Shown piece after piece: positions 1-64,000 of a DNA stretch of 64,000 nt (position 1 is its first letter; each line of letters begins with the position of its first letter). The stretch comes from a virus. Location: the IMG/VR virus record IMGVR_UViG_3300009514_000013, positions 20,363 through 84,362 of that record. The stretch is one strand, 5' to 3'. The notes below the pieces were generated by a model, which was not told where the DNA came from, searched no databases, and was given only the letters and a program-made list of their open reading frames with translations. Both the position numbers and the translations under genes were made by a program.

Positions 1-2
1 TA

Positions 3-194
3 CGAAGAGGTCACCTCCAAGGACCAAAGGCTGATGGGAATCTCAAGCTAACAGCCGGCACATCGATCACTTGGGGCGATGAGAAGTTTCAGCTCAAAAA
101 GCTGTATACACCCGAAGGTCTAGAGCTGGTTGAGAAAATCGCTCAAAGGCTCGATTCCGAATTACTGGAGGAAGATCGAGATGCTATCAATTGA
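3..194 (+). CDS. 3' end of a gene truncated by the window edge; possibly a RecA/UvsX-like C-terminus
   Basis: Frame 3 is open to TGA 192-194 (..TSITWGDEKFQLKKLYTPEGLELVEKIAQRL..). It lies upstream of SbcDC; the RecA resemblance is weak. Confidence 0.3.
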   Translation, partial: RRGHLQGPKADGNLKLTAGTSITWGDEKFQLKKLYTPEGLELVEKIAQRLDSELLEEDRDAIN

Positions 195-229
195 TGGTCT
201 AGTTAGATTGCCCATGATACGTTTTCAAC

Positions 230-541
230 ATGACATCGAAGAAAACCCGATCTCGACGAATCGAGAAGAGGACGGCTCAACCTCTGTCCGAGCTGATGGA
301 TCTTCCGGAAAAGCCCAAGGAAGAACTGAAGCCAGAAGTAGCATCGTCAAAACCAAATCGAGATGTTCTGACTGCTCTAGCCGAACTTCCAATGGGAGCT
401 CTTGTTCATCAGATCTCTTCGAGAGCAGGGTTGTCGAAATTGGATGCCTACGAATCTCTCAACCTGCTCTGCCAGCAAGGTTACTCAAGAAGAACAGGGA
501 AGGTTTACCAAATCACCCAAAAGGGAAGCAAAGCTTTGTAA
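230..541 (+). CDS. small winged-helix DNA-binding protein
   Basis: HTH-like VHQISSRAGLSKLDAYESLNLL followed by wing motif GKVYQITQKG. Confidence 0.6.
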   Translation: MTSKKTRSRRIEKRTAQPLSELMDLPEKPKEELKPEVASSKPNRDVLTALAELPMGALVHQISSRAGLSKLDAYESLNLLCQQGYSRRTGKVYQITQKGSKAL

Positions 542-557
542 TCTTCCGAGGTGCCTT

Positions 558-1646
558 ATGAGTAAGGTTGCCTTCGTTGCCGATGTTCATCTTGGCAACC
601 ATCAACGGTACGGTGGAGCTATCGAACTTGGGATGAACCGTCGTTGTCGTGAAGTTCTTGAAACTCTGAAAGTAGCTGTAGCTGAAGCTGATGAGTGCGA
701 ATCTTTCGGAGTACTTGGTGATCTCTTTGATGTTACTAAGCCAATTCCACAGATGGTGAAAGCTGTTCAGGACATCCTAGAACCATCACCATCTCCATTC
801 GTCATGATGGGAAATCATGATCAAGTCTCTTCAAGATCTGGAGATCATGCTCTAGGTCCTCTGGAGCCTGTCTCGGAAGTTATCGAAACGCCTAACCTCA
901 TCCACCTAGATGACTGTGACCTGGTTGTTTTACCTTTCCGGCCAGGTGTCGCCGATGATTGGGTTCCAGAGGACCTAGATTCCTTGTTTTCAAACAGGAG
1001 AATTCGTCCAGGTTCTGTTCTCTGTTTGCACCTAGGGATCAAAGATTCTGAAACACCTAGCTATCTGACCGGTTCTCATGACTGCATCGACGTTGATCAT
1101 GTAGCTGAGCTGATGCAGCGATATGACATCATCGCGACAGTTGCGGGTAACTGGCATGAGTTGAAGAGTTGGAAGCGTGGTAAAAGTCAGATTCTTCAGA
1201 TAGGCACTCTTGCTCCAACCGGCTGGGACAATCCGGGCCTTGATGATTACGGCCATATGGCTATCTGGGATTCGAAGACGATGACGTTTGATGTTCTCGA
1301 GATTCCAGGTCCACGCTTCTTGAAGATACGAGATCGAGAAGAGTTGAAAGCATTACCTCCTGGAGATGAATACGAGATCTACCTTGAGTGGACTGTATCA
1401 GATCCGAATGACTTGGTGAGTGCAAACCAAGAGATTGAGGAGATGATCAGTAAAGGTCGTATCGTCGCTGGTGGTGCATTCCTAGACAAGAAAGAGCAAG
1501 AGAAGAAAGCGAGAGTGTCAGCCAAAGCAGCTGCATCAAGTGAGACTTTGGAAGATGCACTATCGGCTTACATCAACACCATGGAGCTGGATGAACGAGT
1601 GACAACAGATCGGCTGATTGGTCTCACCAAGAGGTACTTGGGATGA
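558..1646 (+). CDS. sbcD: SbcD/Mre11-like metallophosphoesterase nuclease
   Basis: ADVHLG, GDLFD, GNHD and HLG motifs. GAGGTG RBS before ATG 558. Partner SbcC lies downstream. Confidence 0.85.
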   Translation: MSKVAFVADVHLGNHQRYGGAIELGMNRRCREVLETLKVAVAEADECESFGVLGDLFDVTKPIPQMVKAVQDILEPSPSPFVMMGNHDQVSSRSGDHALGPLEPVSEVIETPNLIHLDDCDLVVLPFRPGVADDWVPEDLDSLFSNRRIRPGSVLCLHLGIKDSETPSYLTGSHDCIDVDHVAELMQRYDIIATVAGNWHELKSWKRGKSQILQIGTLAPTGWDNPGLDDYGHMAIWDSKTMTFDVLEIPGPRFLKIRDREELKALPPGDEYEIYLEWTVSDPNDLVSANQEIEEMISKGRIVAGGAFLDKKEQEKKARVSAKAAASSETLEDALSAYINTMELDERVTTDRLIGLTKRYLG

Positions 1647-1870
1647 ATCAAATTCGCTTTTTGAAGGGCTATTCGCTTAGGGACTCGCTTAACATTTCGT
1701 TTATTTGGTCGGTTGACTCTCCACTGAGGTTCTCGCCAGATGATTCATTTTTAGGTTACTTGCACTGGTCTTTGAGTGACTATCTTGGTGGTCAAATTGC
1801 TAATTCCGTGAAAGATGTGTTGAAACAATGGCTGAAATCTCAGACGACATCCTTCGAAAATTCGAAATAG
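1643..1870 (+). CDS. small protein, degenerate SLxx-repeat family
   Basis: ATGA overlap with sbcD; YSLRDSL..SPLRFS..WSLSD periodicity. Confidence 0.5.
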   Translation: MNQIRFLKGYSLRDSLNISFIWSVDSPLRFSPDDSFLGYLHWSLSDYLGGQIANSVKDVLKQWLKSQTTSFENSK

Positions 1871-2202
1871 CTGCTAAGCACTATTGGGATGAGACTTCCA
1901 AAGAGTGTTGTGTTTGCCAATGCCAGTTTAGAACTGGTGATGTCTGCCTAGTGTATGGAGACTTCGATAACCCGATTGAGAGACAGTTCTTCTACTGTGT
2001 TCCTGATGGCTACAAGCGAATACTTGCGGGTCAGTTTCCGTCAGCGTCTTCTCTTTTCGTTTCAGATGAGCACAGATTCAGCCGGATGAAGGATCTTCCG
2101 GAAGAACTACAACAGTATGTGATTGAAGGTTTCGAATGTATCGAAAAGCTCCACCTCGGAATGGAAGAGTTCATCAAAAAGGTCAAGGAGTCTATGCATT
2201 GA
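1828..2202 (+). CDS. hypothetical protein with CxxC
   Basis: 124-aa ORF in a tightly packed operon. Confidence 0.6.
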   Translation: MAEISDDILRKFEIAAKHYWDETSKECCVCQCQFRTGDVCLVYGDFDNPIERQFFYCVPDGYKRILAGQFPSASSLFVSDEHRFSRMKDLPEELQQYVIEGFECIEKLHLGMEEFIKKVKESMH

Positions 2203-2378
2203 ATTCTAGGATTCATACGATTCGGATCGATCTAAAAAATCAACTTTGTTGGGCAATAGATGATCAGGTAGAAACGAGTCTACGGTGGTCTAGAGGAGAT
2301 AGTCTTTGGGACTTTTGGGACTCTCTTCAAGTATCGCACGCTTCTTTTTTCACTTGTTGTAAAAATGAGGGCTTATGA
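2199..2378 (+). CDS. small protein, degenerate SLxx-repeat family
   Basis: TTG start after AAGGAG, overlapping both neighbours; TSLRWSRGDSLWDFWDSL. Confidence 0.45.
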   Translation: MNSRIHTIRIDLKNQLCWAIDDQVETSLRWSRGDSLWDFWDSLQVSHASFFTCCKNEGL

Positions 2379-4036
2379 AGATACGTAGAGTCAGTGGAAA
2401 GAACTTCATGCTTTGCAAGGAGTTCGAAATTGAATTCCCCGACAGGGGATTGATCGTCATCTCCGGACCCAACGGAAGTGGAAAGTCCACGTTCGCTGAA
2501 TTCAATGCTTTTGGTCTCTTCGGAAAGACTCTTCGTGGTGCATCTCCATGGCGAAGTGGTGAAGCTGGAGAACTCACGGTCCAAACTGATGGAGTCCAAG
2601 TAACTCGGAAATCTACCAAAGGTGGAAGTCAGAAGCTTGAATGGTCTGAAAGTCAGAGCGATGATGAAGGACCTGTCTATGGTTCGTCTAGCAAAGCCAA
2701 AGAACCTCTCATGGAACTACTCGGATCATTCGAGAACTGGAGGAAGTGTTCAGTCTTCTCATCATCAGACGCAGCTCTCTTCTCCATGGCTACGGACAAG
2801 ATCCGCAAAGAACTTTTGGAAGACCTACTAGGGATCGATAAATTCGATTCAGCTCTGAAGAAGTGTCGTGAAGATCTGAGCCAGGTTGGTTCGAAATACC
2901 AGACTCTTGAGATGGAGATTAGACACACTCAGGTTCTTCTAGAGGAGAAGAAAAACCAACTCCGGCAAGCTTCAGAAGCTATTGAGGAATGGGTGGACCT
3001 TAAGCCAGTCCGATCAACCTCATCAAAACTAACCACGAAGCTTGATGAGATCCGTAAGCAACAGCGCGACGTCGGTAAACAAATCCGGCATCTTGGCTCT
3101 CAAGGCGCTGAGGAAAAAGCCACCCTCCGACAGATTCAAAAACAGCTGTCATGCATTGACGTGGGCCAGTGTCCAACTTGCGGACAAGACGTGGGAGACG
3201 ATGTGCTCGATCCTTTGAAAGGTGAGGTATCGAAGATTGAAGCACAACTGGAGAAGTCTCATCTTGAAGTTACCAAACAAATTGATGAGTTGGAGACTCG
3301 ACTGGATGAACTCCAAACCGCTGGTGATTCCCTCGACAAAAAGATCTCCGATTCAAAACTCAAACAACGTGAGTTCGAACAGGCGAAGCATGTGAAGGAG
3401 AAGTTCGCCAACATCATTGATAATGCTCAGGAAGAGGCCAACGAACTGTCGGAGAAGATCAACGGTTTAGCATCAGAACTTGAGACGATCTCGTTTGAGA
3501 GACTTGAACTCCAATACGTAGAAAAGATCCTTGGGATGAAAGGCGTACGTGCTCATATTCTCGGGAAGTCACTTGATGGTCTCGAATGTGTGGCCAATTC
3601 ATACCTCAACCGGATGACTGATGAGAACGCTACTCTGAAGCTGAAGCCTTACACGGAGAAGAAGACGGGTGGTGTCTCAGATTCGATCTCTATGGAAATA
3701 GGTGAATATGGTGGAGGGCTCGGATACAAGGCGTGCTCAGCTGGCCAGAGACGCCGAGTAGACTTAGCTCTTCTTCTTGGACTAGCTGTGGTCTCAGATG
3801 CTTCGAAAGGTAGTTCTCCTGGGATGTTGTGGTTTGATGAGGTCTTCGATGCTCTAGACGATCAAGGAGTTCAGGCGGTATCAGAGATTCTTCACGAGAT
3901 CTCAAAGGAGCGTCCTGTAGTGGTCATCTCTCATCACCCAGCCATTCTTGGCTACCTCGATCCTGTGGCGAAGTTGAGAATATGGACGGAAAGGGGTTCA
4001 GATGGTTTCTCGAAAATCAAAACCCAAAGCAGATGA
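2375..4036 (+). CDS. sbcC: SbcC/Rad50-like SMC ATPase
   Basis: Walker A GPNGSGKST, coiled coils, zinc hook CPTCG, signature SAGQ, Walker B FDEVFDALD, H-loop ISH. Confidence 0.9.
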   Translation: MKIRRVSGKNFMLCKEFEIEFPDRGLIVISGPNGSGKSTFAEFNAFGLFGKTLRGASPWRSGEAGELTVQTDGVQVTRKSTKGGSQKLEWSESQSDDEGPVYGSSSKAKEPLMELLGSFENWRKCSVFSSSDAALFSMATDKIRKELLEDLLGIDKFDSALKKCREDLSQVGSKYQTLEMEIRHTQVLLEEKKNQLRQASEAIEEWVDLKPVRSTSSKLTTKLDEIRKQQRDVGKQIRHLGSQGAEEKATLRQIQKQLSCIDVGQCPTCGQDVGDDVLDPLKGEVSKIEAQLEKSHLEVTKQIDELETRLDELQTAGDSLDKKISDSKLKQREFEQAKHVKEKFANIIDNAQEEANELSEKINGLASELETISFERLELQYVEKILGMKGVRAHILGKSLDGLECVANSYLNRMTDENATLKLKPYTEKKTGGVSDSISMEIGEYGGGLGYKACSAGQRRRVDLALLLGLAVVSDASKGSSPGMLWFDEVFDALDDQGVQAVSEILHEISKERPVVVISHHPAILGYLDPVAKLRIWTERGSDGFSKIKTQSR

Positions 4037-4286
4037 GAACCGTTCCCTAGAAGACGGTACTCCGCTTCTTGCTCTCGAGGTTGATACAAATAGAGAGCGT
4101 CGACCAAAAACCAAACCTAAGACTCCACTTGAAGAGAAGTTCAAAGAGCAAAAGAGGATCCTTCAGGTGTACGTGATGAGACAACTTCAGTGGGGTGAGG
4201 TCGAGGGTTTCAAACCTATTGAAGTTTCTCTGTTGAAGGAAGCTTTGGAGGTGCTCGGATGGCTACCAACAGACTTGAAATTGTGA
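4002..4286 (+). CDS. hypothetical protein
   Basis: 94-aa ORF overlapping the sbcC end. Confidence 0.55.
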   Translation: MVSRKSKPKADENRSLEDGTPLLALEVDTNRERRPKTKPKTPLEEKFKEQKRILQVYVMRQLQWGEVEGFKPIEVSLLKEALEVLGWLPTDLKL

Positions 4287-4429
4287 ATTTCGTTGCTCCA
4301 GAACTTGAAATTCCTGCGAGGTATTCTCTTTTTTTCATTGGTATTTCTACATCAATCGAATTTTCTCTACTCGACTCATTAATAAATGAGTTACAATTTC
4401 TCTATGGCTACAAGTCAGAAACGACCTAG
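4283..4429 (+). CDS. 48-aa protein, degenerate SLxx-repeat family (not in ORF track)
   Basis: GTGA overlap; MNFVAPELEIPARYSLFFIGISTSIEFSLLDSLINELQFLYGYKSETT. Confidence 0.4.
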   Translation: MNFVAPELEIPARYSLFFIGISTSIEFSLLDSLINELQFLYGYKSETT

Positions 4430-5648
4430 AGCAAATCAACTCGCCCATATCCTTTCTGATCTCAGAAAACTCGCTGTCCCAATCGAATCCCTCAATCCAG
4501 ATCCAGAAAACACCAGACGTCACTCGGAATCTGATCTGAACGTCATCAAGTCTTCTCTTGATGAACTCGGCCAGCACCGACCACTTGTTGTCCAGAAGGA
4601 AGGTCGGATCATCCGCGTTGGTAATGGTACTTGGACAGCTGCAAAGGAATTAGGGTGGAAATGGATAGCCGCGGTTGTTGTTGACGAAGACCGTATGACT
4701 GCCACAAGACGATCAATCCTCGATAACCGAACTGCTGAACTCTCTGAGTGGGATACTGATCAGCTCGTAAAGCGCCTTGATGAAGCCAAGGAAGACGATT
4801 GGGAACTAGAAGACTTCGGCTGGGATGATGAAGAACTTGCTAGGTTGACTGCTTCTGAGGTTGAAGATGAAGAGGTAGATTTTGAAGAGGTTGTCGAGGA
4901 TGAAGTTCCGGAGCCTCCCAAGAAAGCAGTTTCGAAGCTAGGTGATGTTTGGAAACTGGGTGATCATATATTGGTTTGTGGCGATTCTCGCGATTCGCAA
5001 TCTTATTCATCTTTTGATTCTTCGTTTCATATGGTTCTGACAGATCCTCCTTATGGAGTTGGGTATGTAGGTGGTACTGGTTTGACCATCCAAAATGATA
5101 CTGAAGATGGGTTGGAAGAAATGTTGACGAATGTTTTTGGCAATGTTTTGGAAAAGTGTGAAAAAGGATCTATGTGGTACGTTTTTGGACCACCCGGTCC
5201 ACTTGGAATAATATTTGGGAGAGTTTTATTATCGTTTGGTGTATTGAGACAGATTCTCATATGGGTGAAAGACCGATTGGTTTTAGGAAGATCTCATTTC
5301 CATTACCGCAACGAGCCGATTTTTTATGGATGGAGTGGAACAAGTTCCAGACATCCTCCTCCAAACAGAAAGCAGGATTCTGTTTGGGAGTTTGATCGAC
5401 CACATGCCAACAAAGAACATCCTACGATGAAACCTCTGAATCTACTTCAGCATGCGATCGTGATGGGATCTTCGAAAGGTGATTTTATAGTTGATCCGTT
5501 TTCTGGTTCTGGATCTACACTAATAGCATCTGAGGCTACCGAAAGAATTTGTTGTTCTGTTGAAATCGATCCTAGATACTCAGATGTCATCATCGAACGT
5601 TGGGAGAACTTCACTGGTAAGAAGGCAAAGAGAATCAAGAAAGGTTAG
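4404..5648 (+). CDS. ParB-like N-terminal domain fused to N6A/N4C DNA methyltransferase (beta class)
   Basis: ParB-like NPDPENTRRH..LDNRTAELSEWD. Catalytic DPPY precedes HPTMKP and SAM-binding DPFSGSGST. Confidence 0.9.
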   Translation: MATSQKRPRANQLAHILSDLRKLAVPIESLNPDPENTRRHSESDLNVIKSSLDELGQHRPLVVQKEGRIIRVGNGTWTAAKELGWKWIAAVVVDEDRMTATRRSILDNRTAELSEWDTDQLVKRLDEAKEDDWELEDFGWDDEELARLTASEVEDEEVDFEEVVEDEVPEPPKKAVSKLGDVWKLGDHILVCGDSRDSQSYSSFDSSFHMVLTDPPYGVGYVGGTGLTIQNDTEDGLEEMLTNVFGNVLEKCEKGSMWYVFGPPGPLGIIFGRVLLSFGVLRQILIWVKDRLVLGRSHFHYRNEPIFYGWSGTSSRHPPPNRKQDSVWEFDRPHANKEHPTMKPLNLLQHAIVMGSSKGDFIVDPFSGSGSTLIASEATERICCSVEIDPRYSDVIIERWENFTGKKAKRIKKG

Positions 5649-6790
5649 CAACCCGGCCAGAGAATCTCTGAGATGAATACTGGGATCTGATTGGTATGGA
5701 TCGGAAACAACCTTCCATCGGTTTCGTTTGCAATGTCATCAAAAAATGCTTGTAGCTCAACAAATCCGTAGAATGTGATACCTCTCGCTTTCAACTCGTT
5801 TGCCACATCTTGCTCTGTTAACCCTCTTGCACTTTGACCATGTTCATCAGCAAACAAGAAGATGAATCGATTTGCTCCTGGTCTCCAATGTACGAACCTT
5901 CCCTTAGCCGCATCACTGATGATGTCGTATGACAGTTCGCTACTTCCAAATGTCCTGGTCATAGAAGCCAGGTTGTTCGGGTCAGGGCATGGTCCAACTG
6001 GAAATGTCATGCCTAGCGAATAGCATTCTCTATTTGGAGAAGCTGTTGAGGTGGTGTTCCCACCAGGCATGTCGATTGGGAACATAGCCACATCAGTGGA
6101 ATCGTCTTGAGTCTGTCGATTCCAGTAGTCAGCCAGCGAATCTCCAACAACAGAGACACGAGTTCCCATTGAACAACTACGGTCGATAATCACTACGATG
6201 TCGATTTTGACTACGTCCCCTGTGTTTGGAACGTCATCCACAACTCCATTACAATCGTTATCGATCTGGTCACATCGTTCGGCGAATGGAAGAACCTGAC
6301 CTTCACAAATCCACTTTCCATAATCACAATAAGAAAGTCCTATTTTGCATGGTGGGTGTGTAGCTTTCCAAAACTCAGCATCGAAGCACCAGTCTCTGGC
6401 GATCCCGTCATCAACCAACCCGTTGCAGTCGTTGTCTGAACCGTCACATTCTTCTGGTTGTTTCTTGTAATCGGTTGAACAGACGATCTCTTCCCCGTTG
6501 CAGACAGTCCGTCCCCCTCGACAGATGCCCAACCCACATGATTCTCCGACCCCACCGATCCGGTCGTCGACTTCACCATTGCAGTCATTGTCAATACCGT
6601 CACAAATCTCATCGCTTGGAAGAATGTCACCGACACATGAGACACCTATCGATGATGTTTCAGTGGTTCCAGGCCGACATTGCCCAACTCCCGAAGTTCC
6701 ACTTGGTCCCGAATAGCAAGAACCGTAGTGACTCACGAGTGGTTCTTCACACGCATATAGAAGTACCAAGAGGATTGAAAGGCTTCTCAT
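5645..6790 (-). CDS. lipoprotein with Cys-rich MopE-like repeats and C-terminal vWA domain
   Basis: Lipobox LLYAC; three E.CD..DNDCNG.VDD repeats; MIDAS motif DRSCS. Confidence 0.75.
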   Translation of the reverse strand: MRSLSILLVLLYACEEPLVSHYGSCYSGPSGTSGVGQCRPGTTETSSIGVSCVGDILPSDEICDGIDNDCNGEVDDRIGGVGESCGLGICRGGRTVCNGEEIVCSTDYKKQPEECDGSDNDCNGLVDDGIARDWCFDAEFWKATHPPCKIGLSYCDYGKWICEGQVLPFAERCDQIDNDCNGVVDDVPNTGDVVKIDIVVIIDRSCSMGTRVSVVGDSLADYWNRQTQDDSTDVAMFPIDMPGGNTTSTASPNRECYSLGMTFPVGPCPDPNNLASMTRTFGSSELSYDIISDAAKGRFVHWRPGANRFIFLFADEHGQSARGLTEQDVANELKARGITFYGFVELQAFFDDIANETDGRLFPIHTNQIPVFISEILWPGC

Positions 6791-7230
6791 CTTTCTCTCT
6801 CCCTCACTTGCTTCGTGTCAGATGCAAGTCTACGAAGATCGTTTTCTACCAGGTTGAAATCAACATCGTGCAACTCAGCTGCTTTGAGCCCATCTTCCAT
6901 GTGACGAACTCTGTGAGCTAGCTCATGTGGTAGGCATCCATCCATGGTCAGTTCTCCAAACACTCGTGCAGTGATCCTAGCTTCATGTTGATAGTACCAG
7001 CATGGGCACCCAGGCTTGCGAATTACTCTCCATGGAGCATTGAGTTGGATATGGATTTCCCAAGTTTCTGGGACCGTTTCGTAACTCTGCATGGATTCTA
7101 GGGCTTCTGGAAGATCTGGCCACGTCCACGAAAATGCTTCCTCTGTGACGATCACTGTGGTATCACCTACGACTATATCTGACCCACAACCACCTGAAAA
7201 CATTGAAAAGAATATGTTGACTAGTGCCAT
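6787..7230 (-). CDS. putative lipoprotein with HExxH zinc-peptidase motif
   Basis: SGGC lipobox-like start; LPHELAHR. Confidence 0.5.
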   Translation of the reverse strand: MALVNIFFSMFSGGCGSDIVVGDTTVIVTEEAFSWTWPDLPEALESMQSYETVPETWEIHIQLNAPWRVIRKPGCPCWYYQHEARITARVFGELTMDGCLPHELAHRVRHMEDGLKAAELHDVDFNLVENDLRRLASDTKQVRERER

Positions 7231-7272
7231 AAAGGTGCTTACCGTATTGGTATGGATGAGAGACAAAGCCAA

Positions 7273-7665
7273 ATGACTATAACAGACCGCTATTTACCCC
7301 CGACACACATCGGGTCCAGAACAGCTGCACTAATTGAGAATATCGAGGCTATCGATATTCGACAGGAAGAAGATGGATACTTTGATGCTGACACAGTTGT
7401 TGCCATCAAACGAAAATCCATTCACAAAGGACTCAAGGTGGCTCGGGATGCTGGTCGCAACGAGAACGAGTTTCGGATTCGTGAGCTTGAAATGGAAGTA
7501 GAGATGTTGAAGTCTCAAGTCGAACGGCTGATCTCCACATTGGAGTTGCACCAGAAAACATCATCGGCTGAATCAAAGATGCTCAAGGATGCCCTTGCTC
7601 AAAATCACCTGATGCTGACTTCTCTCTGGAAATCCTTTGAGCTGAAAAAGGCGGGAAAGAAATGA
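7273..7665 (+). CDS. coiled-coil hypothetical protein
   Basis: Heptad-rich C-terminal half. Confidence 0.55.
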   Translation: MTITDRYLPPTHIGSRTAALIENIEAIDIRQEEDGYFDADTVVAIKRKSIHKGLKVARDAGRNENEFRIRELEMEVEMLKSQVERLISTLELHQKTSSAESKMLKDALAQNHLMLTSLWKSFELKKAGKK

Positions 7666-8810
7666 AATACGTCATTGATACGGAACTGGAACCCATAGCA
7701 GTTGTGGTCCACTCCAAGGATCAGTCTCACTATGTCTCGTTTGAACCACATGAAGAGGAGATCATCTCGGCGGATGAGAACGAACCTGAGCCAGATCCTG
7801 TGGTGGAACCAGATCCAATCATCGAGGTGCAACCTGATCCAGAACCAGAGCCTACACCTGTCACTGAACCTGAACTACCGTTTGAGGTGAACAAACCGGT
7901 GCTTCCGAATTCAACAATCTCACGTGGTCATCGTGAAGGTCTGATCTATGATCCGGGTGTTTATACCTTAAATGGTGATGTTGGAAATCTTGTATTGGCA
8001 ATTGATGATGTGACGATTGATTTCAATGGGCACTCGGCAGCTTCTGTGATTATTGCGAGTGGAGTAGGCAACGTTGCTATCAAAAATGGACGAGCTGATC
8101 ATGTTGTATGCGAGTTCAATTATCGAGACAATCTTGGGAATGTGAATCAGGTGTACGATAGAGTTGGTAGCCATGATCTCTTTTTCGAAGACATGGTCAT
8201 TCACTCGGACACGCAATCAGCTCTCAGTCTACGTGGTCAGAGAGTACACATGTTGAGGTGCAATTTGTTTTCTCGTGACAAGTACGCTGTTTGGGGTGGT
8301 GGTATTTCCAACCAAGAAGACTTTCTGTTCGAACAGTGTGAATTTCGTTCAGGTGGACCGCAAGCTGTGTTCCGTATACATGACGCGTATCGATCACTAG
8401 CTTACAATTGTCTGTTCAGGAGTGGTGACCTGGGAGATGCCAAGCACGCGTTCCGCTATCATTGTAGTGATAGAAATTCTAGACACTTCGAGACTGGAGA
8501 TCTTCAGTGGCCGAACCGTCCTGAAGAGCTTCCTGCACATGATCTTGCAATGGTGAAGTGCACTGTGACTGGTTCAGGTAACGGGATCATGTTGGCGAAG
8601 ACTTCCTCTGAACGAGGTATTGAGGATGTACACTTGATCGAGTCAACGTTTGAGGCATCTGGTGTTGATCGATTCAACTTGAATGTTCCGATGATGAGAA
8701 GAGTCACGGTGACTGGGAACAATGTTGAGACTCATGGTGGTGGGGATCCTTACGGACCATATCGGAATCTTCCACAAGATTGGACTTGGGAACGTAACAC
8801 ATGGACCTGA
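7662..8810 (+). CDS. Pro/Glu-linker protein with right-handed beta-helix (pectin-lyase-like) domain
   Basis: EPEPDP linker; PGVYTL..DVTIDFNGH and repeated beta-helix-like turns. Confidence 0.6.
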   Translation: MKYVIDTELEPIAVVVHSKDQSHYVSFEPHEEEIISADENEPEPDPVVEPDPIIEVQPDPEPEPTPVTEPELPFEVNKPVLPNSTISRGHREGLIYDPGVYTLNGDVGNLVLAIDDVTIDFNGHSAASVIIASGVGNVAIKNGRADHVVCEFNYRDNLGNVNQVYDRVGSHDLFFEDMVIHSDTQSALSLRGQRVHMLRCNLFSRDKYAVWGGGISNQEDFLFEQCEFRSGGPQAVFRIHDAYRSLAYNCLFRSGDLGDAKHAFRYHCSDRNSRHFETGDLQWPNRPEELPAHDLAMVKCTVTGSGNGIMLAKTSSERGIEDVHLIESTFEASGVDRFNLNVPMMRRVTVTGNNVETHGGGDPYGPYRNLPQDWTWERNTWT

Positions 8811-8867
8811 GTCATCACTCATTGGTAGGTAGGATTCAAAGACCGATACATGAAAGGATAAGATGGG

Positions 8868-9155
8868 GTGCTTTCGTTCGATTCAAAAAATATTTCGATT
8901 TTAATACGTTTGTTGTTGCTATTGATGCTGAGTGCTTGCGGCAACTACGTAGAGGAGCAGCCGACAATTCAGTTGACATGCGAGAATCATCTGGTGCGTT
9001 GTGAGAACAACAGTTTAGATGAGACTGCTTTGATGAACTGTGCTTCGGTTCATGCACATTGTATATGGAAGCGTGGTTCGGGTTGTGATGATTGTGAAGT
9101 AACAGCTTACCAAGAGACCTGTCGAGATAGGTGTGGTGAGCTCAATGAAAACTAG
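8868..9155 (+). CDS. Cys-rich putative lipoprotein
   Basis: Hydrophobic stretch plus LSAC lipobox; 8 further Cys; start uncertain. Confidence 0.5.
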   Translation: MLSFDSKNISILIRLLLLLMLSACGNYVEEQPTIQLTCENHLVRCENNSLDETALMNCASVHAHCIWKRGSGCDDCEVTAYQETCRDRCGELNEN

Positions 9156-9168
9156 AAGGAGATAGACA

Positions 9169-9555
9169 ATGTATAGACAAGGCGATGTGTTCATTTTTCC
9201 AGTGAAGGATCCTGGTTCTGAGAATGTTGGTCCAGAAGTGAAGCGAGACAACGGTCGAGTGGTGCTTCAATACGGTGAGGTGACTGGTCATGCTCATGCA
9301 ATTCATGAATCACCTGTTCATTTGTTTGATTTCAGCGATGACTTTCTGAAATCGAATGAGTCATTTCGAAAGAACGTTGAAGATGTCATTGGAGCGCCAT
9401 TGGATCCTCAAATCGATCGGTTGTTGACGGTTGGTGAAATGTCGGCACTAGTTCACGAAGAGCACGATACAATTCCGATTCCTCCAGGAACGTACATTGC
9501 AAGGAGGCAGCATGAGTACAGCGATCGTGAGCGTGAACGATACGTTGAGGATTAA
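9169..9555 (+). CDS. RQGDV/GE.TGH.H protein (usual partner of DUF6745)
   Basis: RQGDV, GEVTGHAH, HEEH and PGTY..RRQHEY motifs; strong AAGGAG RBS. Confidence 0.75.
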   Translation: MYRQGDVFIFPVKDPGSENVGPEVKRDNGRVVLQYGEVTGHAHAIHESPVHLFDFSDDFLKSNESFRKNVEDVIGAPLDPQIDRLLTVGEMSALVHEEHDTIPIPPGTYIARRQHEYSDRERERYVED

Positions 9556-9715
9556 GAGGGATCTTTATAGGTACACACCGAATTCACTACGTTGGGATCT
9601 CATGCATGGTGTCGCTCACCCTTTGGGAGATGCATTACGCTTGTCTTTGATTCTCAAGGTTGAGGCAGAACTAGAAAGGTATAAAAATGGAGAAAATCAA
9701 AGAACTAACACCTGA
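9545..9715 (+). CDS. small protein, degenerate SLxx-repeat family
   Basis: Fills the gap between neighbours; NSLRWDL..HPLGDALRLSL..EAELE. Confidence 0.45.
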   Translation: MRIKRDLYRYTPNSLRWDLMHGVAHPLGDALRLSLILKVEAELERYKNGENQRTNT

Positions 9716-10640
9716 ACAGAAAGCCGAGATGGTTGTCTGGCGAAAGCGATGGTTTGACATTGGGTCATGTTGCGATCCAGCTGACAAGCCAAAAGCAGAA
9801 GCAGCCATCTCGAAGATGTACGAGCTCATCGGTCAGACTGCACCAAAGTTCATTTGGTGCAAGAGTCCACTTGATGCAAATCGAGAGATTCACCGCTACT
9901 CAAAAGGGTTACCGGCTGATCATTCTCTCGAAGGTGAAGACATCGAAATCCAGGGGGCATACCAATGGGGGCAGATGGACTCCTACTGGATTTCTTTCTA
10001 CCTCTTCTGTCGGGATGTAGTTGGTGTTGAGTACTCTGAGAAAGATTCAGAGACGTTGGACCTATGGTCTGAGATTGCTCAGTCTTGTGGTTGGTGGTGG
10101 CCTTATGAAGGTGTGTGTTTTGTGTCTGACCGCCCTCTTGCGGTTCATTGGGAAGACGATCGGGATCCTCCTAGGATTCACAATCCGAATGGACCAGCTG
10201 TGGAGTACCGTGATGGATTCAAGGTCTACGCTATTCGGGACATCCGGGTAGAGCCAAGGATTATCGAGAATCCAGAAACCATCACGTTCGAGGAGATACT
10301 CAGAGAGCGAAACGCTGAGATCCGTAGAGTCCTACTCAGGCAATACGGTGAAGAGCGATTTGTGAATGATTCGCGAGTGAAGATGTTTGCCCAAGATGAA
10401 GAAGGTATCCTCTATTCGATTGATGGTGAGGACATCGACTTCATGTTGCTCAAGGTCATCAATTCAACGCCTGAACCAGATGGTAGCCTTAAGCCGTATT
10501 TTCTCACGACGTTCACTAGTACTGAGACGACGAGAGAGAATACTGGTATCGACTACCACGGACCATGGACACCTCACGCAGCTAGAGCGATCAGCTTCAA
10601 GATTCATCCAGACAAGTTCAATTGTTTGATGGAGACCTAG
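9687..10640 (+). CDS. DUF6745-like protein
   Basis: LTPEQ..W..IG..PAD..AEAAI..Y..P..IW..SP; CGWWWPYEGVCFVSDRP; HNPNGPAVEYRDG; NAEIRR. Confidence 0.75.
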   Translation: MEKIKELTPEQKAEMVVWRKRWFDIGSCCDPADKPKAEAAISKMYELIGQTAPKFIWCKSPLDANREIHRYSKGLPADHSLEGEDIEIQGAYQWGQMDSYWISFYLFCRDVVGVEYSEKDSETLDLWSEIAQSCGWWWPYEGVCFVSDRPLAVHWEDDRDPPRIHNPNGPAVEYRDGFKVYAIRDIRVEPRIIENPETITFEEILRERNAEIRRVLLRQYGEERFVNDSRVKMFAQDEEGILYSIDGEDIDFMLLKVINSTPEPDGSLKPYFLTTFTSTETTRENTGIDYHGPWTPHAARAISFKIHPDKFNCLMET

Positions 10641-10641
10641 G

Positions 10642-10827
10642 ATGAAGAAAGTTGAAATGAAACCTCTTAGCTCCTCGCTTAGGTCCTCGTTTAGCTCCTC
10701 GCTTTGGTCCTCGCTTGGCTCCTCGCTTTGGTCCTCGCTTGGCTCCTCGCTTAGGTCCTCGCTTGGCTCCTCGCTTGGCTCCTCGCTTAGGTCCTCGCTT
10801 GAGGAAGAGTTGAGGTCTCGACGTTAA
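10642..10827 (+). CDS. SLxx tetrapeptide-repeat protein A
   Basis: MKKVEMK + 12 SLxx-type units + ELRSRR. Confidence 0.65.
   Translation: MKKVEMKPLSSSLRSSFSSSLWSSLGSSLWSSLGSSLRSSLGSSLGSSLRSSLEEELRSRR
10663..10806 (+). repeat. 12-bp tandem array A (TCGCTTnnnnnC x12)
   Basis: Units include TCGCTTAGGTCC, TCGCTTTGGTCC, TCGCTTGGCTCC. Confidence 0.95.
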
Positions 10828-10838
10828 AGCGATTTAAC
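10823..10838. promoter_or_regulatory. 16-bp palindrome GTTAAA-N4-TTTAAC, copy 1
   Basis: GTTAAAGCGATTTAAC, 4 nt before ATG 10843. Confidence 0.7.
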
Positions 10839-10842
10839 CGCC

Positions 10843-11019
10843 ATGAACTTCCTCCTAGCCACATCAGTTCCCCCTAAGCAACCTCCTGAACTGGAAGAAA
10901 ACCCCCCTCTCCCGGTTCAGGAGGTTGTACCCAACACCCCACCAACCTACTCAGAAGCTGTCGAAGATACCCTCTCAGATGAAGAGGATTACGTACCATT
11001 CGAAAGGAATTCGTGGTGA
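10843..11019 (+). CDS. 58-aa Pro/acidic hypothetical protein (not in ORF track)
   Basis: Open from ATG 10843 to TGA 11019, overlapping the next start. Confidence 0.4.
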   Translation: MNFLLATSVPPKQPPELEENPPLPVQEVVPNTPPTYSEAVEDTLSDEEDYVPFERNSW

Positions 11020-11285
11020 TCGCATTACGCCTTGTTATTGTTAGCCTTTTCCTGTGCTTTGTGGCCTTCGTCTACGGTTTCGTGATAGCTCGGAATTCTA
11101 TGGATGGAAACGTTGACCACATCAGATGCGAAGCATGGTGCGACCAGGTCAAAGCTACTGACTACAAGTTGATCGACTCTGGTTGCTGGTGTGAGCACTC
11201 AAATGTCTGGTTCAGACAAGCTGATTTCGAAACTGGAGTTGTTCGAACTTGTGACCAATCTGTTGAATCCGAGGTGGTGAGGTAA
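11013..11285 (+). CDS. membrane-anchored Cys-containing protein
   Basis: N-terminal TM helix. Confidence 0.55.
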   Translation: MVIALRLVIVSLFLCFVAFVYGFVIARNSMDGNVDHIRCEAWCDQVKATDYKLIDSGCWCEHSNVWFRQADFETGVVRTCDQSVESEVVR

Positions 11286-11498
11286 TCCCATTCGTTCATC
11301 TGGTTGGTGATCCCATCTTTTTAGAACGACCTTTGTCATGGAACGTTGAACTTGAGGTAAGGGAATGTTTGAAGACCTTGTTTGGAAAAGTCCGATTAAC
11401 TTGGGAGAGATATCCAAATTCCGAGGAATGGTCATTTGATTTGAAACGAATTTCATCATTGACTCAACCACCGACGATCATTGATGATTAATTCCCTC

Positions 11499-12233
11499 AT
11501 GGCAAAAGCACGAATATCCGAAAAGAAATACAACCTCCTCCTAGAAGCATTTCGCGAAGTCCCTGGAAGGACATGGAAGGCATCTGAGATCGCCGGAGTG
11601 CAGCCTAAAACCGCACAAAGAGCTTGGGAACGCGGTTGGGATGATCCGATATGGGCTCGAACTCCGATCAGAGAAATCGTCGAGAAAGAACAGATTGCAG
11701 CTAGAGCAGAGCTTCAACGCCAAGGTGAAAAAGAGAAAGCCAAAGACACGGCTGATCGCGAGAAAGCTAAACTCGACATTGTCCAACAACGAACCAAAGA
11801 AGCAGCCGGTATCAGGAACTCCACCACCAACGTTCTCGCCATCATTCAGAACCAAGGGAAATTCCTACAGAGTACCCAACGCATCAACGATCATCTCCTG
11901 GTCAAGTTTGAAGAAGATGTCAAAGCAAACAAGATCTCGGTGAAGGAGTACACTCAGATTATCAACAGCCTGGCCAATGCTGTGACGAGAGCTGTTCAAG
12001 GTCTGAAGACCGGAATGGAAGCAGCAAGACTCTACCTTGGAGAACCTGAGCAGATCGTTGGTTTCGTCCAACCTCAGGTGAACTATCAACTCGACTACAA
12101 CAAAGCAGAAGCTACATTCGGAGCTGAGTTCATCAAGAAGGTCATGAGAGACTTGGCGGAAGAGAGGATGACTGCAGAGGTCGATCGCTTCTTCGAATGG
12201 GAACATGAGCAAAGGAACATGGAGTTGAACTGA
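11499..12233 (+). CDS. candidate terminase small subunit (HTH + coiled coil)
   Basis: TWKASEIAGVQPKTAQRAW HTH and a long helix; 1.7 kb upstream of TerL; function inferred from position. Confidence 0.5.
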   Translation: MAKARISEKKYNLLLEAFREVPGRTWKASEIAGVQPKTAQRAWERGWDDPIWARTPIREIVEKEQIAARAELQRQGEKEKAKDTADREKAKLDIVQQRTKEAAGIRNSTTNVLAIIQNQGKFLQSTQRINDHLLVKFEEDVKANKISVKEYTQIINSLANAVTRAVQGLKTGMEAARLYLGEPEQIVGFVQPQVNYQLDYNKAEATFGAEFIKKVMRDLAEERMTAEVDRFFEWEHEQRNMELN

Positions 12234-12409
12234 TGAAGCAGTTGGAGATGAAAAATGTCAGGCGTGATCTTGATAAGACTCTTGGTTCCTCCATTGTCAT
12301 GAGACTCGATGCGTTCATTACGTCATCTATTTTTCATCCACTCATGGATTCGCTTCATCAGTCACTTGTAGGCTCAGTACGTCGTGAAGAGAGAAGAGAG
12401 TTGAAGTGA
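12233..12409 (+). CDS. 58-aa degenerate SLxx-family protein (not in ORF track)
   Basis: MKQLEMK...TLGSSI...PLMDSLHQSLVGSV...RELK; same termini as repeat proteins A and C. Confidence 0.6.
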   Translation: MKQLEMKNVRRDLDKTLGSSIVMRLDAFITSSIFHPLMDSLHQSLVGSVRREERRELK

Positions 12410-12594
12410 TGGAGCCGCTTATGAATGAAGTGAATTCAAAGCTCAAGCATCCGCTCATGGATCGACTCTATACATTGCTTTCATTTCAACCTCATATTCT
12501 ACACCCGCTCGATGTTTCTCTTTGGGGATCACTAGGAAGATCATTCCTAGTAGGAGTTCGTACATGTTTGAACGAAAAGACGAGTTCGAAATGA
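12409..12594 (+). CDS. degenerate SLxx-family protein
   Basis: TGATG overlap; HPLDVSLWGSLGRSF. Confidence 0.5.
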   Translation: MEPLMNEVNSKLKHPLMDRLYTLLSFQPHILHPLDVSLWGSLGRSFLVGVRTCLNEKTSSK

Positions 12595-12734
12595 AATTCA
12601 GGTCTTTGAATGAGACCTTGGCAGAGTCGCTTGAGTACTCCATCGAGGGCGCTCTCAGATTTTCACTTGAGAAACCGCTTAGGGATTCTCTTATCCGGTC
12701 GCTGGTGATGCATCTTTCCATGAAGAGTGAATAA
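12564..12734 (+). CDS. degenerate SLxx-family protein
   Basis: AGGAG RBS; EMKFRSLNETLAESLEYSIEGALRFSLEKPLRDSLIRSL. Confidence 0.6.
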   Translation: MFERKDEFEMKFRSLNETLAESLEYSIEGALRFSLEKPLRDSLIRSLVMHLSMKSE

Positions 12735-13099
12735 TGGACTGGCTCCTTTCTTCAACAACTGGTGTTGTTCTACTCCTGCTGCTATTTCCGGCATTGGTTG
12801 GTCTGGTCATAAAACTGTTGCAAAAGCATGAACAGAAGGTGGAGCCTAGAAACAGCTATGAGTGTTGGATCAGGAAGAGGAAGATGAGAGTTGAAGTAGT
12901 CGAGATGATGTGTGACCCGGAGTCGATGAGTGAGTTCACGGCTACCGTGTGGCGAGTTGATGAGAACAACAAAAGTCATATCGAACGATACGAATCGTGG
13001 TTAGGTGCGCAATGGAGACAAGGTCTAGATTTGGTGGATCCAGAAACCAACGACCTACTGAAAACGGAGTTTGAACGATGGGTGAACAAGACAAAGTAG
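12734..13099 (+). CDS. membrane-anchored hypothetical protein
   Basis: N-terminal TM helix; TAATG overlap. Confidence 0.6.
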   Translation: MDWLLSSTTGVVLLLLLFPALVGLVIKLLQKHEQKVEPRNSYECWIRKRKMRVEVVEMMCDPESMSEFTATVWRVDENNKSHIERYESWLGAQWRQGLDLVDPETNDLLKTEFERWVNKTK

Positions 13100-13263
13100 T
13101 TTCCGACGAAGAGCTAGCACAAGTCTTTCATCAGAAGGCTATGGATGCTCTTGGTGTTTCTGGAGAGGTTGCACTGCAGATGTATCGAGATGGCAATACA
13201 GACAACAATCGATTCTGGGATGACATGCGTGTGCTTTTGCACATGTTCGACAGGGGTGAATAA
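13078..13263 (+). CDS. hypothetical protein
   Basis: 61-aa ORF with GGAG RBS. Confidence 0.5.
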   Translation: MGEQDKVVSDEELAQVFHQKAMDALGVSGEVALQMYRDGNTDNNRFWDDMRVLLHMFDRGE

Positions 13264-13580
13264 TGAATGTAAATGACTTCGCCAAAAAGCTTGGATGGCC
13301 ACCACCTACTGACGATCCAGCTTTCCGGACAATTGCGTTGATCTTCAAGCGATACGTCGTCCATTACATTAAGCTCTTCTTCATCTGGACTGTCCCGATG
13401 TTCGCACTTGGCGGTCTTCTCTCCCTTTGGGCTTACCTAGGCATCAGGACCTCTCTTTGGATCTGGACCCCTGATTCTTACATCATGTACCTAGCCTGGG
13501 TTTGGGGCTTCAATTCGATGTTGACCTTTCCAGTACTCGTACCGTTTGCTTTGTGGGTGGCAGACAAGGTTGGGTTGTGA
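13263..13580 (+). CDS. membrane protein
   Basis: Two hydrophobic segments. Confidence 0.6.
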   Translation: MNVNDFAKKLGWPPPTDDPAFRTIALIFKRYVVHYIKLFFIWTVPMFALGGLLSLWAYLGIRTSLWIWTPDSYIMYLAWVWGFNSMLTFPVLVPFALWVADKVGL

Positions 13581-13765
13581 AGATGTCGTCAATCCGATTG
13601 GATATTTATTCCTTTTTGGAAGAGCTACCTAAACTAGCAATGATGGATACAGTACTGGATCTGCCATGTAGTGCTCGGCTTGACCTCTATGAGGGTCTTG
13701 ATACTCCATTAAGGGAGTCGCTCAACTTTTCAATGCAAAAGACGATTGAGTTCGAGGTTGGGTGA
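13577..13765 (+). CDS. degenerate SLxx-family protein
   Basis: GTGA overlap; GLDTPLRESLNFSM. Confidence 0.45.
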   Translation: MKMSSIRLDIYSFLEELPKLAMMDTVLDLPCSARLDLYEGLDTPLRESLNFSMQKTIEFEVG

Positions 13766-13954
13766 ATGGCGAAATTGAAGCTATGTGGTACGTTCTCCCT
13801 ACGGGATCATCTCCAAATTGAGCTTGAAGATGTCGTTGAAAAGAGCTTGTCTGAACCAGTACACGATATCATCATCGGTGAAATCTATGACATCCACAAA
13901 TCGCTTAATACCTCTCTGTGGCGACACACTCACGTAACCTTATATGAGCGTTAA
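13766..13954 (+). CDS. degenerate SLxx-family protein
   Basis: FSLRDHL..KSLSEPV..KSLNTSLWRH. Confidence 0.5.
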   Translation: MAKLKLCGTFSLRDHLQIELEDVVEKSLSEPVHDIIIGEIYDIHKSLNTSLWRHTHVTLYER

Positions 13955-13965
13955 ATCGCTTTAAC
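13950..13965. promoter_or_regulatory. 16-bp palindrome copy 2
   Basis: GTTAAATCGCTTTAAC, 4 nt before the terminase ATG. Confidence 0.7.
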
Positions 13966-13969
13966 ACCC

Positions 13970-15955
13970 ATGGCTGAACACTCTCTCCTCCACATCCGCA
14001 ACCGAGCGATCCAGAAAGCCAGAGGCAACTACAACCACTACGCCGAGTTCGCTCTTCGCAACAACTTAGGAGACCACATCAGGCAGGGAGTCCTTCACCG
14101 CATCTGGCAGGTTCACATCCAGCACTGTTGGAAGCATGGGTACGATCCAGCAATCCTGGCCCCATTTGCTCACGGAAAGTGCCAGCCCAAAGGTTCGTTG
14201 GTCCAAATGGCCGATGGGTCGAGAGTTCCTATTGAGAGGATCAACGGTGAACAAGTCATTGGTTTCGATGAAGAGGAATACTCGTTCTCTCCATCTTCTG
14301 CCCGGTCATTCCCAAACGGAGTCAAGCGAGTCCTCAGGTTGAATCTATGGTCTGGTCGTTCTGTTGAAGTAACCGAAAATCACCCACTCCTGACGGCCGA
14401 TGGGTGGTCTCCAGCTACCAAATTGGAAGTGGGTGATCATGTAGCTGTGTCTCGTAAAATTCCAGACGTTGGTCGTACTCGTCTACGTGAAGGTGAGGCG
14501 CGACTAATTGGGTATTTCATTGGGGATGGGGGGACAACTACACGTCCGATTTTCACAGTAGCCGATGAAGTGATTGAGCAATCCTTTTGTGAGACTGCGA
14601 GGGGGCTTGGGTTTGATCCCAATTCTCACTGTTACCAAAAGACAGCGAAGACGGTATATGTCAAAGGTGCTAGGAAGTGGCTTCGTAGCATAGGCCTTCT
14701 TGGTTGCAACTCGCACACAAAGCGCATCCCGGAGAGCATCTTCAAGGCACCTCTAGATCAGGTATCCGAGTGTCTCGCTGCTTATTTTGAATGCGATGGT
14801 AACGTCTCCACACAACGTACAGGGTCCGCTGAATACTATTCGGTTAATCGAGATTTGCTTTCCGATGTCCAATCTCTCCTCCTGCGGTTCTCAATCAGAT
14901 CTCAACTCAGACGAAAACGAGGTCGTTACAATGGTGAAGTTCACGAGTCTTGGCGCCTGACGATCACAGGGAGTGATAACCTCGAATTGTTCAGAGATCA
15001 GATTCCTGTGATCGGTTCGAAGCGGGAGAAGCTAAAGTCGATTCAATTGGTCAAGGCAAATGCGAATGACGATGGGGTACCTCTAGTGTACCGTGAGTAC
15101 CTGTATCAAACTCCTTATTGGCATAAGAGGAATACCGGTGTTTCTCTCGACCAAATGTCAAAAAGGACTACCAACCGAGAGACTGTTCGGAAAGCAGCCT
15201 TAGCTGAAGGAAACAAGTATCTGATGAACTTGGTTTCGGATTGGGTGTCGTGGGATCGAATCGTATCGATTGAAGACATGGGTGAATTGGAGACCTTTGG
15301 GTTGGAAGTCGATCGTCTTCACACGTACATCACTAATGACGTCATCGTTCACAACACGATTCAGCTAGTCGTTGGTTTCCCAACATTCCTACTCGGACAA
15401 GATCCAAACCAACGCATCAAGGTCATCTGTCAGAATGACGTCAGAGCCATGGAGCGCGTCATGGGTATCTCTGCAATCATCAGATCAGCTCCTTACCAGG
15501 TCCTGTTCCCAAACGTCAGAGAGGTACCAAGAGAGCTCGCTAGGAAGAAAGGTCTACAGTCCAAATGGACTTCTCACGAGATCTTCTTACACAGAGAAGG
15601 CTTCGCCATTGACCCATCCGTTCAAGCAGCAGGCGTCCTCTCAGGCGGTACTGGTGGCCGTTGCGATCTCCTCATCTTTGACGATGTTGTTGACCAGAAG
15701 AACGCCATTGACCAACCAGAACTCAGACAGAAGGTGATCGACAACGTAGACAACGTCTGGTCTCAAAGGCTCGAGCCGACAGGTAGAAAGCTCTTTGTAG
15801 GAACTCCATGGCATCAGGCCGATCTGACCCACAAACTCATGGAGAGGCCATCCTGGTCGGTCTTACGCAACTGGATATCCGAAGACTTCAAACGGATTGA
15901 GATGGAGGTCTACAATCCACCACCTGGCTATCCGATTCCTGTGCTTCAGGAGTGA
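13970..15955 (+). CDS. terL: terminase large subunit, N-terminal ATPase half, with intein
   Basis: Walker A APFAHGK|T, Walker B LLIFDDVVD, motif III VGTPWH; ends before any nuclease domain. Confidence 0.85.
   Translation: MAEHSLLHIRNRAIQKARGNYNHYAEFALRNNLGDHIRQGVLHRIWQVHIQHCWKHGYDPAILAPFAHGKCQPKGSLVQMADGSRVPIERINGEQVIGFDEEEYSFSPSSARSFPNGVKRVLRLNLWSGRSVEVTENHPLLTADGWSPATKLEVGDHVAVSRKIPDVGRTRLREGEARLIGYFIGDGGTTTRPIFTVADEVIEQSFCETARGLGFDPNSHCYQKTAKTVYVKGARKWLRSIGLLGCNSHTKRIPESIFKAPLDQVSECLAAYFECDGNVSTQRTGSAEYYSVNRDLLSDVQSLLLRFSIRSQLRRKRGRYNGEVHESWRLTITGSDNLELFRDQIPVIGSKREKLKSIQLVKANANDDGVPLVYREYLYQTPYWHKRNTGVSLDQMSKRTTNRETVRKAALAEGNKYLMNLVSDWVSWDRIVSIEDMGELETFGLEVDRLHTYITNDVIVHNTIQLVVGFPTFLLGQDPNQRIKVICQNDVRAMERVMGISAIIRSAPYQVLFPNVREVPRELARKKGLQSKWTSHEIFLHREGFAIDPSVQAAGVLSGGTGGRCDLLIFDDVVDQKNAIDQPELRQKVIDNVDNVWSQRLEPTGRKLFVGTPWHQADLTHKLMERPSWSVLRNWISEDFKRIEMEVYNPPPGYPIPVLQE
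14180..15355 (+). mobile_element. 392-aa intein with LAGLIDADG homing endonuclease, inserted in the TerL P-loop
   Basis: Starts CQPKGS, block B TENHP, motifs LIGYFIGDG and LAAYFECDG, ends VIVHN|T. Confidence 0.92.
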
Positions 15956-16082
15956 TCAAGATCATGGACATTGCTGCCATCATAAGTTTGGTGCTGCTTC
16001 TGTCTGCAGTTCGAGGTTGGAATGATGAGGAGTAGACGGAAGTGAGCTTCGTCACAAGTCCTTGAAATCAGTTCTTTTTTGT

Positions 16083-16110
16083 TTGACCTCTCCGACCAGG
16101 TGTTTAAACT
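16083..16110 (+). promoter_or_regulatory. putative sigma70-type promoter
   Basis: TTGACC-N16-TAAACT with an upstream T-rich tract, 8 nt before ATG 16119. Confidence 0.45.
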
Positions 16111-16118
16111 ATTTGTAC

Positions 16119-16286
16119 ATGAACAACACGGCAAGCATCGAAGTGAAATCCACCAGCAAAAAACACACTACTCGCGACGATCGTGGGCGATTCGCTGCTG
16201 AGTGCATCACTTGCGGCGAAGCGAAATCAGACCCCATGAATGAAAAATGCGACGACTGCAACGCGCATGACTATGGACAATTTTAG
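16119..16286 (+). CDS. small zinc-ribbon protein
   Basis: RDDRGRF motif; CITC..CDDC. Confidence 0.5.
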   Translation: MNNTASIEVKSTSKKHTTRDDRGRFAAECITCGEAKSDPMNEKCDDCNAHDYGQF

Positions 16287-16298
16287 GAGTAAGGAACG

Positions 16299-16586
16299 AT
16301 GAAACTTTTCATTCGAAGCATTCCCGAAAACGTAACATGGAACGAACTATTCGACCTGTGTGATAACGCTAGCAAAATGTCGGCCCTACTCGATGAACAG
16401 AACACTATCCGCAAGCGCGAGGGTCGTTCTACGCTACTTAGGACTGTGGTGCGACATAACCAGGTCGTTCGCCATCTGATGGATGTTGTCGGTCATGAAA
16501 GCTTCCCAGCATTCGCACATGCGAACGACTGCACTCCTGGCGACATGGCATTTGTACGATTTGCGTCACATCCGAAATATCTTTAG
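16299..16586 (+). CDS. hypothetical protein
   Basis: AGGAG/AAGGA RBS; 95 aa. Confidence 0.6.
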   Translation: MKLFIRSIPENVTWNELFDLCDNASKMSALLDEQNTIRKREGRSTLLRTVVRHNQVVRHLMDVVGHESFPAFAHANDCTPGDMAFVRFASHPKYL

Positions 16587-16621
16587 TGAAACCAACACAA
16601 GGAAAAGGAAAGGTAACAACA

Positions 16622-17497
16622 ATGAAACTGAACACAATCGAAGCACTCGACAAGTACAACATCAACTTTGACGTCCGAAAGGTTCCCGTGACTCTCGCAT
16701 CTGGAACACCAGTTCCAAACGTCAACGCAATGGTCCGGACTGACACTCTCCAGCCATTTGAAGGAGTCTCGGTCTCCGATACCTACGAGGTAGTTCAGAC
16801 CCGAGACTTCGCTGACATCATTGAGAGGGTCACTGGTAGATTCCAAGCAGATTTCATCAATGGTGGTTCGTTCAAAGAAGGTCGGGTTGTACATCTCCAA
16901 TGCAAGCTACCTGACACGATTAGAGTCTTGGATACGGATGACGTGATTGAGAAGTATCTGACCTTCGTCAATTCGTTTGACGGCTCATCACGGTTTCTCA
17001 TCCTTCCAACATCGATTCGGATCTTCTGCCAGAACCAGATGCCAGCACTGAACGCTGATGCTCGAGATCGAGGATTGAGGTTCAGTCACACTCGTTCGGT
17101 ACGACAGCGGATTAAGCAAGCTGATGAAGCAATCCTTTCGGCTATGAACGCCTACAGGAAGACTGAGGAGACTATTAACCAGTTGGCATCGACTCAGTTC
17201 ACCGATCAACAGTTCGAACAAGTCAACCGGATGATCTTCGGAGTTAAGGATGATGTAGAAGAGATTCCAACTCGAACGAAGAATGCAATGGACAAAACCC
17301 GAGATCTCTTTGAATCTGGTATTGGGTTGGATCGATGGAGGGGTACAGCGTGGGCTGCTTACAACGCAGCAACAGAGTATAGCGATCACCATCGATCGCT
17401 GAGAGCAACCACTAACAAGTTGGAATCTCAGTTGATGGGTTCTGGACTTCTCTTCAAGCAAAAGGCTCTTGGGGCGATCATGAACGTGGCTGCGTAG
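16622..17497 (+). CDS. DUF932/DUF945-family protein
   Basis: Y.VVQ, NSFDGS, RIFCQNQ, HT and GTAWAAYNAATEY.DH motifs. Confidence 0.85.
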   Translation: MKLNTIEALDKYNINFDVRKVPVTLASGTPVPNVNAMVRTDTLQPFEGVSVSDTYEVVQTRDFADIIERVTGRFQADFINGGSFKEGRVVHLQCKLPDTIRVLDTDDVIEKYLTFVNSFDGSSRFLILPTSIRIFCQNQMPALNADARDRGLRFSHTRSVRQRIKQADEAILSAMNAYRKTEETINQLASTQFTDQQFEQVNRMIFGVKDDVEEIPTRTKNAMDKTRDLFESGIGLDRWRGTAWAAYNAATEYSDHHRSLRATTNKLESQLMGSGLLFKQKALGAIMNVAA

Positions 17498-17598
17498 GAA
17501 AGGTAGAATGGGATCATTATTTCGGGCGTATGGCCGGTAGATCTTCAAAAGAGAATGAGATCATGCGTGCTATGGGTACAATTCGTGGTTGGTGATCA

Positions 17599-17877
17599 AT
17601 GACTTGGGACTTCACAGGACTCAAACATGAGTACAGGTGCAATTCATGCGGATATTCAATCTACACTGAACCGGGAAAGAAACCTTCAGTTCTCTGTCCA
17701 GCGTGCAATCCGATCATTCTTCCTGGTCTAATGTTTGGAGACGATGACACTCTCCCAGGCTATCCTGTTGAACCTCCTGATGAAGAGTTGACTGAAGATG
17801 AACAAGCGAAGAAGAAGTTGGACAAGTTCTTTCACGACCCAAAAGATCCGAAGAACAAGTGGTGGCCTGATGAGTAA
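17599..17877 (+). CDS. zinc-ribbon protein
   Basis: CNSC..CPAC. Confidence 0.55.
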   Translation: MTWDFTGLKHEYRCNSCGYSIYTEPGKKPSVLCPACNPIILPGLMFGDDDTLPGYPVEPPDEELTEDEQAKKKLDKFFHDPKDPKNKWWPDE

Positions 17878-17937
17878 GTCATCAAAAGTGATGGGTTAAG
17901 CGTGTATGAGTACGCATCTCATCAAAAGTGAGGAGAT

Positions 17938-18516
17938 ATGACTACCTGGTTCACATCAGATCTACATCTTGGTCATAAACGGATGCTGGACTTCAGAAGA
18001 GATCCACTCGACCGACCATTCAACTCTGTTCAAGAGCATGATGAGCACATCATTAGCCTATGGAACTCCAACGTTGACCCAAAGGACAACGTGTACATCC
18101 TGGGTGATCTGTCCTTCCTTCCGAAAGGCGAGCTGCTTGGAGCTCTGTATCGGATGAACGGTAACAAGCATCTGGTGCTCGGCAATCACGACAAGAGGAA
18201 CCTGAACAACGAAGTGAAGAAGAGGTTCTGTTGGGTCAAGGACTACTATGAGCTGAAGTACGAAGGTCAACACATCGTGATGTCTCACTATCCAATGCTG
18301 GTCTGGAACAAGCACTACCGAGGTTCTTGGATGCTTCATGGTCATTCTCATGGGCATCTCAAAGAGGACCCGTTGGCGAAGCGCATGGATGTCGGCCTAG
18401 ATGCAGCGAAAAACCTATTGCCTAGTAAGGAGATGCGACCACTCTCGTTCGAAGAGGTAAAGAAAGTGATGGACAATCGGGGATTCAAGGCGTTGGATCA
18501 TCATGGGGCGCAATGA
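17938..18516 (+). CDS. calcineurin-like metallophosphoesterase
   Basis: SDLHLGH, LGDLS, GNHD, SHYP, HGHSH. Confidence 0.9.
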   Translation: MTTWFTSDLHLGHKRMLDFRRDPLDRPFNSVQEHDEHIISLWNSNVDPKDNVYILGDLSFLPKGELLGALYRMNGNKHLVLGNHDKRNLNNEVKKRFCWVKDYYELKYEGQHIVMSHYPMLVWNKHYRGSWMLHGHSHGHLKEDPLAKRMDVGLDAAKNLLPSKEMRPLSFEEVKKVMDNRGFKALDHHGAQ

Positions 18517-19400
18517 AAGGAAGGGCGATGAAACAATTGTATGACTTCTCGAATGATCGGAAGAGCGAATCCTTGATTGAGACAGTCAAGAAAGAATTTG
18601 AAGTGAAGAAACCAATCCTCGACCCACAAAAAGCTGCCGAGTATGCGAATGAGCACGGATTGCCTGTGCCGGGGCGGCGCAAACGACATGGTGGAACATT
18701 AGATGGATCGCCGTTCTTGATTCGGGAAATGAGGAACGGGAAGTTGTCCGACCGCAAATGGGTCAGTTGTAGTTCGTATGGGTATGGACATGCTTTTATG
18801 TTAGTCCCAACCGGAGAAACACGAAAATTGATGGAGCAAGAAGATGAGCCCAAAAACAAAGATACAAATCGCTCACGACATCAAGGAGGCAGCAGAAAGG
18901 CTGAAGAGTGCTTTGGTGAGTCTTCCAGCGAACAGTTTAGCGGTGGAGACCATAGAGGAACTAGTGCTAGCTGTGATTACAGCCAACCTAAAACTGCTCA
19001 AGCGTGCGACCAAACCTCAGCCCACGGAGTCAAGCCAAGAGGAGGATGGCGATGGTTAGAACTTGGTGAGTCATTGTCTGAACATGATCAACGTCGATGG
19101 TCAGCACAGAATCCAAACAAATGGGCTATGAAGAAAAAACTCGACATGTTTGCGGATGAGTCTAGATGGCGCCGTCCCATCTTCGAAGGCAAAACAGATG
19201 TGGAACGCGCTATACTTGGTGAGATTCCAGACAAAAGGCGCCATAGGCCTGAATTAGCGGGTGTAGAGAGATGGTCTTGTCTCCGTCATGACAAGAGAGA
19301 TGAAGACCATTGGCTTGCTTCAAATATCCCAGGAGCACGTTCTGATTTCGATACAGCCGTTGGCTACGATTGTATGTACGGTGAAGAGTTCGAGGAATGA
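18513..19400 (+). CDS. hypothetical protein (gene structure uncertain)
   Basis: 295-aa ORF with a nested alternative-frame ORF at 18844-19059. Confidence 0.4.
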   Translation: MKGRAMKQLYDFSNDRKSESLIETVKKEFEVKKPILDPQKAAEYANEHGLPVPGRRKRHGGTLDGSPFLIREMRNGKLSDRKWVSCSSYGYGHAFMLVPTGETRKLMEQEDEPKNKDTNRSRHQGGSRKAEECFGESSSEQFSGGDHRGTSASCDYSQPKTAQACDQTSAHGVKPRGGWRWLELGESLSEHDQRRWSAQNPNKWAMKKKLDMFADESRWRRPIFEGKTDVERAILGEIPDKRRHRPELAGVERWSCLRHDKRDEDHWLASNIPGARSDFDTAVGYDCMYGEEFEE

Positions 19401-19490
19401 GAAGTATTGTGAAATTCGAATGGCTTGATGGTGATTGTTTTGGTCCGCGAACGATTATCCTTCGAGCTGGCAGCTCGAGGTCGAGGGTGA

Positions 19491-19685
19491 ATGATGGCTA
19501 AAAAGAAAAAGAAAAAGAACCACAAAGGCAAACAGAGCGTCTACCTTCCCGAACCGATTCTCAACGAGATCCGTTCCGAATCAGCAAGACAAGAGCGATC
19601 CATGTCATGGCTCATCCAGAAGTCTTGGGAGCTATCAAGGAAGAAGCTCATGTCACTGCAGGATATAGAGGTCCTGACGAAGTGA
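19491..19685 (+). CDS. MXAN_4361/4362-like ribbon-helix-helix small protein
   Basis: KQSVYLPEPILNEIRSESARQERSMSWLIQKSW. Confidence 0.75.
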   Translation: MMAKKKKKKNHKGKQSVYLPEPILNEIRSESARQERSMSWLIQKSWELSRKKLMSLQDIEVLTK

Positions 19686-19906
19686 TCGGTCGTCTCCTCA
19701 GACTGAATGTCTTCATAGCTGCTATTTGGGTACCTTGGATTGTTGGGAAAGTGGCGATTGAACACACTGGTTTGGATGTGACGAAGTTTCCATTTCCTGT
19801 ACCTCAGACATGGGCTGTTGGCTTCGTATTCGTCGCTGGTACATTCTTAGTTGGATACCTTGTGTTGCGAATTATCGAATGGGTCTGGTACGGGGATATT
19901 CTTTGA
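19682..19906 (+). CDS. small membrane protein
   Basis: GTGA overlap; two TM segments. Confidence 0.55.
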   Translation: MIGRLLRLNVFIAAIWVPWIVGKVAIEHTGLDVTKFPFPVPQTWAVGFVFVAGTFLVGYLVLRIIEWVWYGDIL

Positions 19907-19952
19907 CACTTTTCTCCTTCACTTTCCCCGATCAATCACTCACCATTTCTGA

Positions 19953-20978
19953 ATGAAGAAAATCCTAGTCCTAGGTGGTGGTCATCAAGGCAAGATCATC
20001 GCAAAAGAACTCGCACCTGATTTCGAAGTAATGGTTGGTGACATTTACGAGACCGTCTTACCAAACGTGGATCCTATATATCTTGATGTTACAGACACTG
20101 AGATGCTCAAGGACGAAGTCCTCGGATACGATCTCGTCATTGGTGCTCTCCCATCGAAGTTCGGATACCAAGCTGTTAGAGCCGTCCTAGAGGTCGGTGT
20201 TCCAATGATAGACCTCTCGTTCTGTCCAGAAGATTTGATGGAGTTAAATGGTCTAGCCAAAAAGAATGGCACCTTCCTCATTTCAGATTGTGGTCTCGCT
20301 CCAGGTCTCTCCAATCTCATTGTTGGCTACGAATTCAGCAAGAGAGAAGTAGAGAACATCAAGATCATGGTTGGTGGAGTGGCCAAAGACATCGATGCAC
20401 CGTATGGGTACAAGGTCAGCTGGTCTGTTGATGACCTCTTAGAGGAATACACTAGACCTGCAAGGATTCGTATTGATGGAGAGAATGTCCAGATCCCAAC
20501 GCTCACCAACTACGAGGTTGTAAACATCCCAGGAGTTGGAATCATGGAAGCGTTCTGCACCGACGGTCTCCGATCACTACTGCGAATTCACGGCCCTAAG
20601 AACCTCGTTGAGAAGACTCTCAGGTGGAGAGGTCATGTTGACCAGATCAAGCCACTGATACGTGATGGAACGTTCGTAGAGACCATCACAAGAGAATGCC
20701 AGAATGGTGAGGATCTCGTGGTGATGAGGATCGAGATGGATGATGATGTCATTCAGACAGTCATCAAGGCATCTGATGGAATCTCCGCTATGTCTCGTGG
20801 AACAGCTCTCACTACAGCGATGACAGCTAGGTTGGTTCTGGAAGATGATGTGTTTGTGAATTCGAAAGGAGTCTACTTCATGGAAGACTTCTTACCAGAA
20901 GAGTCGATGAAGTTGTTAGAGATGTTGGAGACTCGAGCTGGGGTAGCGTTCAATTGGTTCAAGAAAGGAGAAGAGTAA
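19953..20978 (+). CDS. saccharopine dehydrogenase / lysine 6-dehydrogenase family oxidoreductase
   Basis: Rossmann ILVLGGGHQG; DCGLAPGLSN; WS...LLEEYTRPAR; EAFCTDGL; EKTLRW.GH. Confidence 0.85.
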   Translation: MKKILVLGGGHQGKIIAKELAPDFEVMVGDIYETVLPNVDPIYLDVTDTEMLKDEVLGYDLVIGALPSKFGYQAVRAVLEVGVPMIDLSFCPEDLMELNGLAKKNGTFLISDCGLAPGLSNLIVGYEFSKREVENIKIMVGGVAKDIDAPYGYKVSWSVDDLLEEYTRPARIRIDGENVQIPTLTNYEVVNIPGVGIMEAFCTDGLRSLLRIHGPKNLVEKTLRWRGHVDQIKPLIRDGTFVETITRECQNGEDLVVMRIEMDDDVIQTVIKASDGISAMSRGTALTTAMTARLVLEDDVFVNSKGVYFMEDFLPEESMKLLEMLETRAGVAFNWFKKGEE

Positions 20979-21026
20979 TCGCGACAAAACACTGTCACGA
21001 TTCTGTCGCGATTCTGTCACGATTCT
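20977..21026. repeat. three tandem 11-bp repeats CTGTC(A/G)CGATT plus one inverted copy
   Basis: Direct copies at 20992, 21003 and 21014; inverted AATCGCGACA at 20977-20986. Confidence 0.85.
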
Positions 21027-21061
21027 AGTCAATCGGCTGGGTTAAGAAAGGAGAGGGGTGA

Positions 21062-21292
21062 GTGAAAAAGGCATGGAATGTTATCGTAAGAAACGTGGTA
21101 GGTGGTCTGGTTGGCTACGGAGCACTCTCAGCATCAAATGACTTCATGGGTATCTTCTTCCCGAAAGTGGAGTCGAGGACTTTCGCTTATGTGGTTGGGG
21201 TTGGTATCGGTTTGGTCTTTTTCGTCATATGTATGAAACCGATCGTGGATTTGGAAGCTAATCAATCCACATCGGATCCAAGTAGAGAGTGA
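21062..21292 (+). CDS. small membrane protein
   Basis: Two hydrophobic helices; strong RBS. Confidence 0.55.
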   Translation: MKKAWNVIVRNVVGGLVGYGALSASNDFMGIFFPKVESRTFAYVVGVGIGLVFFVICMKPIVDLEANQSTSDPSRE

Positions 21293-21533
21293 GTTCATCG
21301 ACGTTCAGCTTGCTCACTGGTTTCCCATCTCGAATCTCTTCGTTCTGAAACTTCTCTTGAATGAACTGACGAGCTGCTTCCAAGATCTCGTCACACTTCG
21401 GTGGTTCTTCCCAGATATTCAGGCACTTCTTGCACAGTGGAGTAATCACTTTTGACTTGTCGAGAGTGTAGGTCCCAAGAGAGGTCTGGCATTGCATGCA
21501 TTCGATTTCGATGAGTGGTTGTGTGTGACTCAT
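21258..21533 (-). CDS. zinc-finger hypothetical protein
   Basis: CMQC..CKKC; one of the few minus-strand genes. Confidence 0.55.
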   Translation of the reverse strand: MSHTQPLIEIECMQCQTSLGTYTLDKSKVITPLCKKCLNIWEEPPKCDEILEAARQFIQEKFQNEEIRDGKPVSKLNVDELTLYLDPMWID

Positions 21534-21554
21534 GCGGTGAGTATACGCCAGTAC

Positions 21555-21570
21555 GTTAAAGTGCTTTAAC
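21555..21570. promoter_or_regulatory. 16-bp palindrome copy 3
   Basis: GTTAAAGTGCTTTAAC between divergent genes. Confidence 0.65.
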
Positions 21571-21643
21571 ACAGGGAATGCCCTCTTCAGATTTCTGTTG
21601 ACCTCTGTTGAACGGGTGGATCATGCTTTCGAGTGTGGGTGAA

Positions 21644-21850
21644 ATGAAGAAATTGAAATCGCTTAGGTACTCGCTTGGCTCCTCGCTTTACTACTCGCTT
21701 TACTCCTCGCTTGAGGACTCGCTTAGGCACTCGCCTAGGTACTCGCCTTGGTCCTCGTTTAGCTCCTCGCTTTACTCCCCGCTTTGGTTCTCGCTTTGGT
21801 CCTCGCTTAGGTTCTCGCTTTGGTCCCAAATGTGTTTAACAAAGGAATAA
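21644..21850 (+). CDS. SLxx tetrapeptide-repeat protein B
   Basis: MKKLK + 14 units (SLRY SLGS SLYY SLYS SLED ...). Confidence 0.6.
   Translation: MKKLKSLRYSLGSSLYYSLYSSLEDSLRHSPRYSPWSSFSSSLYSPLWFSLWSSLRFSLWSQMCLTKE
21659..21826 (+). repeat. 12-bp tandem array B (x14)
   Basis: TCGCTTnnnnnC units. Confidence 0.95.
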
Positions 21851-21854
21851 ACCA

Positions 21855-22199
21855 ATGACAGAAGGAACAGAACTGTTTGAAAGCGTAATCCATCACTTCT
21901 CAGAGCAAGTGAATGAGCTTGCTAAGGAGAAAGGTTGGTGGGAAGAAGATCGCAACGACGGAGAGATGATTGCTCTCATCCATAGCGAATTGTCAGAAGC
22001 TCTTGAAGCTCTCAGGCATGGCAACCCACCAAGTGAGAAGATTCCAGAGTTCAGCCAAGTCGAAGAAGAACTCGCTGATGTTCTCATCCGCATCTTTGAT
22101 TTCGCCTACACCCGTGGATGGAACCTAGGTGAAGCTGTTGTGGCCAAGCATGACTACAACCAGAGTCGGCCATACAAACATGGCGGAAAGAAGTTCTAG
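21855..22199 (+). CDS. MazG-like NTP pyrophosphohydrolase
   Basis: IHSELSEALEA..EELADVLIRIFD; N..RPYKHGGK. Confidence 0.85.
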   Translation: MTEGTELFESVIHHFSEQVNELAKEKGWWEEDRNDGEMIALIHSELSEALEALRHGNPPSEKIPEFSQVEEELADVLIRIFDFAYTRGWNLGEAVVAKHDYNQSRPYKHGGKKF

Positions 22200-22358
22200 A
22201 TGAAACTGGTAAAGATTTCGACTCAAGGTTGGTCGGTGAAAACGGAACTACCGGTAAAGATCCGATCTCTAGCTTCTTTTCTAAGACATTCGATAGCGTG
22301 GTCATTTGGATTCAACGAAGAAGATGAGTTAGTCGAAAGAGGTAGGATCAGTGAGTGA
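22200..22358 (+). CDS. 52-aa small protein, possible SLxx-family member (not in ORF track)
   Basis: MKLVKI..RSLASFLRHSIAWSF.. Confidence 0.4.
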   Translation: MKLVKISTQGWSVKTELPVKIRSLASFLRHSIAWSFGFNEEDELVERGRISE

Positions 22359-22554
22359 AACAACAACGGTGTTTGAAGTCGAATGCATAGCTGAGACTGA
22401 GAAAGCAATCCTAGTCACTGACAATGCAGGTTTTGAAGAATGGATTCCAAAGAGCCAGATTCATGATGATTCTGAAGTGTACAAAGAAGGCACCTCAGGA
22501 GATCTCGTGGTCAAGACTTGGATGGCGAAGAAACTCGGATTGGATACGGAATGA
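22351..22554 (+). CDS. small phage protein (ETEKA..WIPKSQI family)
   Basis: ETEKAILV..EWIPKSQI..W.AKK.G motif. Confidence 0.7.
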   Translation: MSETTTVFEVECIAETEKAILVTDNAGFEEWIPKSQIHDDSEVYKEGTSGDLVVKTWMAKKLGLDTE

Positions 22555-22760
22555 GAATGATCGAGTTCAGTCCGAATCGCATGTACTCTGCGCCAAAAGC
22601 TTCTCTTCGATACAGGTTACAAACCGAAGTTATAAACTTCTTTTGGCCTTACTCGCCTTTAGAGTTTGAACCTATTCAACTTGGGCTGATCTCTTCTCTA
22701 ACTTCAATTACACATTGCGTAAGACAAGAGCTTGAAGTAAGGAGCACCCATGACAAGTGA
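22551..22760 (+). CDS. small protein, possible SLxx-family member
   Basis: ATGA overlap; ASLRYRL..ISSLTS..RQELE. Confidence 0.4.
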   Translation: MRMIEFSPNRMYSAPKASLRYRLQTEVINFFWPYSPLEFEPIQLGLISSLTSITHCVRQELEVRSTHDK

Positions 22761-23283
22761 CAGAAGTTGGTTCCAGACCTACACTGCAAAAGTATTCAGG
22801 CCCAAGGAACCCGAATCAGAACTTGTGTGTATCGAAGACATCGCCCATCACCTATCGAATATTTGCCGCTACAACGGAGCATGCCGATCGTTCTACTCAG
22901 TAGCTCAGCACTCAGTTCTCGTCTCAAGGATTGTTCCGAGAGAAGATGCACTTTGGGGATTGCTTCATGATGCAGGTGAAGCTTACATAGGTGACATGGT
23001 CCGGCCTCTGAAGATCCACATGCTGGAGTTCCAGAAAGTAGAAGAAGGAGTCATGAAAGCTGTGTGTGAACGCTTTGGACTCAATCCAAAGCAACCTGCA
23101 TCGGTGACCAAAGCTGACATGACTATCCTTGCAACAGAAAAGAGAGATCTCTGTAGAGAAGCTCCGATTCCATGGGGTATTGAGCACATCGCTCCAATCA
23201 CAACAACGATCAGTCCATGGCCACCGCAGAAAGCAAAAGAGATCTTTTTAGAAGAGTTCCGGAATCTATTTGAGGGAGAGTGA
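22750..23283 (+). CDS. HD-domain 5'-deoxynucleotidase (YfbR-like)
   Basis: DIAHHLSNICRYNG, YSVAQHS, LLHDAGEAYIGD, AD..LATEKRDL. Confidence 0.88.
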   Translation: MTSDRSWFQTYTAKVFRPKEPESELVCIEDIAHHLSNICRYNGACRSFYSVAQHSVLVSRIVPREDALWGLLHDAGEAYIGDMVRPLKIHMLEFQKVEEGVMKAVCERFGLNPKQPASVTKADMTILATEKRDLCREAPIPWGIEHIAPITTTISPWPPQKAKEIFLEEFRNLFEGE

Positions 23284-23708
23284 TGACATTGGTAATGGGA
23301 AGTCGAACAACACCTGGTCTGCTTGAAGAAGTGAAAGAGAAGAAGTCTGAACGGAAGTGGGAGAAGCCATCCGGCGAACAAGCTGTTCAGTATGATGAGG
23401 GAAAACTTCGGTATGATCTGATTTCTCGATTTGCTCTCCGTGAAGTTGTCAGAGGAGCTACGTTTGGAGCAAACAGCAAGTATGACGACTGGAATTTCCT
23501 TAAAGGAAAAGGGTTGTCAGTCTCAGCTCAGTTGGCTTCTATCGAACGCCATTTCAACAAAATCATGATGGGAAATGACATCGATGAAGAGTCTAAGGTT
23601 CACCATCTTGGGCTGATTGCGCTGCGGGCGATGATGGCTTACGAGACTCTGATGTTTCACCCAGAACAAGATGATCGCTTCTACAAGAACAACAAGCCGA
23701 AGAAATGA
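23280..23708 (+). CDS. DUF5664-like dATP/dGTP diphosphohydrolase domain protein
   Basis: YDEGKLRYDLI, FGA..KY..WN..KG, RH, D.ES..HHL. Confidence 0.8.
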   Translation: MMTLVMGSRTTPGLLEEVKEKKSERKWEKPSGEQAVQYDEGKLRYDLISRFALREVVRGATFGANSKYDDWNFLKGKGLSVSAQLASIERHFNKIMMGNDIDEESKVHHLGLIALRAMMAYETLMFHPEQDDRFYKNNKPKK

Positions 23709-23742
23709 ACGCCATCCAACAACTGCTCTTTAGTCAAGTAGA

Positions 23743-24162
23743 ATGTCGAATGCACAAGAACTATTTGAGAATCTCATCCTCACCGAAACTGATCTCTCTG
23801 GATTAGCCGCAACCATCGCTGTCCTCGCTTCTCCTAGCGATCGAGGTTCTGCACTTACTCGCATCTATATTGGTGTCGACTACTGCAACAAGCTCCTCAA
23901 TCAACTTCTCCAATTGACAGATCAAGAGCTTCCATTCCGAGACAAGTTCTTGAAACTTAGTGATGTGTACCAACGGCGTTTGAGTGCTCTTGAAGAGATC
24001 GGAAATCAAAGTCGTATACCTACGGTTGGAGCTATGACTACCGTTTCTTGGGTTGTTGAACTGGTTGATGAACCACTCCGTGAGATTGTTGATGGGTTGA
24101 AGACACTGGCAGCGATTTCATCAATCGAGAACTTCTTGCGTTGGTGTCTGCTCAGAGTGTGA
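23743..24162 (+). CDS. hypothetical protein
   Basis: 139-aa ORF in operon. Confidence 0.55.
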   Translation: MSNAQELFENLILTETDLSGLAATIAVLASPSDRGSALTRIYIGVDYCNKLLNQLLQLTDQELPFRDKFLKLSDVYQRRLSALEEIGNQSRIPTVGAMTTVSWVVELVDEPLREIVDGLKTLAAISSIENFLRWCLLRV

Positions 24163-24178
24163 TAAGTTCGAAATTGAA

Positions 24179-24514
24179 ATGACCAAGTGCGTTGGCTGCG
24201 AATGGCCATCAGGTTGTAAAGCTCAATTCAACCCACCCAAAATCATGATCCGGAATCGTTATCGGTACTTGTGCAAAGCTCATGTTCAGATAGCCGAAAG
24301 AGATCCGATCTCAACAGCAGAAACTTTCTGGGCGCTCGACAATTGGAAACCGAAAGATATGGTTTGTCCGCTCTGTGATGGTCCGTTGATGACTACTGGC
24401 GTCTGTGTGAGTTGTGACGAACTCCTAGTCAGACGGGAAATAGCTGGTCTTTTTGACAAGTTGGTGACTGAAGAGGTTCCTGATGAGGACGACGAATCCT
24501 CAGAAGCTGCCTAG
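24179..24514 (+). CDS. double zinc-finger protein
   Basis: CVGC..C..CKAH; CPLC..CVSC. Confidence 0.55.
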   Translation: MTKCVGCEWPSGCKAQFNPPKIMIRNRYRYLCKAHVQIAERDPISTAETFWALDNWKPKDMVCPLCDGPLMTTGVCVSCDELLVRREIAGLFDKLVTEEVPDEDDESSEAA

Positions 24515-24530
24515 GTTAAAGCGATTTAAC
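24515..24530. promoter_or_regulatory. 16-bp palindrome copy 4
   Basis: GTTAAAGCGATTTAAC between TAG 24514 and ATG 24533. Confidence 0.7.
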
Positions 24531-24532
24531 AC

Positions 24533-24901
24533 ATGGAGAACACCGACGAGATTCGTATCCATCTCACCACCCTGGTGCAGAACGCTGCGAGAGCCTGCAA
24601 AATAGCCGGTCTCGAGCATGAATTCAGAAAGCTGTCCCAAGTCCAGGTAGATTTCAAAACCCGCCTAGCGTGCGTTTTCAAAGCTGTCAGGCTGGTGGAG
24701 ACTTCCATCTTGGTGAATTGGGGTAAATCGCTCATGACCCCAGGTTTTTCTGGCCTAGCCGCGGAATCTATTGCTATCGTTCGATTAGGGGCTATCACTG
24801 CTCTCACGGAGGCTGATGTAGATGTCAAAAGGAAATGGATCCAAGAACTGGTCAACCGTTCCGACTGTAAAGTTCTCTCCTACTCGAAAGAAGGAACTTG
24901 A
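24533..24901 (+). CDS. hypothetical protein
   Basis: 122-aa ORF. Confidence 0.55.
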   Translation: MENTDEIRIHLTTLVQNAARACKIAGLEHEFRKLSQVQVDFKTRLACVFKAVRLVETSILVNWGKSLMTPGFSGLAAESIAIVRLGAITALTEADVDVKRKWIQELVNRSDCKVLSYSKEGT

Positions 24902-25211
24902 GAAGCTATTCGAAGAACGTGTCGAACAGTACCTGGGTGATCCGACGATCAAAGAATTGGTGCAACGATACAGAAAGAAGATCGATCTACAAGAAGAGAT
25001 CTTCGCATCTCCAATTGATGTTCATGAAGCTTTCGACGCGGTAGTTGTTGCCCACTGCTTCGCAGATCACGAACCAGTTGACCTAGCGAAGAAGGTTGAA
25101 AGTAACCTAGTTATGGTTCGTGCGATGTGTCGCCACTACAAGAAACTTGCTGACATCTGGAAAGAGAACTGTGATGCTCTTTGCGAATTGGTGAAAAATG
25201 ACGACGTTTGA
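24822..25211 (+). CDS. hypothetical protein
   Basis: 129-aa ORF; GGAGG upstream. Confidence 0.55.
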   Translation: MSKGNGSKNWSTVPTVKFSPTRKKELEKLFEERVEQYLGDPTIKELVQRYRKKIDLQEEIFASPIDVHEAFDAVVVAHCFADHEPVDLAKKVESNLVMVRAMCRHYKKLADIWKENCDALCELVKNDDV

Positions 25212-25608
25212 AGAGAAGTACCCAAATGTGAAACCAGCTCCTCTTCTTTCGGATAGCGATCGAAATAGGTGGATCGTAGAAAAAGAACCACAGAAGGTAG
25301 AGACAGAAGATCTCGTTGTAGAGGAGAAAAAGGCTGAACCTGTTGTTGATCGATGGGCGAAGATTGGCAAACTCTCTCTCAATCTCGACGGGATCGGTGG
25401 TACAGTTCCAGAACTTCTCTTGCTCCTCATTGCAGAAGTTAGAGAGTTGGTGATGCAACCAAAACAAGAAACAGTTGCTTCAGTGGTTCAATCCAGACCG
25501 GATTTGCAGAATGCTTTGAAAGACAGCATCGGAGAGATTCAAAAGATGATGGGTGCTCTCAACCGAGGTAAGCCAGGAACTCCATTGAAGAAGGTGAATG
25601 GAGAATGA
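25198..25608 (+). CDS. hypothetical protein
   Basis: 136-aa ORF. Confidence 0.55.
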   Translation: MTTFEEKYPNVKPAPLLSDSDRNRWIVEKEPQKVETEDLVVEEKKAEPVVDRWAKIGKLSLNLDGIGGTVPELLLLLIAEVRELVMQPKQETVASVVQSRPDLQNALKDSIGEIQKMMGALNRGKPGTPLKKVNGE

Positions 25609-25805
25609 AGAAGGTTGAAATGAAACCTCTTGGCTCCTCGCTTTGGTTCTCGCTTGAGGACTCGCTTGAGGACTCGCTTGAGTTCTCGCTTGAGGACTCG
25701 CTTGAGGACTCGCTTAAGGACTCGCTTTGGTCCTCGCTTGGCTCCTCGCTTTACTCCTCGCTTGGCTCCTCGCTTTGGTTCTCGCTTAGAGAGGAGTTGA
25801 AGTAG
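25605..25805 (+). CDS. SLxx tetrapeptide-repeat protein C
   Basis: MKKVEMK + 14 units + ELK; ATGA overlap with the upstream gene. Confidence 0.65.
   Translation: MKKVEMKPLGSSLWFSLEDSLEDSLEFSLEDSLEDSLKDSLWSSLGSSLYSSLGSSLWFSLREELK
25626..25793 (+). repeat. 12-bp tandem array C (x14)
   Basis: Units include TCGCTTGAGGAC, TCGCTTTGGTTC, TCGCTTGGCTCC. Confidence 0.95.
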
Positions 25806-26020
25806 TGATTCCTAAACCATCTCCATGGTCCAAGTGGGTTGTTAAATCTCTACAGATTGTAGGTGGAACCTTCTTGGGGTCTCTCATAAGCATGTTGGCA
25901 AGCAACTTCTTCCCTATATCACCGGGATTTCTACTTCTTTTGTATGGTCTCTCATGCTCCTGGGGTGTCGTCTTCATCACCGACCTCATGATTTTCTGGT
26001 CAAAACGTAAAAAGTCCTGA
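25805..26020 (+). CDS. small two-TM membrane protein
   Basis: Two hydrophobic helices and a basic tail. Confidence 0.55.
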   Translation: MIPKPSPWSKWVVKSLQIVGGTFLGSLISMLASNFFPISPGFLLLLYGLSCSWGVVFITDLMIFWSKRKKS

Positions 26021-26034
26021 TAAGGAAGAACGTA

Positions 26035-26259
26035 ATGAAAAATGAACACCAAGCTGTCGTACTAGCAATGGCTCAGCACATTTACAAAGATCTTGTCGCC
26101 AAGAACATCACTAGTGAAGTGATGACGGATCCACCAGAAGGAGAAAAAGCTGACCAACTTGCCGACGCTCTAGGCAACGCAGCTGTCTTCTCAATCCAGG
26201 CTGCTGAGATCTTCCTCGCATCAGCAGAAGGTTGGTTTGGTGACGAAGAGGGTAAGTAA
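26035..26259 (+). CDS. hypothetical protein
   Basis: AAGGA RBS. Confidence 0.55.
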   Translation: MKNEHQAVVLAMAQHIYKDLVAKNITSEVMTDPPEGEKADQLADALGNAAVFSIQAAEIFLASAEGWFGDEEGK

Positions 26260-27059
26260 TGGCTGTTGCTCTCATTAAAGAAGACATTGATCGTTGGTTC
26301 GAATATGGAGTCTACCCGCGAACAAGGACGATCTACTTAGGTGGTATTCATGGATACGATCATGGTGAAGATGAAGACCATTTGGGTGAGTCTGGGATCT
26401 ATTGGAACACCGCACGACGGATGATTCAGAGCCTACACTTACTTGATAGCAACATTGATCAACCTATTACTGTTGTGATGAATAGCGTTGGTGGTGACTG
26501 GCAGCATGGAATGGCAATCTACGATGCGATTCGTTTGTCAAAATGTCATATAACGATCATTAACATGTCTCATGCTCGTTCCATGACGAGTTTGATTTTC
26601 CAAGCAGCCGATCTGCGCATCATTGCACCGAACGGCTATTACATGATTCACGATGGGACCAGTGGATTTGGAGGTATCCCAAGATCAGCTATCAACTGGA
26701 TACAGTACGAAAAAGATGTGATCTTGCCAAAGATGTACAGTATTTATTTGGAACGTATCAAAGAGGTGGATGGTAAAGGGGAGTACAAAGTTGACATCCA
26801 CGAAGCAGCTGAGATTTTGAATTCGAAAATCCCAGATGGTTCAAAGCGAATTCTTCCATCGAGAGGGATTGAAGGTATCAAACTCTCTCATATTCAAGCT
26901 CTTTGTTCTCAAGATACGATCTTCACACCTACGGAAATGATCCGACTTAACTTTGTTGATCGGATGATGGAAACTGGTGATCTTGTGGGGGCTTATGTGA
27001 ATCCGAAGATGCATGGTCTTCCGACAGGATTGGAGAGTCTTCAAGATGAAGACGAATAG
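26259..27059 (+). CDS. clpP: ClpP-like serine protease
   Basis: RTIYLGG, MNSVGG...GMAIYDAI, ARSMTS (Ser), YMIH (His), QDTIFTPTE..L.FVD (Asp). Confidence 0.85.
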   Translation: MAVALIKEDIDRWFEYGVYPRTRTIYLGGIHGYDHGEDEDHLGESGIYWNTARRMIQSLHLLDSNIDQPITVVMNSVGGDWQHGMAIYDAIRLSKCHITIINMSHARSMTSLIFQAADLRIIAPNGYYMIHDGTSGFGGIPRSAINWIQYEKDVILPKMYSIYLERIKEVDGKGEYKVDIHEAAEILNSKIPDGSKRILPSRGIEGIKLSHIQALCSQDTIFTPTEMIRLNFVDRMMETGDLVGAYVNPKMHGLPTGLESLQDEDE

Positions 27060-27067
27060 GACTGCTT

Positions 27068-28216
27068 ATGAAACGGAAAAAATGCGGCAAATGCGGCAAA
27101 GTCAGACAGATGGCTTTGAACGGAAAAAGAAAAGATGGGGCTCAGAAATATAGAAACGTATGTAATTCTTGCAAAGGTAAATCTCCTAATAATCGTCGAA
27201 AAGTTGAACGTCCCATCAAGACAAAGATTCCAGATGAAGCTCCGACCAAAAACCCACAAATACTGAAACTGTGGCAGCTGGCTTCAACACGACCTCAAGC
27301 ATTCGAAGAACTCTGCGATCGTATGGATGTGTCACCGAAGATCATGCGGAAACTGATCCAAGAAGCTAGGGATGGTGGTTTAAGCATTCATGTAGAAAAC
27401 GATCATGTTGGTGCTCGAGTCCAATCTATTGATGACGAACAAAATCTTTTCCACAAGAACGATATTTCTCCTGTGGTCGGTAAAGAAGTTGTTGTAGGTG
27501 TTATTTCCGATACCCACTACGGATCGAAGTACTGCCTTCGTGGTCACATCAAAGACGCAGTGAAGAAGATGTACGAAGCTGGTGCTCGAATCATTCTTCA
27601 TCCTGGAGATGTGATCGATGGTTGTTATCGACACGGTGAGTTCGAACTCACTCATTACGGTTTAGAGGATCAAGTTCGTGACCTTTTCAAGAATCTACCC
27701 AAACACAAGGGTTTATCGTATCACTGCATCACTGGCAATCATGACGACACGTTCTGGGACCGGACCGGAGTCAATGTTGGTCACTATATCGAAGGGACCT
27801 TTAGGCGTCGTGGACGAAACGATATTCACTTCTACGGCCAACGAGGAGCTTTCCTCAATATATACGGCGTTCGAGTACATTTGTGGCACCCACGAGGTGG
27901 AGGGAGTTACGCTCGAAGTTATGCCCTCCAGAAAAAACTAGAAGGGTACATGCCGGGTGAGAAGCCAAAGATCATGGTGGCTGGCCACTGGCATCAGTAC
28001 TGTCATATTCACGAGAGAGGTATCCACGCATTTATGTGCCCGACCTTCCAAGGGGGAGGATCTGCGTTTGGTCGCTCGATGAGAGGTTCTCCGAATATCG
28101 GTGGATTGTTGTTTAGATGGCGTCTTGCGGAAAACGGAACCCTCCGACAATTCAATTCCGAGAAATTCACCTATTACGAGAGAGAAGTTGTCCACGAGGT
28201 TGGAGAATCTGAGTAG
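27068..28216 (+). CDS. zinc finger + HTH + calcineurin-like phosphoesterase
   Basis: CGKC..CNSC; SDTHYGS, GDVIDG, GNHD, GHWH. Confidence 0.8.
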   Translation: MKRKKCGKCGKVRQMALNGKRKDGAQKYRNVCNSCKGKSPNNRRKVERPIKTKIPDEAPTKNPQILKLWQLASTRPQAFEELCDRMDVSPKIMRKLIQEARDGGLSIHVENDHVGARVQSIDDEQNLFHKNDISPVVGKEVVVGVISDTHYGSKYCLRGHIKDAVKKMYEAGARIILHPGDVIDGCYRHGEFELTHYGLEDQVRDLFKNLPKHKGLSYHCITGNHDDTFWDRTGVNVGHYIEGTFRRRGRNDIHFYGQRGAFLNIYGVRVHLWHPRGGGSYARSYALQKKLEGYMPGEKPKIMVAGHWHQYCHIHERGIHAFMCPTFQGGGSAFGRSMRGSPNIGGLLFRWRLAENGTLRQFNSEKFTYYEREVVHEVGESE

Positions 28217-28298
28217 TTTGGCAGGAACCTAGCTCCTGACGTATCTTCAATCTAGAGACTTACTTGGATCTGTTCTAAGGGGTTCTCCGGAATGAGAT

Positions 28299-28661
28299 AT
28301 GAAAAGTTTCCTGTTAGCAATCGCCCTATTCCTCGTACCTGCCATGGCATCGGCCGATTGTCGCGTTGTTCGTTCAGCTACTAAGAAAAGTAAAGAGTTC
28401 GTAACAACCATCTCATGCACGATCGAAGGTCAGTTGGTGGACCTCCTCCTCATCCGCCAACACCTGGCTGCGGTGAAAATCCAAAACAAAGATTCTGGTT
28501 CGTTGATAACGGTGCATGAGGATGATCTCATCTTGAATGTTGAAGCATGGTCATGGGCGATCATCCGCCTCCAGAACATCATCCATGAACAAGGTAAAGT
28601 GATTCAGAAGCTACAAAAGTCTTGTCGGAAGCATTGTTTTACGACTAAAGATAAGAAGTGA
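28299..28661 (+). CDS. secreted hypothetical protein
   Basis: Signal peptide MKSFLLAIALFLVPAMASA. Confidence 0.55.
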   Translation: MKSFLLAIALFLVPAMASADCRVVRSATKKSKEFVTTISCTIEGQLVDLLLIRQHLAAVKIQNKDSGSLITVHEDDLILNVEAWSWAIIRLQNIIHEQGKVIQKLQKSCRKHCFTTKDKK

Positions 28662-28969
28662 CTTCAGACAAGACTCCTCCTGAAGAATGGCTGTTCGAGC
28701 AACCGGATCCGGTCAAACAATATGCGAATCGACTACGAGATGAGTGGTATCGGGAAGACATTAAACTTCTCAGATCGAGAATTCGTGACCTCGAACAGCA
28801 GAAAGTAGAAGTTGGAAAAGAACGTGATCGATGGGCGAAGCGTATGAAGCTCCTTGAAGCTCGAATCAGACACGCAGCTGAAACTCTCGATGGTGGCTTC
28901 AGTCCACCCGAGATCAATGAAATCCGCAAAACCAGAGGTCTACCAATCATCAAACAACTGGAGGACTAG
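28658..28969 (+). CDS. coiled-coil hypothetical protein
   Basis: 103-aa ORF. Confidence 0.55.
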   Translation: MTSDKTPPEEWLFEQPDPVKQYANRLRDEWYREDIKLLRSRIRDLEQQKVEVGKERDRWAKRMKLLEARIRHAAETLDGGFSPPEINEIRKTRGLPIIKQLED

Positions 28970-29743
28970 GTGTCAATTCCAATCCGTCTCAAGTCGATTC
29001 CTCTATGGGTTGAACACTGGTCAGAAGAATCACTCCGGAAGAGATACTCCCAAGAACCAAGAGCATTCGAACGCGGATTCAGACTCAAGGCATTCTCTGA
29101 TGATGAAGCAACATTCCCGAGCTTCTCCCAATGCGAAGTCCCTGGGATCACTCTTGGAGAGATTCAACGATCGAACTGGCCCAAGTTCACAGGAGTCGAC
29201 CTCTCATCTAAGAAGCGTCCTGGTAACACCATTGCCACGGTTGCAGTCGATCCGAAGACAAGACGTCGATATCCCATAGACATTCGATATGGTGCCTGGA
29301 GGTCATCTGAGACGGCTGAGCAAATCCGTATTGTTGATGAACTCTTCAGCCCGATGGTTATCATGGTTGAAGACAACGCTTACCAAGAGGCTCTCCTGGA
29401 TTGGATCTCTGATGACAAGTCTCGGTTTCCGTATTGGGTTAAGATCGAAGCCACTACCACTACAGGTGGTAGAAAGTCGGATCTAGAGAAAGGTCTCCCC
29501 GGACTTGAGGTCGAATTCTCGAAAAAGGGTTGGGCGTTTCCCCTATCCGAGTATGAGAATGTGACTCCTGATGAGGCACCACCAGCTGGCCACTGGGCGC
29601 GTTTAGCCCAAGAACTTCGCCATCACCCCATTGCAGCTACATCGGACGGTGTAATGGCTTTGTGGTTCGCCAGGCAAGGTATTGAACTCTACGGCGGAAT
29701 GGCTTTCCACGATGTCCAAATTGGAGACTTGACAGTCCGCTAA
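28970..29743 (+). CDS. terL: terminase large subunit, C-terminal RNase H-like nuclease half
   Basis: LW.EHW.EESL linker, GVDLS, VEDNAYQ, SDGVMALW; GGAGG RBS before GTG. Confidence 0.75.
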   Translation: MSIPIRLKSIPLWVEHWSEESLRKRYSQEPRAFERGFRLKAFSDDEATFPSFSQCEVPGITLGEIQRSNWPKFTGVDLSSKKRPGNTIATVAVDPKTRRRYPIDIRYGAWRSSETAEQIRIVDELFSPMVIMVEDNAYQEALLDWISDDKSRFPYWVKIEATTTTGGRKSDLEKGLPGLEVEFSKKGWAFPLSEYENVTPDEAPPAGHWARLAQELRHHPIAATSDGVMALWFARQGIELYGGMAFHDVQIGDLTVR

Positions 29744-29954
29744 CACTAATTTGATCTTTTATAGGTTGTGCACGCAAACGTGACGGAGGGTCGTAAAAGG
29801 AGTACTGGTGGTCCGGGTTGCGACGGAGAAGCCTGCGAGACTGGCGTATACAGGGGGATGAGACACATGCTGAAGCCCCGATACCAGTCAGGTGGCATTG
29901 TGGTTCCGACTGCGATGTTCATCAGTTGTGTGACGATCGGGAGAGACCGATATC

Positions 29955-30034
29955 GGGGATGAGAAGGGTTCGACAGTCTGATGAAATCCTGAAAGGGACC
30001 AGGCTGGACCAGCGTTCGATTCGCTGCATCTCCA
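29955..30034 (+). ncRNA. minimal tmRNA-like RNA (tRNA-like domain only)
   Basis: Acceptor GGGGATG/CATCTCC+A with G3-U70; stemless D-loop AGAAGGGTTCGAC; helix AGTCTG/CAGGCT; TCCT-GAAA-GGGA cap; GGAC; T-arm CAGCG-TTCGATT-CGCTG. Confidence 0.8.
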
Positions 30035-30071
30035 TTGAAACCAGGTGGGCAAATGAGCCTAGCTTTATTGG

Positions 30072-30269
30072 ATGCGTATGAACTCGGTAAGAAAACATGC
30101 TCTCAAAGCGGGAATGGCCAACTCCATGTGGACCCCTGAAGATATCCGTGAAATTCGCAAGTTGAGGGAAGAGGGTTCCTCTTACAAGGAAATCCTTTAC
30201 ATGTACCCGATGTCCAAATCCACACTTTCCTACATTGTGAATTACAAAACCCATGTATCATCTCTCTAG
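30072..30269 (+). CDS. small HTH protein
   Basis: DIREIRKL..G.SYKEI..MY.MSKSTLSYIVN.KT. Confidence 0.65.
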   Translation: MRMNSVRKHALKAGMANSMWTPEDIREIRKLREEGSSYKEILYMYPMSKSTLSYIVNYKTHVSSL

Positions 30270-30277
30270 AGAAAGAG

Positions 30278-30634
30278 ATGGACTCATACTCCAAATCGGA
30301 TTTCGAACTTCTTGTTTTTGAGAGTGGGATAGCATTCTCCATCCGAGAAAAAGGCGGTAGCAAAGCAAGATTTGAGAACGTGTCGATAGATGCTATTGGC
30401 ATTTCAACAAGTGGTTTTCTTTATGGATATTGGTACCCGATAGATGCGGATTTCCCGACTCGCATCACTGGAGTTTCTTTCAAAGCGGTGTGCGAATTCT
30501 GCGAAAGCGAGATGGTTGTCCGTCGCATTACGAAGAAACCTGCTCAGTTCAGTGTGTCTTGCAAAGAGTGTAAAAGAATTCTGAATGTTCCGAATCGTCC
30601 TCCGCTACGTCTGGTGATCAACAACAAAAAATGA
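30278..30634 (+). CDS. zinc-ribbon protein
   Basis: CEFC..CKEC. Confidence 0.55.
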   Translation: MDSYSKSDFELLVFESGIAFSIREKGGSKARFENVSIDAIGISTSGFLYGYWYPIDADFPTRITGVSFKAVCEFCESEMVVRRITKKPAQFSVSCKECKRILNVPNRPPLRLVINNKK

Positions 30635-30649
30635 TGTAGGTGTTGATCA

Positions 30650-31204
30650 ATGAGTGATTACGTCCGTGGAGACATCGTTAATCTAAACCGTGCTCAAAGT
30701 TCTCAAGTTGAGATTTTGACTGTCCCGACAACCGAAGATGAACCGTACACAATAACACTTCCGATCAACGAAGAATATAAGTCTTTCACATACTTAGCAT
30801 CGGTTGATGATTCGCTATCAGATGTTGCGTTTGGCCTCGAAGATGTTCTAGAGAAAGAACAAACCAAGTTCTCAGTTGCTGTGAATGACGATCAGGATGC
30901 TGTTGTCATCGTTGGACCGTTGGGTCTGTCATTTGAAGGCACTACCTCAACCAATCTTCGGTACTCGCTCATTGAAGACGCAGTTCGAGCCATTCGTCAC
31001 GATACTGGTGAAAAGATTGGAAACTGCCGTGTCCTCGCTTCGGAGAATTCTTTGGAGAAGCTTCGGGAATACGCTACAAGAGATCGTGATGGTACTGTTC
31101 GGATTGTGAATCAGATCCGGTTACGAGAATTGAATTCGGCTAATGTTTTCGAAGTGGAAGCTGATGAGATCCTCACAGTCATCGAAAGAGAAGGAACCGC
31201 ATGA
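30650..31204 (+). CDS. hypothetical protein
   Basis: 184-aa ORF. Confidence 0.6.
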   Translation: MSDYVRGDIVNLNRAQSSQVEILTVPTTEDEPYTITLPINEEYKSFTYLASVDDSLSDVAFGLEDVLEKEQTKFSVAVNDDQDAVVIVGPLGLSFEGTTSTNLRYSLIEDAVRAIRHDTGEKIGNCRVLASENSLEKLREYATRDRDGTVRIVNQIRLRELNSANVFEVEADEILTVIEREGTA

Positions 31205-31575
31205 TGGAGAAGACGTGTGTGAACTGTGGGGATGAGTTCGAGACAGATAACGAGGACTGCCATTGGTGTTCTGAGTCTTGTTGGGGAGAAATAGAAAACC
31301 TTCAACTACAGACACACGATTCGTACCACGAAGAAATCGGTGTTTCAGAAGCAGACAAGGCCCGAACAGCATTATCGTCTCCTATGGAAACAGAGATTTC
31401 AGAAGACGTAGAAAAACCATGGACGCGGGATTTGGCGGTAGCTGAACGACTTGTTGAGAGTGCAGAAATTGCCAACGATCCAAATGACGTTTCCTTTTTG
31501 ATCGATCTTGCTTCTAGCTATCTGCAACGTGCTCGAGATAGCGTCCAACCATTTGTAAATCAAAGGGCTAGCTGA
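31201..31575 (+). CDS. zinc-finger protein
   Basis: CVNCG.EF....CSESC. Confidence 0.6.
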   Translation: MMEKTCVNCGDEFETDNEDCHWCSESCWGEIENLQLQTHDSYHEEIGVSEADKARTALSSPMETEISEDVEKPWTRDLAVAERLVESAEIANDPNDVSFLIDLASSYLQRARDSVQPFVNQRAS

Positions 31576-31784
31576 TGTTTCAGATTAAAACGTTCGATTT
31601 GCCGGTCACTTACAACGAAGTAGGTAATCGGGAAGTGCTAGAAGACTTCGCCAGAACCAGACTTCGGAGTGACATGAAAAAGATGGGGTATGAAATTATT
31701 CCTTCCTCTTTTCGTGTGGTTTGGTATGAATCATCTCGCGGTGTGGCTACTGCCAATGGCCTTCCGATCAAAGGAGTTAGTTGA
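31575..31784 (+). CDS. hypothetical protein
   Basis: TGATG overlaps on both sides. Confidence 0.55.
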   Translation: MFQIKTFDLPVTYNEVGNREVLEDFARTRLRSDMKKMGYEIIPSSFRVVWYESSRGVATANGLPIKGVS

Positions 31785-32236
31785 TGAAGTATGAGCTTGA
31801 ATTGGATGACACCGGCAATCGGTACTGGTTGTGTACGCTAGATGACGGTACGCAAGAAGCGATTCCGCCAGGATGGAAATTGGAACTAGGTTCGGGTTCC
31901 TGGACTGTCGAAGGTACAAACCACGGGCTTCCGATTGGAACTGTGGTCGCGGTCGAATTTCCTGAGAATCCAGAAGAGAGGAAGAAAGAATCTCTCTTGA
32001 AGCTATTACGACGCTCTCTGCAGAAGTCTTTCAAAGCTGAAGGATTGGAACTGTCTGACGAAGAAGCTGACGAGAAGATCCAACAGACGATTGATGAGAT
32101 TCTCGAGAAAACCAAGAACCCCGATGTCTTAAGAGCGAAATCGTCACTTGAAATTCCTGAGCCACCGCAAATCCTACCTGGTGAACAGAAGATTGTTGAT
32201 CAGTTGATAGGGGCAGGTTTCGGACGACATGGCTGA
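31784..32236 (+). CDS. hypothetical protein
   Basis: AAGGAG RBS. Confidence 0.6.
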   Translation: MKYELELDDTGNRYWLCTLDDGTQEAIPPGWKLELGSGSWTVEGTNHGLPIGTVVAVEFPENPEERKKESLLKLLRRSLQKSFKAEGLELSDEEADEKIQQTIDEILEKTKNPDVLRAKSSLEIPEPPQILPGEQKIVDQLIGAGFGRHG

Positions 32237-32798
32237 ATCGAAATCACAGACTTCTGAAGCACCTCTAGTAAGACGTTCGGATGTAGAAGTCTTGGATGAT
32301 CCTCGTCAGATTCGACTGACTCCCAAACAACGGGAGGAGATGGATCGGAAAATCTACAAGACTTGGAGAGCTGTTCAAGATGGAATTCCAGAACAGAGGC
32401 ACACTCCTCGAATTGATCCCTACGATGTTGCTCAGATCGAACAAGACCAGATGCAGGAAGCTGCTAAGAAACCTGAGGTCTGGAAAAAGATCATGGAATA
32501 TTATGGTTTCACCTGGTATTCAGCTTCTGATCTCGATGCTCATCCCATGGTAGGACCAGCTCGCTACCGAACTAGAGATCAGAGAATCTTTTTGAAACCT
32601 CAGCCTTGTGGTCAATGGAGAAATGACTTGGAGATCCAAGAAGGTTTTTCTAATCCTCCAGAACGCTTGAAAATGGCTTTCACCTTGAAGGACCTCATCC
32701 TTGGATTTCGAACACCTGAGCAATTCGACAAATGGATGAAGAAACAGATTTCCGCAGTGATTTCGACCCAAATGCGAATGAGCCGAAATTCCGTATAG
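32229..32798 (+). CDS. hypothetical protein
   Basis: 189-aa ORF. Confidence 0.6.
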   Translation: MAESKSQTSEAPLVRRSDVEVLDDPRQIRLTPKQREEMDRKIYKTWRAVQDGIPEQRHTPRIDPYDVAQIEQDQMQEAAKKPEVWKKIMEYYGFTWYSASDLDAHPMVGPARYRTRDQRIFLKPQPCGQWRNDLEIQEGFSNPPERLKMAFTLKDLILGFRTPEQFDKWMKKQISAVISTQMRMSRNSV

Positions 32799-32974
32799 TA
32801 TTGGCTCTATGCCTGCCAAGTCGAAAGCTCAACTTCGCTTTCTATTCTCCAAAGGAGCCAAGAAAAAAGGCATCACCGAAGAACAAGTTCGAGAGTGGGC
32901 AAGATCTACTCCGAACATCTCTAAACTACCTGAACGTGTAGGCAAAAAATCTAAGAAGAAGTAGGGTCAAGACA

Positions 32975-34693
32975 ATGGCTGGAATCGATATGTCTTTTGG
33001 TGGTCAAGAATTTCCGAGAGCGTTGGAGGTTCGCCAATACCTCTACAACAATGCGATCTTAGGGCAAACGACTAGGCTCCGAACTTTGGATCGATTGGAT
33101 GCTTTCTACAAAGGTCTTGAATATGCTCACCACCAAACCGGATGGGATGGATTCTCCGCAGATCAATTAGAGACGATTTCTCCTGATGCCACTAAACCGT
33201 TAGGTTTCACCAAACCAGCCGACAAGACCATGGTTGGTCAAAAGCGACCAACAGCACCTCTTCGTTTGACCGGAACGGTTGTGGATCGGTTCACAGGCCT
33301 CCTCTTCTCGAAGAAGCGTCTACCCAAAGTCACGATTGAAGATGATCAAGAATCCAACGACTTCGTCCAAGCCGTATTCAAGAAGACACGGTTTTGGAGA
33401 ACTATGTACAACTCCCGAACCTATGGCGGTTCGATGGGCTCTTCTTTGATCACAGTTCAGTTGAGGAATGGTCGTTTCTCGTTCAAAGCTCATAGTCCCA
33501 AGACGATTCAAGACATCGTTTGGGAAGATCCAGATCTCAAGATACCTGCTGGAGTTCTCATCCAGTACATCTATTACGTGGAAAAGGATGAAGTAGATCC
33601 GAAGACAGGTGCTCCGACTGGAACAATGAAGAACTGTCCTTATCTCTATCGAAGGATTATAGATGCTGAGTGTGACGTCATTTTCAAACCGGCTGAGATT
33701 GTGAACAACAAACTTCCTGAGATGGAGATTGATGAACACCAAAGCTACCAGCATAGATTGGGAGAATTCCCTGGAGTCTGGATTCAGAACCTTCCATGTG
33801 AAGAAGAAATCGATGGCGTTGCCGATTGCGAAGGTGTCTATCAGATCTTCGACACAATCGATCGGCAACTGGCTCAATCGAACAAGGGGTTGTTAGCCAA
33901 TCAGGATCCTACAGTTGTCCTTTCGATTGATAAGAAACTCATGTCGGCAGGAGTTCCTATCCACAAAGGATCTGAAAATTCTTTGAATGTTGGAATGGGT
34001 GGATCAGCCAACTACTTGGAGATATCTGCATCGGGAATCACAGCAGCAAGAGAATTCGTCAAAGACTTGAAACAAGCTGCAATGGATCGAGCTCAGGTTG
34101 TTCTTGCTGATCCTCAGACGATGGCTGGTTCAGCACAGTCTGCTTTAGCAATTGAGTTTCTTTATCAACCGATGCTCGAGAAAGCTGACAGGTTACGAGA
34201 GCAGTATGGTCAAGCGATTGAGGTTCTTGTTGACCTACTGTTGAAGTTGGGTCGGATTTGGTCGGATCCGCTTCGATATGAAGGAAATGCGAAACCTAAG
34301 TTTGATTTGCCTCCGAAGATTGTTGAGATGGATTCAGATCCCGAGAATCCAGAAGCTGAGATGGGTGTTCAAAAGCTCAAAGTGTTTCCAGTACCCGGAG
34401 AAGGTTCTCAGGTAGCATTGTCTTGGGGTCCTTACTTCTCGCCTACTCCTACAGATGTTCAGACGCAAATTGGTGTTGTTGCTACAGCTTATGGAGCTGG
34501 ATTGATTGACCTGGACACGGCAGTCAGCAAAGTAGCTCACATCCTGGATATTGAAGATGAAGAAGGTCTGTTACGGCGAGTGAAGGAAGAAAGCAAAAAG
34601 CGCAAAGCTGATGTGATGGCTAATTTAGAAGAAGCTGGAATGGGATGGCCTACCTCTCCAATTCCACGTCCAGAAGGTGAGGAACTCATATGA
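32975..34693 (+). CDS. portal protein (SPP1 gp6-like)
   Basis: 572 aa; H.LGEFP.VWIQN, IFD.IDR, SALAIE..Y.P; first gene of the head module. Confidence 0.75.
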   Translation: MAGIDMSFGGQEFPRALEVRQYLYNNAILGQTTRLRTLDRLDAFYKGLEYAHHQTGWDGFSADQLETISPDATKPLGFTKPADKTMVGQKRPTAPLRLTGTVVDRFTGLLFSKKRLPKVTIEDDQESNDFVQAVFKKTRFWRTMYNSRTYGGSMGSSLITVQLRNGRFSFKAHSPKTIQDIVWEDPDLKIPAGVLIQYIYYVEKDEVDPKTGAPTGTMKNCPYLYRRIIDAECDVIFKPAEIVNNKLPEMEIDEHQSYQHRLGEFPGVWIQNLPCEEEIDGVADCEGVYQIFDTIDRQLAQSNKGLLANQDPTVVLSIDKKLMSAGVPIHKGSENSLNVGMGGSANYLEISASGITAAREFVKDLKQAAMDRAQVVLADPQTMAGSAQSALAIEFLYQPMLEKADRLREQYGQAIEVLVDLLLKLGRIWSDPLRYEGNAKPKFDLPPKIVEMDSDPENPEAEMGVQKLKVFPVPGEGSQVALSWGPYFSPTPTDVQTQIGVVATAYGAGLIDLDTAVSKVAHILDIEDEEGLLRRVKEESKKRKADVMANLEEAGMGWPTSPIPRPEGEELI

Positions 34694-35193
34694 ACAAATT
34701 CAAATCATGGGCTGTTGAAGAACAAGAAGAAGATTTCGACTTCACAGAAGTGAGGAGAAACGAAGAACCTGTTCAACCACAGCAACAAGTTCAACCGACA
34801 TACCAACAGCCAGTTCCACAAGCACAACCACAAGGAGCTGTGTTCTATTCTCCACCTCCACAACCAATGATGATTCAACAATCGACTGGCTTTGTCGGCA
34901 ATTACCATCCAGCACCTCAACCAATAGAACCGATTCCTCGAACTTGTTGTTTGGTGAAAGCTGATCCTGATGGGGATCCGTATGAACGAATGATGGCGCA
35001 GATTCCAGATTCGGCTAAAGAAGCAGGGATTGATAAATCAAACGGTGTTGATGCGATGTCTCTCTCGGCTGAATCTATTGATGATCACATTCACCGAGTT
35101 CATTCGACACCGTCAGGAATGGTACGCCAACAAGGAAGACCGAGCCGAATCAGTACTAAAGGAAACTCCTCAGGTGGTCCAGTTGGATTGTGA
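34690..35193 (+). CDS. Gln/Pro-rich hypothetical protein
   Basis: ATGA overlap with portal. Confidence 0.55.
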   Translation: MNKFKSWAVEEQEEDFDFTEVRRNEEPVQPQQQVQPTYQQPVPQAQPQGAVFYSPPPQPMMIQQSTGFVGNYHPAPQPIEPIPRTCCLVKADPDGDPYERMMAQIPDSAKEAGIDKSNGVDAMSLSAESIDDHIHRVHSTPSGMVRQQGRPSRISTKGNSSGGPVGL

Positions 35194-35194
35194 T

Positions 35195-35210
35195 GTTAAA
35201 TCGCTTTAAC
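35195..35210. promoter_or_regulatory. 16-bp palindrome copy 5
   Basis: GTTAAATCGCTTTAAC, 4 nt before ATG 35215. Confidence 0.7.
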
Positions 35211-35214
35211 ACCA

Positions 35215-36195
35215 ATGGCTGATCCTTTTACCAAGAGGTTATTTGAACTTCATCTGAATCAACTCCAGAGACACGTTCGAAAGAATGGTGTTAAAGGCCT
35301 GGAATCTTTGTATAAAGAAGCTAAAGCTGACTTGTATGATCGTCTCCTCCAGGCTGGTGGTAGTTCTGCAACAACGCCAACAGCACTCCAATTGAGAGCG
35401 ATGATTGCCCAAGTAGATGCGGTTACAGAATCTCTTGGAAAGAATTTGAATAGTCATCTCAAAGACATATCAAAGTCTGCTTCTGAAATGGGTGCTCGAC
35501 ACGGAATTGATGAGTTCAAGAAGTTGGAGAAACATTTCACGGGGAACGTTCCAGTCCTTCAAATTGAAACTGCTGCTCAACTTAAAGGTCTTGTGAAAGA
35601 TACAACTTCGTCGCTACTCCGTCGCTATAGTCTTGCTTCGTCTGTTTGGAGTAATCAGGCCATTCAGGACATCGAGCAAGCTATGTCTGTTGGTTCAATG
35701 GCTGGTAAGCCAACCAATGACATCATCCAGGAAGTGATGGGGAAAACCGGCATCCTGGAACAAGAAAGATGGAGAGCTGAGAGAATTGTTCGGACCGAAA
35801 CAGCATTTGCTCATGGCCGGTCAAAATACGATGCGATGAAGCGAACCTCGGAAGAGCTTGGAGAGAAGAAACTCTACAAACGATTGATCGAGACTTTAGA
35901 CAATCGAACTGGTGATGACTCTTTTGTTCTCCATGGTCAGACAGTTCCAATCGATGAACCGTTTCGGTGGAAGCACAAACGAGCTGGTTCTTGGGTCGTG
36001 ACAGAATACCAACATCCTCCAAACAGACCGAATGACAGAGCTGTTGTGATTCCGTGGGATCCATCATGGGAAGAAACTTCTGGTGAGCGCCCATTGACGC
36101 GAGCCGAACTCAATACAGCACCTCCCACAAGATGGCGAAAGAAAGCAGGAGTTGAGATCCCACCTGGCCATCGTCCTGGTAAACCGGCTAGATAG
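35215..36195 (+). CDS. head morphogenesis protein (SPP1 gp7/MuF-like)
   Basis: RAERIVRTE, DNRT, LHGQ..PIDEPF, PPNRPNDR. Confidence 0.85.
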   Translation: MADPFTKRLFELHLNQLQRHVRKNGVKGLESLYKEAKADLYDRLLQAGGSSATTPTALQLRAMIAQVDAVTESLGKNLNSHLKDISKSASEMGARHGIDEFKKLEKHFTGNVPVLQIETAAQLKGLVKDTTSSLLRRYSLASSVWSNQAIQDIEQAMSVGSMAGKPTNDIIQEVMGKTGILEQERWRAERIVRTETAFAHGRSKYDAMKRTSEELGEKKLYKRLIETLDNRTGDDSFVLHGQTVPIDEPFRWKHKRAGSWVVTEYQHPPNRPNDRAVVIPWDPSWEETSGERPLTRAELNTAPPTRWRKKAGVEIPPGHRPGKPAR

Positions 36196-36200
36196 AACTT

Positions 36201-36410
36201 ATGGAACAACCAGCCGACAACCCTTCTCTCGATGAGATCGAGCTGTGGGTGCGAGCAGCTGCACGTCAGATCCGCGCATGTGCAAAAAACAATATTTACG
36301 GGACTCTGAGATTTGAATTCTTCAATGGTCGAATCACAAGAAGTTTGATCGAGAAATCTGTGAAGGATCCATCAACTCTTGCGCCAGGCTTCGAATCGTC
36401 TGTAGATTAG
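36201..36410 (+). CDS. small hypothetical protein
   Basis: YGTLRFEFFNGRI motif. Confidence 0.55.
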   Translation: MEQPADNPSLDEIELWVRAAARQIRACAKNNIYGTLRFEFFNGRITRSLIEKSVKDPSTLAPGFESSVD

Positions 36411-36449
36411 CGAAGGTATCAGCAGTCTTAGCTATCAGGGAGAAATAAA

Positions 36450-37001
36450 ATGCCAATGCCACCAAATGTTCTTCGAAATTGGGCAAACGGAGCCACCCAA
36501 AACGCCATGACTCCAGAAGAGGAAAACCCGGGCGAAGAGAATCTCATGGAGGAAGAATCCGAAGGAGAAGAAGTCGAGGGTAAAAACCGACTTTGGAATG
36601 ATGGGATCGAAGAAGGTGAAGAAGTAGAGCCAGAGGAATTGGAAGAACTCTCCGGATGGCTTGAAGAAAATGAACCTGAGATCGCTGCTGCAGTGAATGA
36701 ACTCGGAGAAGCAGTTTCTCTGGAAGACGCTGCAATGATCGATAGGGCAAAGGTTTCTCTCCAAGAAGCAACTCAGTATCTGAATCCTGAATATCCCGAA
36801 CTCTCCGAAGGTCAAAAGGAAAAAGCTGAGAAGACTATCTCTAAGCACATGCGTGAAAAGGGTCACCCGGCTGCTGGTACTCCAGAACATAAGCAAGCTG
36901 TTGCCATCGGACTGGCAGAAGCCCGTAAAGGCGAATCAAATCCAGGTCCTGAAGATGAAGAAGAGCTAGCCGAAGAAGAGATGGATATGGGTGAAATCTA
37001 A
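36450..37001 (+). CDS. acidic protein with KQAVAIGLAEAR motif
   Basis: GGGAG RBS; motif reminiscent of DUF6496. Confidence 0.6.
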   Translation: MPMPPNVLRNWANGATQNAMTPEEENPGEENLMEEESEGEEVEGKNRLWNDGIEEGEEVEPEELEELSGWLEENEPEIAAAVNELGEAVSLEDAAMIDRAKVSLQEATQYLNPEYPELSEGQKEKAEKTISKHMREKGHPAAGTPEHKQAVAIGLAEARKGESNPGPEDEEELAEEEMDMGEI

Positions 37002-37327
37002 TGACGCTTCCAGCACGCGATACTCCGGGGACTCTCGGTACTCTCGGATTCACAGGAGCTGGCTCGGACGAATTCCGAGATTATCGCCCGAGAGATGGTC
37101 ACACAGTTTCGGTGTATTTCGTCCGAGCCACTGTCAACGGAAATGCTGATTTCATTCGAGTTGCCCAAGATGGTAGCGAACAAGTAATTGCTCCTGGAGT
37201 TGCGGTAACGGCTGGGACTGAATTGATTCAACAAATTCAACATCCTGTGAATCAAATTCGTGTTCGATACACCGCAGTGGGAGTAGGCACAGCAACGTGT
37301 GAAGCGTTGGATGGTGGCATGGCGTAA
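37001..37327 (+). CDS. putative virion beta-rich protein
   Basis: TAATG overlap; head region. Confidence 0.55.
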   Translation: MTLPARDTPGTLGTLGFTGAGSDEFRDYRPRDGHTVSVYFVRATVNGNADFIRVAQDGSEQVIAPGVAVTAGTELIQQIQHPVNQIRVRYTAVGVGTATCEALDGGMA

Positions 37328-37350
37328 CTATCCAGTGATACGTTCTAAAA

Positions 37351-37536
37351 ATGGATCAACCGAAAAAGAGTTCAACTCCTATTCCTGACACACCTTTTGA
37401 GTCTGAAAACGTCATGGCTGAAGACGCGGCCCGTGTGTTGAAACAACAGAGAGAACAGTCCGGTGGACTTGAAGACGCATCCAATGAAGGCGATGCACGA
37501 GTTTCAGATTCAAAACCTTACAAGAATCTGAAATAG
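37351..37536 (+). CDS. hypothetical protein
   Basis: 61-aa ORF. Confidence 0.5.
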   Translation: MDQPKKSSTPIPDTPFESENVMAEDAARVLKQQREQSGGLEDASNEGDARVSDSKPYKNLK

Positions 37537-37581
37537 CTCGGGACTTGTAACGAATTCCGTTCGACTGGTAGAACCTTAACT

Positions 37582-37839
37582 ATGCCAACCCCGAGAGATG
37601 CTGCGATGAAACATAACGCACCTGGTTCGATGCCTTCTTATTGTGGTCAGTGTGGTGGACCTGGCTCCATGTGTACTTGTGCAAGTTACAAAGAGCATGG
37701 GGCAAACGCCACAAATGCTGGTTCAGCCTCTGCTGACAATGGTCCGGAGATCAAAGAGACAAAATCTAATGGGCCCGGCAATGGTTCAGAAAAGAAAGAG
37801 AACGGTTCGGAAGAAAAGAAAAACGGAAACCCGTACTAA
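37582..37839 (+). CDS. hypothetical protein
   Basis: CGQC..CTC. Confidence 0.5.
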   Translation: MPTPRDAAMKHNAPGSMPSYCGQCGGPGSMCTCASYKEHGANATNAGSASADNGPEIKETKSNGPGNGSEKKENGSEEKKNGNPY

Positions 37840-37850
37840 GAGGAAACGAC

Positions 37851-38033
37851 ATGGCTCAAGACAACACTCAGAATAAGCCCACTCAGCAAGATTCCGAACG
37901 AAAAGATGAATACCTTGGCGGTTACAAAGATGGATCGGAAGGCCTCTCGGAAGCACAGAAGTTCGGAACAGATCAGATTCCTGTGACCCACGATGCTCTT
38001 CCTGCGAAAAACCTCCAAAAAGCCGGTGGATAG
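37851..38033 (+). CDS. hypothetical protein
   Basis: GAGGA RBS. Confidence 0.5.
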   Translation: MAQDNTQNKPTQQDSERKDEYLGGYKDGSEGLSEAQKFGTDQIPVTHDALPAKNLQKAGG

Positions 38034-38426
38034 ATGTCGGTTCCGAAACAAGTAAAGATTTCGGGTGCGATGACCATCGGGCCTATTCAACCAACCACCG
38101 CACCTTTCCCAAGTGGTGAAGGTGTTGTGAGTTTGAATTTGCTTCACACAAGTCAGGTTGACACAGGTCCCAGATCAAGAATGATCAACTCACCAGCTTC
38201 TTTTGAAGATCTCCTTGCTGGTACAGGGATTACCAACCTTCGTTGGCTGTATCTTCGACCTCGTAATGCAACATTGACGTTCCGTCTGACATCTCCAGCT
38301 GGCGTCGATCAAGTCTTAACAATCTCTGAAATGTTGGTGATGTCTTGCCCATCACCTGGTTCTGAATGGACCTCTCTTGGTGTTCAAGGGGCTGGTGATC
38401 TTGAAATGATGCTGGCCGGAGATTAG
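38034..38426 (+). CDS. putative virion protein
   Basis: 130 aa; head region. Confidence 0.55.
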   Translation: MSVPKQVKISGAMTIGPIQPTTAPFPSGEGVVSLNLLHTSQVDTGPRSRMINSPASFEDLLAGTGITNLRWLYLRPRNATLTFRLTSPAGVDQVLTISEMLVMSCPSPGSEWTSLGVQGAGDLEMMLAGD

Positions 38427-38452
38427 AAATCCTATTGGAAGGAAAATAGAAA

Positions 38453-38872
38453 ATGTCTGCAGAAAATCCTACTGTTCGAGAAACTCTTAACAATGGCGTT
38501 GTCATGCGCATGTCTGATGCGAGTCGTGAGCTTTGCATGGGGGATGTTCTTGCTCGCTTGGTATCAGGTACAGCAGCGGATGAAACCGCTCTGGATCCCG
38601 ACGGCGCTGGAAACACTTTGAATTTGGCCTCTGCTCCATCTTGCTTGTTGGATCTTGTAGCTAACGCGGGAACTTTCACCGGCCGTCTTGAATTGGTGAT
38701 TGATGCTCGTGACACATCAGCTCCTCGATCTGGTCAAGCGATGTGGGATGGTCCCGGATCAACCAGGCTTCGATTCAATGCATCTGATGCAATTACTGAT
38801 CTTGATGCTTGGTATGCCCAATCAACTGACACCTTGAGCGCTCTTGATCGTGTTCTTGGTCAACGTGACTAA
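38453..38872 (+). CDS. putative head decoration protein
   Basis: 139 aa; upstream of the scaffold gene. Confidence 0.5.
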   Translation: MSAENPTVRETLNNGVVMRMSDASRELCMGDVLARLVSGTAADETALDPDGAGNTLNLASAPSCLLDLVANAGTFTGRLELVIDARDTSAPRSGQAMWDGPGSTRLRFNASDAITDLDAWYAQSTDTLSALDRVLGQRD

Positions 38873-38889
38873 AATCAAAGGAGAATTTG

Positions 38890-39834
38890 ATGTTTGAAAA
38901 CGGAAAACCCGTCGAAGGTCAAGTTCAGATTGTCGCTTCCGATTCTCAGGAACCTCCTAAGGATCCTATGGTTTCGGCTGAACCTCCAAAAGAGGCAGAA
39001 GCTCAACCAGTAACCCCGGAAGCGAAATCTTCTGAAGAAAAGCCAGAAGCCAAAGAAGAGAAAAAGCCCACGTCTGTGAAAGCGAAGAGGACCAACATGG
39101 CCCAGCCACCGAAGAAAAAGACATCTCAGCGTAAACGATCCATTGAAGATCAAATCGTTTCTCGAGCTCGTCGAGAGTTTCGAAAAAAGATGAAGCCTGT
39201 TGCTGAAGCTTTAGGAATTGATCCCAATGACGATGAAGCTTTCAACGCAAAAATCGACGAAATGTTGAAAGTTCAAGAAGAATCGAAATCTGTGAGTGAG
39301 CGTCTGGAAGGTCGGTCGAAAGCTCTTGAAGAAAAAAATGGTGAATTGAACGCCAAGATCCACCAACTGCAGACAGAGCTTACGAAATCTCGTCGTGAAC
39401 TTGTTTCTGAACAAAGAAGCTTTCAGAACCTTCAGATTGAATATGAAATCAGGACTGAAGCGACGAAAGCTGGTCTCAGAGATCATGACTACGCGGTACA
39501 TCTCTTCAAACAATTTGTGAAAAGTTCTCCAGAAGATGCGGAAATTGATCCGGGTTCTTATTTCGAAGGCTTGAAAAAGGATTCTTCGAATCGTCATTTG
39601 TTTGTCGAAGAATCCGTATCGGCTGGACCAAAGCCAGTTTCAGATCAGGTTCAAAATCAAGAAGCAGTAGGAAATAACCAAAACCAAGCCCAGAATCTTC
39701 CTCCCCAGGGTGCACCTAAGCCTGTGGATCCAGGGACAAACACACAGGAAGCTCCTGATGCGCTAACCATGAATCAGCGTGATTTTAACAAACACACGCA
39801 AGACAAATATGGGTTCAGAGCTGGGCTGGCTTGA
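38890..39834 (+). CDS. capsid scaffolding protein
   Basis: Charged coiled coil immediately upstream of the major capsid gene. Confidence 0.7.
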   Translation: MFENGKPVEGQVQIVASDSQEPPKDPMVSAEPPKEAEAQPVTPEAKSSEEKPEAKEEKKPTSVKAKRTNMAQPPKKKTSQRKRSIEDQIVSRARREFRKKMKPVAEALGIDPNDDEAFNAKIDEMLKVQEESKSVSERLEGRSKALEEKNGELNAKIHQLQTELTKSRRELVSEQRSFQNLQIEYEIRTEATKAGLRDHDYAVHLFKQFVKSSPEDAEIDPGSYFEGLKKDSSNRHLFVEESVSAGPKPVSDQVQNQEAVGNNQNQAQNLPPQGAPKPVDPGTNTQEAPDALTMNQRDFNKHTQDKYGFRAGLA

Positions 39835-39881
39835 ACCAAATACGGTGCTTTGTGTAAGTTGCCGTGTAGAGGGAGATTGAA

Positions 39882-41273
39882 ATGGCCGAGTCAACTGTCG
39901 GTGCTAACTTTGTTGTAGCGTTTAACCCAACCGTCGTGAGTGCGATCCAAGACCGTACTCTCGTGCGTGTCTTCCGTGATGCGCTCTTTCCACGCCTCCT
40001 GTATCGAGGCGAAGCAGCACCTGAAATGTGGCCGGTCAATCTCGGTGCAAATCAGACCTTTACTCGTACTGGTTTGATGCGTCCGACCACTCGGCCTCTT
40101 GATCAGAATCAAGATCCTACTCCGAGTGGTTATGACATTGAGCAATGGGAAGCAGAAGCCAAGCAATATGGTTCTGCTATCGATACCCACATGCCGACCA
40201 GCTATGTTTCGTTGGCTTCAGTCTATTTGCGAAACATGCATCAACTTGGCCTCCACTCTGGCCAATCTCTCAACCGAACAGTTCGTGACAAAGTGTTCAA
40301 CGCCTATACGGCTGGAAATACTGTTGTTGATGGTGCTGTTGGTGGTGGAGTCGCTGTTCCTGTTGTTTCTCTGAATGGTTTCGCCCGAGTCATCTCTGGT
40401 GGACGGCCAGTCCCGGTCTCAGCAGCTGCTCCTCTCCAGGTCACGATTATCTCTGGTGGTGTTCCGATTACACGAAATGTAATCGCTGCAACTCCTACGA
40501 CTGCTGGTGATGAAATTCACGGTGGTACTCTGACCCTGGATGTGGCCCATGCGGGTCTCGCAGATCGAGACATCGTTCTTGCTGGGAATCGTTCTCAGGT
40601 CATCAACTCAGGCGGTTCAGTTTCGATTGACGGTATCGCTAGCTCGGATCAGTTCACCATGGCTGACATTCGTGCTTCGATTGCTCAGTTGAGGCGAAAC
40701 AATGTTCCGGCTCACGAGGATGGCACCTATCACTGCCACTTGGATCCGACTTCCGAAAGTCAGATCTTTGGTGACAACGAGTTCCAACGTCTGAACCAAT
40801 CGATTCCTGATTACGTTCACTATCGTGACTTCGCCCTTGCTTCTATTGCAGGAACCACGTTCTACAGGAACACCGAAGCTCCTTTGAGTGCGACAGTCGA
40901 TCAGGATCCTCAGTTCGGAAACACCTTTGCTCCGGAGATCTTCAACACTCCAGCTGCTGGGTCTGCAGTTGAGATCCACCGACCTCTCTTCACCGGAACT
41001 GGTTACCTGGAAGAGAAATACCTCGATGAGAGCAAATACATCTCTGAAGCTGGAATCATCGGTAAAATCGGCGAGTTCGCTGTTGTGAACAACGGCATCC
41101 AGATCATGACGGAGCGAATTCGTCTCATCCTTCGTGCTCCGTTGGATCGGCTCCAGCAACAGACTTCGGCTGCTTGGTCGTTCTCTGGTGACTGGCCTCT
41201 GCCTACGGATTCAACTGTCTTGACCTCACCAGCTGACTACAAACGAGCTGTTGTCGTTCAACACGGTTCTTAA
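39882..41273 (+). CDS. major capsid protein
   Basis: 463 aa after the scaffold; KQYG..IDT, L..H.G.S, LRRNNVP..DG.Y..HLDP, APLDRLQQ. Confidence 0.8.
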   Translation: MAESTVGANFVVAFNPTVVSAIQDRTLVRVFRDALFPRLLYRGEAAPEMWPVNLGANQTFTRTGLMRPTTRPLDQNQDPTPSGYDIEQWEAEAKQYGSAIDTHMPTSYVSLASVYLRNMHQLGLHSGQSLNRTVRDKVFNAYTAGNTVVDGAVGGGVAVPVVSLNGFARVISGGRPVPVSAAAPLQVTIISGGVPITRNVIAATPTTAGDEIHGGTLTLDVAHAGLADRDIVLAGNRSQVINSGGSVSIDGIASSDQFTMADIRASIAQLRRNNVPAHEDGTYHCHLDPTSESQIFGDNEFQRLNQSIPDYVHYRDFALASIAGTTFYRNTEAPLSATVDQDPQFGNTFAPEIFNTPAAGSAVEIHRPLFTGTGYLEEKYLDESKYISEAGIIGKIGEFAVVNNGIQIMTERIRLILRAPLDRLQQQTSAAWSFSGDWPLPTDSTVLTSPADYKRAVVVQHGS

Positions 41274-41277
41274 TCTT

Positions 41278-41500
41278 TCGGACTCAGGTCCGATTGCACC
41301 TCCCAATATGGGAGGTTTCGGGAGTTCGCTCCCACCTACGCCTTCGTGCGGTACTAGGGACTCAGGTCTCTAGGTTTACGAGGGTCCGGGATATTGGTTC
41401 TTATCCTTTTGTGGATCCCTCCTGCGGGGTTATAGCTGTGTGCGTTATGAACGCTTTATCAAACCCGGGCCCTCAATTCTTTTTCCAACCGGAAAACCGG
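41278..41500 (+). ncRNA. multi-hairpin structured RNA element downstream of the capsid gene
   Basis: Several perfect stems, two GAC-TCAG-GTC loops, a TTCG tetraloop, and a long helix 41380-90/41464-74. Confidence 0.5.
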
Positions 41501-41508
41501 AGAATCAA

Positions 41509-41985
41509 ATGACAGAAGAAACGCCAAAACGTCGTCGTGGACGTCCAAAGAAGAATCAATCTCTTTCTGAACCAAAAGGTAGCCAAGTTGTAAAAGCACC
41601 ACCTGAGAAACCAGAAGAACTGGATGGTGTAGTTTTTGTTGATGACAAAGGCGATCCAAGAGAGCTGAACGCTCAGGTTGAAGAAACAAAAGAGAGAACT
41701 GTAGCTAGTGACAGTGCGAATCAGGAAGCAGCTAAGAAGGTGGTTGAGCGGCTTCGATATGAAGTTCCACAAATCAAAAAGGTGACAGTCGATGTCCCGA
41801 AAGCGACTGATGAGGAGCAACAGAAGGCAAAACCAACTGTGTACAGAGTTATCAGTTCACCAGGCCCACTAGCTCGAGGTGCTTCAACTTTCGAACTGAA
41901 GCGAGGCAAGTTGATCACCAACCGCGACTACGACATTGAAGGTCTCATAGCTCAGGGCGTACAGTTGGAAGAGTTCCGAGTCTAG
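41509..41985 (+). CDS. hypothetical protein
   Basis: GGAG RBS before ATG 41509; AT-hook-like RRRGRPKK. Confidence 0.65.
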   Translation: MTEETPKRRRGRPKKNQSLSEPKGSQVVKAPPEKPEELDGVVFVDDKGDPRELNAQVEETKERTVASDSANQEAAKKVVERLRYEVPQIKKVTVDVPKATDEEQQKAKPTVYRVISSPGPLARGASTFELKRGKLITNRDYDIEGLIAQGVQLEEFRV

Positions 41986-42012
41986 AGTTTCCCTGGCTCG
42001 GGGGAGGAAAAC

Positions 42013-42447
42013 ATGGCAGTTCGTCTGTCCGAGCCAGATCGTTGTAGGGTTCGACACCATCTCGGGTACTTGAATACCGAACCTGTAAGTTCAATTGCAC
42101 TTGGTTTTCCAGGAGCTGGACAAGCTCAATTCTTGGTTGAAACAGCTATGGACCGGCTCATCCCGGAAGCAGTCGGAAAGATTCTCAAGTATCTAGCGAT
42201 CTTAGATTCGATTGAAGCTCAGATGGTTGATGCTCTCAAACGTCTAAAGGTGCAGAAACTAGGAGAGATCACTCTTCGAAACAGCAACGAGGAACCTGTT
42301 GAACAAGACCTTCTGGAGAAGGAATACAACCGCTGGGCGAAACGTCTAGCTGATGATCTCGGTGTTCCGATCAACAAGTTCTCAGAGAGATTCCAAAGCG
42401 GTTTCTTCGGTGGTCCTGGAATCAACATTCCTGTAGCAGGTCCCTAA
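42013..42447 (+). CDS. putative head-tail connector (adaptor)
   Basis: LS..DR.RVRHHLGY; position after the capsid gene. Confidence 0.6.
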   Translation: MAVRLSEPDRCRVRHHLGYLNTEPVSSIALGFPGAGQAQFLVETAMDRLIPEAVGKILKYLAILDSIEAQMVDALKRLKVQKLGEITLRNSNEEPVEQDLLEKEYNRWAKRLADDLGVPINKFSERFQSGFFGGPGINIPVAGP

Positions 42448-43182
42448 ATGGCAAAAACAAATCTCCGACCGTTGGGTGACATGTCTTTGGTGGACTGTCT
42501 CACCGAGTGTGTAGATGATGCTCGTCAGCTCTACACCGACTTCGGACTTCGTCCTTACAGGGTAAAGCTTGTTTGGATCGGTTGGTCTGTTGATGAAAAC
42601 GAAGATGGGATGGTGCAAGAAAACGTCTGGGCCGATGTCAACGAAACCGATCTTGAAACCGTAACTAGAGATCCAGACATCATTGACCCCCACACTGGCC
42701 AGCCTGCTCACCTTGCGTCTGTTGGCGTTGGTAGACCCTTCTTAGCTAGAGAAATAGAACTCCTTCCTACGCCTCGTGTAGGAGCTCTAACAGGGATAGG
42801 GAAAAACCAAGATTCGGTTGGTCTAACAGAACGAGGAACACTTTCTGTTGATCAGATCTCATCTCGTCTCTCTGAAGATCTTTTGATGGGTCTGGAGTTT
42901 CCATTTCGAGATCTTGATCAGCCAGACAATCTGAAACGAGGAATTGAGTTCTTCTGGGAAGTCCAAGAAGACCGAAAGTCTGGATATGTCACTCCTGGTT
43001 TTGAAGGTTGTGAAGAACCACAAGAACTTCGATCAGTTCGGCATCGGTACCATGTGTCGAGTAAGCCATATCGAAAAGCTGATGCATTTCAATGGAGTGT
43101 GAATCTCAATCGTGCGGATGGTGAACGAGGGCGAGAAGGTGATACGTCAGTCATCGGATCAGGTGGTGATGTAGATGGTTGA
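42448..43182 (+). CDS. putative head closure/neck protein
   Basis: Synteny. Confidence 0.5.
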   Translation: MAKTNLRPLGDMSLVDCLTECVDDARQLYTDFGLRPYRVKLVWIGWSVDENEDGMVQENVWADVNETDLETVTRDPDIIDPHTGQPAHLASVGVGRPFLAREIELLPTPRVGALTGIGKNQDSVGLTERGTLSVDQISSRLSEDLLMGLEFPFRDLDQPDNLKRGIEFFWEVQEDRKSGYVTPGFEGCEEPQELRSVRHRYHVSSKPYRKADAFQWSVNLNRADGERGREGDTSVIGSGGDVDG

Positions 43183-43672
43183 GAAAGTCATTGCTTTTAA
43201 AGACATCCCGGCGGAACTCCGAAAGGTTGCTGAGAAAGATCGTAAAGCTGCAATGAGGGCTGTTCGACGTACACTCGAAGTCGATGCTCAACGTTGGATC
43301 CAATGGTCGATTCGTGGAGGTAACTCATCTGGCAATTACAGAACTCCGATCAATACTGGTGCTTATGCGAATTCTTGGAAGCACGAAATGACTTCAGATG
43401 GTGGAATCTTCTACTCAACTGATGGAGTCAAAGCAGCGGTTATCGAAGACGGAAGGCGCGAAGCACCAATTCCGATTGTACCATTGGTACATTGGATTCG
43501 TCAGAAACTTGGAGAGACTGATGTTAAGAAGGCTACAAGAATCGCTTTTGCTATCTCAAAGACAGCAGCGGAGAAAGCCCGAGAAGGATTGAAAGTTCTC
43601 GATCGGGCTCATCCAAAGATCTTTGATGCGTATGTAAAGAACATCGAATCTGAGCTAAAAAAGAACGAGTAA
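43175..43672 (+). CDS. HK97 gp10-like neck protein
   Basis: TPINTGAYANSW; VIEDGR; PL..W..KLG..AFAI. Confidence 0.7.
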   Translation: MVEKVIAFKDIPAELRKVAEKDRKAAMRAVRRTLEVDAQRWIQWSIRGGNSSGNYRTPINTGAYANSWKHEMTSDGGIFYSTDGVKAAVIEDGRREAPIPIVPLVHWIRQKLGETDVKKATRIAFAISKTAAEKAREGLKVLDRAHPKIFDAYVKNIESELKKNE

Positions 43673-45229
43673 ATGGTTGCTCTGGCTCAAGAATACCCGC
43701 TGAAGGCAACAACGGATTGTCGTAGTGCCATGGCTACCGCACTGGCTACTTTCATCCAAGATCAAGTTTTCGATCTTCCTAAGTCAGCAGAGAAGTTCAA
43801 GATTGAAGCTGTTTACGCAACCTGGGCTGGATTTGAGAATCGAGCGATGAGTTCTGGTGGAGCACTTCCAGCAGCTGCAGTACTCCCTGATCGGCCTGTC
43901 TATGAAGCAGCAGCGTTTGGTCCACGTATCATTGAGAACACTTGGGGTGGTGGAGATCCAAAACTTCTCGATCAGTACGGAAAACAGAAATACCCGCTAG
44001 GTGATGGATCTGGCGATGGATTCGCTCTCTACACAGTCGCTGATTTGGTAGTGCCATTCATTTTGATTTTCAGAGCAAAGACTGTAGCTCAACGCGCTGC
44101 GATTGTTAGGACTTTGGAAACATTGATGGTTGAAGACGGAAGCACTCTTCCTGATCCATCTCGACTTGATCCTGATGTTCCGTTGATGAATCCAGAAGAA
44201 GCTCTCCAACCAGTTCGATACGGCCGCCTGTTGGAGATGAAGAACTACTTCAACAGAAAGGTTCGCCTTACTCTGGATACCCAACAACTGCTAGACAATG
44301 CAGCAAATGCGTCCGAAAACAGATGGTTGGCTCAGTTCGAAATCACTGCTCACGCACAAGTATGTGTCAGGAGACGATTGAAAGTTCTGAAATCTAGAAC
44401 TTTTCTGGTAGCTGATGATGTTGCTTCTGATCCATCTCAGCCCCAAGGAGGAATTGCTATTGAAGGACTTGGAGGATGGACTTGGGCTTATGGCGGTGAA
44501 GGAGCATTCCAAAACCCAGGTTGGCAACCTGTTCAAAGCTATCCAACCTCACTTCGAAAACGAGCACGTCTTAATGGACTTGGGGATTATTCACTGGACA
44601 ACTCCACAGGTCCACTCACAGTAGCTGGCTTGGGACCATCTCGAATCAACAAAGCTGTCCGTGGAGAAGCGAACAATGTCAGCTTTCATCACAATCGAAG
44701 GTTCATTGGGGATTCAACGGCTTTTCCAAATCCTGGGAACAATCCCATTCATATGCGTGCAATTGTGAGGGATCCTTTCGATCAGGTACCGAATGGAGTC
44801 ACTTTCCCAGGATATATGCAGTTGCTCGATCCTTCATTTACAGTCTTTTTTGGACTTTCTGGAGTAGCCGTTGGGGCATTTGGAAATACTGAAGGCCAGA
44901 TCAACTTTGTTGTCGGGTTGGAATCATTCAGAGCAGATATGGGTCAGTTTGCTGATCAATGGATGTTGATTGATGCTCAATATACACCTGGGCCAAACAC
45001 TCCCCAACTATTTGTAAATGGTATTGATTTTTCATCTGTGCTACCCCCACCGGCTGGTAACTTGCCTGGATTCACAGCAAATCCGGCTGTATCGATCATG
45101 AATTCAGTTTTCGAAGGTGGGCTTACCTCAGCTTTGAGAATATCCATAGTCTTCGCAGGGGTAGCGGTCGGACGACCGATTGACTTCGCTCGCCATCAGA
45201 GTGACGCACAAGCTCTCGGTCTGTTATAA
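43673..45229 (+). CDS. putative tail terminator/completion protein with C-terminal extension
   Basis: Directly before the sheath gene; 518 aa. Confidence 0.5.
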   Translation: MVALAQEYPLKATTDCRSAMATALATFIQDQVFDLPKSAEKFKIEAVYATWAGFENRAMSSGGALPAAAVLPDRPVYEAAAFGPRIIENTWGGGDPKLLDQYGKQKYPLGDGSGDGFALYTVADLVVPFILIFRAKTVAQRAAIVRTLETLMVEDGSTLPDPSRLDPDVPLMNPEEALQPVRYGRLLEMKNYFNRKVRLTLDTQQLLDNAANASENRWLAQFEITAHAQVCVRRRLKVLKSRTFLVADDVASDPSQPQGGIAIEGLGGWTWAYGGEGAFQNPGWQPVQSYPTSLRKRARLNGLGDYSLDNSTGPLTVAGLGPSRINKAVRGEANNVSFHHNRRFIGDSTAFPNPGNNPIHMRAIVRDPFDQVPNGVTFPGYMQLLDPSFTVFFGLSGVAVGAFGNTEGQINFVVGLESFRADMGQFADQWMLIDAQYTPGPNTPQLFVNGIDFSSVLPPPAGNLPGFTANPAVSIMNSVFEGGLTSALRISIVFAGVAVGRPIDFARHQSDAQALGLL

Positions 45230-45301
45230 GTTTTCATGTAGAAGCGAAGTGGCGGTATCACGAACACCGGGCCGGCCATCAAGACAACTTAGGAGTAAGC
45301 T

Positions 45302-47017
45302 GTGGCTGGTTTTATTAGACGATTTACCTCATTCCCAGGATTGGACGTCATCACCGAGATCGAAGGTGTCAACATCATCGATCTCATTCCTCCGTCGATT
45401 TTCGTTGGTCGGCAGACTGGAACGGTTTGTCTTGTTGGGGAATGGCCTAAAGGACCAACAAACACTCCTACAGTTGTAGAAGGTGATGCGACCATCACAG
45501 GAGTCTTTGGAGGATTCTCTCTATCAGTCACAGATCCTCTGTCGTTTTCGTCCAACCCGTATAGCAATGGTAATGCGTTCGTTTGGTTGAAGAACAAGAT
45601 CTTCCGCCGTCTGGTTCTTGTTCGAGTCAATATGGATTTGGCCGAAGGTGTCAAAATTCAATTGACTGGAACTCCTTCTCCGTTGACTCAAGATATTACA
45701 ATTCCAGCTGGAACTCGTGTCAGTGCATCTGGTGCACCTACTCAAGAATTTGCTCTTTCGGCAGATGTCACTTTCGCCGAAGGTACTGATTTGGGTGTTG
45801 TTGCTTTCACAGCTTTCGATGCTGACACAGCTTCTTATTCAACAAGAACTGTTTCCGGTGTCCCCGTGTATTCCACACAAGGAGTGACCGAAACAGCTGT
45901 GGTTGATACGGTAAATACCCAAGATCTTTTCCGAGCTGGAATCGGAGCAGGTACAGCCTTGCCATCATTGGTAGTTGCAACCACAACTGGTGCACTTGAT
46001 GGAGCTCCTGCGAACACTGCTGGTTTGACTGTTCTGACCACTGGAACGATCGATACCCGGTATGAGAATGCAATTGATGCATCCTTACCGGGAGATATCG
46101 CTTCAGATTTCATTGAGACTCTTGCTTCCGCAAGACAATCAGCAGCGATTCGAACAAAAGGTCTTGAAAACGCTAGGGATTCGTCCAATGTTGGAACTGG
46201 TCGTCATTATCTGAGCCGAGCTCCGATTGGAACTCTTCCTGGAACAGGTGCTGGTGAAGCACAGAGCGCAACTGATCCTGGTGTTGGAGCCAATCGAAGT
46301 GATCGCGTCTTCTATTGCTACCCGCATTTTGAACAAAGGATTTCAGAACTTGCTGAGTTGGATCCGACAGGAGCGATCTCGACAGAGAACATTCTCCTAG
46401 GTGCGGATGCAGCTATGGCTACAATTCTGTCGAATCTACCTCCAGAGAATAACCCTGGTCAGAGTACTGCTCAGATTGTGTCTGGTGGACTGCTTTCGTT
46501 CATCCGTAAGCTCGAAGATGGTCTGACTGGAGCGAGCCTCCCAACCAAATTCACTCTTGATAACTACAAAGCTTTCAAAGCTAGTGGAATCGCAGCCCTT
46601 CGTAGAGATCCTAGAATTGCTGAATGGGTTATTCAAAGTGGAGTCACTTCTGTAGATCCTGCTGCGTTTCCATCACTTGCTCCGATTAAACGCCGAAGAA
46701 TGGCTGATTTCATTCAAGACAGCTTGGCGACCGTTGCGCTTCGCTTCAACAAGCTCCCGGCCACAACGGAGCGAACCGATTCGCTGGCCGGCGAGCTTTC
46801 TGATTTCTTGGATCTGTTGTTATCCCCAGACAACCCAGCGCAGCAAAGGATTGCTGCTTGGTCGATTGATACTCGATCGGGTAACACAGAAGCGCTTCAG
46901 GGTTCAGGTGTCTTTGTCATCATCATCAAAGTCCAATTGTTGGATACGTTGGACTTCATTGTTCTCCAGACAACCATTGGTGAAACGGTAGAGATCGAAG
47001 CGTTTGAAACCGCTTAG
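45302..47017 (+). CDS. tail sheath protein
   Basis: PG....E..GV start, VGEWPKGP.NTP, IKRRRMADFI, LDFI.L. Confidence 0.85.
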   Translation: MAGFIRRFTSFPGLDVITEIEGVNIIDLIPPSIFVGRQTGTVCLVGEWPKGPTNTPTVVEGDATITGVFGGFSLSVTDPLSFSSNPYSNGNAFVWLKNKIFRRLVLVRVNMDLAEGVKIQLTGTPSPLTQDITIPAGTRVSASGAPTQEFALSADVTFAEGTDLGVVAFTAFDADTASYSTRTVSGVPVYSTQGVTETAVVDTVNTQDLFRAGIGAGTALPSLVVATTTGALDGAPANTAGLTVLTTGTIDTRYENAIDASLPGDIASDFIETLASARQSAAIRTKGLENARDSSNVGTGRHYLSRAPIGTLPGTGAGEAQSATDPGVGANRSDRVFYCYPHFEQRISELAELDPTGAISTENILLGADAAMATILSNLPPENNPGQSTAQIVSGGLLSFIRKLEDGLTGASLPTKFTLDNYKAFKASGIAALRRDPRIAEWVIQSGVTSVDPAAFPSLAPIKRRRMADFIQDSLATVALRFNKLPATTERTDSLAGELSDFLDLLLSPDNPAQQRIAAWSIDTRSGNTEALQGSGVFVIIIKVQLLDTLDFIVLQTTIGETVEIEAFETA

Positions 47018-47068
47018 CTTCCTTTCCGTTCCTTGACGCTGGTTCCAGGAACCACGTAAAACCAAGAC

Positions 47069-47518
47069 ATGGCTGAGACTCGCATCAGGGGACAAGAAGT
47101 CACCATTCGCCTCGCTCGGGGAAATCAAGTAGAAGCAACCATCACCGCAATCAAGGATTTCTCATACCAATATGAGACGGCGACAATATCCGAAGGATAT
47201 ATAGGCGAAACCACGATGAGGCAAGACGATATCTTCAACGGTATCAGTGGCTCCTTCACTGTGGACCACGAAAGCCAAGACGTCCTTCTACTTGCGGATT
47301 TCATCAAGAAGAGAGCACGGCGATCTCCTGAAGCGCCAATCAATCAAAGTCGAATCAATGCAACTGGAAGGTTCACATTCCCCAATGGAGAAACACCAAG
47401 AGTTCTCATTAAGGATATGAAATTCGACGCAATTCCAGTGAACATTGGGTCTCGAGATACGTACGTCAATACAACCTTCTCATTCCGATGTGAGGATGCA
47501 TTGGTGATCACTACGTAA
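47069..47518 (+). CDS. tail tube protein
   Basis: 149 aa after the sheath; RI.GQE, YIGET, G.SGSF. Confidence 0.75.
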   Translation: MAETRIRGQEVTIRLARGNQVEATITAIKDFSYQYETATISEGYIGETTMRQDDIFNGISGSFTVDHESQDVLLLADFIKKRARRSPEAPINQSRINATGRFTFPNGETPRVLIKDMKFDAIPVNIGSRDTYVNTTFSFRCEDALVITT

Positions 47519-47558
47519 AACCATTTTGAAACCCTAACCGGAACAACCGGAGGAGAAC

Positions 47559-47999
47559 ATGGAAAAACAAACTCGAAATACAAAAGTGAAGCCAGTAGTC
47601 AAAAAAGGACCTGCTGCATCGGCCCCGTCTGCCATTTCTTATTCAGCAGGGGATTTGCCATCAGTTCCAATTGAGAAATACAAATTCCAAATTCCTGCGA
47701 AGGTGAGGAAAGAAAACGATCCACATACTGTAGTGATCAAGGAACTCACTGAGAGTGAAATCGATACAGCTAGTAAGATTGGTGGCGATAACCAACGGAA
47801 GATTGTCCAGGAAATGGTGAAAGCGTCAATCGTTGAAGTGGATGAACATGAAGTGAACCACGCCGAAGCCGAAGCTGATGCTTACTGGTCTCGATGGAGT
47901 CAGAAAGTCAGATACCAACTGATTGCTGGATGGAGGAAGATTAATCAAACCTCAGAAGAGGAAGACGCCCTTTTTTTCGAAAGTATGGAGAGAGTGTAG
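47559..47999 (+). CDS. tail assembly chaperone (G)
   Basis: Between tube and tape measure; ends with a slippery site. Confidence 0.75.
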   Translation: MEKQTRNTKVKPVVKKGPAASAPSAISYSAGDLPSVPIEKYKFQIPAKVRKENDPHTVVIKELTESEIDTASKIGGDNQRKIVQEMVKASIVEVDEHEVNHAEAEADAYWSRWSQKVRYQLIAGWRKINQTSEEEDALFFESMERV

Positions 48000-48190
48000 A
48001 TCTAGATGCTTACCGTGAGCGTATCCAAGAACGTCATGAACGATTCAAAATATACGCGTTTCTCGCAAAACACGCCGGTCAGCAAGTTCCACTCTTGCTG
48101 GGTAGGCAGATGACTTTCGTCGAACTTTTAATCCTTCAAAGAGAAGTTGGAAAGCTTGTAGCTCGGGATCCTATTCTCCCGATGATGTGA
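47972..48190 (+). other. programmed -1 frameshift site and GT extension
   Basis: T TTT TTC heptamer; the -1 frame is open to TGA 48188-90, 6 nt before the tape measure ATG. Confidence 0.75.
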
Positions 48191-48196
48191 TGAGTT

Positions 48197-49771
48197 ATGG
48201 CCGGACCAGAAACAATTCATAAGATTGTCGAGAAGATCGAAGTCCAAGGAGTCGATAAAGCCGGCAAACAGATGGATAAGGTTGGCGAGTCATCTAAACT
48301 CGTCGCGACTGGGTTCTTCCGTGCAAACCTCGCAGCTAACCTGGCTTCTAAAGCCATTTCGGCAATTACGATGAAACTTGCTGAGCTCCAACGACGAGCA
48401 TGGTTGGTCAATGAAGAATTCGAAAGGATGCAGAGCCGTACTCAAGGTCTGATCCTTGGCCTTGTTGATTGGGGAGAAGCTACAGAAGCAGAGAAAATCA
48501 CTCAATCTCGCAAACTGACTAACCGTCTGATGGAGGAATACAAGGATCTTGCCGTCAAAACAGCAACGCCAATTCGCTTGATCGAAGCGGCTCATGCGCG
48601 TGTGAACTCAGTTCTTTCTGGTATGGGGATGAATCAGAAAGAGATTCTCGACATCACTGATCAAGCAGCAGCTGCTGCGAAAGTCTATGGCGATAATGCC
48701 GAAGTCGCTGGCGGTATTGTTTCGAAAGCTATTCAAGAAGGAACTGTTGAAGGTGAAACAGCTTTTGCTAAAGCATTGAAAGCTCAAGCCAACATTACTT
48801 CGAAAATGAAGCCAGAAGAACGCTTGAAGAAAGTCACAGCTGTTCTAGAAAGCATGGGCGCTCCTCTAGCGGTGGTCACACGAGATACAGAAAGTGCTCT
48901 GACAAGATGGGGCATTCTGTCAAATGACATTCTCCAACGTGTCACCTATCCCATCTATCAGAAGATCGGTTTTGTTGTTGGTGAAATTGTCGACTGGATG
49001 ACTGAACATGAATCTCAAATTGATCGTGTCATCAGCGATGTTTCTGAGTGGGGAGAAACTCTTTGGGATGTTGGAACAGCTACTTACGAGATTTGGAAAG
49101 TGGTTTCTGCATGGACTGAAGAACTAACTTCTTCGAAAGATATGATCAATACGATCTGGTCCAGTTTGAAACTGATCAATCAGACGGTTTCAATCATCTT
49201 CCGTGCGTTTGAGACTCTATCAGAATTGGTAAAAGTCCTTTCTGGAGACGATTCCGGAATCGGAAAACTTTATGCCCTATCAGCTTCTTTGGAAGTGAAA
49301 TGGCTCGAGATCCAAAAGAGCATACTCAGTGTGGTTACCTCATTAGCAAAGCTGGCTGTACCTGGTTTCATTAGAGAGAAAGTTCCTGGTCTTAGTACCT
49401 TTTTTGAAACGCTTGACGGAATCGGAACGGTTCTCGATCGAGACATCCGAAAAGCTGGTGAACGTCTACGTGGTCTAGAAAAGCCTCTTATCGCAGCTGG
49501 AGAGATTCCAGGTGGTCTAACTCAAACCACTAGAGAAATGATTGCTGATGAAAACAAAGCTCTAGAAGAAGCATTGAAGAAGACTCGTGGTCGGAAACTT
49601 TCCATCACTCAGCAAATTGGAAAGATCGAAATCAGACAAGACTTCCGAGATCAGGATCCTGATCGAATTCTTGTTGAATTTGTAAGTGATCTTGAACGAC
49701 TTGGAGAGACTGCACTTCAGTCAACTGCCGGTGGAGAAGGTATGGCTCTTGAAGGAGGTTCTTCCTACTAA
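48197..49771 (+). CDS. tape measure protein (short, 524 aa)
   Basis: Ala-rich helical protein after the chaperone. Confidence 0.75.
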   Translation: MAGPETIHKIVEKIEVQGVDKAGKQMDKVGESSKLVATGFFRANLAANLASKAISAITMKLAELQRRAWLVNEEFERMQSRTQGLILGLVDWGEATEAEKITQSRKLTNRLMEEYKDLAVKTATPIRLIEAAHARVNSVLSGMGMNQKEILDITDQAAAAAKVYGDNAEVAGGIVSKAIQEGTVEGETAFAKALKAQANITSKMKPEERLKKVTAVLESMGAPLAVVTRDTESALTRWGILSNDILQRVTYPIYQKIGFVVGEIVDWMTEHESQIDRVISDVSEWGETLWDVGTATYEIWKVVSAWTEELTSSKDMINTIWSSLKLINQTVSIIFRAFETLSELVKVLSGDDSGIGKLYALSASLEVKWLEIQKSILSVVTSLAKLAVPGFIREKVPGLSTFFETLDGIGTVLDRDIRKAGERLRGLEKPLIAAGEIPGGLTQTTREMIADENKALEEALKKTRGRKLSITQQIGKIEIRQDFRDQDPDRILVEFVSDLERLGETALQSTAGGEGMALEGGSSY

Positions 49772-50889
49772 TGGCACGTTCAGATCCAACTGCATGGGTT
49801 GTTGAAGTTCTCGAAGGACCAGCTGCCGGAGCGACTGTTGAATTGAATGGTCGAGAACTTCCATATCGCTCTGCTCAAGGCGGAACAATTTCGTTTGGTA
49901 AAACACAGCGCACCAAACAAACATGGTATCAAGGCAATCCTGTTGCGTCTCAACAGATCATCGGACCTATCCTCAAACCAACTGCCATCAATGGTGTTTG
50001 GAAAGAACGCTACATCGGAACAGATAGACCGATCGATCTCGTTGAACTATTTGAAGAGCTCTTAGATACAGGTGTCCAAGTTCGAATTTCTTGGTCGACA
50101 ATTGAAAGAGTCGGAATCGTTAAAGATTTCACTTGGTATCCAGGCGATCCCATTGGAGGTCTTGGTGACATCCGTTGGGAAATGATCTTTGAGTGGAATC
50201 AAGCTGTCCCCGCTATTCCCCGTAGAGTTGGTGATGGGCAACCAGCTGTCAGAGATCTCCTCGCGGACGCAGCTAACAAACTTGTCATTTTGGGAGACGG
50301 TATTGAAGCATTCTCCTCTGGAGTTGGAACCTTCGTAGGACAAGCTAAGCAATCGTACGAGAGCATTGATCGTGCATTCAGCACATTCACAGAAGCTCTA
50401 GAATCGCCTTTAGACATTCAATCCAGCACTGCTGCGAGGATGGGCGATGAACCCAATTTACCAGCTAGACTTCTTGAAGATGCCTCATCAGCAGCTGGAA
50501 GTGCTCAAGAAACATCAGGTCGGATTGCTCTATTCACTGGAAGTATCTTCCCAGGAAACACAGTTGTTTCTGACAACTTCGAAGACATCTTAGAAGAGTC
50601 TCTTTCTCGGTATGAGATCATCGACAATTGCTATGACTCGATGGAGTCTCAATTTGATACCAGAGTTCGTCTTGAAGAGATTGTAAGGCCTGATGAGTTC
50701 ACTACAATTCCTGCTTTTGTTGGTGGAGATCTTCGTGAGGTAGCAATTCAGTTCTACGGAGATGCTGATCTTTGGGATCGGATTGCTAAGCAGAATGGTC
50801 TTGATACCTCCCTCATTCCTGACGATGTTGAAGAACTCGTCATTCCATTGTCATTGCCTGACGCTACGGATCGAAAGATTGGGTGCTAA
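49771..50889 (+). CDS. tail tube initiator/baseplate protein with C-terminal LysM-like domain
   Basis: DLREVAIQFYGDADLWDRIAKQNGL. Confidence 0.7.
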   Translation: MARSDPTAWVVEVLEGPAAGATVELNGRELPYRSAQGGTISFGKTQRTKQTWYQGNPVASQQIIGPILKPTAINGVWKERYIGTDRPIDLVELFEELLDTGVQVRISWSTIERVGIVKDFTWYPGDPIGGLGDIRWEMIFEWNQAVPAIPRRVGDGQPAVRDLLADAANKLVILGDGIEAFSSGVGTFVGQAKQSYESIDRAFSTFTEALESPLDIQSSTAARMGDEPNLPARLLEDASSAAGSAQETSGRIALFTGSIFPGNTVVSDNFEDILEESLSRYEIIDNCYDSMESQFDTRVRLEEIVRPDEFTTIPAFVGGDLREVAIQFYGDADLWDRIAKQNGLDTSLIPDDVEELVIPLSLPDATDRKIGC

Positions 50890-52743
50890 ATGGCACGTGG
50901 AAACATCCGTAGAACGACGGAGAATGCAAACCGTGACAGGTACTATCCATCGACTCGTACGGTTCTATTAGTGCGTTTTGATGATGGTTCTACGGACAAG
51001 TACAACGACGACGAAATTCGAAACGAACGGAATCCAGATCCGGATCTTCCTTCGCGCCGAAGAGAACCTATCCAGAAGCAACCACGTCAACTTGAGACTG
51101 GCCCTAAGGTGTTCTCAAGAAGAGATTTCAGAGCTGCTTTGGACAGCGCTCGAGTGAATATCGCAGATGCGGTAGCTAAGACTCCGAGGCCAGATGGCCT
51201 TTCTAGAATCATCGATGTTCAACCAATCAAGTCGACTCGTAGAGTGAATACGTACAGAAAAGCAGATGAGTTGGATCTCACATTGTCTTGGAAATCGGTC
51301 CCTTTCGATGCTCGGATTGTTCGAGCAATTCTAGCTTTTCACTACGAAGGGACCACATCACCTGATGGATTTTCTACCGGAGAACGTGAGTTGGCGCCTG
51401 ATAATCCAAACCCGACCGGATTCATTGTTCCTGCGACCGGGGACAATCTTCGATGGGTCGGAACAATTGATGAGATATCAGATGCTCATGGAGATGGTGG
51501 TGACATTGTCACGATGAAAGGTCGTGATCTGACAAGCCTTCTCTTGGATACAGAAATTGCTCCTGGTCTCGAAACGAGGATGGCTCCTGGCACAACCATC
51601 CAAGAAGTCATCAAGAACCTATTGGCAACTGACGATGTCTTTGAATTGATCAGAGGTCCATTTCTCCGCACTGAGAATCCGTTACCTCAACTAGACGCAG
51701 CTCGATACACAAGACTCGCTGTGGTTCCTAAAGAAAGACATCGGGAAAATAGCGCTGGAGGAAGGCCATTTGTGATTCGTCATCCCCCAAAAGCTGGTGG
51801 AAAAACTTCATACTGGGACGTAATCAGCGAATTGTGCCTTGCTCATTGTCTCAGACCATCGATTGAGAAAGACCAATTGGTTCTTCTTGAGCCGAGGATT
51901 CTTTATTCCAGAGTTCCTGAAATCACTACTCAACCAGGAATTCCGAGTTTTCCGAAACCCGGTGGTCATCGTCAGGCAATTGGTGAAACGCGAACTACCA
52001 GACGAATGGTTTATGGGAAGAACATTCAGATGTTGCGTTTTCACCGCAAACTTGGGCGCATCAAGTCTCCTACGATTGAAGTCATTGGTTACAATCCAGA
52101 CGCTGAACGTTCGGATGAACGAAGAGTGATTGTTCGGTATCCACCCACAACTCGAACGAACACAACAGACGCAGCTGGAAAGAAGCCCAAAGAGAATTTC
52201 CACACAGTGCAAATCCAAGGTGTAGTCGACAAGACTCAATTGAGAGACATCGCGAAACAGGTCTACGAAGGAATGGGTAGGCAAGAAATGGGAATTGCGA
52301 TCCAAACTGCTGATCTGGCTAGCTTTTCAGACAATCCGAGGTTTGATCCTAATCTAGATCCTGACTTGCTCGATCTCCGTGCTGGAGATCCGATTGAGAT
52401 TCTTGTGATTCCAACCGATCGCGAAACAGGAAAACTCTTCTCATTGGCAGAGCTAAACACATTCATTTCGAAACGAGACAAGGTGACTTCTGGAACATCC
52501 GCAGTCAGAGAGAATGCAGTTCAGTTTCTAGTAGAACAAGGATGGGATCGTGATGACGCCAATCAGTTGGTAAAGATTCTTGCCTCTGCAAATCTACCGA
52601 ACGAGTTCCGTGTGATTTCAGCGTCTTTTTCTTTTGACGCGGATAGCGGTTTTGACATTCAGATTGATGCTAGAAACTATGTGAAAGTCAGGGCAGATCC
52701 AGAAGACGTATCCCAAACCAGAACAACTGTTGGAGGTGGGTGA
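50890..52743 (+). CDS. baseplate hub protein (Mu gp44/P2 D-like)
   Basis: GTIDEI..KGRDLTSLLLD; YWD; synteny. Confidence 0.65.
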   Translation: MARGNIRRTTENANRDRYYPSTRTVLLVRFDDGSTDKYNDDEIRNERNPDPDLPSRRREPIQKQPRQLETGPKVFSRRDFRAALDSARVNIADAVAKTPRPDGLSRIIDVQPIKSTRRVNTYRKADELDLTLSWKSVPFDARIVRAILAFHYEGTTSPDGFSTGERELAPDNPNPTGFIVPATGDNLRWVGTIDEISDAHGDGGDIVTMKGRDLTSLLLDTEIAPGLETRMAPGTTIQEVIKNLLATDDVFELIRGPFLRTENPLPQLDAARYTRLAVVPKERHRENSAGGRPFVIRHPPKAGGKTSYWDVISELCLAHCLRPSIEKDQLVLLEPRILYSRVPEITTQPGIPSFPKPGGHRQAIGETRTTRRMVYGKNIQMLRFHRKLGRIKSPTIEVIGYNPDAERSDERRVIVRYPPTTRTNTTDAAGKKPKENFHTVQIQGVVDKTQLRDIAKQVYEGMGRQEMGIAIQTADLASFSDNPRFDPNLDPDLLDLRAGDPIEILVIPTDRETGKLFSLAELNTFISKRDKVTSGTSAVRENAVQFLVEQGWDRDDANQLVKILASANLPNEFRVISASFSFDADSGFDIQIDARNYVKVRADPEDVSQTRTTVGGG

Positions 52744-52744
52744 G

Positions 52745-53311
52745 ATGCCGATTGAAGTAACTGATAAGACTCCTAGAAAAGGCCAAATGGCTCGAAGAAG
52801 GGGTGCTGTAGGACGTCCTAATATTGATGTTCAGCGCCTTGGGCGAGCAATTGCAGGACCTGGAATTGATACTCGTTATTGGCTAGCTGCAGGAACCGTT
52901 GGTCACCGAGATGATCGTGGAACATTTGTCACCAATGACACCGAAGCGATCTATGCTGATCGTTTAGGACCAGTGGTTTCAGTTCGTCTTGAAGCAAATG
53001 TTGATGATCGTGTCATAACAGCCCGTTGGCAAGGAATCGGTTGTGGACGATATGGATTCATGCTGTTCCCGCTTCGTCCGGGAGATGAGGTTGTTGTTGC
53101 GATTCCTGAAGGAGATCTCAACAGCGCGGCAATCACCATAGTTGCAGTTCTCCCTAATCAGACAGCTAGAATCCCTCAAGATTGGAATAACGATCGGGTT
53201 TTGTTTGATTTGAATGTGCCCTTTGAAGTAAAAGCTCCAGCAATCCGAATGACTTCAGGCAGCCTAGTGTTGAACGACAGACAAGTAAACTTTAGCCCGG
53301 AAGATATCTAG
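52745..53311 (+). CDS. baseplate spike (gpV-like OB fold)
   Basis: FPLRPGDEVVVAIPEGD. Confidence 0.7.
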   Translation: MPIEVTDKTPRKGQMARRRGAVGRPNIDVQRLGRAIAGPGIDTRYWLAAGTVGHRDDRGTFVTNDTEAIYADRLGPVVSVRLEANVDDRVITARWQGIGCGRYGFMLFPLRPGDEVVVAIPEGDLNSAAITIVAVLPNQTARIPQDWNNDRVLFDLNVPFEVKAPAIRMTSGSLVLNDRQVNFSPEDI

Positions 53312-54553
53312 ATGGCCGAAAACGAAGCACCAGACATTGAGGAGTTTTGTCCTGAAACGAGTCCTATTGATTCTCTTCCGGCGATTCACTTCATAGGAGG
53401 CGCAATCCTGGAACCGCAGGTAGATCCGACAAAGGGTCAACCGGGAACCTGTGCATTGACCATCGATCTGGTTGCTCAACTACAAACAGCTCTTGCACCT
53501 CTACAACCCTTTCTCACGTTGTTGGATTTGGTTGCCCACCTGGTGCAGTGCTTTTTGTTGGTCGTTGAAGTCATCACCAATCCACTGAAGATCATTGATC
53601 TTTTGAAGTGTCTTCCTGGCCTTGTAAGTAAAATCAATCAAATACTTGCATTGATTCCGGTCCTACCTCAGGGAATCGTTGCGTTTGTTACGTTCATCGT
53701 CGACATCATCCGATTCATCGGAACTCAAATCGATTGTGTCATTCAGATTCTGGAATCCATTCAGGCAGAAATAGGAGCTATCAACGATTTGCTTCGCAAG
53801 ATAGCAGAAGTAGATGACGATGAGATCAGAGCAGCTCTTCAATTCCAATACGACTGTCAGTCGGAACAAATCGCAACTAGATTGAGTACTGCTCTCGGTG
53901 TTCTAGGTCCTGTTGCAAGGATTCTCTGTACTATCCGAGCAATCCTCTCGATCATTCCAGGTGGGAAAGCAATTGCTGATCAACTGAAGTTTCCAGATCC
54001 ATCGAGTATAGAAGCTCTTGATGATGCAATTGATGCTCTGAAAGCTGTCAGAGATACCCTGTTGGGGGTTGTCGATGTAATTGAAGCACTTGCTGCTCCT
54101 TTCGGCGGAATCATTCCTCCTCCAGAAATCGGCTTTGTTTGTGCTCTGGATACTGCTCCTAGTGAAGATGAAGAAGTGATTCCGGCTGAGGTTCCGGAAA
54201 TCGATTCCATATCACTTCCTGACGGAACTCCTATTTTTCCACCTACAATTCCTCAAACAGCTGTAGGTGATCCGAATGTTGAGATTCTCGTCCTGGGAAG
54301 TGGCTTCAACGAACAAACCCTATGGTTTTGGAACACCGCTCCTCTTACCGAAGATGGAAATCAATTTTTGGGTGCGAATAAATTTAAGATTGAAATTCCC
54401 TCAAGCCTTCTTACGAATCTAGGTGTGTTCTACCTAGCCGCTGTTAACGAACCTGAAGGTGGTGGTGGAGCTTTCTCAGGACTCGCTGAACCTGGGGAAA
54501 CTCCCGATACTGGTGTTGAGGTGTCAAATCAGTTTGATATAGAAGTAGTCTAG
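53312..54553 (+). CDS. hydrophobic helical baseplate-associated protein
   Basis: Long amphipathic helices followed by an Ig-like C-terminus. Confidence 0.6.
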   Translation: MAENEAPDIEEFCPETSPIDSLPAIHFIGGAILEPQVDPTKGQPGTCALTIDLVAQLQTALAPLQPFLTLLDLVAHLVQCFLLVVEVITNPLKIIDLLKCLPGLVSKINQILALIPVLPQGIVAFVTFIVDIIRFIGTQIDCVIQILESIQAEIGAINDLLRKIAEVDDDEIRAALQFQYDCQSEQIATRLSTALGVLGPVARILCTIRAILSIIPGGKAIADQLKFPDPSSIEALDDAIDALKAVRDTLLGVVDVIEALAAPFGGIIPPPEIGFVCALDTAPSEDEEVIPAEVPEIDSISLPDGTPIFPPTIPQTAVGDPNVEILVLGSGFNEQTLWFWNTAPLTEDGNQFLGANKFKIEIPSSLLTNLGVFYLAAVNEPEGGGGAFSGLAEPGETPDTGVEVSNQFDIEVV

Positions 54554-55942
54554 ATGACTTACTTCCAAGACACGACGCTGACAGACATTCCAGACGCGAT
54601 AAACTTCTTGAGAGATCAGTGTCTTGCTGAAGGTTGGACAGTCACAGAACTCAACACCTCGGTTGCAGATGTAACCACAGTTCGACGTGTTGGTAGGGAG
54701 TTCATCGCTGAGATTCCAGGAGATACTCCAGGATCTGGAAATGCTGCTCTTGGTCATATTTGTGTTTCATTTCTCCATGCATTCTCATCAGGACGACACA
54801 TCAACCTTTGCGGATGGACTGGTCAGAAAGTAGCTACGATCGCTTCTTCTTCTCGTTCTGGAACTACACTCTCAGTGACCACGTCATCCCCTCATGGATT
54901 CGCTACAGGCGATCTTGTCATCGTCAACGGCCAATCCGATGCCGACCTCAATCAACCTATTGGGGGGGCGGCTGCTTCGCCAAACACAATCACAGTCACA
55001 GGAGGTTCGACGTTCGATGTCACTATTCCAGTAGGTGCTGGTGGACCAGCCACAGGAGGAACGGTGGTAGCTGTCTACAATTTCACCGGAACAAGGACTG
55101 GAGACCAGACCGAACAAAATCGAATGGCTCTCATGAACGCTGCCATGGATTGCTTTGGGTACATCGACAACTACCGGATGTGCGGAATCATTCTTCAAGG
55201 TGGTGTTTTCTTTCCGTTTTATCTTGGTCTTTCTGGACGAGAACACGTTCAAGCTGAAGGATCGAACGTCGCGAAAGTGACAGGTGGTGGAGTTACCGGA
55301 AATGGCGCAACCGATGTTGTGATCACTCTCGATCGAGCATCACCCAATCTCTATGTTGGGCAGCCAATATTTCTATGTCCTCCCGACTCAGCTGTTCCGA
55401 ATTCAGTAGATCAAGCGAACTCAAGTCTTGAGTCAGTCACCATCTCTGCAGTCAATTCACCGACCGAGATTGAAGCTACTCTCTCTGCGAATACGTTTCC
55501 CGATGGGACGATCGTTGGTTGGGATGCAATACCACTTGCTATTATGGGTAATGGTCCAACGGCCACTACAACGATTATTGCTAGTAAAACCGTATACATG
55601 TCTCATGAACTTGATGGAACCAGGACCTCTAGTCCGATTGGAGTTGTCTACACACCAGAAATAGAACTTTCAAATGAAACTGTTGTGGATCCGGATGGTC
55701 AGCCGTCTGGAGGGTTCTATCAAGGAAGACCTGTCATTCTGGAAAAGACCACGGCGCCCGCTGGCCATAGAAAGAATATGGAGGGAATGCCGGCGTTTCC
55801 TGTAGGTGCCCAAGTCGATCAAGACATTATGAGAATTGGTGATCCTGCGAATGCCCCAGCTGGAGACTTTAGAATCTTTGTCAGTCAAGAAGTTGAAGGT
55901 GGATACTCAGTTTCATACGGACCTGGCGCAAATCCACCCTAG
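54554..55942 (+). CDS. virion structural/fibre-like protein
   Basis: Gly/Thr-rich; VTTSSPHGFATGDLV beta-barrel motif. Confidence 0.6.
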   Translation: MTYFQDTTLTDIPDAINFLRDQCLAEGWTVTELNTSVADVTTVRRVGREFIAEIPGDTPGSGNAALGHICVSFLHAFSSGRHINLCGWTGQKVATIASSSRSGTTLSVTTSSPHGFATGDLVIVNGQSDADLNQPIGGAAASPNTITVTGGSTFDVTIPVGAGGPATGGTVVAVYNFTGTRTGDQTEQNRMALMNAAMDCFGYIDNYRMCGIILQGGVFFPFYLGLSGREHVQAEGSNVAKVTGGGVTGNGATDVVITLDRASPNLYVGQPIFLCPPDSAVPNSVDQANSSLESVTISAVNSPTEIEATLSANTFPDGTIVGWDAIPLAIMGNGPTATTTIIASKTVYMSHELDGTRTSSPIGVVYTPEIELSNETVVDPDGQPSGGFYQGRPVILEKTTAPAGHRKNMEGMPAFPVGAQVDQDIMRIGDPANAPAGDFRIFVSQEVEGGYSVSYGPGANPP

Positions 55943-55951
55943 GAGTACTTC

Positions 55952-56125
55952 GTGGCTATCTATCAAGCAGTTGTTGATTTCACTCCAGCTTCAACCACAC
56001 CTCCTCCGGAACCTCGTCCGAAGTTCCGGTTGGTCGGTCAGCACGTTCAATCGGCACCAACTGGAACTATTCATGTAGGAGTGAAAAACAGATCGAAGCG
56101 TCAAAGAACAGCTGGGAGTTTCTAA
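55952..56125 (+). CDS. 57-aa hypothetical protein (not in ORF track)
   Basis: AGGAG RBS + GTG; open to TAA abutting the next ATG. Confidence 0.55.
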   Translation: MAIYQAVVDFTPASTTPPPEPRPKFRLVGQHVQSAPTGTIHVGVKNRSKRQRTAGSF

Positions 56126-57004
56126 ATGGTTATCCATCCAGCAATTCTGGATTCGGAAGCAGCTCCTCTACCTCCTCCACCGTTGGCTTTTCAGGTGGTG
56201 TTTGCGACGCCTTTGAACTCGAATACGATCCGAGTATTCCTGACCAAAGAACCACGTCATTCGTCTCCTCTAGGACCTGCAGACGCTCTCAACCGTTTGA
56301 ATTGGGATATCTCTTTGATTGCTGGCCCTGGGAAAGTTCCCATCGTAACGAAAGTGGAGAACCCATTACCACAACCTGATCTTGAAGATGATGCTCTTGG
56401 ACCTCTTCCGACAGCTTGGTCAGTGGATTTGAGAACCAATCAGAGAATCTTGTTGGAATCTACGTACCTCACAGTTGCTAGTCCTGACATCGAGACTCAG
56501 GACGGCTTAGAGACCATGGCAGCTCCACCCGATGACCGGGGAGAGCATCCAGGCATCAAGGAGCCTCGCCAATTGGTCCCATTTCGCGCTGTAACGACTC
56601 AGCTGGGGATTGATCTCTTCTATGATTTCTTCGGCGATAGGAGCGCTGAGGGGGCTTACAACTTAGATCCTCGTAACGACTTGGACGTTCACAGTGGTCT
56701 ATCAGCTCTCAAGAAACGGATCATTCGGAGGTTGATCACTCGCCCTGGTGGTTTCTTCCACCTTCCAAGCTACGGAGCAGGTCTTAAAACCAAAGAACTC
56801 TTCAACTCAACTCAGCTAGCCGTGTTGAGAACTCAAATCGAAAGACAGGTGAGAGAAGAAGAGGAAGTTTCCGACCTTAGCGCGGTAGTCACTTCACCAG
56901 CACCTGGGGTTTTGATCGTAGAGTTGAAAATTCGAACTGCAAAAGGTTTTGCAACTTCTATGAGAATTGAGGTTCCTGATGAAGGTGATATCTTGATTTC
57001 CTAG
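56126..57004 (+). CDS. baseplate wedge protein, gpW/gp25-like, copy 1
   Basis: RIIRRLITRPGGFFHLPSYGAGL. Confidence 0.7.
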   Translation: MVIHPAILDSEAAPLPPPPLAFQVVFATPLNSNTIRVFLTKEPRHSSPLGPADALNRLNWDISLIAGPGKVPIVTKVENPLPQPDLEDDALGPLPTAWSVDLRTNQRILLESTYLTVASPDIETQDGLETMAAPPDDRGEHPGIKEPRQLVPFRAVTTQLGIDLFYDFFGDRSAEGAYNLDPRNDLDVHSGLSALKKRIIRRLITRPGGFFHLPSYGAGLKTKELFNSTQLAVLRTQIERQVREEEEVSDLSAVVTSPAPGVLIVELKIRTAKGFATSMRIEVPDEGDILIS

Positions 57005-57799
57005 ATGACTCTTTCGGTAATCCTAGCTTCACCTTTGAACTCCAACACCGTCAGGGTGTTCTTCTCTATAGAGCCTAGGCACTCGTCTCCATTAGGAGAA
57101 TTTGATTCTCTCAATCGGTTGAATTGGACACTGGAACTTGTAAGTTCGACGCCAAGAGTGACAGAACCCGTAATCACTCGGTGTGAGAACCCTTTGAGGC
57201 AACCGGATGTTGATCCTGGATTTCCCGATGCTTGGTCTATTGACCTACGTATAGACCGCATCCTGGTTCTAGGGTCTGTATATAGAACAATCGCTAGTTC
57301 AATCATCGAATCTGCAGACGGAGCATTCACTATGCTCCCAGATCCTGATGATCGTTATGACTTCCCGGGTATTGAAGAATTACGACCTAGAGTTCCAGCG
57401 AAAGCTGAGCAAACTGAAACTGGTTTAGATCTCTTCTACGACACATTTGGAGCAACGTTTCGGCTAGATCCTCGTAATGATTTAGATACTCACCGTGGGA
57501 TTGAAACCATCAAGAAGCGAATCATTCGAAGGTTGATGACTTCTCCTGGTGGGTTTTCTCATCTCGAAACATACGGAGCAGGTATCCGGACCAAAGAACC
57601 AGCAAACACCACGAACCTAAATGAAATTCGTGCATCGGTACTTCGACAAGTGGAAGCAGAGGAAGAAGTGGTTCGGGCTTCAGTGAATGTGAGCTTCCAA
57701 GCTGGAGTCTTGTTCGTTGATGTCAAAGCTAGAACCAGAAGAGACCAATTCGCCTTAGGGTTTGAAATTCCAGAAGAAGGTGAAATCATTGTCAGCTGA
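57005..57799 (+). CDS. baseplate wedge protein, gpW/gp25-like, copy 2
   Basis: RIIRRLMTSPGGFSHLETYGAGI; full-length paralogue of copy 1. Confidence 0.7.
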   Translation: MTLSVILASPLNSNTVRVFFSIEPRHSSPLGEFDSLNRLNWTLELVSSTPRVTEPVITRCENPLRQPDVDPGFPDAWSIDLRIDRILVLGSVYRTIASSIIESADGAFTMLPDPDDRYDFPGIEELRPRVPAKAEQTETGLDLFYDTFGATFRLDPRNDLDTHRGIETIKKRIIRRLMTSPGGFSHLETYGAGIRTKEPANTTNLNEIRASVLRQVEAEEEVVRASVNVSFQAGVLFVDVKARTRRDQFALGFEIPEEGEIIVS

Positions 57800-57839
57800 T
57801 CCTGTAAACGATTAACATGCCTCCAGAAGGAGCACCCAG

Positions 57840-58979
57840 TTGGCTGATCTACCTACCAGAGAAGAACTCTTTCAACGATGGCGAGCAGCTGCTTTGGCTG
57901 TTCCAGGTACCCGGATTTCCCCTCGTGAAATCGATCGCGATGGATCAGATCTCAATCTGGTAGCAGCAGCCGGATCCATTCTCGGTGAGGAAATTGTCAA
58001 CCGCGAAGCTAAAGCACTGGCTGGTGTTTTCGAAGATACTGCTGAAGGTGAAGCTCTTGACCGAGTCGTCTTCGATCGAAAGGGATTGCCCAGAAAGCCA
58101 TCAGCACCAGCTGTTGGTGAGGTTGAACTGACTCGTCCAACATTTGCCGCTGGTGCTGGAACCATCGATGGTGGCTTGTCAGGCTCTTTACCTACTCCGA
58201 CACGAATCCGAACCAATCAGGGAATCACTTATATTCTAACAGAACCAGCTGTGTTCGGAGCTGCTGATCTCGGACCAATCACGGTGACCGTACAGGCTGA
58301 GCTAGCTGGCCTATCTGAAGAGGTAGCTGAAGACCAAGCTTGGAATTTCGTTGATGTTCCTTTTGATACGTCAATTGTAATTGCCAATCCGGTAGAGATG
58401 GCAGGTGCTGCTGATGAAGAAACAGACGCAACCTATCGTTCACGAGCCAAAGCGTTCTTTCCTACCATCCGAAGAGGAACCTTAGGCGCAATCGAGTTTG
58501 GCTTGGTATCCACTCCTGGAATTGAAACAGCAACTGTTCTGGAAACGATTGCACCTGGAACGGGTTTACCAGCTTGTTCTGTTCAAGCATTCATTCTGGA
58601 TGCTTTAGGAAATGCGAACGAAACACTCGCAGCACGAGGACTTCTGAACCTATTGGAATTCAGAGCTGCCGGTATACCCGTAATCATTGTTCCTGGAACA
58701 CCTCGATTCATTGATATCCGAATCATTCTTTCATTCGACACAGCTGTTGTTTTGGACACTAGCCAAGCTGCTGATGATGTTCGATCGGCGATCATTACTG
58801 CTCTCAACAATCAGAGACCAGGTCAAAATCTATTGCGTTCTACCATCATTGCAGCAGCTAGATCTGTTGAAGGTGTAACCATTGAAGATACCGATTTGAT
58901 CGAACCTGCTGGTACATTGATTCCAGCAACTCCCGATGAAGCTTTCCGCACCCGTCGAGAGTTGATTGAAACCACTTAG
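57840..58979 (+). CDS. baseplate J-like protein
   Basis: TAEGEALDR, GAADEETDATYRSR, RRGT..AI. Confidence 0.85.
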   Translation: MADLPTREELFQRWRAAALAVPGTRISPREIDRDGSDLNLVAAAGSILGEEIVNREAKALAGVFEDTAEGEALDRVVFDRKGLPRKPSAPAVGEVELTRPTFAAGAGTIDGGLSGSLPTPTRIRTNQGITYILTEPAVFGAADLGPITVTVQAELAGLSEEVAEDQAWNFVDVPFDTSIVIANPVEMAGAADEETDATYRSRAKAFFPTIRRGTLGAIEFGLVSTPGIETATVLETIAPGTGLPACSVQAFILDALGNANETLAARGLLNLLEFRAAGIPVIIVPGTPRFIDIRIILSFDTAVVLDTSQAADDVRSAIITALNNQRPGQNLLRSTIIAAARSVEGVTIEDTDLIEPAGTLIPATPDEAFRTRRELIETT

Positions 58980-58987
58980 GAAATTCA

Positions 58988-60649
58988 ATGGCTGAATTCG
59001 GACCACCTCTCCCAATCACTCGAGATGAACTCATTGATGTTCTGAGAAGGAACTTCGAAGCCCATTGGATAGGTGACGATGATCCTGCTTTTCCATCGGG
59101 TTTGTTGGGAGACCCTTCTAGCCTTTCGATCTTCGAAGGTGCCATTGCTCAGATTCTAAGGATTCAAGAGTCTGTAGATGAAAACCTTTACAATGGAGCA
59201 TTCATCCTCACTGCTCCTGGCCGATCACCAGCCACTTCAACGGTTAGATTATCTAGACCATCAGGTGCTGAAGTTGTTGTACTAACCACAACAAGATTCC
59301 AAGACGATCGTGGAGCAATTTGGAGACCAATTTCTAATTTTACCATTCCTGCTTCTGGTGGTGCTCAAGAGGTAGATGTTCCGATTCAAACCGAGCGAGC
59401 TGGCTACTTTCTCAATTCGTTTCTACCACTTACCTACCAAGCGTTGGACCCTCTTCCTGATCCAACGCTCATAACAATTGCTGGGGTTGATCCTGCAGTC
59501 GGTGGGAAAACTCCTTATCTGGATCAACATGGAAAAGAACGTCGTGTATTTCGGGCATCTTTAGAAAGTGATGAACAGTACCGTGCAAGAATTCGTTTTA
59601 TCGAGGACCAGGTCAGTCCAAAAGCTATTGCACAGACAGTCATTGATATACTTGATGCTTTCCCTCTGACGAAACCGATTGTTGATCTCATCATTCGAGA
59701 TGGGCTTAGAACAGTCATAGAGCCATTTGAAGACTCTGCTCAACACGCTCAGATCAACCTCACTGGTAGTCCTGGTGGTTTGTTCTATGACAGCGAAGTC
59801 CCGATACCTGTACCCGCAATTACGCCATACATAGGCGGGGCATTCTTAGATGATTTGAATGGTGGAGTTCTGAGATCAAGAGAGGATGCGTGTGCTTGGT
59901 TTGACATCTTTCTCCCAAATCTAGTCGATCCTGACGAAGCTAGAAGGTTCACAGATGATCCGGATCCACTTTTGGGTTTTTGGTTCGATGATGACGATTT
60001 CGGATATATGGATGGCGTGGCCAGCGAAGCTCTTACTGCACCAATAGCAGCACTTGCGGATGAGTTAGATCGAAGAAGAGCCGCTTGTGTGAGATTTCGA
60101 ATCATTGTTGGGGAAGACGTTCGTTTAGTTAGAGTTCCTCCATTTGGAAGTCTGCGTATTTTTGGAGCGTGGTCTGACCAGAGTGGAGCGACTACTGAAC
60201 CTGAAATAATTGATGCCGTTGCTACCTTCGATGGTGATGAAACGTACATGGTTACTACAACAGGTGCTGGACCATCAGCTGCTTTTACAGCTTCCGATCT
60301 TCTCTTTGATATGCCGACTGTCACTCCTCCTGTGTCTATTTCACATGTTGTGATGAGAGCTAGAGTAAGAAAACAAGATGTTGGGGCTGGGGCTGATCCG
60401 ATTTTCAATTTCGTCATCGGACCGACAGCAGTTGCACCCGAAAGAGTGCCACCATCAGTTACAATCGACACAGAATCATATCGAGAAATCGAAGTAATTC
60501 TTGAAGAAAATCCAATAGCTGCTGCTCCTTGGACTCTAGGAGATATCTCAGGGATCGTGATATTTGGATGCGCGAATACAGCTGGTGTTGCTACAGAAGA
60601 ACTTCGTGTGTCTGAACTATCAATTGAATTCGTGGTAAATCATGGCTAG
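58988..60649 (+). CDS. baseplate wedge protein
   Basis: LDQHG.ER...R...ESDEQYRARI; follows baseplate J. Confidence 0.65.
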   Translation: MAEFGPPLPITRDELIDVLRRNFEAHWIGDDDPAFPSGLLGDPSSLSIFEGAIAQILRIQESVDENLYNGAFILTAPGRSPATSTVRLSRPSGAEVVVLTTTRFQDDRGAIWRPISNFTIPASGGAQEVDVPIQTERAGYFLNSFLPLTYQALDPLPDPTLITIAGVDPAVGGKTPYLDQHGKERRVFRASLESDEQYRARIRFIEDQVSPKAIAQTVIDILDAFPLTKPIVDLIIRDGLRTVIEPFEDSAQHAQINLTGSPGGLFYDSEVPIPVPAITPYIGGAFLDDLNGGVLRSREDACAWFDIFLPNLVDPDEARRFTDDPDPLLGFWFDDDDFGYMDGVASEALTAPIAALADELDRRRAACVRFRIIVGEDVRLVRVPPFGSLRIFGAWSDQSGATTEPEIIDAVATFDGDETYMVTTTGAGPSAAFTASDLLFDMPTVTPPVSISHVVMRARVRKQDVGAGADPIFNFVIGPTAVAPERVPPSVTIDTESYREIEVILEENPIAAAPWTLGDISGIVIFGCANTAGVATEELRVSELSIEFVVNHG

Positions 60650-60664
60650 TAGAAGGAGCACCCG

Positions 60665-62572
60665 ATGACCAGTCCGAGAACTGTTATTTTCAACACCTTA
60701 GAGCAAATCCTATCAACGGATATGAACAGAGTTGGGACCTTAGCTGGTAAAGCCGCTATGGATACTTTGCTTTGGATATCTACTGGGTTTTCAGGAGCAA
60801 CTCCCAAGAATGCAACTGTTCAAGGTTTAGATCTGACTGCTGCAGCAGCCCTCACTGTGGATCTTTCTCCAGGTGAACTTCTTCTTTATGACGGAGCCGC
60901 TTCTGGTGACGATTCTAAGATGAGACTTGGTCGGCTCGATGCAACCGAGAACATCAATCTTGGACCAGCGGCTGCTGCAAATCCAAGAGTCGATTTAATC
61001 TATGCCACACCAACTGTGGTAACTAGCGATTCTTCGATCCGAAACGTTTTGACGCTTCCAGCTAGGACAGTGACTCCAACTCTTATTGATAAGACCTCAG
61101 ACTCAGGTTTGAGTATTACTGTAGCAACTGGTGGCGAAAGTGCGTTACCAACTCCACCTGTAGCTCCAGCTGGCGCTATTCCTCTTTGGTATGTATTTGT
61201 CGGAGTAGGTGTCGGAGGATTTACAGATGCGGAATTTATCGATGCTAGGGATAAGTTACAACCCGAATCACTAGCTATTCAGAATGAAAGGCAACATGGT
61301 TGCTACATAGCTCGAGATCCTTTGTCTACGACATCAGCAATTTTGGAAAATGGTGTTGTAACTGTAGGTGGACGTTCGGTAAAAGTTTCATCCCAACAAT
61401 CTTTCACAGGTGTTGGGATGAGTGCTGATGGTTCTACAGCACTCACAGCAAGTACAGATTACGACATCTATATGATTGCTGGAGGCTCTTTGTCTCCAAT
61501 GGGGAAGAATACGAACGATGGATTTGTTCTTCGTATTGAGAGTGGCAACGCTCCTCAAGACAGCGGTTTCCCAATAGGAAGTATTACTTACCGACCACTT
61601 CCTGGAGTTCACGATGAAGTTCGTTTTACAACAACCCAGGCTCTTTATCTTGGTTCGTTAAGAACAAATCCAGGTGGTGGATTCGAAACTGGTGGGAGTG
61701 GTCAGCCCATTTCAAGAGATGGGGTGTCAAGAGATGTCACTGTCGAACCTGGACAAATTGGAGTCGCTACACTTCCCCATTGTTGGTTGAGACCACCGGT
61801 TGTCCGCTATGTAAGTTCAGAAGCTATTTCTGTAGGAGCTAGTCAATTTCTTATGTCTGGAATCCCTGGCCGAATAGGAACAACTACTGTAGTCGACATC
61901 ACTACAGATCTCCATAATTTAGAAGTTGAGCAGAATAGCACGTGGTATTACATCTACATGAGGAATCTGGTCGCAAAGAGTGCTTTGTCCAGGACACTTG
62001 TTCATTCGTACGTTTTTGAATTGTCTTCTGAAAAACCAGATTCGTTCGGAAGAAAGCCGACACCTCAAGTCGGCTTTGCTTCCGACGATTACTTATATTG
62101 CGGTGTCGTTTACAATAACTCAGCTGGAGATTTCTACCCGTTCCGAAAGAATGGTCATATTTATTTACTCGAAGGGACTTCCTTAGCTGCTCCTTGGGTC
62201 GATTTCTATATGGGAGCAACTCCTGCAACAGGAGATACTATTCCAAACAACCCGGGTGTTTTGGTGCAAACTATGAACCTTCCAGGGACTGCAAGGAATG
62301 GGATTGTGGATATAGAAATTGAGAGAAGCGGTACAACAAGTTCAGTAGCAGGTGTGAATATTTTCAACAATAATACAGGAGCAGTCCCCAAATTAACCCG
62401 ATTGGAATGGGGAGGAACAAATAATTTCGCCCCTGATGCAAAAACAGTCCAACTGTTTATGAAAGGTACAAGTGCTAGACAAATAGGACTTCGACAAGAT
62501 GGAATGGTAGACCTGACTGCCCATGTGAGCCTTTCTGGATTTGTTGAAGATGTTAACAGCCCTGATCAGTAG
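60665..62572 (+). CDS. tail fibre protein
   Basis: NPRVDLI..P.APAGAIPL..V....IDARD N-terminal fibre motif. Confidence 0.65.
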   Translation: MTSPRTVIFNTLEQILSTDMNRVGTLAGKAAMDTLLWISTGFSGATPKNATVQGLDLTAAAALTVDLSPGELLLYDGAASGDDSKMRLGRLDATENINLGPAAAANPRVDLIYATPTVVTSDSSIRNVLTLPARTVTPTLIDKTSDSGLSITVATGGESALPTPPVAPAGAIPLWYVFVGVGVGGFTDAEFIDARDKLQPESLAIQNERQHGCYIARDPLSTTSAILENGVVTVGGRSVKVSSQQSFTGVGMSADGSTALTASTDYDIYMIAGGSLSPMGKNTNDGFVLRIESGNAPQDSGFPIGSITYRPLPGVHDEVRFTTTQALYLGSLRTNPGGGFETGGSGQPISRDGVSRDVTVEPGQIGVATLPHCWLRPPVVRYVSSEAISVGASQFLMSGIPGRIGTTTVVDITTDLHNLEVEQNSTWYYIYMRNLVAKSALSRTLVHSYVFELSSEKPDSFGRKPTPQVGFASDDYLYCGVVYNNSAGDFYPFRKNGHIYLLEGTSLAAPWVDFYMGATPATGDTIPNNPGVLVQTMNLPGTARNGIVDIEIERSGTTSSVAGVNIFNNNTGAVPKLTRLEWGGTNNFAPDAKTVQLFMKGTSARQIGLRQDGMVDLTAHVSLSGFVEDVNSPDQ

Positions 62573-62583
62573 AAGGTGAATAA

Positions 62584-63207
62584 ATGACAACTAAGTTCGT
62601 CAACATAGATGAGATCACCTCCTATACTGATGAGGAATTTACTCCTGCAATTCAGATAGTCGGAACAGACGGGATCAATACAAAGCCGATCTTACTAGAT
62701 TCGAATGGAAGGATCCTCGTTTCGGTTACAACCCCATTATCACCCGGTAGCAATATAATCGGAAAGGTAAAGCTTACAGGTGACGATGAAAATTCATCAT
62801 TGGGTGTTACTGAGGACGGTCGACTGAAAGCGGAACTATCTCCTCCAACCACACCTTCTTCTAAAACAGGTGTGGTTGGAGAAGATCTTGGAACGATTTC
62901 ATCTCCTACATATCGAAACTATGATATTCCGATTGGAGAAACTTTAGTTCTTCAGCATTTTCTCGCTGGTTGCGAAGGTGAAAGGGGGAAGGGATCGAAA
63001 ATAGAAATATTTTACGATCAAGCTGTCGGTGAACCGATTCAAGATCAACGCTTGTCTCTTGTCTATGTCAATTCAAGTTCGATATTTGTACCGTTGAATT
63101 TCACAACACCTAGACCGGCCATATCCGGAGATAGGATCCGAATCCTACGAACTCCTTTGGAAGGATCGAGTCAGGAAATTTATGCAAAGTGGGAAGGGTA
63201 CTATTAA
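62584..63207 (+). CDS. virion-associated protein
   Basis: L.PGSNIIGKV motif; tail region. Confidence 0.55.
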   Translation: MTTKFVNIDEITSYTDEEFTPAIQIVGTDGINTKPILLDSNGRILVSVTTPLSPGSNIIGKVKLTGDDENSSLGVTEDGRLKAELSPPTTPSSKTGVVGEDLGTISSPTYRNYDIPIGETLVLQHFLAGCEGERGKGSKIEIFYDQAVGEPIQDQRLSLVYVNSSSIFVPLNFTTPRPAISGDRIRILRTPLEGSSQEIYAKWEGYY

Positions 63208-64000
63208 ATGGAATTCTCAAATATCCCATACGCAGAATGGAAATCTCTAGCCCAATCCCACAATTGGGGCATTTATCATAAAACGGTTGATTTTGAGACG
63301 TGTGTTCTTTTTACAGGAACATCTGAGAACATCTTTCAAACGTTAGCTAAGAATATGACTTCTGGACAAACGGTAGATGGAAACCCAATCATCGATTGGG
63401 ATGATTGGAACACCCTCTTCAGCGGAACTAGCATAAGTGTAGCATCGAGCGATGAAGCCAAAACCAAACTTCTAGGCAATATCCCAAAAATAAACCCACC
63501 GAGAACTGAAGACAATAAACCTATCGTTGTCCTCTATCCGGCTAGAGAAGGATTCAACACTTGGATTACTGGGGCTTGCGATTACGACACGAGTCAAAAT
63601 CCACCCACTCTTCAAGCTAGAGGTGAAGGAACTCCTTTTGAATTATCGTGGACTTCCAACGAAACGGGTATCAAATCCATAGAGATGCAATTCTCAGAAC
63701 CGGTAGAGATACATGACGGTCAAGGTCAAATGAGAGAGACTGATGCTTGGGGTGTACAAGATAAAGTATCTTTTGTAGCTAAGCTTCCAGCTACTCCGGC
63801 AACTAATAATGTTGGAGTTGGAAATGCGGATAAGATAGCAACCGGTCTTGGATACAACATCTTTGTGCCAGCAGCAGGTGATGGTGACTGGGATATCGAT
63901 TATGGTGACGGGATCACAACACCTGGTACTGCAGTGCCTGCTCTCACAAATGGAGATGGTTATTGGGATGTCGATGTTGTATTAGGAGTGATCACTCCTA
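63208..64000 (+). CDS. partial gene, probable virion protein, runs off the window
   Basis: ATG 63208 (MEFSNIPYAEWK...) open to the window end. Confidence 0.65.
   Translation, partial: MEFSNIPYAEWKSLAQSHNWGIYHKTVDFETCVLFTGTSENIFQTLAKNMTSGQTVDGNPIIDWDDWNTLFSGTSISVASSDEAKTKLLGNIPKINPPRTEDNKPIVVLYPAREGFNTWITGACDYDTSQNPPTLQARGEGTPFELSWTSNETGIKSIEMQFSEPVEIHDGQGQMRETDAWGVQDKVSFVAKLPATPATNNVGVGNADKIATGLGYNIFVPAAGDGDWDIDYGDGITTPGTAVPALTNGDGYWDVDVVLGVITP

Follow-up and report, generated by a model that had tools for sequence, protein, structure and literature searches.

A predicted TLD-only tmRNA gene in an 84-kb phage genome and its relatives in viral sequence

A tmRNA that consists of its tRNA-like domain (TLD) and has no tag-coding part is a known kind of phage molecule, exemplified by Mycobacterium phage DS6A, which was listed as 'TLD only' by Hudson, Lau and Williams 2014 (PMC4131195). 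The phage form dates in the literature from 2009 (Mao et al. 2009, cited by PMC4131195 and PMC11915505), and a preliminary description of the locus treated here, which had rated the gene as if it were unprecedented, has to be corrected on this point. According to what these two papers say of it, the DS6A RNA was reported to inhibit E. coli tmRNA (PMC4131195, PMC11915505), the inhibition being independent of chargeability (PMC4131195), and the functions of SmpB decoy and of tag-free rescue have already been discussed for the DS6A molecule (PMC4131195, PMC11915505). The main text of the 2025 tmRNA database paper gives nine sequences of the type 'Standard, no CDS' and 79 bacteriophage sequences among 97,179, and places CDS-less tmRNAs in jakobid mitochondria and two plastids (PMC11915505). 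In the literature searched, which comprised main texts only, no paper was found on a phage TLD-only tmRNA family beyond DS6A, and Table S2 of PMC11915505 may list further phage sequences of the 'no CDS' type. The kind of RNA described below is therefore already known from DS6A, and its breadth was not found in print.

The DNA analysed here, called the window, is a stretch of 64,000 nt from an IMG/VR record of 84,362 bp that is about 90% complete, has a G+C content of 46.7% and carries no tRNA genes. Judged by its sequence, 29955-30034 of the window is a genuine gene, and the tmRNA that it encodes has the TLD and no tag (mini-tmRNA in what follows), with these parts:

29955-30034, + strand: mini-tmRNA (TLD-only tmRNA) gene, 80 nt to the discriminator A, from sequence, RF00023 and model R1
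29955-29961 with 30027-30033, + strand: acceptor stem GGGGATG / CATCTCC, 7/7 pairs including G3:U70
29962-29974, + strand: D-loop analogue AGAAGGGTTCGAC, without a D stem, aligned to the Rfam tmRNA consensus GAucuGGaUUCGAC
29975-29980 with 30000-30005, + strand: helix 2, AGTCTG / CAGGCT, 6 bp, from the RNAfold minimum-energy structure
29981-29999, + strand: interior of helix 2, 19 nt, with loop ATGAAA, cap hairpin and bulged C
29987-29998, + strand: cap hairpin TCCT-GAAA-GGGA, 4 bp with a GAAA closing loop, 12 of the 19 interior nt
29999, + strand: bulged C, 3' of the cap hairpin
30006-30009, + strand: GGAC linker, a conserved tmRNA TLD element, from sequence and RF00023 alignment
30010-30026, + strand: T-arm CAGCG-TTCGATT-CGCTG, 5-bp stem and loop TTCGATT
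30034, + strand: discriminator A73, from sequence

Every element that the preliminary description had listed for a complete alanine-type TLD without tag domain was found in its place; the bulged C was absent from that list. The D-loop analogue ends in GGGTTCGAC on its 3' side. The interior of helix 2 occupies the place that pseudoknots and tag frame take in full tmRNAs, and its 19 nt have no room for a resume codon, tag frame, stop codon or pseudoknots PK1-PK4, all of which are absent. CCA is not encoded, TTG standing directly 3' of the discriminator A. The minimum-energy structure of the 80 nt in RNAfold is the TLD fold described, and the same fold persists in the MFE and centroid structures of 29744-30071. 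Taken by themselves, the 80 nt have an unremarkable fold energy (z -1.29, with 20 of 200 shuffles folding as well or better), a default-filter Rfam scan of the 64-kb window reported nothing, and ARAGORN, from which a match had been expected, called 0 genes both in the window and in the whole 84,362-bp genome. The evidence for the RNA is for these reasons to be sought in the covariance model and in covariation among relatives, not in thermodynamic stability.

When the 281 nt of 29855-30135 were searched with permissive filters, RF00023 matched at 47.4 bits (E 5.2e-18), which is a borderline pass of the gathering score of 47 bits. The match runs from model position 1 to 374 with 296 central positions skipped, and so bears out the earlier prediction of a hit to both tmRNA ends with a central deletion. 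Across the 84,362-bp genome the sole match to this model scored 56 bits (E 9.1e-23). All TLD features of RF00023 are present (7-bp acceptor stem, G3:U70, discriminator A, T-arm, GG.UUCGAC and GGAC), and its mRNA-like domain of resume codon, tag frame and stop is missing. The permuted tmRNA model RF04321 reached only 11.7 bits in 29855-30135, which indicates that the halves are contiguous and in standard order; with a short interior and no CDS, this is the DS6A-type TLD-only arrangement. The gene is also no attP fragment, as had been held before, since its 5' strand is present and paired and neither Phage_integrase nor Resolvase found a match in the 84-kb record. A search with the mitochondrial tmRNA model had been called for as well; RF02544 was not among the five matches at E up to 10 in 29855-30135. 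The canonical tRNA model RF00005 gave no match in the Rfam scans, in which the clan rule would drop a tRNA match overlapping a tmRNA match, and the gene forms no cloverleaf with D stem and anticodon arm. Four ORFs overlap the mini-tmRNA (87, 110, 64 and 54 aa), none with a PHROG match at E up to 0.1, and a protein gene across the RNA was accordingly rejected. A covariance model, R1, was built from the window gene and four IMG/VR members, with DS6A left out; its score of 89.8 bits for the window gene is inflated, the window being one of the five seed sequences.

The closest described relative is the DS6A RNA (tmRNA Website tmID 11587). Its gene was located at 28478-28560 of the DS6A genome, where it is unannotated. 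It scored 43.2 bits with RF00023 in an end-to-end match, as for the window gene, and 28478-28557 scored 63.3 bits (E 5.1e-11) with model R1, whose seed does not contain it. Both RNAs are phage-borne, are about 80 nt long, do not encode CCA, and have a 7-bp acceptor stem with G3:U70, a stemless D-loop analogue, a short helix 2, an A-rich loop, a small cap hairpin, a 5-bp T-arm and a discriminator A in the same order of parts. They differ in detail, DS6A having GGTGGTCGAC with GCAC and the cap CCGCACGCGG where the window has GGGTTCGAC with GGAC and the cap TCCT-GAAA-GGGA. They differ also in their carriers: DS6A, a temperate mycobacteriophage of 60.6 kb, encodes an integrase and has the gene between gp33 and the DNA polymerase III gene, whereas the window belongs to an unrelated 84-kb phage in which no integrase was found and which has the gene between the terminase nuclease and portal genes.

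The one-piece bacterial tmRNA (ssrA, RF00023) shares the whole TLD and the start of helix 2 with the window RNA, but the latter lacks about 296 model positions that hold the pseudoknots, resume codon, tag frame and stop codon, so that the mRNA half of trans-translation is beyond it. With tRNA-Ala it has in common the acceptor G3:U70, A73 and a T-arm with the loop TTCGATT; unlike tRNA-Ala it has neither D stem nor anticodon arm, and codon reading would be impossible. Engineered TLD fragments have served structural studies with SmpB and EF-Tu (Gutmann 2003, Bessho 2007 and Neubauer 2012, as referred to in PMC8012679 and PMC11090510). They are laboratory constructs whereas the window holds a natural gene. 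Their design is that of the window gene, a TLD whose helix 2 ends in a short loop, and their layout presumably matches it in detail. The jakobid mitochondrial form (RF02544) and the Mallomonadaceae plastid forms of about 65 bp likewise have a TLD and no tag frame; as the database paper puts it, these organellar RNAs are kept alongside SmpB and their function beyond alanine acceptance is not known (PMC11915505). They are the sole tmRNA of their cell or organelle, whereas that of the window is an extra viral copy beside the full tmRNA of the host.

Relatives of the window gene proved numerous in viral sequence. A strict pattern found five further viral contigs, a looser one at least 119 IMG/VR contigs with the layout of about 80 nt, and a core-only pattern, which leaves the acceptor stem free, at least 120 IMG/VR contigs; the core-only rescan was prompted by the fact that the first patterns fixed GGGG and CTCCA of the acceptor stem. 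Among the matches listed, the looser pattern gave 122 places with 97 distinct sequences of 69-95 nt (commonest length 79), and the core-only pattern 49 distinct sequences beyond these 97. All seven acceptor pairs form in 122/122 places listed, including the three that the pattern left free. The constancy of GG.TTCGAC and GGA is not independent evidence, both having been fixed by the search patterns. Among the matches listed, the linker is GGAC in 84 of the 97 members, the others having GGAG, GGAA or GGAT, the helix-2 interior measures 25-34 nt in most, and each of 100 sources yielded a single copy with model R1. At the Rfam gathering score, 15 of 17 family copies tested were recognised as short tmRNA matches. 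ARAGORN called none of the 122 listed places as a short gene; its tmRNA calls of 320-340 nt at three loci (L014, L040 and L076) were rejected for their implausible tags, Rfam giving matches of 83-85 nt at L014 and L076.

The homologue search with covariation that the preliminary description had called for thus returned a sizeable family, with compensatory changes in all three helices. In an alignment of 100 sequences, 98.1% of the cells pair, compared with 64.3% after shuffling and 44-55% with the partners slid, and the covariation score is 0.828 versus 0.160. Two-sided changes occur in 14 of 18 pairs and are spread over all three helices, with all six pairs of helix 2 (94.3% of cells paired) and all five of the T-stem (99.8%) among them. 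This alignment was fitted to model R1 and is therefore biased towards the structure. An end-anchored, alignment-free count lacks that bias and agrees with the alignment: the T-stem pairs are made in 96-97 of the 97 sequences and show up to five pair types, and for helix-2 pairs 1-6 the figure is 79-96 of 97. The pattern of substitution thus points to clear structural selection on the mini-tmRNA family as a whole.

The alanine identity set was counted where the acceptor had not been constrained. Of 129 distinct core-only sequences among the matches listed, 126 have at least 6/7 acceptor pairs and at least 4/5 T-stem pairs; G3:U70 is found in 125 of these 126 and the discriminator A in 126/126. 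Among the 49 listed sequences beyond the reach of the first pattern, G3:U70 is present in 48, and the exception resembles a register slip. Acceptor pair 4 is by comparison variable (G:C in 97 of the 126 listed sequences, C:G in 16, others in 13), and CCA is encoded in 40 of the 126, the window's own copy not being one of them. Such strict upkeep is an argument for a natural importance of charging. An SmpB sponge as published needs no charging and so fails to explain it.

The genomic settings of the family are varied. Among the matches listed, 29 of the 122 places have a tRNA gene no more than 500 nt away, in nearly every case on the same strand and often at a distance of just 1-10 nt, and this proximity fits transcription and processing of the tRNA type. 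Neighbouring ORFs within 2.5 kb of the gene were clustered over 146 distinct loci among the matches listed. The commonest neighbours are prohead protease/capsid (18 loci), portal (13), major head (13), HNH endonuclease (12), endonuclease VII (9) and DnaB-like helicase (9) proteins, so that copies sit in head-gene and replication modules as well; in the 12-locus cluster, which comes from other phages than that of the window, the HNH endonuclease gene lies 3' of the mini-tmRNA. A constant protein partner beside the gene was rejected, the largest ORF family reaching 18 of the 146 listed loci.

Cultured phages carry the gene too. A blastn search with one family member found matches in Streptomyces phages, and model R1 confirmed all four of those examined (Shaeky 78.4 bits, pSt2308 65.1, LuckySocke 64.0 and BRock 58.6); the four copies are unannotated and all lie in gaps of tRNA arrays. 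With DS6A, five finished isolate phage genomes are thus known to contain a mini-tmRNA. Collapse of a full-length tmRNA during assembly, which had been named earlier as a possible undoing of the gene, is excluded by these five genomes together with the occurrence of the 69-95-nt form on well over 100 independent contigs.

In bacterial assemblies, taken as one genome per species, 56 stretches matched. Two of them are permuted tmRNAs and were discarded as false positives. Many sit among tightly packed tRNA genes of the kind typical of phage DNA, and 21 are from Poribacteria. All five complete Poribacteria chromosomes carry a mini-tmRNA (64-70 bits) and a normal tmRNA (177-198 bits), the former in conserved synteny and behind a conserved promoter-like sequence.

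What the window RNA might do can be considered against the account of trans-translation given in the review PMC8012679. There the TLD with SmpB acts as a mimic of tRNA-Ala: AlaRS charges it, EF-Tu binds it as it would a tRNA, and it is brought to a non-stop ribosome whose A site is empty. Once peptidyl transfer and translocation have taken place, the A site receives the resume codon, which belongs to the mRNA-like domain. A figure legend in the same paper, on PDB 4V8Q, has the TLD with SmpB brought to the non-stop ribosome by EF-Tu (PMC8012679), suggesting that a TLD by itself is able to reach the A site. The evidence leans slightly towards reading the window RNA as an alanine-chargeable, SmpB-binding competitor of the host tmRNA that would suppress SsrA tagging. 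All genes around it are on the + strand, and it would probably be transcribed with the surrounding late genes by read-through; a promoter scan called no sigma-70-like promoter at the locus, and a terminator-like hairpin at 30046-30061 is weak, no more than chance gives. Its 5' end would be cut by RNase P and its 3' end trimmed by the host, as for a tRNA. CCA would be added by a host enzyme, because the gene encodes none and the phage, as far as its record of about 90% completeness goes, has no CCA-adding enzyme. SmpB would then bind the RNA, G3:U70 and A73 would let alanyl-tRNA synthetase charge it, and it would compete with full tmRNA for SmpB and, if charged, for stalled ribosomes as well. 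A TLD-only RNA would be equipped up to peptidyl transfer and have nothing for the step after it; lacking resume codon, tag frame and stop codon, it could not deliver the SsrA degradation tag. Competition for SmpB or stalled ribosomes without tagging fits the inhibition reported for DS6A.

A productive, tag-free rescue is rather unlikely by comparison, but it accommodates some observations well. Here the charged mini-tmRNA with SmpB would enter stalled ribosomes and accept the nascent chain, and the complex would be resolved by drop-off with peptidyl-tRNA hydrolase or a release-factor-like protein, the 10-codon tag step being skipped; the selected advantage would be a larger supply of free ribosomes while mRNAs are being cut late in infection, and not a block of tagging. 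The alanine identity set, kept as strictly as counted above and needless for a pure SmpB sponge, speaks for such a role, as does the frequent position of listed copies in head-gene modules, whose genes are heavily translated. So too do the Poribacteria, whose chromosomal mini-tmRNA beside a full tmRNA is hard to reconcile with an RNA that simply poisons a pathway of importance. The difficulty lies in the last step, no release route being known for a peptidyl-TLD without resume or stop codon, and the phage itself offers no help, since SmpB and proteins of the RF-1/ArfB and Pth types, like the CCA-adding enzyme, had no match in its 84-kb record (about 90% complete). Moreover, according to PMC4131195 and PMC11915505, the sole published experiment reports inhibition of tmRNA rather than rescue.

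It is improbable that the RNA acts in a tRNA-like role outside ribosome rescue, be it as a defence decoy or trigger-blocker, a sink for tRNA-processing enzymes or a non-ribosomal alanine donor. In the decoy variant the targets would be host defences that recognise or cleave RNAs resembling tRNA or tmRNA, or that work through SmpB-like domains; domains of this sort, predicted to bind tmRNA, do occur in the CoCoNuTs defence systems, according to the text of PMC11090510. The want of a constant protein companion among the listed loci agrees with a role of this sort. So does a related phage, which has a different alanine-type tRNA-like RNA without the tmRNA D-loop motif, so that the acceptor and T module may be the selected part. 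The family nonetheless keeps GG.UUCGAC, GGAC and an A-rich helix-2 loop matching the Rfam tmRNA consensus, which points to SmpB, the partner of tmRNA, and away from a general tRNA mimic.

The window's own locus raises the question whether its copy has a function at all. The features around it are as follows:

28970-29743, + strand: terminase large-subunit nuclease domain as a stand-alone gene, phrog_38 positions 485-699 of 760
29744-30649, + strand: accessory stretch of 906 nt holding the mini-tmRNA, missing from the nearest relative, L181
29744-29954, + strand: non-coding leader of 211 nt, 5' of the mini-tmRNA
30072-30269, + strand: 65-aa ORF with helix-turn-helix, phrog_11376 E 3.4e-07, phrog_20467 (HNH endonuclease) E 1.2e-05
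30278-30634, + strand: 118-aa ORF of no known family, no Pfam and no PHROG match
30650-31204, + strand: ORF with a homologue in L181, the first gene 3' of the accessory stretch
32975-34693, + strand: portal gene, downstream of the mini-tmRNA

The phage is remote from cultured ones. Its nearest cultured portal proteins, from Ralstonia phages, are 28% identical, blastn and megablast of the locus against cultured phages found no match, and a single-protein scan of viral contigs found no close relative of the terminase nuclease. An exact 20-mer scan of metagenome contigs returned six stretches, none related to this locus. Stand-alone terminase nucleases nevertheless have homologues, 81 stand-alone ones of 198-277 aa besides the window's own protein, and the loci in their alignment allowed a comparison. 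In L181, whose nuclease is 60% identical, 4768 is the last position of the nuclease gene and 4787 the first of the homologue of ORF 30650-31204, with 18 nt between them; the nuclease gene thus directly precedes that homologue, and 29744-30649 of the window is to be regarded as an accessory stretch. No mini-tmRNA lies within 4 kb in any of the 80 related loci, nor was a clear one found in the five large relatives searched whole. The gene, absent from these 80 loci and from 5/5 large relatives, is dispensable for this phage lineage. Apart from the RNA, 29744-30649 had no similarity in any other locus compared, and the 118-aa ORF had no tblastn match there. The 65-aa ORF, which has in addition a weak HTH_7 match below the cut-off, may be left over from an element with which the cassette arrived. 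The leader repeats 10 nt of the first bases of the mini-tmRNA (GGGGATGAGA at 29854-29863). A decayed second copy there was unsupported, no second model match appearing with filters off, and a structured or sequestering leader likewise (the fold of 29744-30071 has z -0.31 and is no stabler than shuffles). The gene is a stand-alone copy in a tRNA-less phage, inside an acquired-looking cassette between the terminase nuclease and portal genes.

That it is a functionless passenger, either a recently acquired or decaying copy that arrived with a cassette of the homing-endonuclease type or a piece of host ssrA left from an attP site, is most improbable: its position in a 906-nt stretch missing from the nearest relative and beside an HNH-family-related ORF, its absence from 80/80 related loci, the HNH endonuclease gene 3' of the mini-tmRNA in other phages and the 10-nt duplicate of its start in the leader would suit such an origin, but all helices are perfect and all conserved motifs present, with no sign of decay, an attP remnant would retain the 3' part only and not both acceptor strands, the genome has no integrase or resolvase, and the family as a whole shows clear structural selection.

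The gain from the window's own copy is modest, one more member being added. The phage form in print rests on one genome, DS6A, and here well over a hundred distinct phage versions are added, together with an unbiased count of the alanine identity set, unannotated copies in Streptomyces phages and chromosomal copies in Poribacteria. As the Streptomyces phages are cultivable, the benefit to the phage is open to direct experiment. Nearly all bacteria have trans-translation, which is under study as a target for antibiotics; an 80-nt competitor RNA from nature would be a ready-made inhibitor design, and would also serve as a probe of the minimal RNA needs of SmpB, AlaRS, EF-Tu and the ribosome. It may tentatively be proposed, with more doubt than conviction, that mini-tmRNAs are widespread, horizontally mobile phage RNA genes whose products are alanine-charged and enter stalled ribosomes, as a minimal device for tag-free rescue or for hijacking rescue. 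If this is true, ribosome recycling would be uncoupled from protein destruction during infection, and the Poribacteria at least would have taken a mini-tmRNA into their own chromosome beside the normal tmRNA.

Mini-tmRNAs of 82-86 nt are carried by chromosomes of Candidatus Poribacteria, in which their synteny is conserved (21 loci within the set L125-L180; genomes G001-G005), and directly upstream of them lies a conserved promoter-like TTGATA...GGTATCCTT. All five complete Poribacteria chromosomes encode the mini-tmRNA beside a normal tmRNA of 353-359 nt, and one of the five bears two mini-tmRNAs. The main text of the 2025 tmRNA database paper (PMC11915505) makes no mention of Poribacteria.

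Cultured phages also encode this RNA. An unannotated mini-tmRNA, scoring 58.6-78.4 bits with R1, the covariance model built from the window gene and four IMG/VR members, was found in each of the Streptomyces phages LuckySocke, Shaeky, BRock and pSt2308, where it sits in a gap of the tRNA gene array. GiJojo and Alone3 are further matches at the blastn level, the R1 scores covering the four other Streptomyces phages. Two differing copies occur on one large phage contig (136 kb, IMG/VR). An identical 81-nt mini-tmRNA is shared by three Nostoc genomes (L130, L137 and L156), lying around 120-200 nt from a suppressor-like tRNA with a CTA anticodon that ARAGORN labels tRNA-Pyl. In another of the compared loci, L076, a self-cleaving ribozyme of the Pistol class (RF02679 match at 51.9 bits) was located around 105 nt upstream of the mini-tmRNA on the same strand, and may aid in transcript processing.

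L146 4650-4732, example of a Poribacteria mini-tmRNA
L320 1496-1573, Streptomyces phage mini-tmRNA
L321 1491-1569, Streptomyces phage mini-tmRNA
L322 1492-1569, Streptomyces phage mini-tmRNA
L323 1501-1578, Streptomyces phage mini-tmRNA
L042 6175-6254, one copy of the 136-kb contig
L068 8192-8271, other copy of the 136-kb contig
L076 6093-6154, - strand, Pistol ribozyme (RF02679 match)

In the window, the terminase large subunit is divided into two genes separated by 13 kb, the ATPase part itself containing an intein (Intein_splicing and LAGLIDADG_3 matches). A separate terminase nuclease gene of around 260 aa is frequent among relatives (81 homologues).

Window 13970-15955, terminase ATPase part (phrog_38 positions 324-479)
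Window 28970-29743, terminase nuclease part (phrog_38 positions 485-699)

The non-coding leader of the mini-tmRNA (window 29744-29954) holds GGGGATGAGA (window 29854-29863), a 10-nt copy of the start of the RNA placed 101 nt upstream of the gene. Covariance model search did not support the leader as a second mini-tmRNA copy, and its folding showed nothing out of the ordinary.

A related phage of 81 kb encodes an 81-nt alanine-type tRNA-like RNA.

L319 1501-1581 (- strand), the same as G007 68803-68883, alanine-type tRNA-like RNA

Its acceptor stem (GGGGAGG/CCTCTCC) includes G3:U70, and the T-arm and discriminator A are present; the tmRNA motifs GG.UUCGAC and GGAC are absent. Against R1 this RNA reaches 24.2 bits, and against RF00023, the Rfam tmRNA model, 13.3 bits; it drew no call from ARAGORN.

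A 99-nt mini form on a Pseudescherichia MAG contig (L171 4791-4889) resembles an enterobacterial-type tmRNA in which around 50 nt of the 5' end are fused straight to around 50 nt of the 3' end. Such a layout suggests that mini forms can originate independently through internal deletion.
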